NCBI GenBank assembly: GCA_000320545.1
Contig: ADNK01000452.1
Span: 8,261-72,260 of the forward strand
Source: Bigelowiella natans CCMP2755
Lineage: Eukaryota > Protista > Cercozoa
Direction of reading: 5' to 3'
Length of the DNA stretch: 64,000 nucleotides
Within the stretch, counting starts at the first letter, position 1, and each line of letters starts with the position of its first letter. The notes below the pieces were generated by a model. The model made no database searches, was not told the origin of the DNA, and saw nothing but the letters and a program-made list of their open reading frames with translations. Below are positions 1 through 64,000 of the stretch, piece after piece. A program made the position numbers and the translations under genes.

Positions 1-928
1 CAAGCACCGAGAGAAGAGCGGCCATCGAATCATTACTGGAGGCGGCGATGATGATGAGACTTTCCGTAGCACCGAAGAAGCGTCGGTAGGAGCAGCAGCA
101 GCAGCAGCAGCACCCCCTCCCCAAGTAACACAAACGTCCTCAGTCTGCTCGGAGATGGACGAGGTGAAGAGACGGGCGTCCGATCTGCTGCTGAAGCTAT
201 CGGCGATTGCAGGTTATGTGTGTTTTCTTTTGGTGATGAGGAGGAGGAGGAGGTTAACACGGTAGATAGATGCTGAACAAACGAATTGCCCTCACGAGTA
301 GTCTGTTGGCATAGGAACGGCTAGCGTGTGCCTGAAGTGGGGGGGGCGGGATGTCGTCGTGAGGCAAGTTGCCCGTGAGGAAGAGGCAGATCTCACGCCG
401 GAGAGGTTTGAGAAGGAATACGATGTCCCTAAGGTAGCAAGTGCTCTAACCCCCCCTCCTCCTTCTCCTCCTCCTCCTCCTCCTCCTCCTCCTCCTCCTT
501 CTCATCGCCATTGTTGACGATTTTCTCTTGATTGTCAGGTCCCTGTTATAGTGCAAAGAGCAACACGGTCATGGAGAGCAGCTGTTGCGTGGAGGAATAC
601 ACGCGAGCTGGAGATGAGGTGTGATGATGATGATGATGATGACGATGATGATGAGTGAGAAGGAGGAGGAGGAGGAAGAGAAGGAGGACAAAGGGGAAAA
701 CAGCTTGATTGGCAATAGAAATGGCCATCTTTCTGCTCCTATGATGCCATGACCATAGTAGCAGTGAGACGACTAAGATGTTGCTTGTTAAACGGCAACA
801 ATACTAAACTTCCGCCCCCCTCCCTACGTCTATGAATTATTAGGCTAAGATGGGCGCGGGTAGGAGGTAGCAACAGCGGATAAATGAAGAACATAAATAT
901 GAGCTATAACCTATTCGTAGTAGCAATG

Positions 929-959
<31 letters not shown>

Positions 960-1202
960 CCAGTCCACATTCTGTTCTATAGTGCCCAGCTGCTGGCGCA
1001 TATCGCAAAGCTCCTTTCCCTCATCATTCCCCCCGTCCTCCTCGTGACAGGTAGCACACTGGGGGGCCCCGTTCTATTCCCGATGTTGACAAAGCACTTC
1101 CTCGAGGCGTATTGCCCGAAGTAATAAAGAAGGGCTGGTGGTGGTGGTAGTAGCCTCCATGCATGACTGTGCGCACGCGATGTGAGTGTATGAGAGAGAA
1201 AT

Positions 1203-1250
<48 letters not shown>

Positions 1251-2404
1251 ATGTGTGCGTATGTGTTTGCTAATACATGCATCCTTATTCCTTCATTCAC
1301 GCATCTTCAAGGCAGCAGGATGCGACCCCTCTCTACCTCTTCGAGGAAATCCCACCCGGGGTAGAAGTGAAAACAACGATCAATGACATGATATTGATGA
1401 TGAGGAGGACGAGGAGGAGGACAGTAGTGCCAGTCAGTGTGGCAGCTATAGTTGCTGCTGCTGCGGCTGATGATGATGATGATGATGATGATGATAGTTC
1501 TACTAAGTATCTACTAAGTAGAGCATGATGATCGTAAATATCATGTCACTTCAACAACTCTCTCCAATTTTAAAGGAGAATCAATGTACGTCTTCCCTTT
1601 CTCTTCATTGCTCACAACCACAGTCAGAACTCGCTGGCGACTATAGCGTCCCTGCGTTTCTTCCCTACGATTATCTTGAGCTTCTAGGTGCTCTTGAGAA
1701 TAACAATGATTGCATGTGTGAGAGGGGGGGGGGGTCACGGCAGTTAGGTAATCGGGAGTGGGTTATTCATGGTGGACTGTATGGCGACGATGATACTCGT
1801 GAAGATGGGGAAACGATTATAGTGGTGGAGAAGGCAAGATCAACAGAGAGAAGGGAGAAGGATCACACTGGACGGGCACCGAAATCTATCGAATCCCGCT
1901 TCTGATTCTGCTTATTTTACCTTTTGTACCTGGCTGGCAGGACCTCCGCAACGTCGACATCGTCCTCCTCCGTCTTCCCCTCCATTACCTCGTCTTCATC
2001 AGCATCTTAGGCAGCAGCAGCAGCAGCATCAGCAGCAGCATCAGCATCATGACCTCCAGCCAGTCTACCAGTGGCTCGTAATAGGGCCGACATGCTCTGG
2101 GGCCGGTCAGAAGTCGTCGTCGTCATCATCATCACCATCGTCGTGTATTGTCGCCTGAGAGAGAACTCCGACAATCAATTTAAGCGACGATCATTTGATA
2201 TGATTATGATGGTGCTGCTGATGGTGGTGGTGGTGGTGGTGATGAATGATGCTAGAAAACTCTTCCTGTGCGTCCCACGAGTTGGAACAGTCTGAATGCG
2301 AAGGAACGATGCATTCGAGCTGATCTGTTGACCGGAATTAACCTCGAACCGCTGCTCAGCTTTCTTCTCCTTATTCCCCGACCTCGCCATCCTACTGCTG
2401 CTGC

Positions 2405-2440
<36 letters not shown>

Positions 2441-3840
2441 CAGATTTCCACGTGGATCCAATCAACACCTCCGCCTGGAACGCGCTGCTCCAGGGTGAAA
2501 AGGTAGCTGTCGCCGGCAAAGCTCATCAAATCTCGTTATCTCGTTTAGAAAAGACCCTTTTTCCCGTCCTAACGACCTCCCCCCCCCCCCCTCCCCGGGT
2601 CCTCTTCCTTCTTCCCCCTCCCTCTATCATGGCCTTCCTTCATTAAAGCTTTGGATTCTCAGCCCCCCAAGCCCCCAGAGTCCTCCTGCTGCTCTTGGAA
2701 GCTGTACTCCATCCTGCTTGTTTTTTACCATAAGTATAGTGATTTTGTTGGCCTGAAATGCAATCTGTGCATAGCAGGGAGGACGACGACGATGACGACT
2801 ATGGAATTCCTGAAGCACATAATGACCCGGTTTGCGTTTAATTGTGTGGGCAGATGTGCACGAAAACACTCACACCTATGATTCTCTCAAAAAGTTGGCA
2901 ATGGTCGTGGTCACATAGCGCCGCAGCCTCTTTCGCCATCTACATATATACTCTTCCACTCATCATTGAAGAAGTATTTGTTTGGGAGTATCAACCGCGA
3001 TGCTGATGTCATATTTTCTTTGATGTGGTCCAGGGATGCTAGTAGCATCGATAACGGCAGCAGGGACAGCGGGAGGGAGGAAGAGGAGGGGGAGGGGGGG
3101 GACGGAGGAGAGGGAGAAAAAGAAGGACGGGAGATGGAAATCTTCATCTTCATCCAGAAGAAAGGTGACTTAGCAAACTCAACCCCTCGGCTATTGTGGC
3201 AGCAGAGCAGCACAACACGCAACAACGTCCATAGTTTCTCCTTTTTACGTCTGGGCTGCTTTGCCGGTCCACCAATTTCCCCCCATCTACACGTAAAATA
3301 ATGTCCAGAGGGACCACAGAGCGGGAAAGGGAGCAAGGGAGAGAATCTGTGCCTTTATTTTTTATCATGCAGCATTATCCTACCATCATCATCGTCATCA
3401 TCGTCACATCATCGTCCACTGCTTTGACCCTCCTAGGTGAGGTTGTCTTTGTACCCCGTGGCTGGTGGCATGCCACCGTTAACATGACTTTCACTGTTGC
3501 CGTCACTGGAAACTTCGCTAGCGGTGCGTCGATCCGGGAAGGTAATAACAACTAGCCGTGTTGTTACATAGTCGACGCTACGGTGAACGTGCTATTGTTT
3601 GAGAAAGAACTTACTGAACATTTTTCTTTGGGCTTTCCCTGCGCGCGCAGGGGATATTTGCCTCCGTTTACCTGCTGTTGTCTTTGGAGATATAACTGAG
3701 ACCGATACGCATTTGTCTTAGGTACTATTGAGATGTTGAGCAACACCGCTCCGGTGGTGGCCGCAGCTCTCCATGAAGAAATTAGGCAACTGACTGGAAG
3801 AAAATCATCGCAGCAGTTATGCAATGTCTCAGCTAGTTAG
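1..3840 (+). CDS. JmjC-domain 2OG/Fe(II) oxygenase, JMJD6-like; multi-exon, 5' end outside window
   Basis: Spliced exons read LTPERFEKEYDVPK|VPVIVQRATRSW, DATPLYLFEE, DYSVPAFLPYDYLELL, PVYQWLVIGPTCSGA|DFHVDPINTSAWNALLQGEK|LWILSPP and FIQKK|GEVVFVPRGWWHATVNMTFTVAVTGNF. The HxD...H triad is present and the motifs match the JMJD6 family. Stop TAG at 3838-3840. Confidence 0.88.
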
Positions 3841-5224
3841 ATGCAAGTAGACAATGGAGGATGGCTAGATGAATCTCACTTGTTAGCTTAATTGCAACTG
3901 CATTCCTTTCATTCAGTACGTGTAGTACTAGAGTACCCCTAGTCGATCCTCCTAGCTAGTACAGTACACTAGACTATTGTAGTAGATAGCTAGATGGTCA
4001 AGATCGCACCGCCATGCACTACTAGACTAGTGCATGCGACAATGATGTAGCTAGACATAACTTTTCCTTTGACACATCTAGACATGCATCATGTGTAGTG
4101 TTCATGAAGCGCTGCACTTTTGCTTTTTCTCGATCTGCACATGGTGCGCGTGGCACAATAGACAAAGTAATATCATATATACTATATACAGCTACATCAG
4201 GATGACCATTGAAAAAATTTAATTCTTCATTACATCCGTCTCATATACATGTGGTATTACGTGTCTATATGGCGGGTATTTTTTAGGCACTACGTACACA
4301 CACTGGGAACATGATTGAGGATGTGATGACATAGCACATGCACCACATCTGACACATAGCAACATGATGTAATGTGCAATACTCAAATGAGAAATGAATA
4401 GCGTCCATCATTAGTGCTTGCGCATCTAGATCTACGGCACGACATGCCGACAAATTAATGTAGAAATACGTTACGTTTGGTACATTCTTAAACACATCCT
4501 GCTATTACTAGAGCATATCGGCAAAATTTTATCACTGCGTCCATCGCACCCATTCAACTGCATATCTTCATAAGTTTAAAAAAACGTGATATAATAATGC
4601 ACGGAGTATGTATCTACGCATGGAGGCATTATTGTGATATAATTGGTCTGAAAAATAGGCAAAAAATTATATGGACGTTCGCCCCCTCTATATTTTACTG
4701 GATTCACGCGGCCTGCAATAATTTCCCCCCAGAAATATGTGGCCCACGCTCGTATTCTCATTCAATTATTGCTATATATGTATATCTTCCAAATGCTGCA
4801 ACCGTCGTCGAGCGCTTCCGTGCAGGGCGGACCGACCGACCCGGTTCAAGTAATTGAAAAGTTGACTATAGTACGGTATTAGTAGTAGTGGTAGTTGTAG
4901 TAGGGAGTTCTGATATGATACCAGATATGTGCTATGCATCAGATTGTTATGGGGTTTCCCACACCATGGACATGCGTTACCATCGACGACCTGCTTCTTG
5001 TCCGTCGTCGTCCGGATGCTATGCTTGCTTGGTGTGGTGGTTGTTGCAGGGAAGAGATGCGGAGAAGAATATTGCTGTTGCTGTTGTTGTTGTTGTTGTT
5101 TTCTCGGATTTAAATGGAAAAACGGAACCGATGGTATCTTTCTGCTGATCATCGATCTCTGCCCGCCTCCAGGTGAATATTGGAACGGCTAGTAGACTCG
5201 GCTAGTAGACTCTAAGAACTAAAT

Positions 5225-7022
5225 TTACTGATGATCGTGCCTCATGAAGGTGTCCAAGCTTGATAACAAGCTGTTCTTACCCAGAAGGCCCTTTTGCAAA
5301 TTTGAATCAAAACCGAGCCCCGTGCTTGATAGTAAGCTATCGCCTCCCAGCTCCGCATCGAGAGATGCGCCAAATCCACTGTGTTTCGGGAATTCAAGTT
5401 GAGGCCGATTGAGCTGCTGGTGTTTCAGCTGCATTTGTTGTCGATGACGCAGTTGTTGCTGTTGCTTTTGTTGGCGCTGTTTCTGTAATTGATGGTGCAT
5501 CATAGGCTCCTTTTTCGCTCTCACTGAGCCCCTCTTTGTTCTGCTTTCACGCTTTGAAGACCTTCCATCTTTCATACTTTGGGTCTTCCAGACCGTGTCC
5601 AGCACTCCCATGCAACTGGGGTTCTGATGGACCCAGAGCAATAGACGCGCGGTTTGTTTTGGGTGGAGAATCTTGGACGTGATTTGCTCCAGAATTCCAT
5701 GGCGTTTTGTGAGGTGCTTCGAAATGTCCTTCTGGAGGGAGGCTATCTGGCCCATCAGAAAGTCCAAGTCTTTTTTGAGATCGCGAGCACGATTCTTGTG
5801 AGAATTGATCTTGTTCAATTGAGTCTTTGTCAATTTAACTTCGGAGAGCAAACTTTTCATCATATTATCATTTGAAAGCTGGCTCCCTTGTTGAAGCACC
5901 CATAGAGCAAATTTTGTGTCCACACCTGGAACCAGACTCTCTCGAAGGCTTTGTATCTGTTGAGAACAGGCGTCATCATTTTTAACAACAAATAGTTTTA
6001 GTCGAAGTAGGGTCACCTGAGACCCACTGGTCTTTTGGCGTTTTCGGGAATTCGTAGTGAATGCGGAGATACAGCTCTTCATATCTCGCGACACATCCTC
6101 ACTGTTGGATTTTGCGACAAGCTTCTGAAGCTTTTCCAGGATCTTTTGCTGTTCGTTCTTATGGTTCGCCATTCTATCGAAAGCTCCACTCTTCTGGCGC
6201 TGATTTTTACGTAATGACTTCGTTTAATATTATTCAAATTTTTAACTTCATTTCATTTTATTTCGGGAAGAATCAGATTACCTTGTTGCTGAGAGCGGAT
6301 AGCTGCTCCGAGAGCGCCTTGGCTTTTTCCTCCAAAGATTGAATATAGGCTTTCTTTCGTTTCCGACACTGTCTTGCTACTTCTGCCTTTCGAGCTTTCC
6401 TCTTTTTGATTTTGTCGTTGGAATCACCACTGTCATTGTTGTCTGCTAATAAAACCACAAACGAAACATCAGCAACTTCCCGTTCGTAGATGTAATAAAC
6501 CATGGTTTGTCATTTTCTTTTCGATGGTGTTCTACCTTGTAACTGTTGCAAGTCAGGGCAACTTGAAGAACTCCTTAATCCAAGAGGCTGCTGGGGAGTG
6601 GGTCCAGGCTCCCCAACGGAAGCGGCACCTTTCTTTAGTTTAAGATTTCCAATTTTGTTATCCTGAAAATGGTAGTGCCGTGTCATTTCTGCTTCGCAAA
6701 CAAAAAATTCTATAAAGATGAGCACCTGTGATTCCATCGTGTATAGGTCAAAGCTCGAATCTAATTCGTTCAGTACTGCATGGGACATCGAACGCTTCAA
6801 ACCGGATGTGGGAGGGTTCGAATTAAACAAGGAACGATGCGCACTCATTGTAAGTGTATCACTTGACGATGGCGGACCAGATAATCGCATATCATCATCA
6901 GCTGGTGAAAATAAGGAATTTGATCCCAGGTTATTTGAATTGTTAACTGAAGAGTAGTTTTCGCTGGACGGCCCTAAGCCGAGGTGGCCGACGGATGGAG
7001 AGAACAGCATCGGGTCGAACAT
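5225..7022 (-). CDS. bZIP transcription factor with helical (DOG1-like) C-terminal region; about 4 exons
   Basis: Basic region and zipper KKRKARKAEVARQCRKRKKAYIQSLEEKAKALSEQLSAL (~6285-6410). Downstream ILHPKQTARLLLWV motif and Gln-rich tail. Three ORFs joined by short GT-AG introns. Confidence 0.85.
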
Positions 7023-8666
7023 GTTTTAAACCGAGGAAAATCTTGAACCCTCAAGGTACAGGACAGTATAGATGATAATACGGAATGCAGGGAAAATTGA
7101 ATGACAATTTGGACCCAATTGGCTTAGATTCCTTTGAGGACTCCGAACAGATGCCAGGTAATTCTCTCTCTCACACAACTCGAATGCTTTCCTCTGCCCC
7201 TCCTCTTACGCAGTTGGACTACGATGGAAGTATTTATTGAAATGCTAGAACCCTCAGATAAAAAATAACGGGAAGGGGAGAGCTGATCTCTGTACAATGA
7301 AACGAAGAAAAGGGGGGGGCAGAAGCAGAAGGCTATTTTCTTCTTCCCTTCTGGGTTTTAAGATTTTGTGTCTTTTCGTTGGTCGTCCAAATTTCCCGAA
7401 AATGTTATTTTCTTGGTGCAAAAGTTAGTCGTAAGATATTTCCATGCTATATTTTGTTAATTCGAATTCGACCCATGCCGTTGGACGTGCATACTTTTTT
7501 GCATCAGCGCGACAAGGTACAATTTTTTTTGTTTGTTTAGACGTTCTTCATTAAATAGGAGAACAATAATTAAGAGGAATTTGTGTAAATAGATTGCTAC
7601 AATTTGCCATCAAAATAGAAAAAAACCAGAATACTATGTTGTCTCATTAATTTATTTGGAATATTTTTGTAAAACTTTCCAGCATATATATTATTTGTAG
7701 ATCTCAAAATATTTATACCAAATAGACTGAGATTTGCATGAATATAGGAAATTCCCGGCATTTTCTCTTTTCTTTTCTCTATATGAGCAAAGTAAATGAA
7801 TCTAGCTTTCAAGTCATTTTAACCCCTACTAAGTCCATGAAAAATGGTCTAGTTTGTACCAAGTTGATCTAACTTTAGAGTGGATCCTTCTCTCTAAGTT
7901 CTCTCGCAAAGTTAAACTAGTTTGAGATATAAATTGTGCGAGGAAAAAAGGACTCATAGAAAATTCCCCATTGATTTAGCATTAGTTTGTCACATGAAGA
8001 AGCTATCTTTTGAAAAAAACTCTATATTTATTCTTGAAAAGAGGCAATGGAATCCATGAAAATGCTTACAATCAACAGTCAAATCAAAAAGGAAGCCTAA
8101 AATAAGTAAGAGTACAACTCTGTTACCAACACTCACGCACAACCTTAAAAGCGACTATTTTTAATGAACGCTAACATTGGATTTTTAAAAATACTATAAA
8201 ACGCATAGATTATTTGATCTATTTTATTTTTGACTGTGCTGGGTTTTGCCTTTTCACAACCAGAAGAAGTGGCAGATTTCAGCAGCCATAAATTTCCTTT
8301 TCTTGTAGATAATCACAGTTACTGCCGGCATTCGGAGGAGAAAAGACGAAGAAAAGAGAGTTAATGGCATCACGGGCGGGAAGGAAAGGCTCTCTCCCGG
8401 AATCTCAGCAAAAGCGCCGACGAATAAATAAAAAATGAATTTAATATCTCGGCTAAAATTTGAAGGCCGCAGAAAAATACAATAAGCACAGGATAAATAT
8501 ATCCAAACTAAATTTATCGAAAATCACCAGGAAAAAGTAAAATTGCATGACATTATTTCACTGCGTCATCGAAAATGTAAGTCGCTTAAGCTTGATCAGA
8601 ATATTCTCTTGTTTTCGTTGCTCTGAATCCTACAAAATCTCAACGGCCATCAACCGATTTATCACA

Positions 8667-9406
8667 ATGGCTACTGAACAGGTGCGTCCAGAACCTTCAA
8701 TCTCAGATGATATATTGACCTTTCCCTCTGCTTTCAGATGTCATACCGAGAACTCCAAGCTCTAGCTAAGGAACATGGAATTCCTGCAAATCAGAAGAAA
8801 GTGATTCTGGTTGAGAAATTAGCGGAACTGGAAAAATCCAATAAAGAAAATAAGGAGAAGTCCTCTAACACAGCCCCAGTTAAAAGCAACAAGGTATCGA
8901 AAAGCGAGAAGGAACGTTGCGCAAAAAAACTTCCGCGTGAATCATTGGGAAAGGAGGTGTGGAAATGGGCAAAAAACGAGGGGGAAGAAGTCCTTAAAGG
9001 TTGTGTAATGGCAACTATCAACCAGGTTGAGAAGATGAACGAGGATAAGCCGGACATAATCTCCTTCAAAGATTGGAACCTAGAAGAAATGACTAAAAAA
9101 CCTAAAGAAAACACTCACATTCGATTCGTTTACGATAAAAACGGCGAAAAGATCATAGGAGAAGAGAAGGTTGAAGATGAGGATGTAGAGGATGCAAAAT
9201 ATCCTGTGGTTCAGGATGAGCCTGCCGCTGAAGATGAAGACGACGAAGAGATCAATGAAACCGTCGAGAGAATGCCAGATCCTCCTGCAGAAACTTTCGA
9301 GCCGCGATCGCTTACAGATGCTCGATCACGCGCAAGTGGATGTCTTCCTCCAGGATCAATCTCTGTTGAGGGTGCTCCTGGTCCAAATCATAAACGACTC
9401 GATTAA
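8667..9406 (+). CDS. Protein with N-terminal SAP-like helix-extended-helix motif and acidic tail
   Basis: Exon 1 MATEQ (8667-8681), intron 8682-8737, then MSYRELQALAKEHGIPANQKKVILVEKL, which resembles SAP/NuSAP N-terminal motifs. Confidence 0.65.
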
Positions 9407-9429
9407 TACCGAAAGCTTATGAGACAATC

Positions 9430-10460
9430 TGCATAGTGTTTAGTGCTCTATATATATGATAGACCAATAAGGTGCCAAGCAGAGACAGCATTGGCACCTT
9501 ACACTGGCTGCAGCATTTTATTTAATTAACACCTACAACCGTGATCACGGGGAGTTAATACACCAGCATTAGATACACGATGTGCTCGTCGTATGTAGCG
9601 TACAGCAAGACAATCTAAAGCTGTGCACCCTCACACCGCTAACATATGTTCGTTGAGTTATGATTCGAGATGAGCGCTACATGAGACGTGCTAGCGTGTA
9701 CTAAGTATACCGTATGTTGAGGCACTCTCGTCCGCATTTATTGATGACTAAGTAGTAGCAGCACACATTACTGCCAGAGTTACTTATGAATCCCGACGCA
9801 CATGTGTAGTTATAGGTACATATGAACTACATGATGTACACATGAAGTAGACGGCATACACGTATAGGGACATTTATGTCCATATAAGCAGTCTGGGCAT
9901 ACAGAGTCAACTAAGAGCGTGAATAATACAACATGTCTGATGAGACCTACGTATACACAACAACATTGTTCTGCTAACGACAATGCTAGAATGATGCGGC
10001 GATGCGGCATGCTAGCTAGCTAGCATGGCTTGCTTGCCAAATGAGCAAGCTATCATCTAGTCATGTTTACATTATTATCGTTGATGTCACGTCGCCAGCG
10101 GAAGTCTAGAAGTCAGCAGACTAGCAGACGCCATGCTAGCTAGCTAGCATGTAGCTAGCATGCTAAAATGCTAGTATTCTCCTGCAAGCCTGCTAGCCTG
10201 GTTGTTGTTGCATGCTAGCATGCATGTATTCGTTTAATTGCTACTGCAGCAACCAGCATCTAGGCATACATATCTAGCACTAGCTAGACTAGAGCATATT
10301 TACGTCTTAGAATATCTTAAGGACGGGTGGGAAGCAGCAAACAAACTAGCAAAGCTAGAAAGGCCTTCCTAGCTCCGGTGTATAGCTAGATAGGTGGGGT
10401 TCATCCAGACTAGCAGAACCGATCAACAATAAACAATAAACCTGTAGTCTAGCATGTTAA
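9430..10460. other. CTAG/CATG/GCTAGC-rich non-coding tract between convergent genes (one of about 7 in the window)
   Basis: Dense gctagc, gcatgc and tagcta words, e.g. atgctagctagctagcatgg at ~10009-10028 and gctagctagctagcatgtagctagcatgc at ~10135-10163. Confidence 0.75.
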
Positions 10461-10482
10461 AAGTACAATTTTCATCATCATA

Positions 10483-11564
10483 TCATTCATAAATTTCAAC
10501 TCTATTCAAGCCTGTGTTGAATTGGCGGGTTCCGGTTTTCGGTTTATCCTTAAAGAGGACTTGCCTATGACGCATCTCATCTGGTGCATCTACGTAACCA
10601 ATACCCCGTTCAGCTCTCTTGCGCCTCATTTTCTTCCTATAACGGGCCCTGCGGTAGCGTGTTCCAGACTTCAACTTTTTGTCCCTGCGCATCATCCACG
10701 CCAAATCATCCGGGCGCAGCTTAGTCGAGTCAATGGCTCCCTCAGTTGGTAGTGCGTCAACTTCTACACCGGCGGCATTGTCGTCATATTCATCATCGTC
10801 TGAGCTTGCACCCTCCTGTAGCTCCTCGTCGTGCGCTCCCTGCAGATGTTTGGAGAAAGAGCGCGAGCGCATCTTTATCTTACGTATTTTGTGGTTTCGC
10901 ATGTCGCACGCATACACGATGCCGGAAGGGTGCGCTGCTAATCCAGCAGGCATGTTGAACTTAGCGTGTTGCCCGACGCCGTCGTGCCACCCGCGGGAGA
11001 AGTTTCCGCCTAAATATACGTTCGTTCAGTCAAATCGTCAACTTGTCCATGTACACGAAAACAACCGCTGCGCCTTACATCCATACCCCCTTCCCTTCGA
11101 GCTTACCCCCATCCTTTTATCTAATCCAATTCCCTAGGTACCTTTCGGGGGACGGCCGGCAAGACAGTGCATAGCACCGTCAACGCCAATCTTCCAAATT
11201 GCATGACGGAGGCTATCGGAGACGATGATGTCACGAGTCCCGTTCACTACAGTTACGCCTGCTTGCCGTATCATTGCGCCGTGTCGATTCCTTTGAATCT
11301 TGTCGTGGTACGTTGTATTTAGTTCACTTTTCTGCCCAAGAATCTCCAGCTTCGTGCCCATGATCTCCTCTGTGTTGAACCCGGGCTTCACCCGTATAAC
11401 CTGATCTATTGAAGCCGCAACAAGACTACTATCGTGCGGATCAAAAGCTAAACCGTAAGGGCAATAAAAGTTGGATTTCTGTGACGTGTTCTTCTGCATC
11501 GCGAGGGCACGGAGGTCATACCTAAGTTAAAAGACAGACCGGTACCATGAGCGACAAATGTGCG

Positions 11565-11601
<37 letters not shown>

Positions 11602-12957
11602 GGGGGGGAGAGAGAGTTACGCATTCGAGAATATAACACATGAACTTTTCCATCCTCGTCCTCCCCAAGAATCAACATAGATGACATGTCACTAGAGTGG
11701 ACATTCAAAATTGCATTTGCGGTCAAAACGTACAATCGGGGTGTCGCAGGGAGCCATTGTCTCGAAGACTCCTCCAGCCTCTTCACAACTCCGTCGGTTG
11801 CATCAATAGCAAAGATGTTGCCTTGGCCGTCACTCGTGATGCCCAGCGGAGAGATACCAGGGAATTCGTCCGAGCTCCTGACGTTGAAGAGCAAGCCACC
11901 CTCTGCGTGCCCGCCCTCCCACACGTCCTCGTCCTTCACGGGGACAGGATGTGATTCGATTTTGTACCGAATCACGCTGGTCACCATCGAAACAAAGATC
12001 TCCCCCTTGTGGTTAACCGTTAGGGAACGACACCGTCCGAGGGGGGTCGGAAGCTTGATCGTGGCTCGCGTGCGGCCGTCGTTGGAGATGCGCAGGATCT
12101 GCGTCCCGGAGCCCTTCTCGACCGAATCGAGGATGAAGACATCCGACGTGTTGTGGTGATCCACGGCGACATCCTGCGGGAAGCTGTCAAACTCGATGTA
12201 AGTGGCCTTCTTGGTGCTCATCGTTTTGCCGTAGTAGCCCGTGATGAGTCGCTTGCGAGTCGTCACCTTTGTGTACGTGGTGACAAAGGGGGAGACCGCT
12301 TTGGAGATGATCGCCTGCCCCTTGAGGACGGAGCTGCCGGCTCCTTCTACTTCAAATCTGCAAACAGACTCCATGGCCTCACGCAGGAACACCGGGAGTG
12401 GCACTTCACCACGAAGCTCATTGATCACACGATCGCCGCCGCCGCCCTGAATATCGTCTGCGCCATCCCGTCGTTCCATCGTCGAGGAGAGAAACAAGAT
12501 CGAGAGCTCGGGGACTTGCAGTGACCAGAGCTGAGAGAACACAGACCTCAGGTCCAGCCGCACGTCTCCCACCACAAAAAATGAGGATGACGACGCCGCC
12601 GCCGGTGAGGAGGGATGCTGATTCTCCGCGTCGTCATGTTCGGTACGACGAGAAAGCGCCACAGTAACCGTCTTGGAGAACCCTTGATGCGTAGCCAATG
12701 TGGTCGCCGTCGGAGTGGCTTCTGTGCCTCCTCCAAGACTAATGTTGCCTGCACTGAGTTCCAACCCCACTGCGTAGCTGTGAGAGTCGCCGCCACCGCT
12801 AGGCTGACGGTGATAAAGTGCTGCTGCTGCGGTGGCTTTCTGCACATGAAATGCCACCTTTATTTGAATGGCGGTCACTCCTCGTGCTATCAGTGAGCGG
12901 AAACTCTCAAGGATGCTGCTGTGCTGCAGCGATAATGATGATGCCTATAATATGTGC

Positions 12958-12993
<36 letters not shown>

Positions 12994-15900
12994 ATTCTGT
13001 GCCCTTATTTTCTGAAAGTGTGCAGTATGCGACCCATACGACCACGCTGCTAATGGCTGACTGAGTTAAAATAGTTGTTTTCACGTTCTTCCATCTAGCG
13101 CCCCACCTGGCTTGATGCTGCTTCTACGGCTGAAGGAGGGTTACTGCCTAAATATCCTTGGCTCCGCATCTCTACGATAATCTTGTCATAGTCGGCGTTA
13201 GCGTCGCGCGTTTTATACAACGACAGCACATGTTCCCAGCTGAGTCCCTCACTCGCAGGGCATCCAACAATGCCGCAGAAACTTGTGTACCTATATCACA
13301 GGCACACAAGTAATATACAGCAGCAGGAAAGAAGACTGCACTCAATCTCAAGAACGGGATACCCATAAGAAGGTGCGTGCGTGTGCGCATAGAGAAGGTA
13401 GGCGTCAGGAAACATGCCTTTTTTGTACTCTCTCTATGGTGAATGCCAGCCTGTACAAGCAGAGTGTCCCATCACCTTTCACGTGTAAGACGCATGCTTT
13501 GCATGAGCTTGAACCAGTGCGTGAGGTCTTCGAAACCCCACTTTCCATCCTCGTCCTGATCCATGTATTCGAAGATGAGCTCCAGCACTTTGTATCTCAG
13601 TGCGGCCCCTTCGTCTCTGCTCTTGCCGTCCGCCCTCACATGCTCTGCGACTCCGCCCTTGCTCACCTGACGAGGAGGGGGAATAGGAATAGGAGGGGGA
13701 GAGGAGGGAAGGGGGTGGTTCTATTAGAACAATAAGAATACGACAGGGCCACAGTGGGAGGCAGCATAGGAGCTGAGAGCATTACGCAATTAATAATTGT
13801 GGAGAATGATAGTGCCATCACAACCCTCCTGATGTCTCTCTCTGCTCTTCATATCTCTCACATCAATAATAGCTCTCCTTTCATTCATTCCATCCATTAA
13901 ATTAACAAGCCACGGGCAACCTCGTCGGCCGTATCCTGAGCTGTCTCCACCCCTGTCTCCCCCCCGCCCCCGCCCCCCCAGCCATCACCAGCCTTCAAAC
14001 GCATGCCAGTGGCGGCGGTATCATCATTTTCGGTGGCCTGGGCGGCGTCGTCGGTCATTTGATCTGTTGGCTCATCGTACACTGGATTTCCCGTGTCTCC
14101 CACTACCCCCTGTCGCCTCTGCATGGCAAAGGGAATGCCAGCGTTGCTTACTTCATCCCCGAGCGCGGCGGGATCATCCTTTTGGTGACCCATCTTGGAG
14201 TAGTAGTGTTCTCTGAGGAGATTTTCCTGCTTCTCTCGGTCTTGGCGCCGCTGCCGTTCCTCCGCCTCGCGCTGTTTTTTTGCAGCTGCTTCTCGCTCCT
14301 TGATGAGGTCCTTATACCTAAAAATGCATGCATACGTATGCGCGATGATGATGATGATGATGATGATGAGGATGATGATGACGATGACGATTTATGGCGG
14401 TGGCGGAAACAGTCGTCCAATACACCTGTCTACAGCACCTGGAAATCCCCCCCTTCCCCCTACCATAAAGCAATGGATATTGCTACAGCTGCTTGATTTT
14501 CCTACTCACACTATCGCCGTTGCTGCTGCTACTACAGTCTACTGCTGCACGCACGTTTTGCGCTCCGAAACGAGCTTATCGTCGTCGCGGGTCTTGGCCT
14601 CCATGTCATTCTGGTCGAAGAAAGTGACGGGGTGGTGCGTGAGATTGAGCCAGTTCATTTTCACCATCGCCTGCTTCCTCCGCATCTGCATCATTTCAGC
14701 ACGCCGGCCCCGGGCGCTTTTGGCGAGGGCGAGCGCCTCTTTCTGCCTCTTCTTCTCCGACTCCTCTATTTGGGGTGCCTGTTGCTTGTACACGCGCTCG
14801 ATCTCACGCTTCGCGTCCAGCTCCAGCTTCAATGTTCCCCTGCGCGTAGGGTCAGTCAGCAGCTCACGTGCCGTAAGCGAGTCGTTCTTCGCATGCCGCA
14901 ACGCAAGTTGAATCAAATCCGCGTCCAAATTATCGAACTGATGATAGATTAAAGACGGCGTTGCATTAGGCAACGGCTACATGAGGAGGGGGGAGCAAAA
15001 GGATTGACGACGAGAGGAGGAAGCGTGGAACTCTACTTTTACCACCGCTAAACAAGCAAAGTTACCTGCTTTTCGAGGGGAAGACTTTGGCGCCTCTCCT
15101 CCTCCTCCTGCTGCTTCATAACTCTCAGCTCCATCTCGATGTCCATGACCTCGCGCTTATCCTGCAGCTGGAAGAGCGTTTGCTGGACGTTGTTGCGATT
15201 TCGACCCAGTGCGAGCCGTATCACCTCCAGTGGAACGTTCTTCAGCTGATCCTGCAGCTTCGTGGCGATGTTGTCGTCGTGGCTGCCGTTGTCGGTGTTG
15301 TCGCCTACGTTTCCAGCGCCTCCTCGATCTGCAATTGATGGTCGATGGTTAGCGTTTCGATGATCTGGAGGTCCTTCCGTGTGAGGAGCGACACCAGCAA
15401 CGCCTTCTTTTCCCTCGGCGCCCAATCCTCCACGACCGCCCCTCCCCCCTTCTTCGGCGGCTTGCGCTGCGGCGGCTTTGATGCTAGCGCTAGAAATGAC
15501 GCCTCCGTGCTTGGACTTGGCCTCCTTGAGTGCGTTCAGGATGGCCATAGCTCGGCCTGTGTGTGTGTGTGTGTGTGTGTACGTGTGTGTACGTGTGTGT
15601 TTCAGCAGGAACAACATCAGTGTGGGCATGCACATACTTTGCTGTACTTCCAATCACTTACTTTGTGGATGCTGCTGCTTCTCGCTACTAGCATCAAATT
15701 GTCGTCGGTCCGCAACAACGGTGGCCTCGGAGGTCGATGGTCCCTCTCTTGCTTGCTCTACTTTCGGCGGCGCATGAGACGAAAATGACGATGACAGCGT
15801 CTGTTCCTCCTCGTTCGTGTTTTGCTGTAGTTGTGGGCCTCTTTCATCATCATCATTAGGATCTTCTTTTTCTCTTTCCCGTTCTTCTCCACCCTCCACT

Positions 15901-16621
15901 GCCAGCTTTCCTTGAAGCTGAGGGGAATTCGTTTGTTGCTGGTTCTTCCGAAGTGAGAGTTTCTGTTTCGCTTTGGCGATTGCCTCGGCGATAATGCTGC
16001 TCCGTGGCGGCGGCTGCTGCTGCTGGTGCTTTCCAGGGGCATGAGACCCCGACACTATTACTGCTGCTGCAGCTCCATCATCACATCGCTTCGCCTTTAT
16101 AGTTGGTATCAGATGATCATGATATTCCTTAGTCATACTATCATCATTATCTTTATCATCATCATTATCATCATCATTATCATCGTCACCATCATTTTCC
16201 TCCGCACCACCCTTCATCACAATCTTGACCGTCGTCGTCGTCGTCGTAGTCTCACGCATCAAGCGTCATACATACCGGCTCTTTCGCGGTGGGGTCCTGT
16301 TTGCTGTTTCCTCCGCTTTCCTCCTCCCTAATAGTTCGCATTGGAGCGAAATGTCAGAGGATACACTGGGAGAAGTCAATTGAGGGGAAAACAGAGCAAG
16401 GAGGAGGGAGCGTTCGCTCTTTGCACGCATGCAGCAAACGATTGCTCACCGTTGACGCCTTGCTTCTCGCAGCATTTGAAGATGCTTATGGAATGTATCG
16501 ACATAAGATGGGGAACTGTCGCCGGCCCCTTTGCTACGACTGCTTTTAAGGTTAGTATCAGCATCGCGTTGCCGTCCATTGCTGTACGTATTCTCTGTTT
16601 GATCTCCTGGGACAGCCTCCA

Positions 16622-16655
<34 letters not shown>

Positions 16656-17821
16656 CCCTGGATTCTTCCTCCTCTCGTCTTCTTCCTCGCTGCTTAACCC
16701 ATCCTCATTCAGCAGCTTTCTCGGTGCTTGCCAGCCGTGCGTGTTCAGGTATTTACTGGCACGATCATAGGCCTGGATGACATCAAGCACACAAGTAAGG
16801 GAGGAGCGGTTAGGCAATCGGTGGGGGTGGTGGTGGTGGTGGTGGTCGTCGTTGTTGTTGTAGTCGTCGTACAACTCTCTTATTCATTCCGTTTCAAAAT
16901 GATCTTCTTCTATCTAAAGAGTTGTTGTTGTTGCTGCTGCTGCTATTGCTGTTTCTGTTGGCGTCTCTCGTCGCCCTCTTCGTTTTCAGGATGCAGCGAA
17001 CGACCACCGCCACCACCTTTTCGATGACGCTGCCGGCTCTCTCCATAAACAGCTGCGGCTTCGACACATGCGAGTAGTAGATTCCTAAGGGGGGTGGTAA
17101 GGGACATCGCAGCAGCACCCGGCTCGTTGAGAATGCAAGATGGCGATCATTGGCAATATTAAGCTCGATTCGTCATTTGCGGCTTTCGCGGGGAGGGAAG
17201 CAATCAAATCAAACCACGCTCGGCGCTCCAAGCTACCTTGCGTTGTCCGTCGAATGTAGAGATGGTGGAGCACAGCAGCCACTCGCCCGCGCAAAAAGGT
17301 GTCGCCCTCCTGGGTTCAGGGTATGATTGCATGAGAACACTCCTCAGGGTAATCGCAACGACGACTCTAGAGAAGAGGCATGCGCTGTTGCCTATTGCTG
17401 AGCGCCTGGCCAAGCATTTAGAATTGCGTTTGGTGTGCGTGCGAGCGACCTGGAAGTAGTTTTTGATGGGAACGTGTGCCTTCTCGACGATGATGTCATA
17501 GATCATTGCCGAGAGGTTTCTCATGGCGCTGTTGGGGTGCAGGCCGTGATAGCGCACGAGCAAGTTGAAACCCGCGGCCTCGACCGCCCTGATTGGTGAT
17601 GGTGACGGTGATCAAGAATACGGTGAGTTTATTAGCTGATGGCAGCAGCAGTAATGACTTTGATGTCCGCGAAAGCAGATGATGGTAAATTATTGCTATC
17701 CACAATTATACCGACCGGCGCCGATAAGTAGATAAATAACAAGGCACTATCCCATAGGAAACACAGAGAAACTTTCGTCATCAACACTGCTGCCATTATT
17801 GATTCACAGCCTACTGTCCTC

Positions 17822-17856
<35 letters not shown>

Positions 17857-18540
17857 TATTTATGGGCGGTCGTTCTTCTCTGCGGCTATTATTACCTGTC
17901 GTTTCGCCTCTCGATCTCGGGTGCATTGTGGTCTATGCCCTCCTCCTTATCTTGATCGTACTTCGATGTGGATCTTCCCTCCATCCTCTTTTCCCTCTCC
18001 CTCTCCCTCCGTTTCTTCCTCTTCTCTTTCGATGTTATCTTCTCCGTCCTGCTCTTTTTCCGGCTGCTGCTGCTGCTGCTGCGGCCGTGTTTTGTCCTTC
18101 GGCTTTCCTTCCTCTTCCGCTCCCTCGTGCTAGTGCGCCGGGCGGCTGCAGTTCTCCCCCCCCTCTCCTTTCTCCTCCGTCGACGGTGGGTATTCTTCCT
18201 GCGGCCATCAACGCTGCTACCTTCGGTCGACGAAGAGGAAGAAGAAGATGATGATGAGGAGGAGGATGATGAGGAGGAGGAATAATAAGAAGAAGAAGAG
18301 CCTGAAGAGGAATAATAGGATGACGATGATGATGACGAGGAAGAGGAAGAGGAGGACGAGGAGGATGCCGTATCCGAAGCTGATCCTTCGGGGCTGCGGC
18401 TACTACTTCTGAGGTCGGCATATAAACATACATTCCAGGAATAAAACCATGAGAAATAAGAACATCATCGAATAGCAAAACAAGTAGTTGTCGAGAAGAT
18501 TCAAGTTCCCCGTACTTACGACTCCATAGTGCCGGTATTG

Positions 18541-18571
<31 letters not shown>

Positions 18572-19855
18572 CAGTGGTGATGGTAGTGGTGGTAGATGTT
18601 GTTGGTGATGATAATCGTGATAGTGGTGGCGGGATGGCCTTGCTTCCTCACCCGGTGCTGCTATGTAGATCGCTGTCGTCGTAGTCGTCGACCGCTACAT
18701 AGCCTGATGATGAAGAAGAAGTAATAGAGGCACATCATTACTCCCTGTACCTACAATGCTAACGAGGTCTTTCTTTCTTTTCTTTTCTTCTCTTCTCTTC
18801 TCTTCTTCTCAATTGTGCTCTGACCTTGCTGCGGCTTATTGTCCTTCTTCTTCTTGTCCTTTCTGAAGGCGTTTCTTCTCTTCGCTCTCTTTGCGCTCGT
18901 CCCCTCCTCCCTCTTTCTCTTCTTCTCCTCGCGCATTCTGGAGAGACGCGTCTCCCTTGTTTCTGTCTTGGCCACCTTTATCAAGCAGACAGAGGAGAAG
19001 GATGAGGAGGGAGGAGGGGAAGGAGACTGTTAAAATATTGTTTTCATTCTTCTCTCGTGACGAAGGCTCCCTTAGGGTAAGACTTCATATTTTAATGTTA
19101 TAAATTTGAAATGTTTCGACAAGAAGGCACAACATAAGGCCGTTTCGCTTGCTGCTGCTGCTGCTGCTGCTGCTGCGCGGCGATGGTCGGTACGGGTATC
19201 TTGAATAGCACTCTAAATGGCTTTCCCACAGCTTTCAACGCCTACAGAAGCCATCATCATCAGCATTCATTATAAGAAGACATAATAATATTCAAACAGC
19301 GAAGCTACTAAGGAACACCAACTACTACTCACGGTAGCTATGCTATGTGCGCACTGCTGTTTTCTCGCATCATCTGCTCTGCGTCCACCTCCTCCTCCTC
19401 CTCCTCCTCCTCCTCCTCTCCCCCTCCCTCCACTAGTTGTACCATGCTTGCTAACCACTACCAAATTTATCACGACCGACCTCAAATGTGTGTGCCACAT
19501 CCAAACGCTCCATGTCGGCGATGTAGGCATCATCGTCAATGCGCACCATCGTCCAGCCCGGTCTCACGCCCAGCTTCTCGGAGAGGCTGCCTGGGGACAC
19601 ACTGGATATCTTTCCGTCCTCTCCATAACCGAGGCCAAGCTTGTATTGTGACACCGACGGGGGAGCAACAGCAAAGCCTTTCATGGAAGGACTGTTCCAA
19701 TCGATCTCCTCCCCACCATAGCCTTCGGTGCCCTTCAACGGGATGGGGAGAGAAGAAAACGATGAAGATGAATGGTTGCAGAAAAGGCTACTTTCACCGC
19801 AACTACAGGCAGACTCGCACTGATGTTACACTTTTACCATTACTAACTATACTAT

Positions 19856-19920
<65 letters not shown>

Positions 19921-20667
19921 CTTCTTCTTCTCCTTCTACTATTACTACTCCTGCAGCTGCTGCCACACCACATTTACTTGTCATTTTTGCTCCTACCTTG
20001 TTTCTACCAGCAGTACCAACGTAGGACGGGTCTTTTAGATCGAAGGTTATCTCTTTAAAGTGACTGTTGCTATGTATGTCGCCAATGGCGGCGCCGTCAG
20101 CAAACCGCATCCCGGGAAGAATGTCCAACGCAGCTGAGCGTTCTTTACGGCTGCCACCATTGTTTCCTTCTGCACCATTTTCGCCATTATAGTCGTAGTA
20201 ATCCTCGTTAATCACCCCCCCCTCCCCCCCTCTCAGCTGAAGAATCTGAGCTGTTGCCCCTGCTGTCTGTGGCGCCTTCCCCACAACCCTTCTTCCATGC
20301 GGGACCAAGATGTCCGCATTAAATTTCCCTCGACTGTAAGAAGCTGATGATGCTACTGAGCTTACTGCTGGTTCCTCAAAAGGGGACATCCTGGAGAAAT
20401 ACAGAAGAAGGGGTCAATTTGACCCGTTCTCGATCGGGCGTGTACCAAGGCATACGCTTCCACACTAATCAAGCACACACAATCGCGCATCTACGGGCAA
20501 CGGCAATGACAGGGCCACGACCTGAACGGAGACGTATCTCTGCCAGGGGGGTTATAATTTCGTCTATGAAGAAAGCATCCCTTCCCATAGTCGCCTCCAG
20601 AAGTTCCTGAGGCTCCCACAACCGCAGAGAGGGCAACCATGAGCCCTGGTAGCCCTCCATGAAGCAT
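10483..20667 (-). CDS. Large multi-exon protein: hydrophobic leader, PDZ, Ser/basic low complexity, two CUE/UBA-like motifs, EF-hand, C-terminal NHL-repeat propeller (may be more than one gene)
   Basis: PDZ: KLGLGYGEDGKISSVSPGSLSEKLGVRPGWTMVRID...|ALKAVGKPFRVLFK (~19180-19650). CUE-like: LQDQLKNVPLEVIRLALGRNRNNVQQTL (~15180-15265) and QFDNLDADLIQLALRHAKNDSLTARELL (~14855-14945). EF-hand: DQDEDGKWGFEDL (~13525-13565). NHL: SPLGITSDGQGNIFAID, FYCPYGLAFDP, GWHDGVGQHAKFNMPAGLAAHPSGIVYACDMRNHKIRKI. The junctions I checked are in phase. Start codon uncertain. Confidence 0.6.
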
Positions 20668-21321
20668 TGCATATCTTGTGAACGACACTACCCAAGTGGA
20701 CACGAAAGTATTAAGATATATTCCGCATAAAAAGTTATCCAATGTACGCAACAAAAGGAGCTATTGGTGTCGCACCTACGAGCTTTCCGGCTCAGCGGCT
20801 TTGGTAGTCTACGGGGTGATTTGTTGACGAAAAGACATCCAAGACCATCTCCTCGCCTTAAAAGCCGAGGAGGCCAAAAATATGTGCATGTATCTCGAGA
20901 GAATATCTGAAAGATTGATCCACCACATCTCCGGGGGACTCTCCGGAGATGACTCCACCAAAGAGCGGCGAACAAGGGCTGAAAACAAGGACAACTAGAT
21001 CTAGATCTAACTCAGGTCTATGCACGTTTCATTTGCGACAAGGGATCAGTTTCGGAAGGAGGTTCAATACGGTAGAATTTACCTTAAATCTTTCACTGCG
21101 ACAACACATCAGAACAATTTCTGTCAAAATGCTAGCGTCGAGATGCCGTTACGAGGCTGAGGGCTGATGATCCCTGCGCGATAGAGAGCACGCACACACG
21201 GCGTTTCGGCTCGTCCACGGTCGAACGAACGAATGAACCACAGGCAGTCTCTGCGAGATCCCCGCTAGCTGAACGAAACCACTCAAAGCTTGTCGAGAGG
21301 GGACTGGGCCTGACACGAGCT

Positions 21322-22215
21322 ATGCCAACGCATGTGATCTACATCAGTCAGACTCCGAGGGTTCCCAGGGTGATCTACAGCCGATATGTTAAACATTGCT
21401 TCGTCTTTCTATCTCTATGTTGTTATTTCGCGGGAAAAACAGCTCCTCTGAGTTCCTTTTGCCCCACATTCTCGTCGGTAGGATATGAACACAGTTGTGA
21501 CACCCCGTACGCAACAGTTGAAGGAGAAGAATTGGAGTAATTTGTACCAGGTCATCATGCATCGTGCCGTTAATATATCTTCACAATTTCCTCCCCGACC
21601 GCAAAAACGGAAGAGGTGAAGATTCATCTCACACAGTTGACATAATCTTCTTGATGTCGTTATCATCTCAGAATGACCTCCCCATGCGGGAATATCCTCG
21701 CCCAGTGAGCTCTCGCAAGTTCCTCGAGATATATAAATATAAACCATCGTCACGGCACCGAAGAAACACTGTAATGACAAGCACCATGAAAAACATTGCA
21801 AGCACTCTGATTTTTACGCGTGTGCTTGACTGTGAGACTTATGTATGTTTTTCCTGCCCATCCTCAATTCCCTCATCATGCTATTTCTGCCAGCTGATTC
21901 CGAAGATGGAAAGGAAAAAAGCGAAACAACATCCGCCATTTCGTCCCATAACCCCCTTCAAGCCAGTTAAACAGGATACGAGACCCCCGTGGAATAACAC
22001 CGACACAAAGGTAATCAACATAATCGGCTTTCATTCATATTCCAGAAAGCTACACACGCTCATACACTTAATCACTCACACTGGTTGTTGTATGGCCAAT
22101 AGGCACATTCGAATAGAGATAGATGCTGGCAAACGAGAATATTTTTCGACGACCTGCCAAAGGTGGGTAACATGAATGTATCCATAAATGTTTACATGAT
22201 GTATATGTTTATACG

Positions 22216-22246
<31 letters not shown>

Positions 22247-23079
22247 ATACATATAGAAACAACACAAGGTCTATCTCTACATAAATATTTTCCTTACTTT
22301 TATGTGCAAGCTTCATATGCCGCTTTCACCGCTTCTAATTTCATCATCTTCTTTCTTCTTTATTATCGTTATTTATCATCATAATCGATACCGCATACGC
22401 TTTAGATTTCTGTAACCAACTTTACACCTCGCCACCTACGCAATAGCAAAAAGGTACTACACTTTGAAATTGATCTCTAGATGATAGAGGTATATCGCAG
22501 AATTAGACAACACACTTATAAATTAATTCCAAATTGAAATACGCACACACACACACACTGAATATGTAAAAAGATTTAAAAAATCTCTGTTGAAGTTTCC
22601 CGATGTTTTCCTCATGCCTAATCAATGACAGGAGCTGCAGCCTCTTTTCGTAGAAGCTGGCCAAAAGAGGGAGTTATGTGGGCCATTTTCTTGTCCTGCT
22701 TTCAAGACGAAGGTTGTACGTCATGTATCAACATACAGCACAACCCCCCCCCTCACCCCCCTCACACACACACACACACACACACACATATTTACAGTTA
22801 TAGATCTACATTGTTTGCGTGTATTCTGTACATGCAATTGCAACCACTGCTATATCGACATGTGAGCCGAAAGATGTTACATGCGCAAGTATTCCACTTC
22901 TACTATATCTGATTGGTGTCTCATGCTCCCCTACTATTTTCCAGGACAAACATTTTTTTCAGAGCAGAGGAAACACCCATAGGGGCTCAGGTCGTGGTGA
23001 TGTATCGGGAGACAAAAAAAGGGAGAAATATAAATCGAGATCCTCAACTGCCCGTACCACGCACATGCTCTCCAACTAG
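21322..23079 (+). CDS. Hypothetical spliced protein
   Basis: Series of AG..GT-bounded exon-like segments (~21893-22010, ~22103-22162, ~22632-22712, ~22944-23079) separated by (TA)n/(CA)n introns. No recognisable domain. Confidence 0.3.
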
Positions 23080-24482
23080 TAACAGCGTTAGCTTGCAATG
23101 TATTATTTGATTTGATTGGTTGTCTCATGACGATGTGAATCGCGTTTCGACATGTAAGAGGACACAAAATGAAGGAAAAAGTGAAGAAAAATTTCTGTTT
23201 GTGTTTCGCGCTTTCATTCGTATGCGCACCAATCTCACTGCCACCATGAATTTTGTGCAAGCTTGTGCGCACTGCTCAAATTATGCATGAAACAATATAA
23301 CAAGCAAGCTGGACATGGTGCATTTCTGCATTTGCGCATGTCCGCTGCATGCGAGTGCTGTCAGCGGTGCGTGCATGGCGACCTAGCTTGGTGCTTTGAC
23401 AAATGCGTATAATGCGTATATGCGGAGCCGTGTAATGTGTGCGATGCGAACGCAGCGCGTGACGACATAATGACGCGTGGACGACATCGTTGACAAGTCA
23501 TTACAATGTAATGCGAGCTGAAATGCGATCAACATCCACTGCATGGTTTGACATTGGCACGTCGTGTGCACACGTAGCTGATGACACGGATGGAATGAAT
23601 TGATGAAATCTTTTCAATTGTCATCCTGATGTAGCTGTGCACACGTAGCTTGTAGACATGTATCGCATGCTCTATCGATTGATTTCAACACGAGCTAGCC
23701 AGATAGAGGAAGAAATAGGTCAGATATTATAGACACAAAGTTTATACATTATATACATTATTTACATTAAATAAACCATGTCTCATATTCGCAATGAATA
23801 AAGGCGGGATTATCACTGGGGAAATCGGCGTGAAGGGAGCTTCTGATCACTGGGGATGAAGTAGGAATAAGTCGGGTCTCATGTCGGGAAGAGGGTGGGA
23901 TAGAGGGATAGAGCGATCTGAGGGATTCGACATTAGAGAGGGGCCAGGTTTTTCTTTGAGAGGTCAACCGAGCGGCGACACACCACCTAATAAAATATCA
24001 CTGACAGTTATCAGTGTTAACATAGGTCAATCAAAAGTTTAGTTTGAACAAAATACGAGGGCTAAATCTCATAGACATTGCACAATGAACGAGTGGGTTG
24101 GAGATGGCACACATTACATAAGAAAGATGTGTGATGGAAAAACAAATACTTCCATTCCAGTTTTTCAATTAAATTAGTTTAATACCCGTTCATTAAATTT
24201 CTATATAATCTTCTAGAACTTTAGATAAAACAACGTATAGATTTTATTTATTTTATCAACGTCTACCCCCACTACCTCTCACAGACAAAAACAAACACAT
24301 ACAAAAATATTTGATTGATTTCCAGACTGAACAGCACAGGGGAGCAGATAGTAAGCCTTTCCCCGCTGTTAATCAGAATTTCAACCATAACGTTTGATTT
24401 ACGGGCTGTAGAACGCTTAATGATGCATATGATAAACGCATAAAGCTGCCTGATGAAACAACCCGATTTGCATACGTACGTA

Positions 24483-24513
<31 letters not shown>

Positions 24514-24529
24514 CTTATCATTTGTTACA

Positions 24530-25650
24530 TTAGGAATACGAAGAATTTCCAGCTTGGTGTCGCATTGTTAGCTTGAGTGAGGGGTCGGATCTATCACCGG
24601 GAACGAGTGGGGAGAGAGAGAAGACGCATCGCTAGAAGAGGATTTGGATGATTCTCTTGGGACGGTGCATGAGTTGAAGGAGGGTTTATTACTACAGGGA
24701 TGTGTAGTAGATAGATCTAGGGGACGCAAGGTGCGTGTGTTACGAGGCACTCCAGAGGACATTTTACAAAGCATGTCGTAGGTAAAAACTCGCATGGATT
24801 TTCTGCCTGCAAACGGCCATTTATGCAGGCGATTTGCTAGATGATGGCGAAATGGAATGTGGTATTCCAGCGGTGTTTAGCATCAGAAAGAGAAATGGCC
24901 GAAGAAATAATATAGACCTAGATCTAGACATCGATGAGCAGGCTTCCGTTTCAAATTCAAAAAGCAAGGTATGCCCACGGGGTATTCACAGTAACATCCT
25001 GTTGTCGTTGTCTGAAAATGTCCTGGAATCCCGGTGAAACATTTTCAAAAAAAAATTCGTTTCTCTCTGAGTGTTCCCTAATGCGACCGTTCCTTAATGC
25101 GCCCCAGACTCTACAGTACCTGTACTCGTAGGAAATTAGGAAAATCCTTAAGTCCGACATCTACTCAGGAAATAGGTCGTCTGTCGACGCATTTTAATCT
25201 TGCGACAAATCTTGAATTTAGATCTACACACCAGAAAAATTATTCCCCGTTTCTACGAACGAGTAGTCTACAGAGGCGAGAAGGGCTTTTGTGTAATGTA
25301 ACCGTCGGGAAACGGGTTAATCTCCCATCTATGCTGTCAAATGATGTAAATTGGGCATGACGCAGACTCTGAATCCATCCAAAGCTTGGATCTATCCATC
25401 TAATCTTGGCCATATTGAAAATCCTATACGAGACCAAGGTAGGAAATCCTGAAATCCATCAAAATGTAATGACTTGCTGTAACATGGGCCAGATTGAGGG
25501 CATTTAAGAGCAATTGGACCATGTTCAAAAGGACTAGAAGCATTCAGTCGCCATTTTTTTGCTACGCAACCTGCTGCATCCTCCATCCTCCCTGAGACAC
25601 ATCCCTCTGATAAACGTCCTAAAAATGAGGGTGATACTTCCATAGGCTAT
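24530..25650 (+). CDS. Hypothetical spliced protein or gene remnant
   Basis: Exon-like frames (…EREDASLEEDLDDSLGTVHELKEG…, LDDGEMECGIPAVFSIRKRNG…SK|, KSLSPTSTQEIGRLSTHF…). No family recognised. Confidence 0.25.
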
Positions 25651-25686
25651 TAAGCACGTAGTTGCTAGCCCAGGAGGAGTAGGTGC

Positions 25687-28600
25687 ATGAATCTCAGTAT
25701 CTTCGTGCTACTTGCTCTTCTTTCTCATGTTGGAGGAAATCGAGAAGTTATTCCTCACATTGATGAGAATACAAACCAGCAGCAAAGCGATGGCGTATTC
25801 AGTGAAGTTATAAAGTTGTTTTCTGCCCACACTCACTATCCGCATGGCCATACTCCCCACACCCATCGGCCGACATCCAAACCAAGTATGGCGCCCACCT
25901 CCACTTGCAATCCAACCACAGCGCCCTCTCACTCTCCAACGACTCTGGCTCCAGTAAGAATGCATAGCGAGTTTCGACCTGGTTTATAATATTTCTCTAC
26001 TCATTCTCACTTTTTTCTCTACTCATCCTACGACAGACGACTCGAACCCCAACCACTCTCCATCCCACGCAGAGTCCTTCCACGCTAACTCCGACGACAG
26101 GGAACCCAACAATGACCCCTACCACCTCTTTCTCTCCAACGACTCTGACCCCGGTAAGAATGCATAGCAAGTTTCAACTTGGTTGATAATATTTCTCTAC
26201 TTATTCTCATTTTTCTCTACTTATCCCACAACAGACGACTGGAGTCCCAACCACTCTCAATCCCACTCAGAGTCCACTCACATATTCCCCATCGACTCTT
26301 GCTCCCTCCTCAACGCCAACGTCTTTGTCTCCCACCACACTTGCTCCAAGTTGTAGTCCTACCACATCTGCCCCAAGTTGTAGCCCGTCGACCAGATCAC
26401 CATCTCAGACACCCTCGACAGCTAGCCCTTCAACCGTAACCCCAACCCAGACTCCCTCCACAGTCTCTCCTTCTCAAACACCAACGACGGCGTCCCCTGT
26501 CTCCATTGCTCCATCATGCACTCCAACCACTGGCACGCCATCAACATCAGCTCCCTCCTCCACGCCGACGTCTCTATCTCCCACTTCACTAGCTCCGTCA
26601 ACTTCCCCTACAACATCCTCGCCATCAAGTGTGCCTACGACACAGGCGCCAACCTCACTGGCCCCGTCAACTTCCCCAAAAACGTCCTCGCCATCGAGTG
26701 TGAATCCGACACAGACGCCAACCTCACTGGCGCCGACAAAAAGCCCTGGAACTGGAGCACCAAGTTGTTCACCGACCTCCAATTCTCCTACTACCTCGCC
26801 CTCTACCACCTCGCCCTCTACCTGCGCGCCATCCTCCCTAGCTCCAACATCATGCAGCCCTTCTACCACCTCGCCCTCTACCTGCGCGCCATCCTCCCTA
26901 GCTCCAACATCATGCAGCCCTTCTACCACCTCGCCCTCTACCTGCGCGCCATCCTCCCTAGCACCAACATCATGCAGCCCTTCATCACTCTCTCCGGTCA
27001 CGCTCAGTCCAACTATTTCTCCAGTCACTCTCGCGCCAACGACTTCACCTTCGAGCTGCAGCCCGGTTACCCGGTGTCCCACTTTCACGCGTAACCCAAC
27101 TACAACGCATCCGTCTACCTCGCCCACAACGCTTTCTCCGTCGCACACATACTACAAATCTGTGGGAGGGCGTGAGTTTTACTACATATCGCACATGGCT
27201 CTCGACTTCTGGCAGGCGAATAGGTTCTGTTTCGGTGTGTATCGGATGCAGCTGGCCAGTGTCCACAGCAACGCCGAAATGGATGCGCTAGCGGCAATTC
27301 GGGCAGGGGCACCGGACACTACAAACACCATGTAGCATCCTCACTCGTACACATACTTTCCAAAAACAGATATGCTCATGCGGCGTGCTGCTTTCCTCTC
27401 GTTCCATCCCTCCTCCCCACGCAACAGAACATATTCCTAACGAGCTTTGTCTTTAGGCTTGGAGCGATGCGGCTGGAGTTGGTTAAACCCTGGGTGTGGT
27501 TGGATGGCTCTCGATGGGACTTCACACGATGGGAGGGGCAACGTTTGGACAGTAGGAGTATAGTCTATACCCGCGGAAACCGAACGACCTGGACCAACGT
27601 ATGAGAGTAGCAGTAACAATAACATAGTAGTAATAGTAGATAGTAGCAGTAGTAGTAGTAGTAGTAGTAGTAGTAGATGTAGGGACGGTGATTTTATGGA
27701 GTAACGAATCGTTTACTGGAAGAACAAACAATATCTGTTGGCTGTGTCCCTGTGATCTAATACTTCCGGAGGTGTATATTCAATAGCTTTCTGTTCTTTC
27801 CCTTCCCACTTAATTTTCCGATTGAAATCTCCTCTCTCTTTCTACTTTCTGATTGGTCTGTCGTAATCGATACTCACTGTAGTCGGCGTCGAACCTCAAA
27901 GGAGGCTTCTTCTGCGCGACTCCAGCAACGCCACACCCGCGGTGTGGGACACGGTATGGTCAACAGGATAGATGAGCCAGTCACGGATCTCGGGCCGGGG
28001 GGGGGTTCGGGAGGAGGCGGGTTTAGGATTTTAATACGACGAAAAATGGATACCTTCTTCTGATTTTTGCTAAGTAATATTTGAGAACTGTAATTTAACT
28101 TTCCTTAGCTATAAAATCTCCAGCGATGGGAGCACGTACTCAGGCAACGAAACAAGCTCGCAACTTTGCCAGTTCTCAGTTCCCGGGAACGTTGTAAGTA
28201 GATGCAACGTGCAAGCCTGGGCGTATCCATAGATACGTGAGAGCGAGAAGGAGTTGGTAGGGAAGGGGAAAGGACTTGCTCATATTGTGCAAGTAACAGT
28301 TTCAAGTCAGTCTTGATAGTAAATACCCAACATTATTTCTTGCTCGGGTTGACAAAAATCGACGAATATTTGAGTAGAAATTCTTCATAAACACTGACGT
28401 ACCAAACATCCCTGAAATCTTTTTTCGTCACCCCTGCCCCAGATCGAGTTTTCTAGGCTGGAGTTGGCGCCTCAAAATAGCATTAAAGTGTACGAAGGTA
28501 ATCAAAATGAGGTCTTGCTTTGCGCTTACACGTAACCAACAAAAATACGAGGACTACACAAAATGTAACAAATTTGGAAGCTGTAGTTACTGACTCCATT

Positions 28601-29583
28601 CATGTTAACTACCTGTACTCCCGAAGATTTGTGTATGATCTAAGTTGAAATGCATGAACTCGGTGTGGTAGGCTGGGAGTTAATACTTACCATAGGAGCC
28701 ACAGCTTCGCTGCCCCTCTCCTTATCCAGCAAGTAGTGTGACTGCGTTTGTGTCGTTATCTACTCTTAATCAACCCTAGAATGGCAATGATGACGATGAT
28801 GATGTTGGCGATGACGACGACGACGACGATGATGATGATGATGATGATGATGAAGGAGAAATAAATTGGATAAGGCAAGGAAATAACATGCATGCAACGA
28901 CATCGTAGGTACGGAGTTTTCACAATTATATTGCAAGGAACAAGTAGCGGCACGGTGGAGTGGGAATTTTCGGTAAGGATGCCTGCTGCTAGAAGCGCGA
29001 AGCATATGCGTTGCACACACCGCATGGACACAGAGACCGACGGCGCACCAAGTCATCACCACCGCGAATCATCATTGCCATATATTTGTTCGGTCAGACC
29101 CGCGAGCGTACATTCCACCCCACGCTTACGCCAGTGACGAGAACCCCTAGTACAGCCTCTCCAACCATATCTCCGAGGACAAGAAGCCCTACTATCACGC
29201 GAAACCCCACCAGATTAACACGTCGGCCAACGAAATACCCAACGAAATACCCGACCCGCTGGCCAACGAAATACCCGACGAAATACCCGACGAAATACCC
29301 GACGAAATACCCGACCCGCCAGCCAACGAAAAACCCGACGAAATACCCGACGAAATACCCGACGAAATACCCGACGCATTATCCGAGCCGCAGCCCAACA
29401 TCCAAATCCCCGACCACTGCCCGTCCTTCAAAGTCACCCGCGACAGCGCATCCCGCGACAAGCGCCCCATCGCGGAGCCCGAGTAAGTATTAGCATTAGT
29501 AGTGGCTGGGTGGGAGAAGGCTGTGACAGGAGGCTAGTAGCGAGGTTCTGGTGTCGAATGTCTTTAACATCGTAAATATATTT

Positions 29584-29614
<31 letters not shown>

Positions 29615-30333
29615 GGTCAACCGAACTGTCTTCTATCTCTCCAGGCTTGTGTGTGATATGGTAGCTTTGAGCAGTACCCATATTTCTGATCATAGAGTGC
29701 ATAAAATATGTTTCGCTCCCCGCTTAAGTGAGACTCACATGCGGTCTTCCTATGATCCTGCATCCCTGACTCTATGCTATCATCGTCGTTCGATCAGGTA
29801 CGTCTAGCCCGAGCTGCTCTCCCACAACATATTCGCCGACGTCCCTCGCGCCGACGACATTGTCTCCGAGAACCACAGTCCCAACCATCACTTGCAACCC
29901 CACCACGCTAACACCAACACACTGTCCTCACGTGGACACGTCGGTGGTGGTGGTGGCCTGGGGTGATAGGAGCTACGGCGCAGCAATAGCACCGGAGACT
30001 GCAAATCGGCTCTCCCAAGGGATGGGTCCCGTGCAGATGTTCTCCGGCGCCATTGGATACGTCGCAGAACTGCAAAATGGGGATGTAGTCTCGTGGGGAG
30101 ATCCTGGGCAGAGGGAAAATTGGAAGATGCCACCGTTTGCTGTGGCTGAGCTGAAAAGGACGGCTGGTGCTTCTGCCCGCGCCCTCCAAGAGGTCCATGG
30201 TAATGAACGAGGGTTCATAGGAGTCTCGCCTTCTAGAAAAGGTCGTAGTGGAAAGGCACGCTTGCTCTTGCTCATATTCACGGGAAAGTTCCACTTATTT
30301 TCTCTCTCGCTTTCATACTCCCTCTCTCTCTAA

Positions 30334-30374
<41 letters not shown>

Positions 30375-31113
30375 TATTTATTTATATCGAACGCTACCAA
30401 TGCTAACTTTGTACTGTGTTTGCTCAGCCGTGTTCTGGGGTAATGCAACCGTGCTTGCTGATGTGCGCCGGGCTAATAATTTCTCTAGCGTGTTTTACAA
30501 CGCCGCGACCGTGGCTGCTACTACTCGTGCATTTGTTGTGGTCACCAACACCTCGGGAACAAAAGTTTATGCCTTTGGCGACAAGGGCTTCGGCGGCGAT
30601 CTTCCGAGTGCTGGCAGGGCGTTGATGGAGCGACTAGGTCAGTGCCGCGATTGTCAGCTAGCGTCTTCGAACAATAGTGCGCTCCGAGACTCCTGATGCT
30701 GCAGAGCTACCAATGTGTTTGGAGAAGCGAGCGCATACCGTTTAGAGAGAGAAGGGAAATCGAGAGAGAAAAACCTTTCTTATATGTGATCCAGCATCTC
30801 TCGGAGAAAGCATGCATGATCTGCGGGCTCATGAGTATGATTGCATGGCCGTGGTGGCGTTTTGCTTTGCTGTGTCCTGCACACCTTTACATCCTTTTCA
30901 CCTCTAGGTGTTCGCGAGATTGCAACCGTATCGCATGCGTTCGCCGCTCTTCTGAAAGACGGGACGGTCGTTTGTTGGGGCGCCAAACAACACGGAGGCG
31001 TAGTTCCCTTCGGCATCCTCACAGAACTTACGAGTGTAACCAGTATTGTCGGCACGACAAGTGTGCTGGATGACCTGTTCGAAAGCTTCTCAGCACTTCG
31101 GAGCGACGGTGAA

Positions 31114-31173
<60 letters not shown>

Positions 31174-34100
31174 CGGTGTGTGTCGGTGTCCCTGCTACGC
31201 TTGACCTTTGCATTTTTGTTATCCCCCGATATGGCGCGCAGGCAAGGTGTATAGCTGGGGCGATTACAGTTCCGACGGTGGTGGCAACATCGGTCTAGTC
31301 TTGGAGCCATCATCACCCCTCTTTTACGCACCTTATTCATTCGATGCTGAGACTTCCATAGAACTCGGAATTCAATTAGGAAATTCGAGCTGTACCCAAG
31401 AGTACTCACGCATCTTTTCGGTGTGGGTCTTTGTCGACGCGTCGCCTCCCCCATCATCGTATGCAGTAGTGTTACGATATGGGAGCTTCGGAATCTCCCT
31501 GAATGCTAATCGGGATCTATGTTTGTTTGACAATGGGACGTATTACGCGTTGCCTCCGCGGCGCGTACCCCTCAGTACATGGACGCATGTCGCCGTGAGT
31601 GCAAAGTAATATGCTCGTTATTCAAAAAGATATACACCACACAAGCGTGTGCACTCAGCAAGTATAAATACCTGAAGCCCGTCCTCGCGAGGAGGAGATG
31701 CTCATTCCCTCAGCATTCCCTCAGTCGTCGTTTTCATCCCATTCCACTTTCGAGAGAGCAACGGCGTGGCGTGGTGTGGTGACATGATACGACTTGGTTC
31801 ACCAGCATTGATCTATTTGTAACCAGTCATTTTCTTAATATTTATTTCCTATTGGCTCAGATTCCCATGCGACAACACCTCGTCCCAAGCTGCATCGCCA
31901 ATGGACGCCGTTCCCCGTCCCGACAATCATTTTTGCTTTGTCTCCTGCAACTTGTTCGACACGCATGGGAGCAGTGTTCTTACGTTGCACAACGGAGTGC
32001 GATGCGTAGAAGGTGTCGGGATGACGTTCGATGGTCAAAACGACTACGTCTCTCTTCCTGACTCCGCATTTGGCGCTCCATTTTCAATCGCAGTGTGGGC
32101 AAAATTTGACTCATTCCGAAGATGGTCGCGTATCTTCACTTTTTTCTCCTCCGCTGCCAATAACATGATAGAGGTGGGCAATCGCGACACCACAAATCAG
32201 CTGTTCGCTAGAGTCCTAAAGGGGTCGTCACAACAATCATATTTCAATGTGCCTACGATCAACACCAACGTGTTCTACCACTTTGTTATGAGTTGCTCGG
32301 CATCTTCGTGCTCCTTTTATATGGACGGCACGCCCCTCAGCACTATAACTATAGCGACGCCTGCTGTCACCCGAAAAGTATGGCTGGGAAGGTCTGTAGG
32401 AGATACACAAAGCGAGAGCAGCACACACAAACACAGAGAGAGGGGAGTGGGGAGAGGCGGGGGAGGAGACAAGCAGGCAATTAGGAACACGGTAATGACC
32501 CAAACCCTCATGCAACCGTCTACCGCCAAATTATTTGTCAGGAGCGCTTATTCTCGAGACCAATACTTCAAGGGAGTGATAAAGGAGTTCACGATCTGGA
32601 AATCTGTAGCTCTGACGCAGGCACATGTCTCCGTTCTGTACGCCCCAACGCTATCGGGGACCTGCTCCCACGCTCCCAAAACTGCGGTATACATCAACGG
32701 TGCAGGTGGAGACGTCGATGTTTTGTCGACACATGGAGGCTCGGTTCCCTCTATCACCCTCTCTTCTCCGCCTTCCATCTCTACCAGTGCAGACGCGGAG
32801 GGGAGGGGGGCAGGAGGTATACTCTTCGTTGGCGGCGGGTCATTGGTAGGCAATGTCGGATGGGCGCAGGTGTTCGCGGGCGAGCTTTCCTCCCCTTTCT
32901 TATCGTCGCTCCTTGCACAGAGAGCTGCTGCAAGTAGCGTGGCGTCAAATGTTGCTTCGATAGTAGCTGCATCAGATCTGTCTTTCGCCGGGACAACAAC
33001 ATCCGGGGGGCTCTTGGCGTGGGGAGTGCCCACACATGGGGGCGCAGTACCAGGGGATGTGCAGAGCAGTATAGCCGGGTCGTTGGTCAAGGAGGTGGTC
33101 GCGGGTTGGGCATCATTTGCGGTTCTCACGAATGGGGGAGCTGTCAAGGCTTGGGGGTAAGGCAAAGTGTGCAGCGAGCAAAACATGAACGCTCTATTTT
33201 TCGATCTTCATTCTTGCTTCACAGACACTGAGTGGGCGGAAGAGGGGAAGCCAGGGCGGGTTGTAGAGATGAGAGCATATTGATTGGGCGATGTACATCT
33301 AACTCTTGAAAATTGCACTATACAAACAGGTATGGTAATCCTGCATCAATCCCCCAGAATCTGAGCTCAGTCGTTGCTTCCAGCGTCCGGGAGATCGTTT
33401 CAAACGGATACGCATTTGCTGCCATCACAAACACAGGACGCGTGGTGACTTGGGGGGACGACGATCTGGGAGGCAATAGCTCGCTCGTCGCAGAGCAACT
33501 GCTTTCCGGAGTGACGAAAATAAACCCCGGGACGTTCTCCTTTTCCGCCCTCAAGGGAAACAACGGGGGAGTTGTCAGCTGGGGGAACGTGCACTGCGGC
33601 GGGTGTGTCCTCCTTCATTTCGTTTATCTCATTAGTCATAGTTTCGACGATTCCTCAATAATCTCAGTGATGATGAACACGTTATCTTCTCTCCTCTTCC
33701 CACTCCTTCCTGCTGCTGCTCACACATATCCTCATGCATTATCCTTGGTTTCAGATACAGTAGAGACGTTCCGGTGAGTGAGGGTGTGTACTTCCTAGCT
33801 TCTGTGCGCGGTAAGAAATGTGGATCGATGGTCGCTGTGAGGTGGATATACACGACTTCCCCCACATCTTGCAGCCCGACTACCTTGTCGCCTTCGACAA
33901 TATCTCCAACAACGCTTTCCCCCTCGACAGCCTCTCCCGCCACAAAGAGTCCCAGTACGATGTCTCCCTCAAGTTCATCTCCCACCACAATCTCGCCCTC
34001 CACGGAGTCTCCAACTTCGAACTCGCCTTCAACCTTATCGCCCTCGACACTCTCACCATCGACAGTTATGCCAACCACGGGTGTCCCGAGCTGCACTCCT

Positions 34101-35517
34101 ACAACTCTTTCGCCGGTAACAAAAGCGCCGACGTACGGCCCGCCAGTACTTCTCAGGGTATTTCTCTCTGCGGATCTGACGACCCTGCATCTCAAATTCG
34201 AGAAGGACACAAATCAACCGCCAATATCGGGATGCCCAGACGTTCTCGACAGTTTCTCCCTCTCGCGGGTAGGTGCGGCAGCCAGCTGCGCATGGCTTCA
34301 GGCTGACACGATCCTAGTGTTCTTGGGCTCTGGCTTCTCGTTGCTCATCGGCGACGAAATCGGAGTGCTGGGGAATATCTTAAGGGACGCGACCGGGAAT
34401 TCCCCACCCAACCCCCCCTCCTCGAAGCCCACTGAGCGACCGAGATATGGCCTGCAGAAGCCCGTCGCGATAATAGTGGGGCCAGGGATGGTGGGTGATT
34501 GTGATGTGTTCTCGATTGACGCCTCGCCCTCCAAGTATAGCTACGGAAGGGAGTTCCACTCCGTCGCATGGCAATACGAGGGCCCCGACGCGAATGTGGG
34601 CGATCTCGTGCAGGCTTCGACACTCCTTTCCAGCAGTACATCATTACAGTTTTCGGGCCTTAATTTCACATCAGGCCGGCATGTGTTCTCGGTGTACCTG
34701 CAAAACTGGCTGGGAGACTCGGGAAACGGCACCTTCATTCTAACAAAAATCGATGGGATCATTCCTGAGGTCTTCATTCCTTCTCCAAACTTCATCACTA
34801 TCAAAGCATCTCAGCTAACAGTAATCAGAGCACAGGCGTACGCGCCATGCGGCGATCCTCGATTTAGGATGAAGGCAAAATGGTCACAGCTGGGACCTAG
34901 CTCCCCCAATCTTGAGCCACTCGCCGTTCAGTATGGCACCATTATCAACACTGTCACGTCCTCGCCAGTGCACATCCCGAATGCTGAGAAGATTGCGTTG
35001 TTCTTACCCGCGCACACCTTAGAGAGCGGAGGCGTCTATGCGCTTGTGCTGACAATTTCGGCCTTTCTCAAAGAGGTATATATGCTGTGTAATAGTGTTG
35101 GTGAGGTCAACTGAGGACTCAAACTTCATTGTTTGACGAGGTGCTGCGAATATGCTTGTATGTTGTTTTATAAAGAGATGATGTGCTATCTGATAATGCG
35201 CGCACCTTTTTAGGAGCCCGTTGGGGTCAGCAATTCGACGATCGTGATCAAGTGCGCTGCAGAGACTCCTCGGCCTGTCATCAAAGGCGGGATCGAACGC
35301 ACAGTCTACATCCCAGACGGAGGCTTTCATTTGTTGGATGGTACAGCAAGCTTAGAGTCTGTATCACCCCATCGTCAACCGTACTTTCGATGGTCGATAA
35401 GCTTGTGTTCGGGGGAAAGAAGTTGTAACACAGAGGTCATCGCATGGGCGAACGTGACTTCAGTCAAAATCCTCAGTGGCATCCTCATCCCTAACGAAAG
35501 GTAATAGCTAGTCAACG

Positions 35518-35600
<83 letters not shown>

Positions 35601-36258
35601 CATGCTACTACGCACGCGCACTCACGTACCGCCCGTTAAAATATCGCGTATACTATATCTTTGTCACTGGGAAACAGGTACCGGGTGACGCTCAATCTCA
35701 CCACCTGGGATGGGCTGCAGAGTGTCTCCGCACACCAATCGTTGCTGATAAGCTCCGTTCCAGTCCCGAACATCGAACTACGCCGTGTCCTCGGCGGCGA
35801 CCCCAACGCATTGGTATTCGGTTCCGCGAATCCCAGAGAAAAGGTCTCTCTTTTCACCTTCGTTGCCCCTCCAGGCGACAGCAATCAAAGCGATTCAAGC
35901 GGGCTCGAGATCAGCCACTCAAGGTATTCGTGCCGTAGTAATCCAGGCCTACTGGTAGAGTCAACGGAGAACGTGCTCTCGAAGACTGAAAACATCACTG
36001 CGTTGGTTATCGCCCCAAACGTTTTGGTTCCCGGGCGAACTTACGAGTTCCGATTTCAAGCGTGGAACTCCAAGGGAGGAATGGCTAGCAGCACGGTCGA
36101 GGTCGTGATGAACTCTTCTCCGAGACTTGGACACTGTGGAAGTCTGCCCCAGGCTGGTCTCAGCATGAAAACGCGCTTTCGACTCTGGTGCCGTGATTGG
36201 AGCGACGCCGACGAGCCACTGATGTAATAAGTAGCGGAGCACGATAGAATATCAATGG

Positions 36259-36294
<36 letters not shown>

Positions 36295-36471
36295 TTCTTA
36301 TTTATGCTTGCGTTGCTCTGATTTTACAACGACCATTAAAGGTACAAGTTCCAAGACGTAACGGGACCCCTTGGAATGGACATGTGCGAGTCGCAGCTCC
36401 TCAACTATTTTGATACCTTATTGTAATAATTAAAACACCACCTTTTGTTTGATTTTGTATCGATGCGTGAG

Positions 36472-36547
<76 letters not shown>

Positions 36548-39500
36548 GAGGATACAAAGAGTTAATGTAGTATACGTGTTATTTTCTCTGGCACCTGAAT
36601 TTATTTCGCCTGAAAGGTTTACTTCCTCGTCGGCAAAGGAGCGAAAAGTGCGAGGAATAGTTTCCGATTCTCTGGGTGCAGCAGCGTCTTCGGAGTTCGT
36701 CGTCCAGGTGTTGCCGACGGAAATTGATTACGCAGAGGGCCAGGATGTGCTCTCACAAAAGCTGGAGAATGGGGACGTGACAGGCTACGCCCTCTATTTC
36801 CGTGCGATGGCGGTTAGTTCTAACAGCCTCCAGCTGATGCCATCATCCCCCGCTCAGAACCACGAGGAGCAAATTGATAGATTCTCCGAGATTCGTTTCA
36901 ATCTTACCAAGGATATCCAGGCGCTCTTGAATGGCCTGACTGATGTCGGGGTAGAGGAGAGCGTGAACACGCCTCTAGAGCTCCTCGCCTCTGCAACCGA
37001 CTTCGACGACAGCAGCCCGGAGATCCTCAATCAAGAAACGAAGCAGCTAGCGGTTGGGATAGTGAAGAATATGTCGAAAGACATTCTCTTCACGCCAGAG
37101 GCAATGAGCGCTGCCACAAACATCTTAGGCAATGTCGCAGCATCGCTCGCCAATCAGAGCATCACTGGAGATGGCTCAGCTTGGGAGGAAGTGACTGAGA
37201 TGGCCGCAGAGCTCGAAGAGACGAGTTTGAATATCACACAGCAACTAGCCGACAGTCTTCTCGAGGGAGAAGCAAACGCCGACATCGTCACCCCTCGTGC
37301 TACTCTGCTGGCCCTTCGCGTTGCCCCTGGGCAGCTTCAGGGTTCCCAGTTGACTTCCGAATCATCTGCGAGTCTGAAGGTACAGATTCTCACGGATGCG
37401 CAGGGGTTGGGCGGAGAACAGCTGACACCGCAACAATCTATTAGCGCAAAGGTTGTATGGTTCAAGACCTCGTTGTATCGTTCAAATCAGAGCAGCGATG
37501 GCAACGAAGTTGATGGAGGGAACGAAGGTGTTATGTCTGTGAAACTCAGTCAGGCTGGGAGTGATGTCAAGGTCAACGGTAGCGAGGATGCTTTCTACAT
37601 CTCGATGCCGATTCAACCGGTAACGTCCGGGTCCGCAAATGTGAGGTGCAAATACTGGTCGCCTGAGGAAATGGAGTGGCGGCACGATGGAGTCGCATTC
37701 GCAAATTTTTCCTCATCGGCAGAAGGGACAGGAGTCAGCAACCAAAACGATTCTGCCCGTTCCGGAGCTGTATGCAGCGCAAAGCATTTGACCGCCTTTA
37801 GCGTATCAGTTAACACGTTCTCTGCATCTGACGTTCAAGCCGACGCATTTTCCTTCGCAAATCCAGTGACTATTTTCTCTACAACGCTGCTGCTCATTGC
37901 GATCTTTGCGCTGGGCCCCGCGCTTCTTTATGACTCATGGCTGAGGGCATCGCGCGGAAATGAATCGTCAGAAGCGTTTTGGCGCAAATCAAACATGATA
38001 ATGGAGGAAAGATTCACAAGGCAGCGTTCGTGGCATCGATTTTGGCGTTCAGTCAAGTGGAGCTTCCGCCGAAAACACGTGTGGACATCGATCTTTCTAC
38101 GGCATCCAGGCGACCACATGACCTCAGCGAAGAGAGTTGTTGTGCTCATTGTCCTACTGTTCAACACCATGATGTTGTGTGCGCTATTACTCGACCAGGA
38201 GCAGCAAATACTTTTCTTTTCTGCAGACACTTCTGCCGCCTTGGTGGCGATGTTCCTTGCGTTTCCAGTGCCCTATGTCCTTTTGAATCTGTACTCCCGC
38301 AAAACCCCATCTTCTTACTATGTCAAACTTGATTACGCTATGTACTCCGGATGGGTGCAGTTGTTAATCACGTGCTTCTCGTTGTTCTCTGGTGAGCTGG
38401 CTTCATTAGAGCTGGCCGAGAATGAAGATGATGAGGAGGATGATGATTTCGAGCTTGATGAGGGAGAAGATGAAGAAGAGAATGATGATGGAGAGGGAGA
38501 TTTGGGGAGGAGAGAGGAGGAGGACGATGAGGACGGAGATGGAGAGGTTTCACTAATCTCAAGCATTAGTCTGATCTTGTTGTGCATGATTTGATGTTGT
38601 TACTTCTCTTCGAATTGGATAGCACTCACCAGCCTTTAATGTTATTTTTTTCAATGATATGTCAGGACAATGGAGATACCTCAAGCGACGAGGATGAGAA
38701 AAAAGTAGAGATTGTTCACAGGCCGCAACAAACTGGAACTAACGTAGCTGCCAATCAAAATGTGGATTATATTCACAGGGAAAAACTCAACAAGTCAGAA
38801 TTCGACGTTGAGGAATCCAACAGGTCGAGCTACGGGACAAAAGGTGTCGTTTCTCCACACGCCATCGGTGCAGCCGCTGGTGCAATCGCAGCTGCTGAGT
38901 TGGCGGGGGATCGCAAAAAACAACAGCTAAGGCCCCATGGATATGCTGATTTCACAACATCATCAAGTCAGACGACTCAACCGCTGCATCTCTCGGAATC
39001 GGATGCGAGTGAGAGTAACGGCTCAAAACGCACACAACACATACGTAGCATTCAGCTAGCTAGGACGCTGGTCTTAGGCCCGGAAGATATCAAGCTTAAG
39101 GAGAGTGGTGCAAATCTAGTGACAGACTCTCTCAAAGATGCGTCTTCTGCCAAAGACTACGACAGCCCGTCAGTATTAATCTCGGGTATTCCAGGCTCGA
39201 CGATGCATCACCAAGGCATTGGGCCTCGACCAGTGCTTAGCCGGAGTATGTCTCGACCAAATCTTGGCCGGGGAAGGTCTCGACTAAGGCTCAGCCGGGG
39301 AAAGTCTCGACTAAATCTTGCCCGGGGAAAGTCTCGACTAAACCTTGCCCGGGGAAAGTCTCGACTAAACCTTGCCCGGGGAAAGTCTCGACTAAGGTTG
39401 CGGCGTATGGTGAGCTCTGCAGACATGGTGGGAACGACGATGGGGACTATTCGTCACTTGGAGGACGATAAGGGCGGCAAGCACGACGTAGACACGCACA

Positions 39501-40786
39501 AATGGCGTTCAAGGGATTACGTCGCCCTGTTTTTCTCGTGCACAATATTGAGTGGATGCTGGTTCTTGCTTGCTGTGTATTCTTGGCGACTGCGAGACAA
39601 ATTCGACGACTTCTGGAGTGCCTCGATGCTGTCATTCGCAAACGACATTTGTTTCCGCGCCTTCTCCATCTTTTACATGGATGCCTTCATCCTGTCCCCA
39701 TTTTGTGCGTGGTGCTGCTTTTGCATTCGAAGCAAAATTAAGGAGGAAGAGCTCAAGGAGATGAGATCGGGTGGAGACAGCGTATACGAGGGACACATCG
39801 TCACGCTGAAGTTCAAGGCTGGTAACGACATTGGGTTCACGTATCAGTCCTGCCGGGTGGTAGAGGTGGAAGAAAGCACACAGGCAATGCGCGCGGGTGT
39901 TCAAAAAGGCTGGAAGATCCTCAGGATGGGGGATAGTGATGAATTAGATGGCCCTACGAGATGCCCTGATTTGAGCACAGACAAAGATATTAGAATTCGA
40001 CTGTATATTTTGCATCGCACGCGAGACACGTTCTCGGTGGTATTTGAGAAGCCTATGGAGCGGAAGTTCCAAGCGCGTAGGAAGATGGAGGGAAACTTTA
40101 TCTCTGAGGATTCCGATTCCAGCAGTGTGAAGCCTACGGAGCGGAAGTTGCAAGCGCGTAGGAAGATGGAGGGAAACTTTATCTCTGAGGATTCCGATTC
40201 CAGCAGCGAGTTTTCTTTTTTCTCCAATCTTACAGACAATGATCCCAGATTGTACTTGCCTCCTCAAGATTCCCGGCCAACATCACGTCAAGCATGGGCT
40301 TCTTCGCATGTTCGAGAAGCTGTAGTTCGTGAAAGAACGAAGCCTACGGAGCGGAAGTTCCAAGCGCGTAGGAAGATGGAGGGAAACTTTATCTCTGAGG
40401 ATTCCGATTCCAGCAGTGAGAAGCCTACGGAGCGGAAGTTGCAAGCGCGTAGGAAGATCGAGAGAACCTCTATTTCTGAGGATTCCGATTCCACCAGAGA
40501 GTTTTCTTTTTTCTCCAATCTTACAGACAATGATCCCAGATTGTACTTGCCTCCTCAAGATTCCCGGCCAACATCACGTCAAGCATGGGCTTCTTCGCAT
40601 GTTCGAGAAGCTGTAAAGAAGAATAATGGTGATGCAGTTGGTGAAACAAAGAAGCGAATCCAAGCACAGGCTCGCACAAATGCTCTCCGCAATTTTCTGG
40701 AACTCTCTAAGGCAGAGGTGAAGGATTTTGATGCATCTGATCGTAGCACCTCTTCCGACACCGATGAACCTGATGATGCACTTTGA
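25687..40786 (+). CDS. Polycystin-1-like GAIN/GPS adhesion receptor: signal peptide, PT/SPT stalk, C-type lectin, CUB-like, PTKY repeats, RCC1-like repeats with LamG inserts, REJ, GPS, 5 TM, PDZ
   Basis: Signal peptide MNLSIFVLLALLSHVGG. CTL: FWQANRFC..QLASVHSNAE..WVWLDGSRWDF..FFC. CUB-like: CQFSVPGNV|IEFSRLELAPQNSIKVYEG. RCC1-like: AFAALLKDGTVVCWG..HGG. LamG: FDGQNDYVSLP..FSIAVWAK. REJ: LVIAPNVLVPGRTYEF..NSSPRLGHC..TRFRLWCRDWSD. GPS: CKYW..W..G..AVCSAKHLTAF. PKD1-like KHVWTSIF..TSAKRVVVL. PDZ: IGFTYQSCRVVEVEESTQAMRAGVQKGWKILRM. Confidence 0.85.
25935..26280 (+). repeat. Tandem duplication (~200 bp period) of an exon-intron unit
   Basis: Introns 25954-26036 and 26154-26234 are near-identical (gtaagaatgcatagc...acag) and the flanking exon sequence is also duplicated. 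Confidence 0.9.
26795..26985 (+). repeat. Coding 60-bp tandem repeat x3 (SPSTTSPSTCAPSSLAPTSC)
   Basis: Near-identical copies of tctaccacctcgccctctacctgcgcgccatcctccctagctccaacatcatgcagccct. Confidence 0.95.
29227..29385 (+). repeat. Coding 12-bp tandem repeat (PTKY)n
   Basis: Unit ccgacgaaatac with variants, about 13 tetrapeptide units. Confidence 0.95.
35521..35599. repeat. Intronic compound microsatellite (CT)n(CA)n(GA)n forming an inverted repeat
   Basis: Read directly from the sequence; the (CT)n and (GA)n arms are complementary. Confidence 0.9.
39250..39400 (+). repeat. Coding 27-bp tandem repeat (RGKSRLNLA), about 5 copies
   Basis: Repeats of cggggaaagtctcgactaaaccttgcc in the loop between TM3 and TM4 of the receptor. 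Confidence 0.95.
40049..40615 (+). repeat. Hierarchical coding duplication in receptor tail: ~80-bp unit x2 plus unique block, whole module (~290 bp) duplicated
   Basis: KP(M/T)ERK(F/L)QARRK-ISEDSDS occurs 4 times and EFSFFSNLTDNDPRLYLPPQDSRPTSRQAWASSHVREAV occurs twice. Confidence 0.95.
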
Positions 40787-41409
40787 GTTTCTTTGTGTAA
40801 TGACTAGAATGAAAAAACGTACCCGTACGTATTGTGTGCCAGCACAGCCACCATGTTGATATATATAGTGCATGCTGCATGATCCACTGCTAGACTGACA
40901 ACGAGCAAGCGCTTTTGTGGTGTTGTGCAAACCCAAATGTGCATCATCACATGTGCTGTGAAAAAGTGCACCGCAATGGCATGAAATGGAGTGCAGCCGT
41001 CTAATGCAAGCGAGACAGCCACGATACAGCATCTAGAACTTGCTAGCTTGTCAACAAGCCTAGATATGCGTACGAATTTCATTCTTGTTCTTTGTTTTGA
41101 CCCAAACTGTGCTTGCAATGAAAGCTGGCAGTGTGGCACGCTAGCACGGTAGTTGATGGTGATTGTGCATTGCATGGGCCATGCAAAGATATTTGTGCAA
41201 GTAGTGCATTGATTTGGTGAAGAAGGGTACAAATGATGGACTTCAGCGGACGGATGGACATCTGCGTGATGTGCCCATGCCAAATATGTAGGCAACATGC
41301 TACACTTATTTCAATGCCTTTCGCAAGGCAAGCTTTGCAGGTTTTTCATACACGTACAGTAACAGCTGCGAGCTGACGTGACAATTTCACTACAGGCAAT
41401 TCATAACAA

Positions 41410-43182
41410 CTACACACTGCTCAAATTTGATAATCGAACCGTCACCGCCGATGGTCTGCTGCTGGACTGCTCACCAGCCATGGCATGCTCACTATGATCA
41501 CCACTATTACCACCATTCCCGCTGCATTTATCCCCTGCTACCGTTGTTATGTCAGCAGCTTCTACGAAGTCTGCCGCCGTTTGCCGATGACCGCGAGGGC
41601 ACATAGTCGCAGCAGGCCTTTCCCCTGTCAAGGATTCCGATGGGGAGACACCAAAGGACACTTCCTTTTTGCCGCTGATATTTCCATTCGGATAATCGTG
41701 AATCTTCTTATCATCCGTGGAATGCTTGAGCTCGACGACCGGGTCACCGTCCTTCCAGATAGCGTCTGTGTTTCCTTTCACTTCCTCGTCACGGCGATGA
41801 CTGGGTGATTCAAAGCGCCTGGCCGCGGCGTTGGCGAGGCTGCGGCTCTTCTTGGGTTCATGCTTATGCAATGTGACGACAGATTTGTAGTACAATTTTT
41901 CTCTGTTATTATCTGCCTCTACCTCCTCCCATGACTTAAACGCAAAGCCAGTAGCAGCAGCGATCACATAGAGCAGGTTCAACCCCCCCCAGAACACGAC
42001 GAACACTATGGCGCATAGGATGTCTAATCCCCGCGCTGCTGCGTCTGAGATGAAGAATACAAATACGGCCTCGAGCGCCACGAAGGCCATGAGGAGGTAT
42101 ATGCACAGGATGTACATATCCATCACCTTGGTTAATGCGATTCGCCGCCACCGCCGCCACCAGCAAAAACAACACAGCAGCAAATGGGGAGAAGATGTAT
42201 GTCGTTAAAGAGCACTAGCGTAGACACACATAAATGCGACACAGCTATACTCGCATCGCAATCATCAGTCAATGGAAGCCGCCTCTCCGCAGCAAAAGAA
42301 GAGCAGCGGCGGCACTGGCAGTAGGCGTCGGGGCTAGTGGGATGAGGGGGGTCAATATTATTCGCAGCATTATTACCGTCGTATAGGATATGATCGGAAG
42401 CACCGAGGATATCCACAGCTTGAACGCGACGATCGTCAGCAGCAGCCTGATGACCAGCGTCAGCCTCGCCTCGAGATTCCTCTCCGAGTCCACGTCGAAC
42501 AAGAACGCCCCGGCCCCAATCATCGTGATGATGAAGGCTGGCAGCACCATATTGAGGAAGTAGAAGTTCTGGTAGCGTTGCACTCGAGCGATAAACTGTA
42601 TCACGCCGCCATCCAGGTCGTAAGTCACCGTTGCTTCCTGGCTACAGTATCTGTATGCATAGGGGCAAGAATCGGCGAGACCGATGACGGAGGGAGGGGA
42701 GAAGGAGGAGGAAGAGGAGAACGGGAGCAGCTTAGAGGAGTGAGCACAACAATAATCGCACAACCCCCTTCAAATCCCTCATCAAGCACAATCAACAGGA
42801 TATCATATATTTATACAAATGCATAGGAAGGGGTGTGTGCGCCTCCTCCTCCCCCCCCTCCTCATCCTCGTCGTCGTCGTCGTCGTCGTCGTTGTGCGCA
42901 TCATCATCCCTATCATCATTCACTGTGCTGCACGATATATGGTGTCGCACGGACTCCGCTCTGGCTCGCGCGGCAAGCTTGATGTGGCATTGCGACTCGT
43001 TGAGGTGCGAAGGGAGCTTCCATTTGTCCGGCGGCTTCTCACAGAACACCCAATCGCCGGTGTCAACAAGCAGCGGGATGTGGAGCAGCTGGCGGTCAAA
43101 CGGAAAGCGACCCAGCTCCATCTCCTCTTCGAGACTATCGTTAGCCCGTCCCCATTACCACGTACACATACACACAGAGAGA

Positions 43183-43219
<37 letters not shown>

Positions 43220-45605
43220 CGCACGCCACACATTCGCACATAGTACAATAAGTTTAATGATAGCTGCTTAACTTTCATTTATTTACTGAATCTAATAGAT
43301 GGATGGATGGATGGATGGGACAGCGTTTTCTCTGCCGCCGCCGCCTCCTCTCTAATCGATTTGCCACCACCCCCCCAACTCTGTACCACCACCCCACCAA
43401 TTGGTAGCTCTGCTGCTGCTGGTTCCTGACCTGATGCTGAGTTTGTAGCGCCCATGAACTACACCAACTTGCGAGTAGAAATCCTCCTCCCGGTGCGTGA
43501 TCACAAGCGACCGGCCTAGGCCGTTGGCAAACAACCGGTTGAACGACAACGGAAGCCGATCTTCTCCCTTCCTCGTCAGGGCGATGGGGCATCTCGGAAA
43601 GCAGCGCACGTCGGTGTCTTTGTCGTCGTCCATGATTGGAATCGCGCGCTTTTCCGCGAAGATGTCCGGGTCCTTCCAGAAGATGTTGAGTTCGCACGCA
43701 ATGGAGAACTTCTCCATCTGTAGGTTTATTTCCTGTCAACCCATCAACCAAGGACGCTCAGCACGCAAGGCGGAAACCATCGCCACCACCGCCAACCCCA
43801 CCGTGAAAGAGAAAGAGGAAGAAGGAAGGGGGGTGCTTTGCTGTGGGCGAGTGTTCGCTGAGGGGAGTGCAGTAGCATTTCTTACCGTTACTTCGATATC
43901 TAAATGCAAGAAAACTTTGGACTTGGGGATCACTTTCACGACCAATTTTGGAGGAAAAGCAACCGAGAGACTATTTCCCCTAGTCCTCTTGTTGTTTTTC
44001 CTCGTTCCCTCCTCCTGCATAAGCCGGGTAAGACGAAGGATGTCACTGTTCTTCTGACTCTCATCGCGGTAGGCTCCCTCTATGAAGTAGTTGTTCTTGC
44101 CGTCGCTTGCAAAATCTCTGTGCAGATCGTAAAGCAGCAATGGCCTGCTCTTGTAGTAATCTGGAGATGAGTAATGATAGGAGGAGGAGGAGGAGGAGGA
44201 GGAGGAGGAGGAGGAGGGGGGGTGACAACAGGTTTAGACAACATAACATATGAAGTTAGAATAAAGTGGAGAGGGCAGAAGAAATATATACATGTACAGC
44301 AGCTGCGACTATTTGTCCACCACCCCCTTTTTCTTCTTTATCATCATCATTATCAACATCATCATCGCCATCAGCATTACCACTTCAATCTACACTATCT
44401 AGCAGCAGATTGTTCATACATTCCTGATGAGGTTGACGGCCAGACAACCTACATTCCTTCAGCTTCGACGGCTCCTTCGGCCAAACGAGAAAGAACTTCT
44501 TCCGCACTTCTCCCTCTCCCCCTTCTTTCTCCTCTTTCTCAACCTTACAAATGAGTTTCCATCCTGCTATTCGGAGATATCTGCTGTCTTTTTGAACGAT
44601 GCCCTCATACTCCTTCCGTATGGACAGCTTGTTCGAGAAGTTCTGGAATCGCAGATCGAGCAAGGTGAGGATGTGGCCTAGCTTGGAGATCCCAATAGCC
44701 CTAAGATCATCCTTTTCTAGCTCCAGCATCTGGGAACCGCTGATTTCGTTCTTTCTGTAGTGAGAAGGACAGTGACCGTGGAGTACAATTATTTGGCAGA
44801 TTATGGTCGTGGAATAATGTGAAAAGGGAGGCGAAGTCAGAAAGATGCGAGGAAGGGCAGGAAAAGTAGTGCGGCGGGCAAGACAAAAATCTCTTTGTTA
44901 GAAACCTGACCTGAAGATCTCCGCGTAACCAAGGCCAGGAAAAGTTTTCTCTACTACTTCTGCTAAAGCTTGGATATCAAGGTTTTCGATGGTCGAGTCG
45001 TGCTGCATCTGTCGCAATCTCTGGCTACCAAGCGACTCACAGTCGTGGCCAACTTCTCCCGTACCCCCGGAGTTTGCAGCTGCTGCCAGAGCGGCAAGAC
45101 TTTCATCGATATAACTCACAGACTTCTTTCGCCTCAACTGCATGTAAATGATTACTGTGTTTGTTCCTCAAAGGAAGTGGGGCAAATAATGTCGGATGTA
45201 ATCGCTCACCATCGTGAACTTTGGGAACATGTGTCTTGGACCTTAGCGAGGAGGACAGATTCGTTTGAACAGCAGTAATACCGAGTCACAACGTACAGAC
45301 TTATTTACATATTCAAAAAACAGAAATTAGTCAAAGCTGTCACAGACTCATCGCCAAGCCCTTCCTCTCTAGTCTACAGCCAATGGAAGGAGTGCCACAG
45401 CTTGCCCCTCGGACCTTACTGGTCTTCGGATATCCGCAGTCTACGCGGACTTAGATGTGCCCTGCAGGTAGTTCGGGTAATCATGGGGGCGACGAAATTG
45501 AATTAGACCCGAATGATGTGGGAGGTCGAAATGAAAGGTACAAGTAGTTCGCACGACGATGGGGTGATGAGCTTCCATGAACAGCTTGTACTCTTGGAGC
45601 ACCAT
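41410..45605 (-). CDS. Cys-less (Pro-loop) pentameric ligand-gated ion channel subunit with N-terminal SAM domain
   Basis: SAM: LAEVVEKTFPGLGYAEIFR|KNEISGSQMLELEKDDLRAIGISKLGHILTLL. ECD: FSIACELNIFWKDP and Pro-loop ELGRFPFDRQ. Pre-M1/M1: RVQRYQNFYFLNMVLP. M2: EARLTLVIRLLLTIVAF, then LPIISYT. M3: MDMYILCIY. M4: LDILCAIVFVVFWGGLN. The 5' exons are tentative. Confidence 0.85.
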
Positions 45606-46057
45606 GAAATCCCGGCAGTAACCGTGATTCAGAGCATTTCACGCCCCTTCAGTTGGACGGTTTTAGGCCAAAACCCGTAATCACGGTGCTCAGTCGGGGG
45701 AAAACTTCGTTCGGGCCCTGGTCGTACTCGTTGTTGGGGCGATGATTACGCAGCTCGCGAACGTAATCCCTGGGTCTCTGGTTAATACCCGATATTCTCA
45801 GGGATTCGGATGAGGACGTTGGTATTGGCATTTGAATGACTGTATCGTCACTTGTTGAGAAAATGAGAAACATTTTCTCCCGGAGACGTGTCGAAAGCCT
45901 TAGAATGTCTTCGGCTTGTAAAATATCGAGAGTTCTTTGGATGCGACACATGAAATATGGGCTGGAAGTAGTTAAATCTCCTTTGTACGAATCGAAATAT
46001 GCCATTAAAATCTGAAATCCTACGTTGTGAAAGCACAATCCAACTGCTGCGCCCGTA

Positions 46058-47333
46058 ATGCCCACCTCTGCTATTGCGAAGCCTATCCAGGACAACGATT
46101 GTGCCAAGGTCTGCATTCATAGTCATTGTTATGGAGATTAGCCTCACAGATGTTCCCTTCTCCATAGGGGCCTATCGTAGAAGCAACGTCGGACAAGAAT
46201 GGCAGCAATATTATCATAGCTGTTGCTCTTCTCGTCCTTTACTTTGGCATGAACCTTGTTTTCAATATCTACAACAAGTGGCTTTTCAACGGACCATTAC
46301 CTGCGCCAGTATTTGTCACAGCAACCCATCAGGTTGACACTGTACAGACTGCACGATGAAGCTCGAGCTAATAATTAATATATGTAAATTAGGTGTTTTG
46401 CTTCGCCGGTGCTCTCCTTGCGGCGTGCTGTGCTCCAGACAGCTGGTACAAACGCACTCCTCTCGAAGGCAGCGGTAGTGCAGCTACCTTGTTCTCCCCT
46501 GCTATCTCAAACCTAACATTTAGTTTACTTTCTCAGCAATGATCACGAAATTGATGATCATTCCATTCGGTTTCTGTATGAACATCGGGCTAAATAACAT
46601 CTCGTTACTATTCTGCACGTTGGCTCTGAACCAGTTGATTAGATCGTTTGCCCCTGTCACTGTTGCGATCGCTTCCTACTTCATCGAGGGAAAAAGCTAC
46701 TCATTCCCTAAACAAGCTACCCTGGCTTTTCTGGTCCTAGGCATTGTTCTTGGCGTGTCCTCATCACCTGACTTTGAGTTCCTTGGATTCATCATCTGTA
46801 CCGCATCCGTGGTCGGATCTACCCTTCAAGTTGTTTTGACTGGCTATTTCATGGGTGGCCAAAAAGTAACGTTGCATGTCTTCGATATCCTCCTCTACAC
46901 CGCTATTCCCTGCATAGCATTCCTTATCCCCATGGCCTACTTGGTCGGTGATCACATCAAACTTATTGAGGCCTTCGAAGCCCATGGACCCGCTCAATTC
47001 TTCGGACTTGTATTTGCGGGTGGCCTCATGGCGTTCTCGTATAACATCATTACGATCTGCCTGATCAAATTCACCTCCTCCGTCTACTACGCGGTAGCAG
47101 GGGGCTTCAAGGTGTGCCTTGTCATTGGAATGTCTTTCGTATTCTTTGACCAAAAGATCTCGACCTTGTCATTCATCGGAATAATCATATCGTGCATGGC
47201 ATTCGTTGGAAACTCGTACCTCACTTTCAGAGAGAAACAGCAGAAGAAGGAACAAGTTCAGCGGAAGTCTCTCGAAGAGGAGAACGAAGGATTGCTCAGC
47301 GGAAAGCAGAAAGTTGTTCAGGAGAGCGTGTAG
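46058..47333 (+). CDS. Triose-phosphate/nucleotide-sugar transporter (TPT, SLC35E-like; DMT superfamily)
   Basis: YFGMNLVFNIYNKWLF..PVFVTATHQ, NIGLNNISL..NQLIRSFAP and TSSVYYAVAGGFK motifs; about 10 TM segments; three short introns. Confidence 0.9.
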
Positions 47334-48176
47334 GCAGCGCTTCTGGCGACTCAATTTGCTATGAATATTTCCACATTACTTGGCCCGTTCAATTAAGTCG
47401 TCATGCTAAGAAATTGAAACATTCCCCCCCAATTCCGTGTGCCTTCCCACTAATTATGAAGTTCGCTAAAATTCAAAGTTTTTTAATTAATGGAGAATGA
47501 GATGTTTATTTTGAAGGATAGATCTTTGCTAGCATGCTGCACTATACTACTAGACTAGACTAGTGTATGGGATGATCATTCCTAGATTTTGTGTGCTATA
47601 TCAGCAATCTCACACAGCTTGAATTGCGTTGAGAATTGCAACGAGCGAGTTGATGAAGAGTGCTAGAATGTTGCATGCAAATCTAGCTAGCACGCTCTAG
47701 AGCTCTAAGCCTGCCCTCTAGCTAGCGCTGGCTAAAGTCACATAAGTGAGCTTGGACGAACATATGCATATCTGGACATGCTAGCATGATAAAAAAAAGA
47801 ACACTCATCGTAATGTTTAAATTGTTGACAACGTGCACTTATTCGCTCACTGTTTTGGTTAAAATGCTGCAAATTAGGTGCGTCGCGCTGCATTCTCACG
47901 TTCGACTAGCTAGCTAGTTCGTGTACATGTTCCAAACATGACTGCGCGCGCTGTCTATGTAGCTGTGGTGATTGTGGACATCTAGACATGATGTAACCCC
48001 GCTGCTGTCTTGCTGTGTCCTTACACAACCTCGCGCAAAAAATGCCAAGCTCTTGCACTGATACTTGACCAATTATGTTGCACGTTTATCCAAGCTATCA
48101 AGCTGTGCACATGATGTGAATGCGCGTGCATGCTGTGGTTACGTTAGCATGCATATAGCTTTGCTCAATGTGTTTT

Positions 48177-49511
48177 TTAATCCTCCCCACCGCCCCACCT
48201 CATCCAGTGTCTTCTTTTGGGCTTGCACTTCCTATTAACGGCCCTAGGTACTGGAATACCTGTCGGAATCTCCACTCTGAAGGTGGACGCAGATGTGGTG
48301 GAAGCTTTCGGTCCAGCGTGGTAGTGATTCGTGCATGTGTGCCAAAGGGTGGAGAAACAGTCCATATCTATTAAGTTGCCGAAATAATGGTGGTAAAAGA
48401 TAGGGAAGATTAGAGTAGCTGTTGTATGTTCCACGCTCAGCATGTGCTAAAGGGGGGGTTGAAGGCAGCATAAGGTTATGAATCGATGTCAATGTGATAT
48501 CAACTACACATAATCGACCTCTCCATCCTCCTCAACCTCATTCTTCCTCTCCTTTCCAGCCCCTGACGATGGTAACGGCCTGATGATCATCCTTTGCCAT
48601 GCCAAAAGGGGATAGTCATCCTCTGAGTAGGGTATGCTCTCAGCTTTTGCGTATCGCACAGAAATACGTCTTTTGGTCCTGTTCAGGTCCTCCTCGCTCG
48701 CTCGTTCCGTCAGAGCTTGGAACGCTCCCACTGCCATTTCACGGGAAGGAAAGCAAATGTTACAGAGGTCATCGTCCAGCCACTCGACCTTATATAAATG
48801 GTGGAAAGTCATTGTTGGGGTAGCACTAGTAAGGGCAGTGTTACATAATTATTATTTGGGTATAGAAAAGGATTTCGTGTTAGTGGTAATAGGAGTAACA
48901 GCGCCAACAACAGCAACTCTTTTTTTGGGTTAAACGCTACAAACCTTAGTCGGGTTGAAGCCACGAAAGAGCGCCAGAACATCCCGCGTCTTCATGTTTA
49001 CGAACATTTCACGGGGCTGCATGACAACACGGTGACAAGAGGTTGTGATGAAATATCCTACCAATGATGAGTGATGATGGCGACTAAAACAAGAGAGGCT
49101 GATGATGATGGAGATGAAAGTTCTACTTATGAACTAAGTTTATGCACGCTGCTCAAATAGACCCCAATTCTTTCCTCTGTACTATGATATTATGGTCCTC
49201 CCCCCCCCCCTCGCTACTTTCATTGTAATAGTTCCTCGTGATGTCTCACCGCCCAAATCGTGAGTTTGCTCCATAGGCGGGGAATCCCTACGTCAATGTC
49301 ACACGGCAGCATTTCGGAGATGTAGTATTCCAACCGGCGGCTAAGAGCAATATCCTTGTTGTCCTCGTCGCCACCACCACTGCCATAATCACCACCGCTG
49401 TTACCAACACCTCCTGTATCCGTTTCGATATTCTCATCTGCAATGCTAAGACCTCCGTCGTTACCAAGGGAGGCATCGATGCTGTCAAGAATTCCCGAAA
49501 ACTGTATGAAA

Positions 49512-49560
<49 letters not shown>

Positions 49561-50038
49561 TGAGGAGGAACTCGACGAGAAAAGATCGACACTCGGCGAA
49601 CAAAAGCTCTGACTGTTCTTGTCAGCTAGTGGAACCTGCGTTGCCAAGCGCGTCACACGTCGTTTCTTCGCTTGGCGCTGACAATAGTATGTCACCAATA
49701 CAACGTTAATTGTTCGTGCTAACCCTGTGTGAGTGTAACAAACACTAGGAGGACAATTTCAAGCTTTACCACATGTAGCATCATTCTATCCATGACTAAG
49801 TGACCTGAATCTTCCTCTGTTCCTCAGTAATATTATAATTTATCGGTGGCAAGGAAGACGACGACGATGACGGTTCGGTCAAATGTGGAGAACGCGACGA
49901 CTGCCTTAGATAGCACCCTAAGCACTCCTGATAGAGTATGCAAATATTGTGTGATCGTTAAAGCGATATATCTTATTTTCCAGATGCAACGATTGCAACA
50001 ACGTCCAGAAATAAAACCGTCAGCGACATGCGTTAGGA

Positions 50039-50089
<51 letters not shown>

Positions 50090-50630
50090 TTCGCGCGCGC
50101 CTTCGTACCTCATAACCAGCCTGACGAACAAGATGGCACGTGCAAGGGGGTATGCTGGTATTGTTTGCAGCAACACCATATTCACGGGAAGCTAATCCCT
50201 TGGCTGACGGTCTATAACCCATCTGCCGTAACCATCTCGCCTCCGTTACTGGTTTCTCGACCCCGCTGCTACTACTACTGCTAGCATGGCTTCCTGATGT
50301 GTATGAGCATCTATATTTCAGACTGAGATCAGCAGATTGGGAATTATGAGCCACGACGCGCGCCTGCCGCACCAGCTTGAGATGGAGGCGTTTGATCCTT
50401 CATCTCCTGCGTCCGCTTTCTCATCCACGTGCGAGCTGTGTGCTTGGGGAGGGCGGTGACGTTGGTGCCGAGCACCCGATGGCTGGGCAAGTGGGGATGT
50501 AGGTGTTAAAACAGTGATGTCGTCGTTAACGTTGTCGCATGTGCAGAACTCCCTCCTTCCAAGAATATCAGGCGGCCAGGATTCTCTATTTCTTAAAACC
50601 CAAACTGCTTTTGCAATGGTTCGGATCATA
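48177..50630 (-). CDS. NCBP3-like RRM protein; both ends uncertain
   Basis: Spliced NMKTRDVLALFRGFNPTK|VEWLDDDLCNICFPSREMAVGAFQAL (~48715-49020) matches the NCBP3 RRM pattern (M.T.DI..YF...P..IEW.DD.SCN.V). Outer exons are tentative. Confidence 0.6.
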
Positions 50631-50788
50631 AATGCATGGCGATTTGACCGAGCGTCAAGGGCCAAAACGCAAACACCGATGGCATCTGGCCGCTGAATTC
50701 TGGAGTGACCCTACGACATACGTAACTCGTATCCCGAGGTATCACTTTTCCAGGCTGCGTCATCACCCTCCCTCCCTCTCCCCCCTCG

Positions 50789-52073
50789 ATGAAGATATCA
50801 TGGATGGCAGCGATCGCCCTCGCGGTCCTTACGGTGCAGAACACAACCGTTCCCATCACCATGCGCCTGGCGAGGACAACTGATGCTGCAGCCCCAGGGG
50901 AGGAGTATTGTGTGCCAGTCCTCGTGCTGATATCAGAGGTCATGAAGCTCATCAGCTCTTCCTTCCTACTAGCGTATGAAACAAATTCGGGTGTTGCCGC
51001 GATGAAAGAAGTGCAGAACAGCTTTGTGAATGACCTTCCAACAACCCTCAAGCTCGGGGTCCCAGCAGGTCAGTAGAATAGACACATTAAGCATTTGCTC
51101 AGGCTTTGGTTTTGACTGCTGTGACCGTGCCTCTCAGGATTATACTTCATCATGAACACCTGTTGCCAACTCGCAAACAGTTACCTTCCGGCGGCTGTTT
51201 ACCAAGTAACATATCAGGGAAAGAGCCTCGTCGTAGCTCTTATGTCGGTAATATTGCTAGGAAGACGATTACAGGTCTTCCGTTGGATGGCGATCGCTGG
51301 ATTGGCTATTGGTGTTGCAATGGTGAACGTATCGAAGGCCCCCGACAATGTGTCCAAATCTACTGAAGGTGCTGATAGCTTGATGATTCTCGGCCTGGGC
51401 TATTCGTTCACAGCGGCAATCTGCTCTGGATCGGCCGGGGTGTACTTCGAGATGATGATCAAGAAGCAACAGCCAAAGACGGCGAGCGGGCAGCCTGGCA
51501 AACAGCCGTCCCTCTGGCTTCGCAATATCCAGCTCGCATTTTTCTCTATTCTCATCGCAATCCCAGCTTGCATCGCCTCAACTTCCTTCGATGCCAATGA
51601 CCCACTTCGGGGATTTGATATTAAAGTCTGGGCACTGGGCGTGAACAACGCACTCGGCGGCCTCATCGTAGCACTCGTTGTCAAGTAAATATCTCTCTCA
51701 GCATCCTTGCTTCATAACCTATGGCATTCCTCATTTATGACTTGTCTTCGTGATAACCATCAGGCATGCCGATAACATCATGAAGTGTTTCTCGAATGCG
51801 ACTTCGACGGTTCTTGCTACTGTCATCTGCATCCCGCTCTTTGGATTTGAACCCACCCCCCTATTCGTCCTGGGGGCATTTATAGTGTTGGCATCTGTTC
51901 TCCTTTATGGAGAGGCCATTCGGTTGGGGCCTACTTTCGACACAATCGTGTGCGCGAAGGAGGATATAGCTGTTGCGATTCCGAAGGAAATCCAGTTAGA
52001 GTCGGGGGATGTTAATGGAAAAGAGAGTGAGATTCAAATGGGAGAAATATCCACCAAAGAGGCAAAAGATTAG
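50789..52073 (+). CDS. UDP-galactose/CMP-sialic acid-type nucleotide-sugar transporter (SLC35A family)
   Basis: SEVMKL, LKLGVPA, AAVYQVTYQGK, SGSAGVYFEMMIK, SLWLRNIQL and GGLIVALVVK|HADNIMKCF motifs; two introns. Confidence 0.93.
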
Positions 52074-52818
52074 TTTCACTAAACATTTAATAAGTCCTAA
52101 ACATACGTCTGCTTTTCGTGCATATGTTCGTACGTTTGGCAATGAGTAGCGTCACGACTAACAGGAGCATCTTATTCGTGTGTCTGCAAGATTGATGAGC
52201 ATGACAACTCTACGCTAGACAACAAGACAATGCATACAAAAGAAATTTTGCGCAAGCGCGCGCGCACGCTCAGCAGGTCAAATGAAGGCATGTACATGCG
52301 TTCTTAATTTGACATTCATCTAGACAGACATTGCGCGTGGCAGCAAGCGCACGATTGAGTGCTATAATTTTTATTGTAACGTCTGTAGTTGTCTGTGTGG
52401 ACGTGCAAATCATCGCAACCTTGCAGCTGCCATGCAAGCTTGTCCGTAGTCGCATCACACATATAATATAATAACACACAAAAGTGCATATAGTATAGCA
52501 GACAAGTAGGCTGTTCATTCAATGCAAGTATGATTTGACGCGCTGCAGCCACCGTTTTGCATAGCTACACTAGGATGATAATTGAAAAGATTTAATCACA
52601 TCATTACATCTGTCATAGCACAGCTGCGCCTCCGATAAGACGGCGGTGTAGCTAGCGAATGACTTGAACAACTGTGGCCTACCAAGCTTAGAAAACTTCA
52701 TTGCATAGACGCACGTATATTGTGGCAAGTCAGCATGCATGAACGCCGCATGATCATCAATTCTGCTTGAATCGTTGCCAGCATTACTCATCTGAATTTG
52801 GCTACGCTGCGCTTGTCC

Positions 52819-53043
52819 TTATATTTTCTCCACATGAAAGATGCCTGGAACCTACGCAGGCCATTCAAGAAAGAAAAAGCGAAAGTATAAACGACTAAGG
52901 CACGGATTCACACCCTCGAAAGTATATTCACCCCCCTCGCTCTCAATCAGCACACCTCAGCGATAGCTTCACTCCTCCAGGGAGTTCCTTCTCGTGCACC
53001 CAGCCTTGTCAACTTTTTCGCCGCAACATAAGACCCTTTTTGA

Positions 53044-53110
<67 letters not shown>

Positions 53111-53135
53111 CGGTGCGACCCGTGCGGTAAATATA

Positions 53136-53187
<52 letters not shown>

Positions 53188-53591
53188 TAACATATAATAT
53201 TTTATATGTCACAGAATCATGATTTCCCACACAGATACTACTCTTTCACTCTCCTACCATTCGCCAACTGTCTGTATATATGCTGCCCTCGCAATTAAAC
53301 ACGACCTAATTTCATTCCAGATTCAAGACTTTGCTTCCGAACCAAAGCGTGAATAACCCCTGATTGTAACAAATAGTTCTCATCGACGTGAGCATCAACT
53401 ATCTTCCTTCCTGAACGCCTGATCGACTAACATGAGCAGCAGCATAGAATCTGCAACGCGACGACCCAAAATTTAGCAATCATACACTTACGCACCAGCA
53501 ATGTACGCGTCACCAGCGCCAGTTGTGTCCACGATATCCTTCGCATCAATTTGCCAGGCTTGACATCTGCATTGCAAATATATACATATTA

Positions 53592-53658
<67 letters not shown>

Positions 53659-54025
53659 ATGTAGAGTCTCAAGACTACCTGAACGTAAGGAAGCGGTTGT
53701 CTTTCCCTTTCCCTTCTTCTTCTTCTTCCTCTCCATTGTTCTCTCTTACGACCGCGATCGACCCATCAGCCTGGTGTAGAAAAGGGGCAAATCTTTCTGC
53801 TGTTCTCTCAACGACACATATGACGACACGATAACCACCGCTAAAAGGGTCACACCGAACACCATTGTGTGAAATAGCGATGATGGTGGTGGTGATGATG
53901 ATGATGATGATGATGATTGCGATGGTGATGGTGATGATGATGATGATGATGATGATGATAGTAATGATGGTGATGGTGATGATGATGATGACGATACGTC
54001 TCTCTGGATAAATCCGGTCTACACA

Positions 54026-54059
<34 letters not shown>

Positions 54060-54188
54060 CCACTTACACACCCCCATTGTGCTGACGACAAACTGGAGAC
54101 GAGGCAGCTGGAGCAATATGGTCTTCATATTCGCCTCGATGTCCTTGCTGTCTACATTTGAGATTCGGCAGATACACACAACACACAC

Positions 54189-54220
<32 letters not shown>

Positions 54221-54346
54221 ATGATAGATTAGAGCTATCACTAACGCCACCTTTAACGACATTGCAATCATCATTTCCACCACCATCACACTACACCTAC
54301 ACGCCTCCCTAGTAGTAGGAAAGGTAGCCGTCGTCGTCGTTGCTGC

Positions 54347-54382
<36 letters not shown>

Positions 54383-54574
54383 CATGAGCAGCAGTACCAT
54401 CTCCATGCTTCTCGGCAAATATATGAGGGTACTTTGAATTGGTGAACAGCATGTTCGCCTGTAGAGGATGACGATCCAGGGAAAAAAATGAGCAATAATG
54501 ATGATAATGATTATGAATAACACTAAGAAGAAGATTAAGAAGAAGGCGACGGCTTTAGTGTTATTTGGTGGATT

Positions 54575-54611
<37 letters not shown>

Positions 54612-55668
54612 CTGTCTTGATGCCTTTGGAAGAAAAAATCGTCGCTTGAGCTGCTGCTAGATGACATCATCGTCCCTAGGATCACCGGACGGGATATGCC
54701 CTCCCAACAATAGCACAAGGAGTAGTAGTGGAAGTAGCAGAGGAGGGGTGGCGAGAAACCTTGGTCAATAGTTTTGCCAAGCCGGGTCGATCTTTCTCGA
54801 CATCAAGGGATACCAGAACTCCTAACACACGCCATATTTTATTTTCGTAAAAACGCGCGGCCTCTAAGCTGTAGCTTGGGGGGGGTGGGGGGAATGATGA
54901 CGCTGAGGATCAAGGCATTAATATTGCGATGAGAACGCCTACGACGACGACGGTTAGGAAGATCGGGTTGGTGATGGGTTGTGGTGGTGCTATTGCTACT
55001 GCTCTGAAGATATTGATGATGATGATGATGATGATGATGAAGATGATGATGATCGAGAGAATCCCTGACAAATTGGCTCACCTTTCGAATTCGCTAATTC
55101 ACCCAGTTTTGTTGCCTACGGTACGTTTGAAATTGACGAATGGATATCGTGCTGGCACAATGAAGCCGTCTATTGGAATCTTCGTGGTATTAGTGTGCTA
55201 CCGCAGGCGTGTGCCTCCCGTCCAGATGAACCCAAGAGCAGTTGTCCAGCATTTCCCCTGATATTTCTTGGAGGTGGGGGGAGGAGGAGGAGGTAGATCA
55301 TCACACACGGTGGTAGGGCGATCGCTGATACGCAAAAAGAGAATCTTCGATGTGTACTAACCGTCCGGCGAGAGCTCTTCTGTTGCGGGCGTATGAATGC
55401 ACGTGCGTGTCGAGCTGGAGATTTGAATAACAGCAACAACAGGTGGGGGAGGGGAATCGCGCGGCATTACGAGCACGCGGTGGGTATGAAAATAGATGTT
55501 ATTTAAGATGCCTCCCCGTATCTGGGTTCTGCCATAAACTACGAGGCACGAAACAACAGGTCTCATGCTGCCTGCGGCCAACCTCTTTTTGTCCACGATT
55601 ACGTAGGTGAAGGGGGACGGGGTCCTATGGAAGCCATTACAATAAACGCCGTTAGATCGCTCTCCCCT

Positions 55669-55699
<31 letters not shown>

Positions 55700-56779
55700 A
55701 CTCTCTCTTGTCACAGTTTTTGCTTCGTCAGCTAGAAAAGGTCAGAATGGGGTCACCTATCGGACTGGAGCACGAAATCAACACCAACGCCTGCAGATTC
55801 TAATTCCTACAGATATGGTGTGAGAAGGGTTATCGATGATGATATTGATGATGATATTATGATGATGATACTGACGATAACCCTTATAATTATAATGTAT
55901 CACTAGGATTGCGACCTTCATAATCATCTCTCCATTAGCGTCTTTCCCTATTTTCTGCCCGTAGATGATCTTATCAATAATCGCGAACATAGCAGCAGGG
56001 GGTTTTGGAAGAAGCTGACCGTGACAATCTGTGCTGAATTCCCCAACTTCCCTAAAGCGCTGAGAGTGTTTGCAGCGTTGCCTCCCCCGAATACCTTTTC
56101 GATAGGCTTTGCCGTTACGCCCGTTTAGATAATCGGAGCCACCCACAGCAAAACACTACCTTGAAATCGGTCGTTCGAATCTTATCGTCGGGTGAGGGAT
56201 ACTCTTCCACCTATGTTATTGGAATTTCTTTCTCATCGCCAAGTCGGCAAAACAAGCAAAATCAGAGAATTTTATGCAAGCCTAGCAACTTGAGCAAGGA
56301 AGTCTACGCCGCAGGACCCTAGGCCGACAATTCTGGGGAGGGGAGGAGAAGGAAAAGAATGGTACGCTGATGAATGGCCGATGATTGAACTCCTTTGCGC
56401 GATTTATGGTAAGTAAGGCTTCGCACCTTCGCAATACTTCCTCCTCTGTAGCCTTTCGTGAGATCAAAGATGAGATTACACGAACACCTCTCCTTAAGCT
56501 CGGTCGAGTGTTAAGGTGGCCACTTCTTCGCATGGCTGTTCCTGTCGTCGTCGTCGTCGTCGTAGTTGGAGCAATTGACAGCACAGAAGCGCTTCGACAC
56601 CAAATCTAACAGCGATAGCCATCAAGTCATCATTTTGAATTTTCTTAAAAACAAGGAAAATGAGGTGATAATACCCTGAAAGCTGCAAGGCCAGCGGAGA
56701 AGCATAAGAGGATTTGAAACAGAGGGGATTTTGAGCCCACCGGCCTTAGTTGTGGGTTGGAGGAAGGTGAAGAAGACAT
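52819..56779 (-). CDS. PfkB/ribokinase-family carbohydrate kinase with bipartite plastid-type leader
   Basis: IVGLGSCGVDFLAQ|VEEYPSPDDKIRTTDFK|VFGGGNAANTLSALGKLG, KIGKDANG, DIVDTTGAGDAYIAG and AAKKLTRLGAREG. The leader has hydrophobic LFQILLCFSAGLAAF followed by an S/T/R-rich tract. Confidence 0.9.
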
Positions 56780-57271
56780 CGCGAGCGCTTGCTAGCTTCC
56801 AGTCAAACAGGGTGTGGCCGACAAATGACGGAAGGAAAGAAAGATCGCGGGGGGGAGTTCAGCGACCGTCGGGAAGGGGGAACGAGGAGAAGGAAAAAAT
56901 GGGTTTTATATTAAGACGAAAGAATCCCTTCATTCGCTCATTTTATCGGGCGTTCATCCCCCTTTTCTATGAAGAAACATCGTATTTATCATGTCGTCTA
57001 GAATAAACATTCGACGATTCAGTGATAGCTTACCACCAGAGACATTTCTCGAGATTTGTTTCGCCTGCTTTGCGCTCAGGGGTGGGCTGGACAAGGTTCT
57101 AAAGGGTTCTAAACCCCTCCCCCGACTGCGATCGCCCAACCACGCGCACTGGGGAATAGTATAGGGGGGAGAAATCTTTTTCATCGACTCGTTTGTACAA
57201 TTCTCTGAAATGAGGCCTCCATCATCCACCACAAAAGCATCACACCGACGACGACGACGACGACGACGACA

Positions 57272-57703
57272 ATGATCCCTAGTGACGTGTCAGACCATGT
57301 TTATGCTCCAGGGGAGGCTAAAACATTTCTATTCGAGCAAGTTCGAACCATTTGGGTTCCGACTCAGAACGGTATCGCTCTTGGGTGCTTAACTGGAGTT
57401 TTAATTGGCGTGGTAGGGGCATCCTTCGCACCGGGTGAGGATAGCAGCTCCTCGACATTGATTTTCCTCTTAATCACTGCCGCATCCTCTGCATTTGTAG
57501 CACGGATGGCTCTAGATATCGGGCGTCAAGTAGAGAATAGCCTTTACAGCGGCATGTCACCGGAAACAGTAGAAGATAGATCAATGACCCTGCCGTGGGT
57601 GCCGATCTTGGGTGGCATCGCTAGCTGTATTATCACACAGATGCTAGCTTTAGTGGTTTCTGAGATCAAGATGTGGAATAGCTCACGTATTAGAGAGATG
57701 TGA
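57272..57703 (+). CDS. Hypothetical membrane protein (about 3 TM); possible upstream exon from ~56991
   Basis: Hydrophobic segments GIALGCLTGVLIGVVGA, LIFLLITAASSAFVA and LPWVPILGGIASCIITQMLAL. Confidence 0.55.
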   Translation: MIPSDVSDHVYAPGEAKTFLFEQVRTIWVPTQNGIALGCLTGVLIGVVGASFAPGEDSSSSTLIFLLITAASSAFVARMALDIGRQVENSLYSGMSPETVEDRSMTLPWVPILGGIASCIITQMLALVVSEIKMWNSSRIREM

Positions 57704-58570
57704 TACAACAAATTGACCAAATACTGTCGTTTATGCAAATGACAGAGCATAGTTCGATCTGCCGGAAAGCAGTGTGTGGGCGGGACGGCAATGTTAATAT
57801 ACACCTATTCATCGCTATGGTACATACAGCTCGTAATATAAGCGTTTCCGTATCGTTTTCGTCACGACGACAGCCTGCTTTTACTGATGAATGTTTCGAG
57901 TTGAAAATTCTGTAATAAATGTAGTGTTTTTTTTAAAAAATGTGTGTACGTCTAGCTGTGTACGCATATAGGGCTGCACGATTTTATTAACTCTTAATCA
58001 AGCTGTTTCATATATATGACGAGCTTGATGACTTTAATTAAAATGTTGCCAATGCATGCTCGTATGTAGCTATTGATGCCGGGTTGCGGCTACAAAGCTC
58101 ACCCTGTCGTCTGGTTACACCTCTGCAAAAATTTCGGAGAAAAATGAAAAAACAAATCCGTCTCACACCTCTGCAAATAATACTCGCTAAAACTCTCGAA
58201 TTCATGATTGTTTCCGTCGCACGTAGCATGTAGATAGTATCACTCGTATCGTCCTGGATGCGATTGTGCAGCTGGCCATTTATATAGCTATAGATATGCG
58301 CTGTTGTTCTGGCAACATATCGTAAATAGAGTAAATATATAAGTCTAAGTCTATGCGTGCATAGCAATGTGTCGTGGCACAGTACGCCCTGTGAGCGATC
58401 GCGTGGGAATAAAATAGCAGCTACGATGTGGACTATAATACTATTTTGATGCATACGGGCAGGTAGCTACATCTGATAAAAATATTAAAATCTGACGTTC
58501 ATGCCTGAGTGCATTATATAAATCAGCCTATATTGTCGCATGTTTAGATATCTTCTCCACGTGTTTATTT

Positions 58571-58617
<47 letters not shown>

Positions 58618-58739
58618 CTAGAGCATCATTCTAATGTGCCCCGCTGCTTATGCACTTGCGCATTTTCCTAAGTGTTACGTACGTATATCCCGTCCAGTTT
58701 TCAATTTTTCGACCTTGTTGCGGAAAACTAGTGGACGCT

Positions 58740-61710
58740 GTAGCTCACAGCACGCCGGGATTCACTATGACTGCTGCGACATTAAACGGATGAAGCTAGG
58801 CTGGTTCTTGATCGTTCTCAGGAGACACGTAGAGATCAGAATCGCTATGGAAGGAGGTGATCGCTAGATTGCCTTCTGGGTATCTGTCAGCATTGCAAGT
58901 GTGAATAAGAATAATATAATCTACTACTGAACAGTAACTGTACTGCCCTCGTTTGTGGTTAAGTTACCTTGACAAATACGCATTCATTGCCTCCAGCACG
59001 TTGGAATCGTCCTTTTATGATGTACACAACAAGCTTCAGGCAAAGAAGATCGAAGCTGCCTTCTATTGGTAGAGGAGAGTCTTTACCATGTCACTGGCGC
59101 GTTGCTTGAGTTTGACATAGTTTGTCGGCATGTTGAGCACTGTAAAGATGAGGAGTTGCGCACACTTTTCAGACTAAGATGCATGGATAGATATTCTCTT
59201 CCTCTCTGTGTACCACCTTGAGCGAAATCATTATTCGTGAAGAAAAAGTTTCTTGCCTTCATGCCAGCACCTGGGTATTCATACAAGATGTCTCACCCCC
59301 ACGTTAGAACAACCCATTGGAATACATTATCTGAGTTGCTATTATTTTTGGGTGAGGCATTAGTTCGGTTACCGCAGACTGCAACGCATTCCCGCATTAA
59401 TTTCTTGTCGTTTGTTGCCTGAATAACACACCAGCATTACTCATGACATAACGGTGAGAACCCCTTCCTCATCTCGAACGTAACTCACCACAACTGTGTT
59501 GATATCCATATCGTGGAAAAAGGTGATAGCGTCCGTGATCACTTGATCAGCATCTGCACCGTCCCCGGCCACTATCGATGCAACTCCCTCGCCAGGAGAG
59601 ACAAATGTCTTCTTGTTGTCCTAAGATAATGATTTCCGACTGCGATCATACATCTTGCAAATGCCATGGAGATTGATTTTGTCGCTACTCTGACCTTATT
59701 GTCAAAGATGACGATAGCTTTGCCTTGCATCTCATGAATCCCAGCCCACTGTGTTGTGTGCATATTATATGAATATACAAATATTTACACCCTACTTTGG
59801 ATGGAGTTTCACAAAACCTTCTGAACAAGCCCGGCCACCCCTGCTGCGTTCCTGATTCATTTTAAATAACATTTGCGCTTTCGAACACGATACGAAGGGA
59901 TAGTTCAGATTGATCGCACATTATATATATTTATACATATATTTATATTTATATATAATAATATGTGAGTGTGTGTGTGTGTGTGTGTGTGTTTGTGTGT
60001 GTATGTGTATTTATCCTTGTGGAGGACGGTGGTGGAGATGAGGGCATGACAAAAGAAATTCTGTGTGTTTGTGAACGTAGTGTCACTACCATTTAAACCC
60101 GAATTTGCCTCTCATATTTGTCCCATCAATTAGAACCTTCAATTTTCAGAAAGTGAGGATGCAGCCAAGTAGTAAAGCATATAAAGACTACCACACACGG
60201 TCGATATGTTCCCTTTATTCGCTTCATTATTCCACTCTTCGATTGCCTAATTGACCGTCGTGTGTTGCCGTCATCATCACAAGGAGATAGAATAGATATA
60301 TTGTTGGGTTGCCTACGATTTCATCTGTTTGAAGACTCCCGATTTCTTCTTGCGCGGTTGTACACCTTATTCATCCTAAAATCACGTTTGGAAAACGATT
60401 TTTGAAATATAAAATACTTACCGTTGACTGCAACATGTCTTCTTCGTGGCAAGCATTCCTTTCCCCAAGCTCCCATACGGATGCATCCCAGCGCTTTTTG
60501 TTGAAGTATGATTAAACTAGAAATATATCATCACTTTAACAGATCTTTCAATAATATAACCTCCCAAGGATGGCGTCGAAATTTGCCGATTGATAGTAGA
60601 TTGAAGGTTGTGAGATCCAACTCGTTGGTAGCTGCAGCGATCAATCCGCGAGGAGTTCGTCCAAATCCATCGTTTATAAAACACAATAATCAACCGATCA
60701 GAAAATGACAGCAGGAAAGAATTTTACGCTGCTACCTTCTTCTGGTATTCAGAGCGCTCAATAGGCAAAGGAACAGTGCAGACGCTACTACACAACCAAA
60801 AGGCATCGTCGGTAAATATGAGATGGTTCCACACAGATAATCGTCGCCAATGTTCGGCTTACCAACAAAGGCTGCGGCCCTGCCAACCATTTTCAGAACA
60901 ATTGCCTGCCTCCAGGCGAACTACTGACCAACGCGAGAATTCTGAGACTGACGGCGTCTGGAAAGGGGTCGGAGGGGAGGGGTACCTGCACGCTGTCGTT
61001 CGGGGAAATGTAAAGGTCTATTTCTATTGTCGCTTTTACAGATTTGATCGCATTTGGCATCCGACTACAGATTCGAACACGATCTCCGGGAAAACTCCAT
61101 ATTTTGCAATATAATCTCCTAGAATCTCCAGAAATGCTTCTCGGAGTCCAACATGATATTTCTCGGAATCCACGTTCCTCCTCAAATGCCTCCTCCGGAA
61201 GGAGAGAGGGGGAAGCGGAGCGATTAAACTTAGCGTCGGTACCGGTGGCCTTGATAGTCAGAAAGGGATGGTTATAAATTAGTGAAAAGATCAACTAGCT
61301 TTTTCGTCGATCCAGGGACGTTTGTCAGGAGAGTCGACGCCATGGCACGTGAAAATTTGTTTGACAATGCTTTCTTCAAGAATGCCTTGAATAACCACGC
61401 CAGTGTGCTTAAATGCTGTTGGAACGAGCCCACTGTGGTCCTTTGCGTTCCGTCCCAGTCATCGCTCAGGAAATCTTCGAAACGACAGTACAAATCGAAA
61501 GTAGTCTTGTCCATAGCGTAATGTTGAGTCGTCCGCAGTTGTATCATCTTCGTTCCCATTATTCTCTCAGGATTTTCTACGATGCCACATCTTGACAGTG
61601 AATGACACTTCGGGATCATCTTCATCAGCAAAATCTAACGTAAGAGCAACGCTGCGTAATGAAGCGCACTACTTATGTTTGCTCGATTCCCATTCGCTGT
61701 CCATCATCAT
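58740..61710 (-). CDS. Hypothetical multi-exon protein
   Basis: Many short exons with minus-strand donor/acceptor signatures; ORFs 61272-61631 and 60893-61294. No family recognised. Confidence 0.45.
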
Positions 61711-61748
61711 GACGTAACAGTTGTGCAATCACACCTCTTCAGCAATTG

Positions 61749-62446
61749 ATGTCTCCGTCCAACGACGGCGGATCACTTGTGACTGCAAATGGAAGGAGGG
61801 TAACTTTAAGCCCAGATCGCAAGACTCTGACAGCTACTACTAGTAGTAGTACTACTACTACTACAACTGCTGCTGCAAAAGGACTCCCAACCACTGTCAG
61901 GGTAAAGCTTGCCACATATCAGAGACATTATTTTCCATTTGTTCTGCAAGCGGCAGACATTAACGCACGTCCTAGACATCCTCCATATATAATTAATCCG
62001 CTAGTCATAATCTAAGCGACGTGGTCTGGGCAGGTACTATATGAAGAGAAGTTTTACAACGACGACTTCGATTCCTTGCAAATTGTCTTCATAGCCAAAC
62101 CTCTCTATCACGCTGCACCCGAGAATGGTACTGAGTCGCTTTCCATCGTAACACAAACACTTGTATAATCTCACACCACCGCAAAATCAACGTCTTTTCT
62201 TTTCTTTCAACGGACTCGTTTCAGCTCACAACGCTCTTCTGGAAGAGATTCGGTAAGTAGCTGCTGCCACATTTCCGCAGTACGGCGGATCTTCGATTAA
62301 TTGACGTGGAATATATGCTCAGAGGTGTGCCTGTGACAAAGCGAAAACTAGGCGAGCACAACAGCATCATACATTTTCTTCTCGGACCGGATTCTGTAAG
62401 GTAACATCCTTGTTATACTCTCGCTCCATTTGCCTCCCCTTTCTCA

Positions 62447-62490
<44 letters not shown>

Positions 62491-63980
62491 CCTTTGATGG
62501 CCATATTCCTCATTCCAAAACGAAAAATCGCCTTTTTTTGCACGCAGGCGCTTGGCAAAGAAGGTTGGCGACTTCTTCTTTCAAGTTAAGGTGGGCGAGT
62601 GTCTCACAACGATGATGACTACGTGTTGCGCGATCTTCCCATTCACCGTAGCATTGCTCTTTCTCCTTCTCGAAGGCCGCAACGAAGCTGAAAGGGGTCC
62701 CCTTCACACTGGAAGAGGCTGCATTTAGGGTCGAATCGGCTACTATAGAGAATTTTCGTTACGAAGAGAAGATGATCAAGAGGCCGCTCGAGAAGGATAT
62801 CAGATCGGAGGTCTTAATGGCTATTCTTGCAGTGCATCTTGAATTCAAGCCCCTGTAAGTACTACCCCGAAGACGATCGCAGTGTGATGATAAAAGAAGC
62901 AGCAGCAGCAGCAGCAGTAGGGGTAGAAAAAGAGAAAGAAATGGTAGTAGTATTAAGGTTTCAGACTCAAACTGCCTGAATCAGCAACAGCAGCAGCCTG
63001 GCTATCATTCTCGCGAGAGCATATGTGTACGTGAAATGAAGCTTATCATCACAACGTTCTTCTGTTTTTCTTTTTCTTCTTCTTCTTCTTCTTCTTCTTC
63101 TTCTTCTTCTTCTTCTGTGGTTTTGCGGTTCTTTATCGTCTATCAGGAGCGTGTACATCTTCCAATCCCACCTTCGTCAGCACCCTATGGAGAACCAGCG
63201 CATCAGCATGTAATAGGGCGGTGTCGCGCAGCAAGAAAATAACGACTAAACAACAGACATGATCTTGAATTTTGAGACGAACAACAAAAAGGGTGCTAGG
63301 TGGTGCTCCTGCTCCTCCCTCTTGGCTAATTTTGGCCTCTAGTCTCACGTCGTCTTTTCAGGTACATCAAAGAGCTCAAGGACGCAAGCATGGAGAGCGT
63401 TGGAGCAACCAAGATGCGCTCCCCACCCTCTTCTTCCTCCCAACCATCATCAGCTGACACTACTCGTCTCAAGCGTAATCATCGCCATCGTGTTTCGGAG
63501 GTAGAAGAAGAAGAAGAAGAAGAAGAAGAAGAAGAAGAAGAAGAAGAAGAAGGCGAACCGGCGGAGAAGGCCATTCTTCTGATGAAAAGGCTGAACGACG
63601 TAGTTGGCGCGATGGGCAAGATAGTTCTGATCCAGGACGTAATGCACTGCCTGGCAGAGACCGCCGCATTGAAGAAGAAAAAAGAAGAGGAGGCGAAGCA
63701 GAGGAAGAGATTAGCACGACGGAGGGCAAGCACGAGATCAGCAGTGAAGCTGCTCAGGATGCTGACAGCCTCGCCGCCAATCTCCCCACCCAATGCTATG
63801 GAGAAGAAAGACGATATTTGGGAACCGCAGCAGCAGCACCAGCACCACCACCAGCAGCAGCATGAGGAAGGGGGGCGGAAAGAGAGAGAGGGGGGAAGAA
63901 AAGATAGGACGATCGAGGAGGTAGGCCGTACGAACTTCGAGGAGGAGGAGGAGGAAAAGGAGGCTGAAGGGGAAAAGTAA
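61749..63980 (+). CDS. Hypothetical multi-exon protein, may continue beyond the window
   Basis: Exon frames VLYEEKFYNDDFDSLQIVFIAKP, RLAKKVGDFFFQVK, KLKGVPFTLEEAAFRVES..HLEFKPL|gtaagt and YIKELKDASMESV..; poly-Glu tracts. Confidence 0.5.
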
Positions 63981-64000
63981 AAGGAAGAGGAGGAGGAGGA

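What the first reader, a model, noticed from the sequence alone, without database searches (positions are those of the whole stretch)
43400..45605. SAM domain fused to a Cys-less pentameric ligand-gated channel with no visible signal peptide
A clear SAM motif (~44650-44980) precedes the pLGIC ligand-binding domain. The N-terminus I can splice (MVLQE|AHLSPRRLRISEDQ|SKTHVPK...) is hydrophilic. SAM domains are cytosolic or nuclear oligomerisation modules, while pLGIC ligand-binding domains are normally exported by a signal peptide. Inference: an inverted-topology or organellar channel gated from the cytosol, possibly clustered by SAM polymerisation. Cys-less pLGICs are known in protists, but I do not know a characterised SAM fusion.
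Basis: partly seen in the sequence, partly recalled or inferred. Interest (0 to 1): 0.8.

Follow-up and report, generated by a model that had tools for sequence, protein, structure and literature searches.

The report
SAM-fused, signal-peptide-less pentameric channel gene
This alga gene makes a neurotransmitter-receptor-type channel subunit with an N-terminal SAM domain and no export signal, so its "ligand-binding" half most likely faces the cell interior, which has not been described for this channel family.

Summary
The core observation holds. One 9-exon gene on the minus strand (about 45600 to 41410) encodes a 776-aa protein: SAM domain, about 150-aa linker, Cys-less pLGIC beta-sandwich, M1-M4, and a 179-aa hydrophilic tail. 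Spliced transcript contigs from three studies and a database protein (P0157) confirm a single transcript. Translation starts at MFPKFTM in exon 2, five codons after an in-frame TAA, so no upstream exon can supply a signal peptide.

The genome, most likely Bigelowiella natans, holds at least five paralogues. Two of them carry SAM and channel in one uninterrupted ORF. Orthologues occur in Amorphochlora and Lotharella.

An exhaustive profile search places the family in a protist clade with these features:
- Almost no member has a hydrophobic N-terminus.
- M3-M4 loops are short and acidic, and C-tails are long.
- Positive charges sit on the ligand-binding-domain side.
- Cytosolic modules were fused independently: PH domains twice, and a SAM inserted into a foraminiferal ECD.

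The best reading (about 0.65) is a pLGIC inserted upside-down and gated from the cytosol. This topology is inferred, not shown. SAM polymerisation remains untested. No paper in the searched library describes any of this.

The scan had already noted this same stretch from another window; that follow-up is withheld.

The parts
45415..45600 (-). Exon 1, 5'UTR only. The 5' end lies between 45532 and 45633.
   Evidence: contigs reach 45532, depth is zero from 45634 to 46027, and the joint 45415/45299 (GT..AG on minus) appears in X2 and X9. X1 retains this intron.
45210..45299 (-). Exon 2: in-frame TAA at 45245-45243, start codon at 45230-45228, first 7 codons (MFPKFTM).
   Evidence: Joints 45299 and 45210/45137. 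Translations. Identical to the start of P0157 and P0008.
44911..45137 (-). Exon 3: hydrophilic N-terminal region plus the first half of the SAM domain (SAM starts at 44978).
   Evidence: Joints. The exon maps to P0157 residues 8-82 without mismatch.
44420..44754 (-). Exon 4: second half of the SAM (to 44643), then the linker with the family-specific W...FFLVWP hairpin.
   Evidence: Pfam SAM_1 E 4e-6. Contig pieces 44420-44754 joined to 44160 and 44911. Maps to P0157 84-194.
43886..44160 (-). Exon 5: linker (YD hairpin, pre-beta1 helix) and beta1 of the ligand-binding-type domain, which starts near 43936.
43431..43732 (-). Exon 6: beta2 to beta6 of the beta-sandwich.
   Evidence: Joint 43732/43886 and joint 43431/43134. 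AF2 pLDDT above 90.
42955..43134 (-). Exon 7: Cys-less Pro-loop (FPFD at 43095-43106) and the following strands. The donor is at 42955, not further downstream as in the truncated public model P0008.
   Evidence: Joint 42650/42955 in X2. P0157 agrees. The Cys positions of GlyR align to E and L in the paralogue alignment.
42377..42650 (-). Exon 8: pre-M1 RVQR motif, M1, the M1-M2 loop, M2 (0' Arg, 9' Leu, 6' Arg) and the M2-M3 LP..SY motif.
   Evidence: Neur_chan_memb E 3e-4 on P0157.
41410..42126 (-). Exon 9 (coding part): M3, an 8-residue acidic M3-M4 loop, M4 (to about 41950), the post-M4 SW motif, a 179-aa hydrophilic tail, and stop TAG at 41412-41410. The 3'UTR runs to at least 41300.
   Evidence: Joint 42126/42377.. 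Tail statistics.

Best explanation
SHOWN. A single expressed 9-exon gene encodes a 776-aa subunit with these parts:
- a hydrophilic N-terminus
- a SAM domain (residues 61-120)
- a linker of about 150 aa with conserved family-specific hairpins
- a Cys-less (Pro-loop) pLGIC beta-sandwich (270-472)
- four TM helices with a standard M2 (0' Arg, 9' Leu)
- a very short acidic M3-M4 loop
- a 179-aa hydrophilic C-tail

It belongs to a chlorarachniophyte family with at least 5 paralogues in this genome and orthologues in Amorphochlora and Lotharella.

INFERRED. There is no signal peptide and no hydrophobic segment before M1, so the roughly 470 N-terminal residues stay in the cytosol. M1 then acts as an N-in signal anchor. 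The subunit is therefore inserted upside-down relative to classical pLGICs:
- SAM, the ligand-binding-type domain, the M2-M3 coupling loop and the C-tail face the cytosol.
- Only the short M1-M2 and M3-M4 loops face the outside or an organelle lumen.

Five subunits would form a pore, by homology, gated by a cytosolic ligand or condition that is not yet known. The five SAM domains would serve to dock or cluster the channel. Which membrane holds the channel is unknown.
For: One gene, one transcript:
- GT..AG joints on the minus strand link all exons in contigs of three studies. X2 record 6 runs from the SAM exon to the Pro-loop exon.
- P0157 (776 aa, from a 2752-nt contig) equals the exon chain apart from 2 residues.
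- Paralogues L003 and L004 carry SAM plus channel in one uninterrupted ORF. L003 equals an MMETSP 'complete' ORF.

Domains:
- SAM_1 E 2.5e-8, above the cut-off.
- PDB phmmer E 1e-9 to GlyR, GABA-A and a GLIC chimera.
- AF2 pLDDT 80-94 for the SAM and above 90 for ECD and TMD. Foldseek E 5e-18 to 4cof, GLIC, sTeLIC and GluCl.

No signal peptide:
- An in-frame TAA lies 5 codons before the ATG in the mRNA.
- Depth is zero upstream, between 45634 and 46027.
- In-frame stops lie 2, 5 and 9 codons upstream of the first ATG in L003, L004 and L002.
- The maximum KD19 before M1 is below 1 in every member.

Clade context:
- Of 71 M-starting relatives, only 2 have an 8-residue window with KD of at least 2.5 in the first 45 aa, and only 2 have a 12-residue window of at least 2.0 anywhere before beta1.
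- Amoebozoan and dinoflagellate members have 230-2100 aa hydrophilic N-terminal regions.
- Independent fusions to PH domains: P0085 (E 3e-10) and P0106 (E 2.5e-10). P0106 is one ORF on an 8.8-kb contig next to RICTOR.
- A SAM is inserted inside the ECD of Bolivina P0084.
- These fusions lie in different parts of the tree.

Charges and loops:
- The pre-M1 flank is more positive than the M1-M2 loop in 95 of 117 sequences.
- K+R averages 6.7 on the LBD side against 2.5 on the other side, and the LBD side is higher in 108 of 117.
- The median M3-M4 loop is 11 aa and acidic. The median C-tail is 38 aa and reaches 260 aa.
Against: - No experiment and no trained predictor (SignalP, DeepTMHMM) was available. 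My hydropathy test was not benchmarked on signal-peptide-bearing pLGICs.
- Classical pLGICs also carry pre-M1 arginines, so the charge count is not discriminating without that control.
- The window protein has a weakly hydrophobic Ala-rich run (LAALAAAA, residues 21-28, KD8 2.3) after a basic stretch. It faintly resembles a signal peptide. It is absent from the Amorphochlora orthologue and from all paralogues.
- SAM can work in a lumen (STIM1 EF-SAM, from my own knowledge).
- One relative (P0021) has a hydrophobic segment before its ECD, so the clade may not be uniform.
- Pfam Neur_chan_LBD does not hit the window protein, and Neur_chan_memb is below the cut-off (21.5 against 28.1 bits).
- A pore-lining 6' Arg is unusual and could mean a non-standard or non-conducting homomer.
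- Expression is low in the one raw RNA run (10 reads from about 6% of the run).
Confidence: 0.65

Rival explanations
1. Classical orientation. SAM and the ligand-binding domain are exported to the cell surface or a lumen by a cryptic or non-classical signal, as the luminal EF-SAM of STIM1 is. The channel is then gated from outside like other pLGICs.
For: The weak Ala-rich run after a basic N-terminus in the window protein. All characterised pLGICs have an exported LBD (established knowledge). A few foraminiferal relatives begin with short hydrophobic stretches (P0010, P0026). P0021 has a hydrophobic segment before its ECD.
Against: The Ala run is not conserved in the orthologue or the paralogues. 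No other hydrophobic segment exists in the 180-470 residues before M1. In-frame stops close the frame upstream. PH-domain fusions in related channels and N-terminal extensions of 500-2100 aa without a hydrophobic segment are hard to export. Charges favour LBD-in.
Confidence: 0.15
2. Cytosol-facing, but not a ligand-gated ion channel. It would be a degenerate pLGIC fold used as a scaffold or sensor, or a constitutive or pH/ion-modulated pore without a small-molecule agonist.
For: Strong divergence from the Pfam LBD model. The 6' Arg in M2 is conserved with Amorphochlora. No ligand can be named. Prokaryotic relatives such as GLIC and sTeLIC are pH-gated (titles).
Against: The gating hardware is conserved across 117 relatives: the Pro-loop FP.D.Q, pre-M1 Arg, 0' Arg, 8'-10' LLT, M2-M3 P...Y/D and post-M4 Trp are at least 90% conserved. 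The paralogues have ordinary 6' residues.
Confidence: 0.12
3. Organelle import. The basic N-terminus is a mitochondrial or plastid-type presequence, and the channel sits in an organelle membrane.
For: The first 16 residues are basic and Ser-rich. The host has a complex plastid (established knowledge for chlorarachniophytes).
Against: Acidic residues follow at positions 18-19. The N-termini of the orthologue and paralogues are unrelated and often acidic. Chlorarachniophyte plastid targeting needs a signal peptide first (established knowledge), and none is present.
Confidence: 0.05
4. Gene-model artefact: the SAM exons and the channel exons belong to two neighbouring transcripts.
For: Public models of this gene are fragmented: P0008 lacks the TMD and P0045 lacks the N-terminal half.
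Against: Spliced contigs bridge the SAM and channel exons. P0157 spans everything. The ORF is uninterrupted within exon 4 from the SAM into the linker. Two paralogues are single ORFs. Orthologues in two other genera have the same architecture.
Confidence: 0.02

Closest known systems
Cys-less ('Pro-loop') pLGICs of unicellular eukaryotes (Jaiteh, Taly & Henin 2016, PMC4795631)
   Same: A Pro-loop without the two cysteines, a short M3-M4 loop and a protist host. This family falls within that broad group.
   Different: That inventory trimmed the N- and C-terminal segments. The text searches of that paper for 'signal peptide', 'N-terminal domain' and 'additional domain' found nothing, and its only uses of 'topology' concern a TMHMM check that hits have a pLGIC-like transmembrane pattern, not which side the LBD faces. 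Here the N-terminus carries a SAM domain, lacks a signal peptide, and the C-tail is long.
Prokaryotic pLGICs GLIC, ELIC and sTeLIC
   Same: Best structural matches over the whole chain (TM by target 0.64-0.74). Cys-less, with a minimal M3-M4 loop.
   Different: They are exported to the periplasm by signal peptides (established knowledge). They have no SAM domain and no C-terminal tail.
DeCLIC and other prokaryotic pLGICs with extra N-terminal domains
   Same: An accessory domain is fused N-terminally to the ligand-binding domain and is thought to modulate gating (abstracts).
   Different: The DeCLIC NTD is periplasmic and consists of beta-rich lobes. Here the module is a SAM, and PH domains in relatives. 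These are typical cytosolic signalling modules of eukaryotes.
Animal anionic Cys-loop receptors (GlyR, GABA-A beta3, GluCl)
   Same: Best sequence matches among solved structures (E 1e-9 to 1e-6 for the paralogue). Same M2 register and M2-M3 LP.vSY motif.
   Different: No Cys-loop disulfide, no signal peptide, no large M3-M4 intracellular domain, and an acidic residue at -1'/-2' instead of the PAR motif.
STIM1/2 EF-SAM (from my own knowledge, not tested here)
   Same: A SAM domain attached to a membrane protein of ion signalling, used for regulated oligomerisation.
   Different: The STIM SAM is luminal and sits behind a signal peptide. STIM is not a channel.

Membership tests
pLGIC superfamily (Pro-loop receptors) | Beta-sandwich domain followed by four TM helices, M1-M4 | tested here: met
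   AF2 model with pLDDT above 90 over residues 270-610. Foldseek matches whole chains of 4cof, GLIC, sTeLIC and GluCl, E 5e-18. phmmer against the PDB gives E 1e-9 for paralogue L003.
pLGIC superfamily (Pro-loop receptors) | Pro-loop motif F/Y-P-x-D-x-Q | tested here: met
   FPFDRQ at 43095-43112. P398 is invariant, and F397, D400 and Q402 are at least 90% conserved in 117 relatives.
pLGIC superfamily (Pro-loop receptors) | Pfam gathering thresholds for Neur_chan_LBD and Neur_chan_memb | tested here: inconclusive
   P0157: no LBD hit, memb 21.5 bits against 28.1. Orthologue P0156: memb 31.5 bits, which passes. The family is divergent, so membership rests on the PDB and fold matches.
pLGIC superfamily (Pro-loop receptors) | Pore-lining M2 with 0' basic residue and 9' Leu | tested here: met
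   R509 and L518 are at least 90% conserved. The register is read from the GlyR alignment. 6' is Arg in the window protein and in Amorphochlora, which is atypical.
pLGIC superfamily (Pro-loop receptors) | Pentameric assembly and ligand-gated conduction | not testable with these tools
   Inferred from homology only.
Cys-loop receptors sensu stricto | Two cysteines 13 residues apart flanking the loop | tested here: not met
   The positions are E and L. No invariant Cys among the paralogues.
Classical pLGIC membrane topology | Cleavable N-terminal signal peptide that exports the ligand-binding domain | tested here: not met
   An in-frame stop lies before the ATG. No hydrophobic segment precedes M1. 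The same holds in the paralogues and orthologues. The test is a hydropathy heuristic only; no SignalP.
SAM domain (PF00536 / PF07647) | Profile match above the gathering cut-off and a five-helix bundle | tested here: met
   SAM_1 34.6 bits (cut-off 23) and SAM_2 32.6 bits (cut-off 20.5) on P0157. Helices 62-72, 78-84, 89-94, 97-102 and 108-119 at pLDDT 80-94.
Polymerising SAM domains | Head-to-tail self-association | tested here: inconclusive
   The two-copy complex prediction scored 0.01 against a mark of 0.32. The tool's verdict was 'no answer'.

The most novel reading that the evidence does not exclude
A whole protist clade of pLGICs is built the other way round from every characterised member. 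The clade includes chlorarachniophytes, foraminifera, Amoebozoa, dinoflagellates and others. The 'extracellular' ligand-binding domain sits in the cytosol, so these would be pentameric channels gated by intracellular messengers or metabolites. They are repeatedly wired to cytosolic modules (SAM, PH). In dinoflagellates they are even fused into single-chain five-unit pentamers.
Probability: 0.55. Interest if true: 0.9.

Novelty: new variant of a known kind. Interest (0 to 1): 0.8.

Why it matters
All functional and structural knowledge of pLGICs assumes an exported ligand-binding domain: nicotinic, GABA-A, glycine, 5-HT3, GLIC and ELIC receptors alike.

A family whose sequence forces the opposite orientation would add an intracellular-ligand-gated class to the superfamily. 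It would also bear on what the ancestral eukaryotic pLGIC did before synapses existed. It would supply natural scaffolds, with SAM- or PH-tagged and possibly single-chain pentamers, for structural work and channel engineering.

The idea is directly testable. The proteins are short, homomeric candidates exist, and, from my own knowledge, one host genus (Amorphochlora) has been transformed.

The work also corrects fragmented public gene models for this locus.

Tried and rejected
- Pfam exon by exon found only the SAM half and a sub-threshold Neur_chan_memb hit. It was too weak alone, and was solved by using the single-ORF paralogues and P0157.
- The word-index protein search with L003 returned only itself. 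This says nothing about distant relatives, so the exhaustive profile search replaced it.
- The alignment of loose exons with the paralogues (A2) misplaced fragments and was not used.
- My first guesses for three splice sites were wrong and were corrected by the transcript joints: the exon 4 donor at 44453, the exon 6 acceptor at 43717 and the exon 7 donor at 42924. So was the ATG at 45143.
- The minus-strand ORF at 46116-45652, with a hydrophobic start, was considered as a possible signal-peptide exon. It was rejected: transcript depth is zero there, and an in-frame stop lies in exon 2.
- SAM-SAM complex prediction: 'no answer', so it counts neither for nor against.
- ESM Atlas feature search: scores of 0.79, consistent with a pLGIC and nothing more.
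The control was therefore not run.
- An N-terminal family profile and Pfam on the tiny exons of the fifth paralogue found nothing. Its SAM is seen by eye only.
- Search of the own genome with PF02931 found nothing, and the tool's controls did not ring either, so that result is uninformative.
Exons were searched by reference and compared one by one with the database protein P0157, which served as the full-length sequence.
Full report
**What is at the locus**

The window is eukaryotic: about 48% G+C, with short GT..AG introns full of microsatellites. On the minus strand, open-frame pieces between 45170 and 41410 read as follows:
- a SAM-like segment
- a region with the pLGIC hallmark FPFDRQ
- four hydrophobic helices with an M2-M3 "LP..SY" motif
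- a long hydrophilic tail

Pfam on the exons by reference found the second half of a SAM domain (SAM_1 E 4e-6, above the cut-off). It gave only a sub-threshold Neur_chan_memb hit.

**Gene structure from RNA**

Contigs of three independent runs (X1, X2, X9) hold 50-70% of the words of the 4.4-kb stretch and lie on it in spliced form. All joints are GT..AG on the minus strand. The exons are:

| Exon | Window coordinates |
|---|---|
| 1 | about 45600-45415 |
| 2 | 45299-45210 |
| 3 | 45137-44911 |
| 4 | 44754-44420 |
| 5 | 44160-43886 |
| 6 | 43732-43431 |
| 7 | 43134-42955 |
| 8 | 42650-42377 |
| 9 | 42126 to beyond 41341 |

- One contig (X2 record 6) runs from the SAM exon through the Pro-loop exon.
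- Depth is zero from 45634 to 46027. The next transcript, from about 46028, is a plus-strand gene with introns of about 60 nt.
- The frame that enters the SAM has a TAA at 45245-45243 and the first ATG at 45230-45228, so the protein starts MFPKFTM.
The ATG at 45143 that I first favoured is intronic.
- The coding exons add up to 2331 nt, which is 776 codons plus the stop.
- Each exon maps in order onto a database protein, P0157 (776 aa, from a 2752-nt contig), with two substitutions in total.
- Other public models of this gene are defective. P0008 reads through the exon 7 donor and lacks the TMD. P0045 is the C-terminal fragment.
P0157 served as the full-length reference.

**Domains**

- P0157 carries SAM_1 at 34.6 bits (cut-off 23).
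- The AF2 model of residues 1-610, built on a 117-sequence alignment, has a five-helix SAM (61-120, pLDDT 80-94), a poorly defined linker, and a beta-sandwich plus four helices at pLDDT above 90.
- Foldseek aligns that body to entire chains of GABA-A beta3 (4cof), GLIC, sTeLIC and GluCl (E 5e-18, TM by target 0.70-0.74).
- The single-ORF paralogue L003 matches a GLIC-GlyR chimera, GlyR alpha3 and GABA-A beta3 by sequence (E 1e-9 to 1e-7).
- In that alignment the two Cys-loop cysteines of GlyR face E and L, so the loop is Cys-less.
- The M2 register gives 0' Arg and 9' Leu.
- The window protein and its Amorphochlora orthologue have Arg at 6'. This is unusual and unexplained.

**A family, not an accident**

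- The genome (91 Mb, 3736 contigs) holds paralogues on C2141 (L002), C1524 (L003) and C3532 (L004).
- It also holds intron-rich copies on C3364 and C185.
- L003 (569 aa) and L004 (692-aa open frame) contain SAM and channel in one uninterrupted reading frame.
- L003 is identical to an MMETSP "complete" ORF.
- L002 has its SAM split by an intron at the same place as the window gene.
- L004 equals a Bigelowiella natans JGI model and P0006 another. The genome is therefore most likely B. natans.

The exhaustive profile search found 7983 relatives at E up to 1e-3. Only chlorarachniophyte proteins cover the SAM region:
- Amorphochlora amoebiformis GAB5353675.1 (P0156; UniRef name "SAM domain-containing protein")
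- Lotharella globosa (P0004)

In the tree, the window gene pairs with Amorphochlora (support 100) and L002 pairs with Lotharella (98). Five of the six SAM members form one clade (94), and L004 is unresolved next to it. This fits one fusion followed by duplications before these genera split.

**No export signal**

- In the window gene an in-frame stop precedes the ATG in the mature mRNA.
- In L003, L004 and L002, stops lie 2, 5 and 9 codons upstream.
- No 19-residue window before M1 exceeds a Kyte-Doolittle mean of 1 in any member.
- The only blemish is an Ala-rich run (residues 21-28, KD8 2.3) in the window protein. The orthologue and the paralogues lack it.
- There is no TM segment between the SAM and the beta-sandwich, so both lie on the same side of the membrane.

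**Comparative evidence for a cytosolic ligand-binding domain**

The nearest 117 relatives come from foraminifera (Nonionella, Bolivina), Amoebozoa (Amoeba proteus, Pelomyxa), dinoflagellates and unnamed metatranscriptomes.

- Signal peptides: of 71 that start with Met and have at least 20 residues before beta1, only 2 reach KD8 of 2.5 in the first 45 residues. Only 2 reach KD12 of 2.0 anywhere before beta1.
- N-terminal extensions: several have 500-2100 aa of hydrophilic sequence before the first channel unit.
- PH domains head two unrelated members, P0085 (E 3e-10) and P0106 (E 2.5e-10). P0106 is a single ORF on an 8.8-kb contig beside a RICTOR gene.
- A SAM domain is inserted inside the beta-sandwich of Bolivina P0084, after the Pro-loop.
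- These fusions sit in different parts of the tree.
- Loops and tails: the M3-M4 loop has a median of 11 aa, with mean 1.0 K/R against 3.2 D/E. A C-tail follows M4, with a median of 38 aa and up to 260 aa. This is the reverse of animal receptors.
- Charges: the pre-M1 flank is more positive than the M1-M2 loop in 95 of 117. K+R averages 6.7 on the LBD side against 2.5 on the other side.

**Mechanism proposed**

The roughly 470-residue N-terminal part cannot cross a membrane without a signal. M1 would therefore insert N-in. With four helices, the tail also ends in the cytosol. The pore would be the usual five-M2 ring, with the coupling loops (Pro-loop, M2-M3, post-M4 Trp) conserved.

Gating would come from the cytosolic side. 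The ligand is unknown and so is the membrane. The SAM may cluster or dock the channel. The only test I could run, a two-copy complex prediction, gave no verdict.

**Caveats**

- Topology is inferred from sequence.
- The hydropathy heuristic lacks a positive control; the attempt to fetch bacterial pLGICs failed.
- Classical receptors also have pre-M1 arginines.
- SAM can be luminal, as in STIM (my own knowledge).
- P0021 has a hydrophobic segment before its ECD.
- Pfam's LBD model does not see the window protein.

**Literature**

- Jaiteh et al. 2016 (PMC4795631) catalogued Cys-less protist pLGICs. They discarded the terminal segments, and my text searches of the paper found no 'signal peptide', 'N-terminal domain' or 'additional domain'; its uses of 'topology' concern a TMHMM check of the transmembrane pattern.
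- Searches combining pLGIC terms with SAM domain, pleckstrin homology, inverted topology, signal peptide or dinoflagellate found nothing relevant.
- Known accessory N-terminal domains are periplasmic ones in bacteria, such as DeCLIC.

**Verdict**

The architecture is undescribed. The cytosol-facing reading is the best supported explanation (about 0.65) and extends to a wider protist clade.

Noticed in passing
Relatives P0009, P0013, P0015/P0162 (Prorocentrum cordatum, Polarella glacialis) and P0019 (Symbiodinium natans); not in the window: Four dinoflagellate-type proteins of 2078-4071 aa each contain exactly five complete pLGIC units (ECD plus M1-M4) in tandem in one ORF, after a 230-2100 aa hydrophilic N-terminal region. 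They look like natural single-chain pentamers. P0018 has three units. No paper was found.
   Followed up: partly
Relatives P0085, P0106 (locus L020:4001-5539) and P0084 (Bolivina argentea): Independent fusions of cytosolic modules to SP-less pLGICs: N-terminal PH domains (E 3e-10 and 2.5e-10), and a SAM domain inserted inside the beta-sandwich after the Pro-loop.
   Followed up: partly
window 42500-42530 (M2, exon 8): The pore-lining 6' position is Arg in the window protein and in its Amorphochlora orthologue, where relatives have Thr, Val or Ala. A ring of five arginines in the pore is unusual. It hints at heteromers with the paralogues or at odd selectivity.
   Followed up: no
window 44420-44640 and 43940-44160; the same region in L002, L003, L004, P0004 and P0156: The SAM-to-ECD linker holds motifs conserved across the family: a W-x-[IV] ... 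[FY][FY]L-x-W hairpin, a [SG]-x-P-x(3)-[YF]-D-[LN] motif, and a helix before beta1. AF2 gives them low confidence. They may form a small family-specific subdomain.
   Followed up: no
G000:C3364:1400-6700 (L018) and G000:C185:2135-4039 (L019): Two further paralogues are broken into many tiny exons by microsatellite-filled introns. The public model P0006 starts inside such an intron (its 'LSLSLS' start comes from a CT repeat). SAM-like pieces upstream on C3364 were seen by eye only; Pfam did not confirm them.
   Followed up: partly
window 45300-45414 and 45415-45600: The 5'UTR carries several upstream ATGs and short ORFs. One run's contig (X1) retains the first intron while X2 and X9 splice it, so translation may be regulated.
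   Followed up: no
window 46028-47200, plus strand: A divergently transcribed neighbour with three introns of about 60 nt (46107-46165, 46331-46390, 46474-46535). Its product looks like a sugar-phosphate or nucleotide-sugar transporter by eye. It is expressed more strongly than the channel gene in the same contig sets.
   Followed up: no
window 42795-42954: Intron 7 stays open in frame and encodes an acidic D/E run. Reading through it produced the truncated public model P0008 (500 aa, no TMD).
   Followed up: yes
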